Assembly: GCF_006345805.1 (NCBI RefSeq)
Contig: NW_021826138.1
Coordinates: forward strand, 1 to 13,344
Origin: Octopus sinensis
Lineage: Eukaryota
Length of the DNA stretch: 13,344 nt
Direction: 5' to 3'
How positions within the stretch are numbered: the first letter of the stretch is position 1; every line of letters begins with the position of its first letter. Made by a program: the position numbers and the translations under genes. Below, one piece after another: positions 1 to 13,344 of the stretch. A model generated the notes under the pieces. That model was given only the letters and a program-made list of their open reading frames with translations. It searched no databases and was not told the origin of the DNA.

Positions 1-31
1 GCATGACTCAAGCATTTCTTCCCACAGATCA

Positions 32-32
32 A

Positions 33-116
<84 letters not shown>

Positions 117-160
117 ACACACACACACCACACACACACTCACACACACACACACACACA
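32..160. repeat. (CA)n microsatellite
   Basis: Near-perfect CA run; explains the HTHT ORF 3..242. Confidence 0.97.
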
Positions 161-171
161 TGTACATATAT

Positions 172-291
172 ATATGCGGCCATATCACGTTGAAAGCACC
201 GGTTCTTGTCCGATCACCGAAGTTAAGCAACGTCGAGCCTAGTTAGTTCTTAGATGGGTGACCGCTTGGGAAACCTAGGTGCTGTAAGCGT
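172..291 (+). rRNA. 5S rRNA gene copy, probably a dispersed pseudogene
   Basis: CGGCCATATCACGTTGAAAGCACCGGTTCTTGTCCGATCACCGAAGTTAAGCAACGTCGAGCCTAGTTAGTTCTTAGATGGGTGACCGCTTGGGAAACCTAGGTGCTGTAAGC matches metazoan 5S colinearly over about 115 nt. The first ~5 nt are replaced by (TA)n, there are substitutions near the C box, there is no oligo-T terminator, and it is not in a tandem array. Confidence 0.93.
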
Positions 292-305
292 CACACATTG
301 TTATA

Positions 306-600
306 GGCGTTGGAGTGACTGTGTGGTAAGTAGCTTGCTTACCAACCACTTTGGTTCCGGGTTCAGTCCCACTGCGTAGCACCTTGGGCAAGTGTCTTCT
401 GCCATAGCCTCGAGCCGACCAAAGCCTTGTGCGTGGATTTGGTAGACGAAAACTGAAAGAAGCCCGTCGTATATATGTATATATATAGATATATATATGT
501 GTGTGTGTGTTTGTGTTTCTGTGTTTGTCCCCCCAACATCGCTTGACAACCGATTGTGGTGTGATAGAGACCGATAGAATAAGTACTAGGCTTACAAAGA

Positions 601-603
<3 letters not shown>
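306..603 (+). mobile_element. tRNA-derived SINE, family A, internally deleted and 3'-truncated
   Basis: Pol III head (TGACTGTGTGG A-box-like, GGTTCAGTCCC B-box-like) and an internal (TA)/(TG) tract. Colinear with the reverse complement of 1532-1929 but lacks ~30 bp near 563 and ends in (GATA)n. Confidence 0.88.

Positions 604-645
<42 letters not shown>
601..645. repeat. (GATA)n microsatellite
   Basis: About 11 GATA units. Confidence 0.97.
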
Positions 646-1069
646 GCGTGTTTGTGATATACATACAAGCATTCATATACAACTACTTCCATGGTCATTC
701 GTACAGATATATATTTAAATTACATACATTAAAACTTTATTAACATATTTAAAATTGTCGATTAAGTCCAAGAATATGAAATAATAATAATAATAATAAT
801 ACTATGATAACACTCCTTGACGTCCCCTAAGAAAAACAAGCGGTGAAAGAGAAAAGAAAACAAAAAAAAAAAACTATGTATATATAAACTATATAAAAAA
901 AAATTAAGCGCGTCAAGTGGACACGGCTTGAAAGATAACTTCCTGTGCTTCACTTCCGGTATTTGCTACGTTTCTCGTTCATATTACAATCTATTTTCAA
1001 GTGCACATCACGTGTCTCTGACTCATCATAACTTATATCATCATTAAATCGTAATACTACAGTTGTTGA

Positions 1070-1267
1070 TATACACACATACCTACCTACCTACCTACCT
1101 ACCTACCTACCTACCTACATACATACATACATACATACATACATACACACATAATACATACATACATCATACATACATACATACATACATACATACGTGC
1201 ATACATACATATATATACCTACACACATCCACACACATACACTTACACTCACACCCACATACGCAAA

Positions 1268-1303
<36 letters not shown>
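1070..1303. repeat. compound (CCTA)n/(CATA)n/(CA)n microsatellite
   Basis: Visible tetra- and dinucleotide runs. Confidence 0.92.
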
Positions 1304-1306
<3 letters not shown>

Positions 1307-1531
1307 TGACCCCATTAATTCGATGTTTATTCTTGAAATGATTATGACGACTGCAGCAGAGTAGGCGGGAAACTGTGGCTAATCAATGTGTATGAATGTA
1401 TTTGTGTGCTTGTGTATGTACGTTTGTATATATGTCTGTATGCGTATATATGTATATATGTTTATACACACACGCACATATATGTTTATATATACATATA
1501 TGCATACATACACACATACATTATATACATA

Positions 1532-1929
1532 TACTCTTTTACTTGTTTCAGTCATTTGACTGTGACCATGCTGGAGCACCGCCTTCAGTCGAGCAAATCG
1601 ACACTAGGACTTATTCTTTGTAAGCCTAGTACTTATTCTATAGGTCTCTTTTACCGAACCGCTAAGTTACGGGGACGCAAACACACCAGCATCGGTTGTC
1701 AAGCGATGTTGGTGGGGGAACAAAAACACAAACACACAAACATATACACACACATATATGCATATATACATATATACGACGGGTTTCTTTCAGTTTCCGT
1801 CTACCAAATCCACTCACAAGGCTTTGGTCGGCCCGAGGCTATAGTAGAAGACACTTGCCCAAGGTGCCACGCAGTGGGACTGAACCAGGGACCATGTGGT
1901 TCGTAAGCAAGCTACTTACAGCCACTCCT
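1532..1929 (-). mobile_element. tRNA-derived SINE, family A, near full length
   Basis: Reverse complement reads AGGAGTGGCTGTAAGTAGCTTGCTTACGAACCACATGGTCCCTGGTTCAGTCCCACTGCGTGGCACCTTGGGC...GACTGAAACAAGTAAAAGAGTA. Homologous to 306-603, with a small deletion in the A-box region. Confidence 0.9.
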
Positions 1930-1930
1930 A

Positions 1931-2219
1931 TACACAATATATTGTCAGCATGGGGAGCGAACCCCTAACATCCTCCAGCAGATAACAGGATCGCGAGACT
2001 GACTCAGTTTCGAGGTATTCGGCTCATCCCCAGTCGCGAACACCTCCATGCTAGAACGATAGCCAAAGTCCGCTACCGCGAACAGTATATTGTAAACAAT
2101 ATAAAAGTGAGCATCGATCACTGATCTGCAACAAGCAAAATAACTTGCCATAAAATCTCAAGAAGAGATCAGAGTAGTAACGTGTACTAAACAGAAAAGC
2201 CAGTCGCCACATCCATATA
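1931..2219 (-). mobile_element. hammerhead-containing repeat, copy 1 (candidate Penelope pLTR or retrozyme monomer, truncated)
   Basis: Colinear homology to ~6992-7274 (GGGGAGCGA, TCCAGCAGAT.ACAGG, ATATTGTAAACAA, TCACTGAT.TGCAAC, AGAGTAGTAAC, CACATC.ATATA). Contains the hammerhead fold at 1991-2039. Confidence 0.7.
1991..2039 (-). ncRNA. type I hammerhead ribozyme motif (core variant A6G)
   Basis: Minus strand: TCGCGA CTGGGGA T GAGC-CGAATA-CCTC GAA ACTG-AGT-CAGT C TCGCGA, i.e. stem I / CUGANGA-like core / extra nt / stem II / GAAA / stem III / GUC site / stem I'. Confidence 0.72.
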
Positions 2220-2774
2220 CAGGGTCAGGCAAAATGATCTGACACATTTGTAGGTTAAATAAAAGGCAAATGAAGTAAAGAAACAAAAAAAGTGTTTTTA
2301 TTTTTGAAAAGTACATATAATACCATTTGTTTTTATTATTTTTAAAATTAAATCAGTCAAATGGGATCCATTATTGTCCACACACTGTCGAAGGCGTTCA
2401 CGAAAGTTGTCAATAACTCGGCGGGTCATTTCACGTGGAATGGCAGTCATTTCTTGACGAATTGCATCTTTAAGTTCTGGCGGTGCGAGGTCGGCCGGTT
2501 GATTTTCGTTTCAATGCAGATCCAGTAGCTCTGAAGTTGGTAACCCATAACAAGATCGTGTTTCGAGCTGGTACGGGATCATGTCTACCAAGATTGAAGT
2601 GCAAACGGAACGCTCTTTGTGTTGCAGTTATAGAATCGTTTGTTTTGATAAACGTTTCCACAATGAAAGCGCGATGCTCACCAGTCCAATTCATGGCAGC
2701 AACTGAAAAAAGGATCGAAAAACAATGCCTTTTATTTAAACTACAAATGTGTCAGATCATTTTGCCTGACCCTG
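2220..2774 (-). mobile_element. non-autonomous Tc1/mariner element, 555 bp, internally deleted
   Basis: 49-bp TIRs with one mismatch (CAGGGTCAGGCAAAATGATCTGACACATTTGTAG[G/T]TTAAATAAAAGGCA) at 2220-2268 and 2726-2774. TA target duplication at 2218-2219 and 2775-2776. Transposase N- and C-terminal remnants inside. Confidence 0.95.
2340..2694 (-). pseudogene. transposase remnant: N-terminal HTH (DUF4817-like) fused out of frame to the C-terminal helix, DDD domain deleted
   Basis: ORF 2470..2694 MNWTGEHRAFIVETFIKTNDSITATQRAFRLHF...TILLWVTNFRATGS...GRPRTART*. The +1 frame continues ELKDAIRQEMTAIPREMTRRVIDNFRERLRQCVDNNGSHLTDLI, a typical Tc1/mariner C-terminus (rosa/DD41D-like by recollection). 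Confidence 0.85.
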
Positions 2775-2819
2775 TATATACGACGGTCTTCGGCCCGAGG
2801 CTATAGTAGAAGACACTTG
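2775..2819 (-). mobile_element. short deleted fragment of SINE family A
   Basis: TATATACGACGG joined to TCGGCCCGAGGCTATAGTAGAAGACACTTG; matches ~1771-1857 with about 40 bp missing. Confidence 0.75.
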
Positions 2820-2859
2820 TTAGATATTACTGTGGCCAAGCAGGAACATCGTCATTACG

Positions 2860-3056
2860 CCGGAACAGTTTCCGGTGCAGTCGCGCCATGTTTCTTGCAG
2901 CGATGTGATTCCATCTGTTACGTGAGATAAAATTTCGTAATATATTCTTTGAATACATCCACATCTGCACCTTGCAGATCTCTGATGTTGTTTAGCAGTG
3001 TTGATAAGATACGGGCCCTTGAAACCTATGCTTTCACAGAACTGCGTCCTTACTCT
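2860..3056 (-). mobile_element. degraded CR1-type LINE ORF2 C-terminal fragment
   Basis: Minus-strand translation with frameshifts: RVRTQFCESIGFKGPYLIN / LLNNIRDLQGADVDVFKEYITKF / SHVTDG, resembling the CR1-clade ORF2 tail (S.GF.GP.LFN.LP...RD....D.FK..LD..L..VPD). Confidence 0.6.
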
Positions 3057-3057
3057 A

Positions 3058-3564
3058 TTAAGGTTTTAAACCGGGATCCATATGTCCCTTGAAGGTCTAT
3101 ATTAGATTTTTGGGCGTCCACATAACAAAATAGTACATTGAAGATACCCAGTTATATTTTAAGGGTCTCTGAAGAGCCCATGCTTCAGATGTATGTATTG
3201 GTATTTATTGAAAGAAACAGCTAGGTTTCTTTGTCTAACATTTTACATAATTTAACCTACACAGGTTTCTATAAAACTAGTTTTTAAACAATGAATGGTT
3301 CTGGGAATCTACCAGAATAAAATAGTAACGAAAGGGATCCATATATAAAAAATGGTTGAGAACCCCTGCTTTAGATGTATGTATTGGTATGTATTGCAAG
3401 AAACAGCCAGGTTTCATTCTTTGACATTTTACATTGTTTAATCGATACAATATGTAAACAATAAAATAAGAAATTTGTAAGAAGTCTCGATGGCTATCGG
3501 GGTCCACCAGAATGAAATGGTAATCAAAGGGGTCCATAGATTAGAAAATGGTTGAGAACCCCTA
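3058..3564. mobile_element. hAT-like MITE with tandemly duplicated ~190-bp terminal segment
   Basis: GGTTGAGAACCCCTG (3354-3368) and GGTTGAGAACCCCTA (3550-3564) are the reverse complement of the hAT/Charlie-type TIR CAGGGGTTCTCAACC. Units 3183-3368 and 3369-3564 both start CTT.AGATGTATGTATTGGTAT.TATTG.AAGAAACAGC.AGGTTTC. Left end near 3058 is degenerate. Confidence 0.65.
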
Positions 3565-3645
3565 CTGTAGATAGAGAGGGCAGGATCTTTGGTACAATTC
3601 ACTGGTGTCCAGTTCGGTGGTTGGTAGACACTCACACACAAAAAA

Positions 3646-3652
3646 ACACGCA

Positions 3653-3708
<56 letters not shown>

Positions 3709-3750
3709 ACACACAAACACTCACACACAATCACACACACACACACATAC
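3646..3750. repeat. (CA)n microsatellite
   Basis: CA run. Confidence 0.95.
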
Positions 3751-4090
3751 ATGTATGTGTTTGTGTGTGTGTACAAATATGTACATAAGCATATATTAAT
3801 GAATACGAAGTGTGGATTTATTTATGCACATGTCTATCCATCTATCGATCTATATGTCTGTCTGTCTGCCAATCTGTCTGTCTGTCTGTCTATCAATCTA
3901 TCTATCTATTTCTCTCGCTTTCTCCCTCTTTCGCGCGCTCTCTGTATATTTATATATATATCTTTATATATAAATATACACACGCATATCTATCTTTCCG
4001 TATCTCTCTTTCTCTCCCTCCCCTTTTCTCTCTCTCCATATATATATATTCATACATATCTTTATGTATGAATATACACACACATACATG

Positions 4091-4191
<101 letters not shown>

Positions 4192-4194
4192 GTA

Positions 4195-4384
4195 GTTAAT
4201 CCAAACAAGAAAGCACAAAAAACACAACAACGCGAGGACGTGGAACAAATATAGTATTATTGGACGCTCAGGAAAGAAGGAGGGTTTAACGTTTCGAGCG
4301 GAGCTCTTCGTCGGAAACATAGGAGAAGGAAAGATCCAGAGAAGGGAAGACAGAAGAAAAAAATCGCTAACGGTACACACGAGG
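4195..4384 (-). mobile_element. Penelope-like pseudo-LTR fragment inserted in (TATC)n
   Basis: ~190 bp of complex sequence bounded on both sides by (TATC)n; T-rich 3' part on the minus strand; carries a minimal hammerhead at 4284-4318. Confidence 0.7.
4284..4318 (-). ncRNA. minimal type I hammerhead ribozyme motif (Penelope type)
   Basis: Minus strand: GTTT CCGACGA A GAGC-TCC-GCTC GAA ACGT T AAAC. 4-bp stem I, CUGANGA core with U4C, extra A, 4-bp stem II, GAAA, palindromic ACGU in place of stem III, GUU cleavage triplet. Confidence 0.75.
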
Positions 4385-4496
<112 letters not shown>

Positions 4497-4520
4497 GTGT
4501 CTCTGTCTGTCTCTCTCTTT

Positions 4521-4561
<41 letters not shown>

Positions 4562-4892
4562 CTTTATATATGAATATACACACGCATATCTATCTATCTA
4601 TCTATCTATTATACGTACATACATGCGTATGTATTCACTTTCACTCGTGCCTACAAGCTGTAAACAAACACATAAATATATATATATATATACTCATATG
4701 TAACATAACCCAGGGTGAAAATGCTAATGAGTATAAATGACATCAATATCCGTTAAAGGGAAGCGAAGACTAAAGCTTTTAAAAGTTTTTCAAATGACTT
4801 CCGTAGAAATAATTGTATAGATCCTGCAAGCATGACTGACGTAACAAGCGGTGTAGTCCAGCAGAGAAGGCCCGCTTGTAAACTCATCCAGG

Positions 4893-5322
4893 TTAGAAGA
4901 AAAACGGCCATCTTTGGTTTCAAGACGAAAGGTGTTCTTCCATTAAGATAATGCTCGGTTATATACAACGAGGATGGCATTCCAAAGGCTGAAGCACTTT
5001 GAACGGGAAACGATGCTCCACACACCATATTCGCTGGACATTGCCCCATCTGATTATCATTTATTTCGCAGTCTTCAAAATAATTTGAACGGAAAAAATA
5101 TGAATTCTGTAGATGGGGTCAGAAAAGTACAGGAAGAGTGTTTTTTGTCACGGACAAGTGAATTTTGGAAGATGGGCTTTGCAAGTTTACCAGATTGATG
5201 GAAAAGCATTGTAGATAATGAAGGAGAGTATATTTTAGATTAAAAACAGAACTTTGTTTATCTTAATTTTGAAAAATGAAAGAAGTATAAAAAAAACTGC
5301 ATTATTTATGGGATGACTCAAT
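4893..5322 (+). mobile_element. mariner (DD34D) transposon 3' half, pseudogenised
   Basis: In-frame LEEKRPSLVSRRKVFFH*DNARLYTTRM...HTPYSLDIAPSDYHLFRSLQNNLNG...LPD*WKSIVDNEGEYILD* (stop 5241-5243). 34 residues between the last two catalytic Asp; two premature stops; TIR-like end ATTATTTATGGGATGACTCAAT followed by TA. Confidence 0.93.
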
Positions 5323-5462
5323 TATATATATATACATACACTTATGTATATTCACACTGATGCATATACAGACAGTATAAAGAATCGCATGCACACACGA
5401 GCATGTGAGTGAGTATATTATGTATTACATGAGAGTGTGTGTATACATACACACAGACATTC

Positions 5463-5486
5463 ATATATATATATATATATATATAA

Positions 5487-5569
<83 letters not shown>

Positions 5570-5570
5570 C
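5463..5570. repeat. (TA)n-(TC)n-(TA)n compound microsatellite
   Basis: Visible runs. Confidence 0.95.
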
Positions 5571-5806
5571 ATACATATATTTATGAATATATATGTATAT
5601 ATGCGCGCGCGTTCATGCATGCATGTTTTATACGTGTGTGTGCGTGTGTGCGTGTGTGCACATGTGTGCGGTGTGCGTTTAATATGAAATCAAGATTCTA
5701 CACATCTGCAGTTTGCAATCTTTGCGGACTATATACACGCATAAAAAAAAACAAGCATATTCTCAAAGACCTATAACAGTCCCACATACCTATAAACACA
5801 CATAGT

Positions 5807-5837
5807 CACACACACACTTCTACACACATCACACACA

Positions 5838-5897
<60 letters not shown>

Positions 5898-5940
5898 GCA
5901 CACACTAATACTTCTACATACACACACATATATACACACA
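5807..5940. repeat. (CA)n microsatellite
   Basis: CA run. Confidence 0.92.
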
Positions 5941-6028
5941 CCCCTGTGGTTTCTCACACACAAGACCAGTTGCTAAATATGTTGCATTTCCTTCACAACA
6001 GGAAAGACATGCACGTGCACGGGCTTTT

Positions 6029-6059
<31 letters not shown>

Positions 6060-6219
6060 CACACACACATACAGGTGTATATATATTACGAATAAACACA
6101 CGTAATTATACACTTATCTACATACTTAAGTACACACTTAACTACTCGTATACAGAGTTACACTTATAAACACACGTGCAAATACGCATGTAGCCATAAA
6201 TATACTATGACACATCGAT

Positions 6220-6699
6220 ACACACACACATACACACACATGCACATCTGCATACATATACACACGCATACACACAGAAACATATACACATGTATACCAC
6301 ACACACACTTCCACATGAACTCACACACATAACACACACCCACATCACATCACCCACATAACACACATATAACACACACAACACACACACAACACACACA
6401 CACAACACACACACACAACACACACACACAACACATACACTACACTCACATAACACACACACACAACACACACACACAACACATACACTACACTCACATA
6501 ACACACACACACAACACACACACACAACACACACACACAACACACACACACAACACACACACACAACACACACACAACACACACACACAACACACACACA
6601 CAACACACACACACAACACATACACTACACTCACATAACACACATAACATATACATAACACACACAAACACACACAAACACACGAGCACACACACACAC
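6220..6699. repeat. degenerate (CA)n / ACACACACACA-A minisatellite
   Basis: 11-13 bp CA units separated by an extra A; TACACTCACATA recurs at 6441, 6489 and 6626. Source of the Cys/Val ORFs. Confidence 0.9.
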
Positions 6700-6792
6700 T
6701 TAAATACATCTTCATTAAAGCATTAAGCATACATATATCTGTATATAGCCCCACAAGGGCCTATATATTAAAACATAAATATTAAAACATAA

Positions 6793-6840
6793 ATAGGAAA
6801 TAGTGGCACAAGGCACCAATGTTGTGCCACTATTTCCTAT
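6793..6840. other. perfect 19-bp inverted repeat with 10-nt loop
   Basis: ATAGGAAATAGTGGCACAA-GGCACCAATG-TTGTGCCACTATTTCCTAT. Confidence 0.9.
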
Positions 6841-6852
6841 CTATAATTCTAA

Positions 6853-6912
6853 CTGGCTCCCCGTGCCAGTGACACGTAAAAGCACCACCAGAACATGGTC
6901 GATGCCAGCTGC
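6853..6912 (+). mobile_element. possible short SINE body fragment
   Basis: CTGGCTCCCCGTGCCAGTGACACGTAAAAGCACC...GATGCCAGC resembles a common octopus interspersed repeat from memory; no second copy in the window. Confidence 0.4.
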
Positions 6913-6917
6913 ACTCG

Positions 6918-7483
6918 TGTTCAATGTGGCTAGTAGTTTAACACCAGACAGATCTTCTGTCAGCTGGTTATAGGTGCAGCTCTGCACGCTGTACATATAT
7001 ATACTGCAAGCAGGGGAGCGATCCCTTACAATCTTCCAGCAGATGACAGGGTCGTTAGACCGATTCGGTTTCGAGCTAGTTTGCTTGTTCTCAGTCGCAA
7101 AACTCCTGATCGCCAGATAGATGGCCATAGTTCGCTCCAGCCAGCAACATATTGTAAACAAAGCGACTATCGGTCACTGATTTGCAACGAGCAATGTAGC
7201 TTGTTGTAAAATCCGAATAAGAGACGAGAGTAGTAACTACACGAACAAGTAAAGTTAATCGTCACATCAATATAGGTTGTTCAGTGTTACTACTAGTTTA
7301 ACCCCAGGCAGATCTCCCGCCAGCTGGTTATAAGTGCAGCACCGCACCCTGTACATATGTATTGCCAGTAGGGGAGCACCACTGCACTCTCTACATATAT
7401 ATTGCCAGCAGGAGAGCTGCATCTATAACTAGCTGGTGGAAGATCTGCCTAGGTTAAACAAGCAGTAACACGAAACAGCCATA
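6918..7483 (-). mobile_element. hammerhead-containing repeat, copy 2: 360-bp monomer, partial tandem and terminal inversion
   Basis: 6918-7019 is repeated at 7278-7378 (offset 360). A ~38-bp sub-duplication lies at 7379-7417. 7413-7483 is an inverted copy of ~7272-7343. Homologous to 1931-2219. Confidence 0.78.
7052..7100 (-). ncRNA. type I hammerhead ribozyme motif (degenerate, G8A)
   Basis: Minus strand: TTGCGA CTGAGAA C AAGC-AAACTA-GCTC GAA ACCG-AAT-CGGT C TAACGA. Same length and register as 1991-2039. Confidence 0.62.
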
Positions 7484-7524
7484 CTTTCGTATCTTATTGA
7501 GATCTTACAGCTAGCTACTTTGCT

Positions 7525-7643
<119 letters not shown>

Positions 7644-7644
7644 G

Positions 7645-8700
7645 CAGGGTGCGTAAGATATTTGACGACAGATTTATGTTTATGAAAAAACATATATAAT
7701 AAAAGATAACTTTATTTATCAAAAAATGCTTTGAAGATAAAAATAAACCTCATCTATAATGTTATTTAATAAAGCCACCTTCAGCTTCAACAACTGCTTC
7801 TATATGAGATCTAAATCATCTACATGCTCGAATCAAGAGGTCCTGGTTCACATTGGACATTATCCTGACTATGGCAGCTTTCAAAGAATCTTTGGTGTTA
7901 TGAGCATGTTCATTGACCTCTCCCTCAACAATGCTCTACGTGTAATAGTCCAATGGATTGAGATCTGGGGAATTAGGAGGCCAAATGTTGGGGGTTATGT
8001 AATCATGAACATTTTCAGCCATCGTTTCCTGTGTTACTAGAGCCATGTGTGATAGTGCAGAGTCTTACTGAAACACATATGACATTCCATTGCATGCACT
8101 GTCTAACAATTATTTCCAGGACCTCAATGTAGGCGGCAGAGTTAACTTTAAAGAATTGTGGAAAGAAGTAAGGACGCATCACATCTCCTTCATTGCTGAA
8201 AAACCCTAAAACCATGACAGTTGCTGGAAATTTGTAGGCATAACACTTGGAACTTTACAAGGGTCTGCACATAAGCATCTGTCATTTCTTGTGTTAACTT
8301 TTTGATCTTGGTCAACTTTTGCTCGTTTGAGGAAAACCAAATCAAATCCTCTTCTGTTGGACTTTTCAGTTTCTTTAAGAACCTTTTAGTTCTGATGCAA
8401 TGATTTTCTTTTGCTTTTTCTGACAAATTGACCTTTCCTCATCATATAAGACTTATATCTGATGTCTTCGTAGACAACATTTTCGATTGTTCCTTTTGGC
8501 ACATGGAGATCTTTTGCAATTGACCTTATAGACTTTCTGGAATTGTAATCAATGGTCTGTTGAACTTGCTGGATAAATTCAAGTGTTCTTATGATTTCAG
8601 AGCGTTTAGAATGCTTTTTAAGCTTTGATACTGGTGATACGCTTCCATCTTCAGTCTCTAACTCCTTACAAACTTTGCATACGGAAGACTTATCTAAACA
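7645..8700 (-). mobile_element. DD37D (maT-type) Tc1/mariner transposon, pseudogenised
   Basis: Frameshifted pieces: ...KSIRSIAKDLHVPKGTIENVVYEDIRYKSY..., LIWFSSNE, MVLGFFSNEGDVMRPYFF, YVFQ*DSALSH...WPPNSPDLNPLDYY (37 residues between Asp), ...VVEAEGGFIK* (stop 7762-7764). TIR-like CAGGGTGCGTAAGATA at 7645; partner TIR not recognisable. Confidence 0.93.
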
Positions 8701-8858
8701 ATCACCCAAAGAGGTGCATTTTACACCTTGATATTTGATAATAATTACACGACATCTCACCAATATCCTACAGGTGTAAAAATGTGTCGAAACAATTGTA
8801 ATGATCTCGAGCAAAAAATGTCATTTATTCTATTTTCTGGCAATTATACTGTATGGAC

Positions 8859-8860
<2 letters not shown>

Positions 8861-8898
<38 letters not shown>

Positions 8899-9085
8899 AC
8901 ACATACACACAGAATTACAAGCTCTAAGTGACGGACATACACATGTATATGCACACGCACACATTAGAAAACAACGGCAAGCACACATACATATATGCAC
9001 GAGGAGACAAACACATACATGAAAGCAAACACACACACACACACGCACGCACACACACACATACACGCACGCACGCACACACATA
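8861..9085. repeat. (CA)n / (CACG)n microsatellite-rich tract
   Basis: Visible runs. Confidence 0.85.
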
Positions 9086-9282
9086 TGAGCAGATTCACAC
9101 TTCTGGTCATGTGAGCTATGACGTAAAATGACGGCAATTCTTGGAGAGTAAAAAATGTGCCGAAGAGCAACCAATAGCGGTCAATGAGAGACCGATGTCT
9201 TTTTTTTGGGCGCCAATTCTTAAGAGACAAGAACAAGTGTAAGTCTTCTCAACTACAAAGAGGAAAAAAGGCAATCACACAT

Positions 9283-9330
9283 TGTTATTATTATTATTTT
9301 TATTGTGTTTTGTTGTTTTTATTATTAATA

Positions 9331-9383
<53 letters not shown>

Positions 9384-9397
9384 GCTATTATTATTAT
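9283..9397. repeat. (TTA)n microsatellite
   Basis: Explains the poly-Leu ORF 9184..9525. Confidence 0.93.
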
Positions 9398-9430
9398 TTT
9401 TTCTTTGTATCACAGGTTTTGTTGGAACTC

Positions 9431-9622
9431 CTATGATGCTCCCCACTACTTCTGCTCGTGATCAGAGATGCACATATCGTCAGTCACTAAGGGATATTCT
9501 CAACTGGTTAAGGTCAAGCAACTGACAAGCAAATCTGTGGTATTGGGCAAAATATTTGCTGTAGCCCATCTTTTATACCAAGACAAAACAATGTACATGA
9601 TGACACCTCCAATCAGTTAAGA
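9431..9622 (-). mobile_element. fragment of (TAA)n-associated retroelement, inverted relative to 9669-10112
   Basis: 9431-9555 is the reverse complement of 9669-9793 (125 bp, 9 mismatches counted by eye); followed by ~67 bp of further non-repetitive sequence before (AAT)n. Confidence 0.8.
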
Positions 9623-9668
9623 TAATAATAATAATAATATAATATAATAATAATATAATAATAATAAT

Positions 9669-10112
9669 ATATTCTGCTCAATACCACAGATTTGCTTGTC
9701 AGTTGTTTGACCTTAACCAGTTGAGCATGTCCCTTCGTGGCTGACAATATGTGCATCTCTGATCACAAGCAGAAGTAGTGGGGAGCATCATAGCCATGTG
9801 TTGAGAGGGATTCTTTGGGGTTTGAATAGTTCACCTCTGGAAACATGGGTGGTTCTTTCAACATCCTTAAACAACCCTTATTCAGGGACCGTTTGAGCGG
9901 GATGGGCTACTCAATCTGAAGAAAATTCTAACTGGGCCCCACCTGCAAGGTCATGTGCTGTTTATCTGATATGAGATCACCATGTCGCGCACATATGGTT
10001 GTGATGCATGTGCCTGGTGTACCTTTATCAGACGGGTAGTCATGATGGGTATATTGGGCTTCGTATATTTTACCCCAGTGTCACTTTGATGGCATGCACT
10101 GCTCTCTCACTC

Positions 10113-10153
<41 letters not shown>
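9669..10153 (+). mobile_element. 5'-truncated non-coding retroelement 3' end with (AAT)n tail (putative R4/Dong 3' UTR or partner SINE)
   Basis: Bounded by (AAT)n on both sides (9622-9668 and 10113-10153); second copy in the window; no coding signal found. Confidence 0.6.
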
Positions 10154-10204
<51 letters not shown>

Positions 10205-10515
10205 AAACTATACTACGCTACATTTGTTCGCAGGGAAGTTGTTTTAAGGTTTGCTGACAAGTCTCTTCAAATCTCAAGAATGTTTCTCAGAATTCTTAAC
10301 AGAATAAAGAATGACACTTTTCTGCAGGTCAACAACACGAGTCTCAATTCCAATATCCTTCTGCCACTTTGGTAGCAATTTGGGTTTTTTGTGTTGAGTG
10401 CACCAATTACTACAAAAATAATTACTACAAGAATAATTATCATCTTGGTCTTTTACATTCTCTTCATATCTTTAGACTTGTCCTGATATTCCTCAGTTTT
10501 CCAAATTTCTTTGCT
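10154..10515 (-). mobile_element. R4/Dong-type non-LTR retrotransposon 3' end with (TAA)n tail
   Basis: Minus-strand translation with frameshifts: KEIWKTEEYQD...KRM*KTKMIII..VVIGAL / LLPKWQKDIGIETRVVDLQKSVILYS / RILRNILEI* (stop 10267-10269). Matches the C-terminal restriction-like endonuclease tail (K..KY.DL...PVVIGALG...LQK.......RILR..L), then a ~65-nt UTR and (TAA)n. Confidence 0.78.
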
Positions 10516-10522
10516 GTCCAAT

Positions 10523-10819
10523 CTTCCTTCTCGAGCCATGCCTGGCTCATAAGGGCCGGTTTCCTAGTTTCCTTGGCGTATAGGTTCCCTACCTGGACGG
10601 GACGCCGGTCCGTCGCAGGTGAGCTGCAAGATGCAAGAAAAAAGAGTGAGAGAAAGTTGTGGCGAAAGAGTCACCAGAAGTTCGTCATTACCCTCAGCCG
10701 GAGCCTCATGGAGCTTAGGTGTTTCGCTCATAAATACACACACCGCCCGGTTTGAAATTTGAACCCGCGATCCCTCGACCGCCTCTCCGGTGCTCTTACC
10801 ACTAGGCCATCTGCTTCCA
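10523..10819 (-). mobile_element. tRNA-derived SINE, family B, tail type 1
   Basis: Reverse complement has A box TGGCCTAGTGG and B box GGTTCAAATTT. Body GAGCGAAACACCTAAGCTCCATGAGGCTCCGGC...CCACAACTTTCTCTCACTCTT is shared with 10865-11254. Distinct tail CCTGCGACGGACCGGCGTCCCGTCCAGG...GAGCCAGGCATGGCTCGAGAAGG. Confidence 0.88.
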
Positions 10820-10864
10820 CTTTCCAATCTGTTATCATATGGTTTTGCAAAGTCTCTATTTTTA

Positions 10865-11254
10865 CACGCAATGGCCCAGTGGTTAGGGCAGCGGACTCGC
10901 GGTCGTAGGATCGCGGTTTCGATTCCCAGACCGGGCGTTGTGAGTGTTTATTGAGCGAAAACACCTAAAAGCTCCACGAGGCTCCGGCAGGGGATGGTGG
11001 TGATCCCTGCTGTACTCTTTCACCACAACTTTCTCTCACTCTTACTTCCTGTTTCTGTTGTACCTGTATTTCAAAGGGGCCGGCCTTGTCACTCTCTGTG
11101 TCACGCTGAATATCCCCGAGAACTACGTTAAGGGTACACGTATCTGTGGAGTGCTCAGCCACTTACACGTTAATTTCACGACCAGGCTGTTCCGTTGATC
11201 GGATCAACCGGAACCCTCGTCGTCGTAACCGACGGAGTGCTTCCATCCATCCAT
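10865..11254 (+). mobile_element. tRNA-derived SINE, family B, tail type 2, full length
   Basis: A box TGGCCCAGTGG (10872-10882), B box GTTTCGATTCC, tRNA-like head, ends GACGGAGTGCTT(CCAT)3. Confidence 0.9.
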
Positions 11255-11448
11255 TTTTATCGGTTACTTTTTGTTCTCTATAATCATATCTGGTATCTAT
11301 ATTCCAGTAGTATGGTCACTTTTTTATGAGGAAATCCCATAAAATCCTGATGTTCTTGTTCTCTATTACAACCTCTGGTTAGCATCCATACCACTTTCTT
11401 GCCGCACTCGGTTGGCAAGCCAAAGAGCTCAATAGACAGACAGGCAGA

Positions 11449-12423
11449 CAGAAAGGTTAGCAAGCCGGGCGAAATGCTTAGCGGTATTTCGTCTGCCGCT
11501 ACGTTCTGAGTTCAAATTCCACCAAGGTCGACTTTGCCTTTCATCAATTCGGGGTCGGTAAATTAAGTACCAGTTACGCATTGGGGTCGATATAATCGAC
11601 TTAATCCGTCTGTCTGTCCTTGTTTGTCCTCTCTGTGTTAAGCCCTTGTGGGTAGTAAAGAAATAGGTATTTCGTCTGCCGCTACGTTGTGAGTTCAAAT
11701 TTCGCCGAGGTCAACTTTGCCTTTCATCCTTTCGGGGGTCGATAAATTAAGTACCAGTTACGCATTGGGGTCGATATAATCGACTTAATCCGTTTGTCTG
11801 TACTTGTTTGTTCCCTCTGTGTTAAGCCCCTTGTAGGCCGTAAAGAAATAGGTATTTCATGTGCCGTTACGTTCTGAGTTCAAATTCCGCCAAGGTCGAC
11901 TTTGCCTTTCATCCTTTCGGGGTCGGTAAATTAAGTACCAGTTACGCATTGGGGTCGATATAATCGACTTAATCCGTTTGTCAGTCCTTATTTGTCCCCT
12001 CTATGTTTAGCCCTTTTTGGGCAATAAAGAAATAGGTATTTCATCTGTCGTTACGTTCTGAGTTCAAGTTTTGCCTTTCATCCTTTCGGGGTCGATTAAA
12101 TAAGTACCAGTTACGCACTGGGGGTCGATATAATCGACTTAATCCGTTTGTCTATCCTTGTTTGTCCTCTCTGTGTTTAGCCCCTTGTGGGTAGTAAAGA
12201 AATAGGTATTTCGTCTGCCGCTACGTTGTGAGTTCAAATTTCGCCGAGGTCGACTTTACCTTTCATCCTTTCGGGGGTCGATTAAATAAGTACCAGTTAC
12301 GCACTGGGGTCGATGTGATCGACTTAATCCGTGTGTCTATCCTTGTTTGTCCTCTCTGTGTTTAGCCCCTTGTGGGTAGTAAAGAAATAGGTATTTCGTC
12401 TGCCGCTACGTTCTGAGTTCAAA
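11449..12423 (+). repeat. tandem array of SINE family C: five 170-185 bp units plus a partial sixth
   Basis: Units start GGTATTTC at 11483, 11666, 11851, 12035, 12205 and 12390. Most units keep the B-box-like GAGTTCAAATT (partly deleted in unit 4); the five full units carry CCTTTCATC..TTCGGGG(G)TCG...TAAGTACCAG. Only the first unit has extra upstream head sequence. Confidence 0.93.
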
Positions 12424-12496
12424 ACAAAAACAACTACAGGACCATGTCGCTCTGACTTCACGTATCTGCAATGTCATGGGATGAATCATCAACAGT

Positions 12497-12586
12497 TTGT
12501 GTGTGTGTATGTATGTATGTATGTATGTATGTATATTTGTTGTGTGTGTGTGTGTGTGTGTGGTGTGTGTGTGTGTGTGTGTGTGT
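12497..12586. repeat. (TG)n/(TATG)n microsatellite
   Basis: Visible runs. Confidence 0.95.
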
Positions 12587-12599
12587 AGTGGAGAATTGA

Positions 12600-12990
12600 T
12601 TATATTTTTTTAGAGAAAATAATTTGCTAAGAGATAACCAACATGGTGTTTTCCTCCAGACAGGAGACGATTCTATCTGGAAACGCCTTCTGCTGCAGCA
12701 ACATGAAGCGATGCTAAAGCGTCTGCCCGACTAATCGAGTAACGTTCACTGGGAGTTACAGAGGTTGTTGAAAAAAAAGCTGATCATTGCAGCATAAAGC
12801 CACAAACAAGTTCATAATGAAGCTGGAGTCAGCTCAAAAAGATCTACTGAACGATGACTCAACATAGCGAATGGGTTGAAAATTTTGATATTACATTCTT
12901 TGGAACGAACAAGGGAACCGTATACGAATAGTCGATATTTGCAAAAGTCTGGATGGGTAAGTGCCAAACTCTGGCATTGAAAACTATTGA
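12600..12990 (+). mobile_element. highly degraded CR1-type LINE ORF2 fragment with large internal deletion
   Basis: FRENNLLRDNQHG...LLQQHEAMLKRL..SNV (start of RT domain), then post-RT motifs KLESAQK, LKILILHSLERTRE.Y and IVDICKSLDG*VPNSGIENY, with stops and frameshifts. Confidence 0.68.
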
Positions 12991-13344
12991 GTTGGAATGA
13001 AAGTCCAGCCGCATTTCAAGATGCGAAAGAAATAAAACAATTCTTTGGTCTTAACTGATTCCTCTACTCAAAATAATATTTCCCTTCGTTATAGATAACA
13101 CAATCTCATCTATTTTGCTAATGGTTGATCCCTCGGGCGTAAAATTCTTCGAGTTTCGAAGCAAAGAAGCTCTTGATATTATTTTTAACCTCTTCACAAT
13201 TAATTAATCTTTTCCCTCTAAACAATGTTGCAATGATAAAAAAAAAATGATAATTAGATGAAGCAAAATTCCATATTTGGTATCATAATCCTTTTCTGGG
13301 TGACTTGGACAATATGGGCCTTGTTTTGGGTGTCCGGAAAGTTC

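What the first reader, a model, noticed from the sequence alone, without database searches (positions are those of the whole stretch)
1991..2039. Two decayed copies reconstruct an intact hammerhead consensus with a compensated stem III
Copy 1 is TCGCGA-CTGGGGA-T-GAGCCGAATACCTC-GAA-ACTGAGTCAGT-C-TCGCGA; copy 2 is TTGCGA-CTGAGAA-C-AAGCAAACTAGCTC-GAA-ACCGAATCGGT-C-TAACGA. Each has a different single core lesion, so the consensus is the canonical CUGAGGA...GAAA...GUC with stem II GAGC/GCUC. Stem III is U-A in one copy and C-G in the other, and the stem II loop varies freely. Both stem I arms in copy 1 are the palindrome TCGCGA, which could allow intermolecular pairing. Caveat: the stem III double change could also arise from two CpG deaminations. 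Both local copies are probably inactive.
Basis: partly seen in the sequence, partly recalled or inferred. Interest (0 to 1): 0.75.

Follow-up and report, generated by a model that had tools for sequence, protein, structure and literature searches.

The report
Fossil dimer-type hammerhead retrozyme family
These are two dead copies of an old 356-base jumping element whose ancestor carried a hammerhead RNA predicted to cut itself, likely in pairs, and which was likely pasted around the genome by a Penelope-type enzyme; this kind of element is already known in animals.

Summary
The motif is real: both copies match a type I hammerhead layout on the minus strand (2 matches, 0 expected). They belong to an old, dispersed, ORF-free 356-nt repeat (161 distinct copies examined, on average 10-13% from their subfamily consensus) that fits a non-LTR retrozyme. 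Its insertions carry Penelope footprints: two fixed 3' ends about 58 nt apart, back-to-back arms, TA targets and more-than-unit lengths. The palindrome that is kept is helix III. It survives five sequence states, including covariation at a pair that can only form between two hammerheads. The copies decay neutrally (core 9.6% vs flank 10.9%, P=0.30). Two side results: the monomer circle is predicted to block its own core, and the youngest branch lost A9. Cleavage and expression are untested. The scan has reported this element type many times on other DNA of this genome, probably including this family.

The parts
1927..2218 (-). Copy 1: partial unit (unit positions 13-295) of subfamily C, 10.5% from its consensus; cut at its 5' side by a MITE-like insertion and abutting a SINE-like repeat at its 3' side
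1986..2046 (-). Decayed type I hammerhead of copy 1: distal stem I 2046-2043/1989-1986, proximal stem I 2039-2034/1996-1991, core 2033-2027 with A6G at 2030, extra U 2026, stem II 2025-2012 with a mismatch at 2015, palindromic helix III 2008-1998, C17 at 1997
6918..7377 (-). Copy 2, long arm: 460 nt, 1.3 units running across the unit junction (unit 266-356 then 1-9), subfamily A, about 12% from consensus
7047..7108 (-). Decayed type I hammerhead of copy 2: C3 at 7094, G8A at 7089, extra C 7087, G10.1A at 7086, helix III (C-G form) 7069-7059, C17 at 7058, stem I mismatches at 7055-7056
7336..7417 (.). 40-bp duplication at the junction between the two arms of copy 2
7413..7524 (+). Copy 2, inverted short arm (unit 300-15, then 54-96), ending at the family's second fixed 3' end
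7526..7640 (+). (CT)40(TA)18 microsatellite next to the 3' end of the short arm; likely the target site

Best explanation
The two motifs are dead copies of an old, ORF-free 356-nt repeat family, likely a non-LTR retrozyme whose masters were predicted to self-cleave with a type I hammerhead and were likely reverse-transcribed into TA-rich DNA by a Penelope-type enzyme. Shown: unit length, four subfamilies, covariation in all helices, neutral decay of copies, fixed 3' ends and more-than-unit insertions. Inferred mechanism: a master locus of more than one unit was transcribed; hammerheads cut after C17; host ligase closed 356-nt circles; a Penelope reverse transcriptase/GIY-YIG protein nicked TA-rich DNA, started copying at one of two internal sites (unit ~39 and ~97), ran round the template for a variable distance, and often did so from both ends, giving back-to-back arms. 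Cleavage likely used a double hammerhead, in which the palindromic helix III of two units pairs (about 60% within this model). In a single unit the 3' half of that palindrome is predicted to pair with the CUGA box and block the core.
For: Family: 682, 710 and 1149 first-look candidates with 40 scored each; 136 then 161 distinct hammerhead-covering copies; unit 356 nt, 47.8% GC; longest stop-free stretch 80-117 aa. Structure: on 93 copies, 85.2% of cells pair against 28-36% for slid partners; 72 two-sided changes against 32+/-4.8 shuffled, 0 of 500. Linked changes: stem I A-U to G-C in 18 of 114; helix III U-A to C-G in 11 of 110; innermost helix III positions A..U to G..C in 9 of 104. N7 is the only core-box position that differs among the four consensuses. 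An open-centre genome pattern gave 32 matches: 16 A..T, 11 G..C, 3 G..T, 2 unpaired (P=9e-5 on the 31 A/G rows). These two bases flank one nucleotide and cannot pair within a hairpin. Isolated-domain dimers fold as the double hammerhead at minimum energy in 4 of 5 versions. Circle folding z is -7.7 to -9.1 on the sense strand. Of 22 pairs touching subfamily differences 18 stay paired, and 0 of 100 re-dealt sets fold as well. Insertions: 102 of 169 segments end at unit 26-50 (62) or 76-104 (40), against 32 of the 5' ends; 18 of the 20 back-to-back pairs with both ends in these classes have one end at each site; TA repeats follow 41 of 102 ends against 101 of 1270 random sites; 60 of 169 segments exceed 370 nt; 10 cross the cleavage site twice. 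Penelope-type ORFs with RT and GIY-YIG exist in this genome. Two start sites and a tail are described as peculiar to PLEs (PMC11167929).
Against: No cleavage, circle or abundant transcript was shown. No array of two complete units with two intact hammerheads was seen among the fetched loci. The partner is unidentified: the PLE loci fetched share no DNA similarity with the unit (best E 0.11). In full-length tandem dimers the double hammerhead has probability 0.00 in 6 of 6 versions. Forcing it costs 4.4-12.7 kcal/mol and is cheaper than two single hammerheads in only 4 of 6. The single active fold costs only 3.1-5.9 kcal/mol in 5 of 6 versions, which loop-loop contacts not modelled here might repay. 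Each compensatory change is one or two events on the master lineage, not many independent ones. The youngest branch amplified without A9, and a PLE inserted normally in vitro with a dead hammerhead (PMC11167929), so cleavage may not have been needed. Loci were chosen by similarity, which favours long copies.
Confidence: 0.82

Rival explanations
1. The unit is a solo pseudo-LTR or deletion derivative of a lost Penelope-like element. It spread from uncut multimeric transcripts, with a slow or dispensable hammerhead and no RNA circle.
For: Tail, inversion and TA targets are PLE traits. The extra nucleotide after A9 and a palindromic helix III are traits of PLE hammerheads. Ten segments cross the cleavage site twice, which uncut multimers also explain. 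A branch without A9 amplified to at least 24 copies. Few ends lie near the cleavage site (5 of 169 5' ends, 2 of 169 3' ends).
Against: Units join head to tail with no ORF between them. The 44 similarity rows among 338 flanks link small groups of loci at differing unit positions; I read them as other repeats, not one parent element (not annotated). The whole unit keeps a compact fold through subfamily changes. The hammerhead has full helix III and loop-contact bases, unlike minimal PLE hammerheads.
Confidence: 0.12
2. The element is a retrozyme, but its hammerhead works as a monomer. The helix III palindrome is kept by template switching or conversion during copying, not by selection for dimer pairing.
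For: Helix III has 4 bp as a hairpin, longer than the 1-2 bp of known dimer-dependent forms. Loop-contact bases are conserved. Full-length dimers are not predicted to form the double hammerhead. Invertebrate retrozymes were reported to cleave efficiently as monomers.
Against: The innermost positions covary although they cannot pair in a hairpin. A branch shortened the palindrome to 10 nt, which weakens the hairpin (forced monomer cost 10 kcal/mol) but keeps full dimer pairing. The hairpin alone is -0.5 kcal/mol against -13.2 to -16.6 for the duplex.
Confidence: 0.35
3. The motif is a chance resemblance inside an ordinary SINE, MITE or satellite.
For: Rfam finds no hammerhead in the window. Single copies fold no better than shuffles (z -0.07 and -0.67).
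Against: All 14 core positions are in register in four subfamily consensuses, N7 is free, and helices covary. Fourteen exact intact cores exist against 0 controls. No tRNA was found in the window, and the ends are asymmetric.
Confidence: 0.02

Closest known systems
Metazoan non-LTR retrozymes (coral, Mytilus, axolotl; PMC7229834; bioRxiv 10.64898/2026.07.22.740005)
   Same: Protein-free unit in the 150-450 bp range (mussel 350-390), one type I hammerhead per unit, under 50% GC, highly self-paired predicted circle, co-occurring with PLEs.
   Different: Old and decayed. Mostly 1-1.7 units with inverted arms rather than tandem arrays. Extra U after A9. Long palindromic helix III. The core is predicted to be blocked by self-pairing in the circle, whereas PMC7229834 reports most animal circles (except some mussel ones) as free to fold the ribozyme.
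Hammerheads in pseudo-LTRs of Penelope-like elements (PMC4209133) and PLE insertion structure (PMC11167929, PMC8557442)
   Same: Nucleotide between 9 and 10.1, G10.1-C11.1, palindromic helix III, optional tail from two start sites, inverted truncated partner, AT-rich targets.
   Different: No ORF. Canonical 6-bp and 4-bp helices with a capped loop 1 rather than the minimal form. Tail about 58 nt rather than 30-40.
Schistosoma mansoni type I hammerhead (PMC2632901)
   Same: Internal loop in stem I facing a hexaloop 2; the loop is CAAAUA in subfamilies C and D, identical to the published loop.
   Different: Extra core nucleotide, an 11-nt palindromic helix III, and a different repeat host.
Double hammerheads of newt/axolotl satellite 2 and ASBVd (PMC6155905, PMC7229834, PMC3088659 Fig. 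S8 legend)
   Same: A palindromic helix III and loop that can pair fully between two units.
   Different: Those have 1-2 bp helices that force dimer action; here 4 bp can form in a monomer, so dimer dependence is not given.

Membership tests
Type I hammerhead ribozyme | Core C3 U4 G5 A6 N7 G8 A9, G12 A13 A14, A15.1-U16.1, H17 in register | tested here: met
   All 14 scored positions in four subfamily consensuses; 14 exact genomic copies. Not met by the two window copies or by the A9-less branch.
Type I hammerhead ribozyme | Three helices with helix I open, supported by covariation | tested here: met
   relatedness inflates the counts.
Type I hammerhead ribozyme | Loop 1-loop 2 contact bases | tested here: met
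   Loop 2 last A in 110 of 120; U after stem I in 107 of 120; pyrimidine before stem I. The match to the Schistosoma contacts is my inference.
Type I hammerhead ribozyme | Self-cleavage after H17 | not testable with these tools
   Needs transcription assays.
Non-LTR retrozyme | ORF-free unit of 150-450 bp with one type I hammerhead, GC under 50% | tested here: met
   356 nt, 47.8% GC; no stop-free stretch over 117 aa.
Non-LTR retrozyme | Head-to-tail tandem organisation | tested here: met
   60 of 169 segments exceed 370 nt; 10 span the cleavage site twice. The tandems are partial.
Non-LTR retrozyme | [quoted passage not shown] | tested here: not met
   None seen among fetched loci; this fits a dead family and bears on activity, not on origin.
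Non-LTR retrozyme | Expression as linear and circular monomer RNA | tested here: inconclusive
   No RNA holder listed; only scattered diverged fragments in four contig sets.
Non-LTR retrozyme | Target-site duplications longer than 4 bp where present | not tested
   Ends lie in microsatellites and are old.
Penelope-mobilised element | Two adjacent 3' ends (tail), variable 5' ends, inverted partner, AT-rich target | tested here: met
Autonomous Penelope-like element | RT plus GIY-YIG ORF between pseudo-LTRs | tested here: not met
   No ORF in the unit; no similarity to the PLE loci L148-L191.
Double (dimeric) hammerhead | Palindromic helix III pairing between two units and needed for cleavage | tested here: inconclusive
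   Palindrome and dimer-only covariation met; full-length folding does not favour it; rate dependence is untestable here.

The most novel reading that the evidence does not exclude
One short palindrome served as a two-state switch. In a single RNA circle its 3' half pairs with the CUGA box and protects the circle from cutting itself; in a multimer it pairs with the next unit's palindrome and switches both hammerheads on. The subfamily series records selection on this switch step by step, through wobble intermediates and a final branch that dropped A9. That would give a sequence-encoded answer to how animal retrozyme circles avoid self-cleavage.
Probability: 0.2. Interest if true: 0.62.

Novelty: new member of a known kind. 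Interest (0 to 1): 0.37.

Why it matters
As a family it adds one more, extinct, animal retrozyme; that is ordinary. Its value is as a natural mutation series. Four subfamilies and their sub-branches give five helix III states, one stem I swap and one core deletion, all easy to synthesise and assay. PMC7229834 leaves open how animal retrozyme circles are kept from cutting themselves, and this family predicts a built-in block that dimer pairing would release. The insertion ends also support Penelope enzymes as the carriers of retrozymes, which the papers I read argue from co-occurrence and phylogeny.

Tried and rejected
Rfam on the window and on 1940-2090: no hammerhead family hit. Stem I palindrome as the dimer interface: rejected, because it is lost in subfamily D. 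Decay of CpG within copies as the source of the helix III swap: rejected. Excess core conservation among copies: not found (80 of 831 against 1301 of 11970, P=0.30; only 8 of 72 flank-anchored copies keep all 14 core positions). Young sister families: not found; the best non-self matches were 74-81% and 77-86%, and a loop-2 pattern gave only 27 matches. These searches score 40 candidates each and could miss diverged relatives. Autonomous partner: 44 GIY-YIG/PLE loci share no DNA with the unit. Expression: no RNA holder listed; four runs guessed to be RNA gave only short diverged pieces; no evidence either way. Double hammerhead in full-length tandem dimers: not predicted; the folding program cannot model pairing between the tips of two folded rods or tertiary contacts. 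Rows dropped: 16 copies found by the intact-core pattern were left out of conservation counts (120 of 136 kept). The covariation alignment used 93 of the 94 copies with full cover (one with long insertions left out). The tree used 94 of 136 copies. Literature: searches for hammerhead with octopus, retrozyme, Penelope, cephalopod showed no paper describing this family. Supplement searches found no cephalopod names (one file of PMC4209133 not searched). The supplement of PMC7229834 could not be read and bioRxiv supplements are closed; both may bear on novelty. A published natural A9U/A9-less core was not found, but core variants are shown in figures I could not see.

Full report
Observation. The window is microsatellite- and repeat-rich animal DNA. 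It is contig C2609 of G000, a 2.7-Gb genome; earlier scan notes call it octopus-like, which I did not test. The surrounding 300 nt align at 216 of 304 columns. A family pattern hits only these two sites, against 0.00 expected. Rfam sees neither. A model built from 93 family copies, which include these two, finds no third copy in the window.

Family. DNA searches gave 682, 710 and 1149 first-look candidates, 40 scored each. An alignment of 35 copies gave a 356-nt unit of 47.8% GC that joins head to tail, with no stop-free stretch over 117 codons. I collected 136 distinct hammerhead-covering copies, later 161; 72 of the 136 were found by a pattern outside the hammerhead. A tree on non-hammerhead columns (94 copies) and reassignment gave subfamilies A-D (33, 38, 39, 26 copies). 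Mean divergence from consensus is 11.2-12.9% and the lowest is 6.8%. Copy 1 is in C (10.5%) and copy 2 in A (11.8%). No young expansion appeared.

Hammerhead anatomy. The family motif has a distal 4-bp helix, an internal loop, a 6-bp proximal stem I, the CUGANGA box, an extra U, a 4-bp stem II with a hexaloop, GAA, an 11-nt palindromic helix III, and C17. The extra nucleotide, G10.1-C11.1 and a palindromic helix III are listed as traits of PLE hammerheads (PMC4209133, parts 1-2 of 4 read). Loop 2 in C and D equals the Schistosoma loop, and its last A, which makes the loop-loop pair in solved structures (PMC2632901, passages), is kept in 110 of 120 copies. The four consensuses differ at 59 of 356 columns: none of 14 core positions (P=0.075), but N7 does. 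On 93 copies, 85.2% of cells pair against 28-36% with slid partners, and two-sided changes number 72 against 32 in shuffles. Kinship inflates these counts, and some arise from CpG decay on both sides.

The U-A form of helix III is a master state, because decay is one-sided there and two-sided at control CpGs. C-G occurs in 9 of 28 A copies and again in part of D, so by parsimony it arose from U-A, against the direction of deamination (inference). The stem I palindrome is incidental: D swaps the core-proximal pair to G-C in 17 of 24 copies. Both window copies carry more than one lesion and fold no better than shuffles. Changes at A6, or an unpaired C3 and A8, are expected to cut activity strongly (PMC3088659, section 8 read, for A6C and C3-G8; A6G and G8A themselves are my inference). 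Across 72 flank-anchored copies the core decays like the flanks (9.6% vs 10.9%, P=0.30), so any selection acted on masters, not on copies.

Monomer or dimer. Helix III keeps full self-complementarity in five states: the common 11-mer with a central G, the C-G form in A, a form in D with the two innermost bases swapped, and two 10-nt forms in a D branch, one with a U-G wobble. The innermost bases flank a single nucleotide and cannot pair in a hairpin, yet an open-centre genome pattern gave 16 A..T, 11 G..C, 3 G..T and 2 others in 32 matches. This is one event on the master lineage, and template switching could also make it. In folding, the single domain prefers an inactive form by 3.1-5.9 kcal/mol, in which the 3' half of the palindrome pairs with the CUGA box. 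Two domains fold as the double hammerhead in 4 of 5 versions. Against this, full-length tandem dimers give the double hammerhead probability 0.00 in 6 of 6 versions, and forcing it beats two single hammerheads in only 4 of 6. Tertiary contacts are not modelled. Dimer action by palindromic helix III is established for newt, axolotl and ASBVd. PMC7229834 (sections 14 and 17 and passages read) says most animal circles leave the ribozyme unblocked, so the predicted block is the less usual feature. I put dimer use at about 60% and a selected switch at about 20%.

Whole-unit fold. Consensus circles fold with z -7.7 to -9.1 (sense) and -5.3 to -7.7 (antisense) against 60 shuffles each. The hammerhead sits at the tip of a rod from about unit 135 to 290. 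Of 22 pairs touching subfamily differences, 4 change on both sides, 14 on one side and 4 break; 0 of 100 re-dealt substitution sets fold as well. Copy 2 alone retains z -2.4.

Mobilisation. Among 169 segments of 100 nt or more, 3' ends pile at unit 26-50 (62) and 76-104 (40), while 5' ends scatter (32 in the same bins). Of 48 back-to-back pairs, 20 have both ends in these classes, and 18 of those have one of each. TA repeats follow 41 of 102 such ends against 8% of random sites. Sixty segments exceed 370 nt and 10 cross the cleavage site twice, so the template was a circle or an uncut multimer; these data cannot tell which. Copy 2 shows the pattern itself: a 460-nt arm, an inverted short arm ending at unit 96, then (CT)40(TA)18. 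Two internal start sites producing a tail, AT-rich targets and inverted truncated partners are described for PLEs (PMC11167929, parts 1-2 of 4 read; PMC8557442, passages). The genome holds many GIY-YIG ORFs (147 matches among 150 scored), including near-identical 781-aa RT plus GIY-YIG frames, but none of those fetched shares DNA with the unit.

A core variant. Twenty-four of 54 D copies have a core one base shorter (most often CUGAUGU, A9 lost), against 1 of 107 outside D. This branch is the least diverged (mean 10.0%, lowest 5.6%). Either the variant still cuts, or cutting was dispensable for spread.

Comparison and verdict. The element works like the animal non-LTR retrozymes of PMC7229834 and the 2026 preprint (part 1 of 5 and passages read), and meets their sequence criteria. 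It fails the preprint's 'active array' criterion, and expression is untested. My paper searches found no description of this family, with unread supplements as the gap. The scan's own notes report many such families in this genome with the same two-ended insertions and one old ~359-nt family that may be this one; sequence look-ups returned nothing. My end analysis preceded those look-ups; the pair and target counts followed them. Verdict: real feature, new member of a known kind, dead copies, modest interest (0.37), with one testable side hypothesis.

Noticed in passing
G000, subfamily D copies (e.g. L095, L102, L145, L146, L232): The youngest branch has lost A9 (core most often CUGAUGU) and has a 10-nt helix III palindrome, often with a U-G wobble; 24 of 54 D copies against 1 of 107 others.
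   Followed up: partly
window 172-290 +: Full-length 5S rRNA match (96.7 bits) standing alone between microsatellites; gene or retroposed copy.
   Followed up: no
window 2215-2779: Element with 54-nt terminal inverted repeats (98%) holding a short frame that looks like a mariner-type transposase start (label recalled); it cuts the 5' side of copy 1.
   Followed up: no
window 352-532 and 1714-1894: Inverted pair of a SINE-like repeat, 181 nt, 85% complementary; a further fragment near 2780-2820.
   Followed up: no
window 11483-12423: Tandem array of five 184-nt units, 87% matches.
   Followed up: no
window 9431-9793 and 10730-10951: Two inverted-repeat structures with 125-nt and 81-nt arms.
   Followed up: no
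window about 4700-5320 and 7640-8850: Decayed stretches that read like DNA-transposon remnants (frames; label recalled, not tested).
   Followed up: no
L181:642-5479, L184, L186, L183, L188: Young Penelope-type family (99% identical copies) with an intact 781-aa RT plus GIY-YIG frame and an upstream 479-aa frame with no Pfam match.
   Followed up: partly
L181:84 + and L180:5021 +: Two other hammerhead-like motifs with palindromic helix III near PLE loci, unrelated in sequence to this unit.
   Followed up: partly
L204, L205, L210, L193, L195: Other decayed hammerhead-like motifs with the same CAAAUA loop, most without the extra nucleotide, and not similar to this unit.
   Followed up: partly
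G000:C3:120025077-120031004 (L072-L074); L019 and L020: Whole insertions duplicated later with their flanks (three copies about 1.45 kb apart; two copies 48 kb apart).
   Followed up: no
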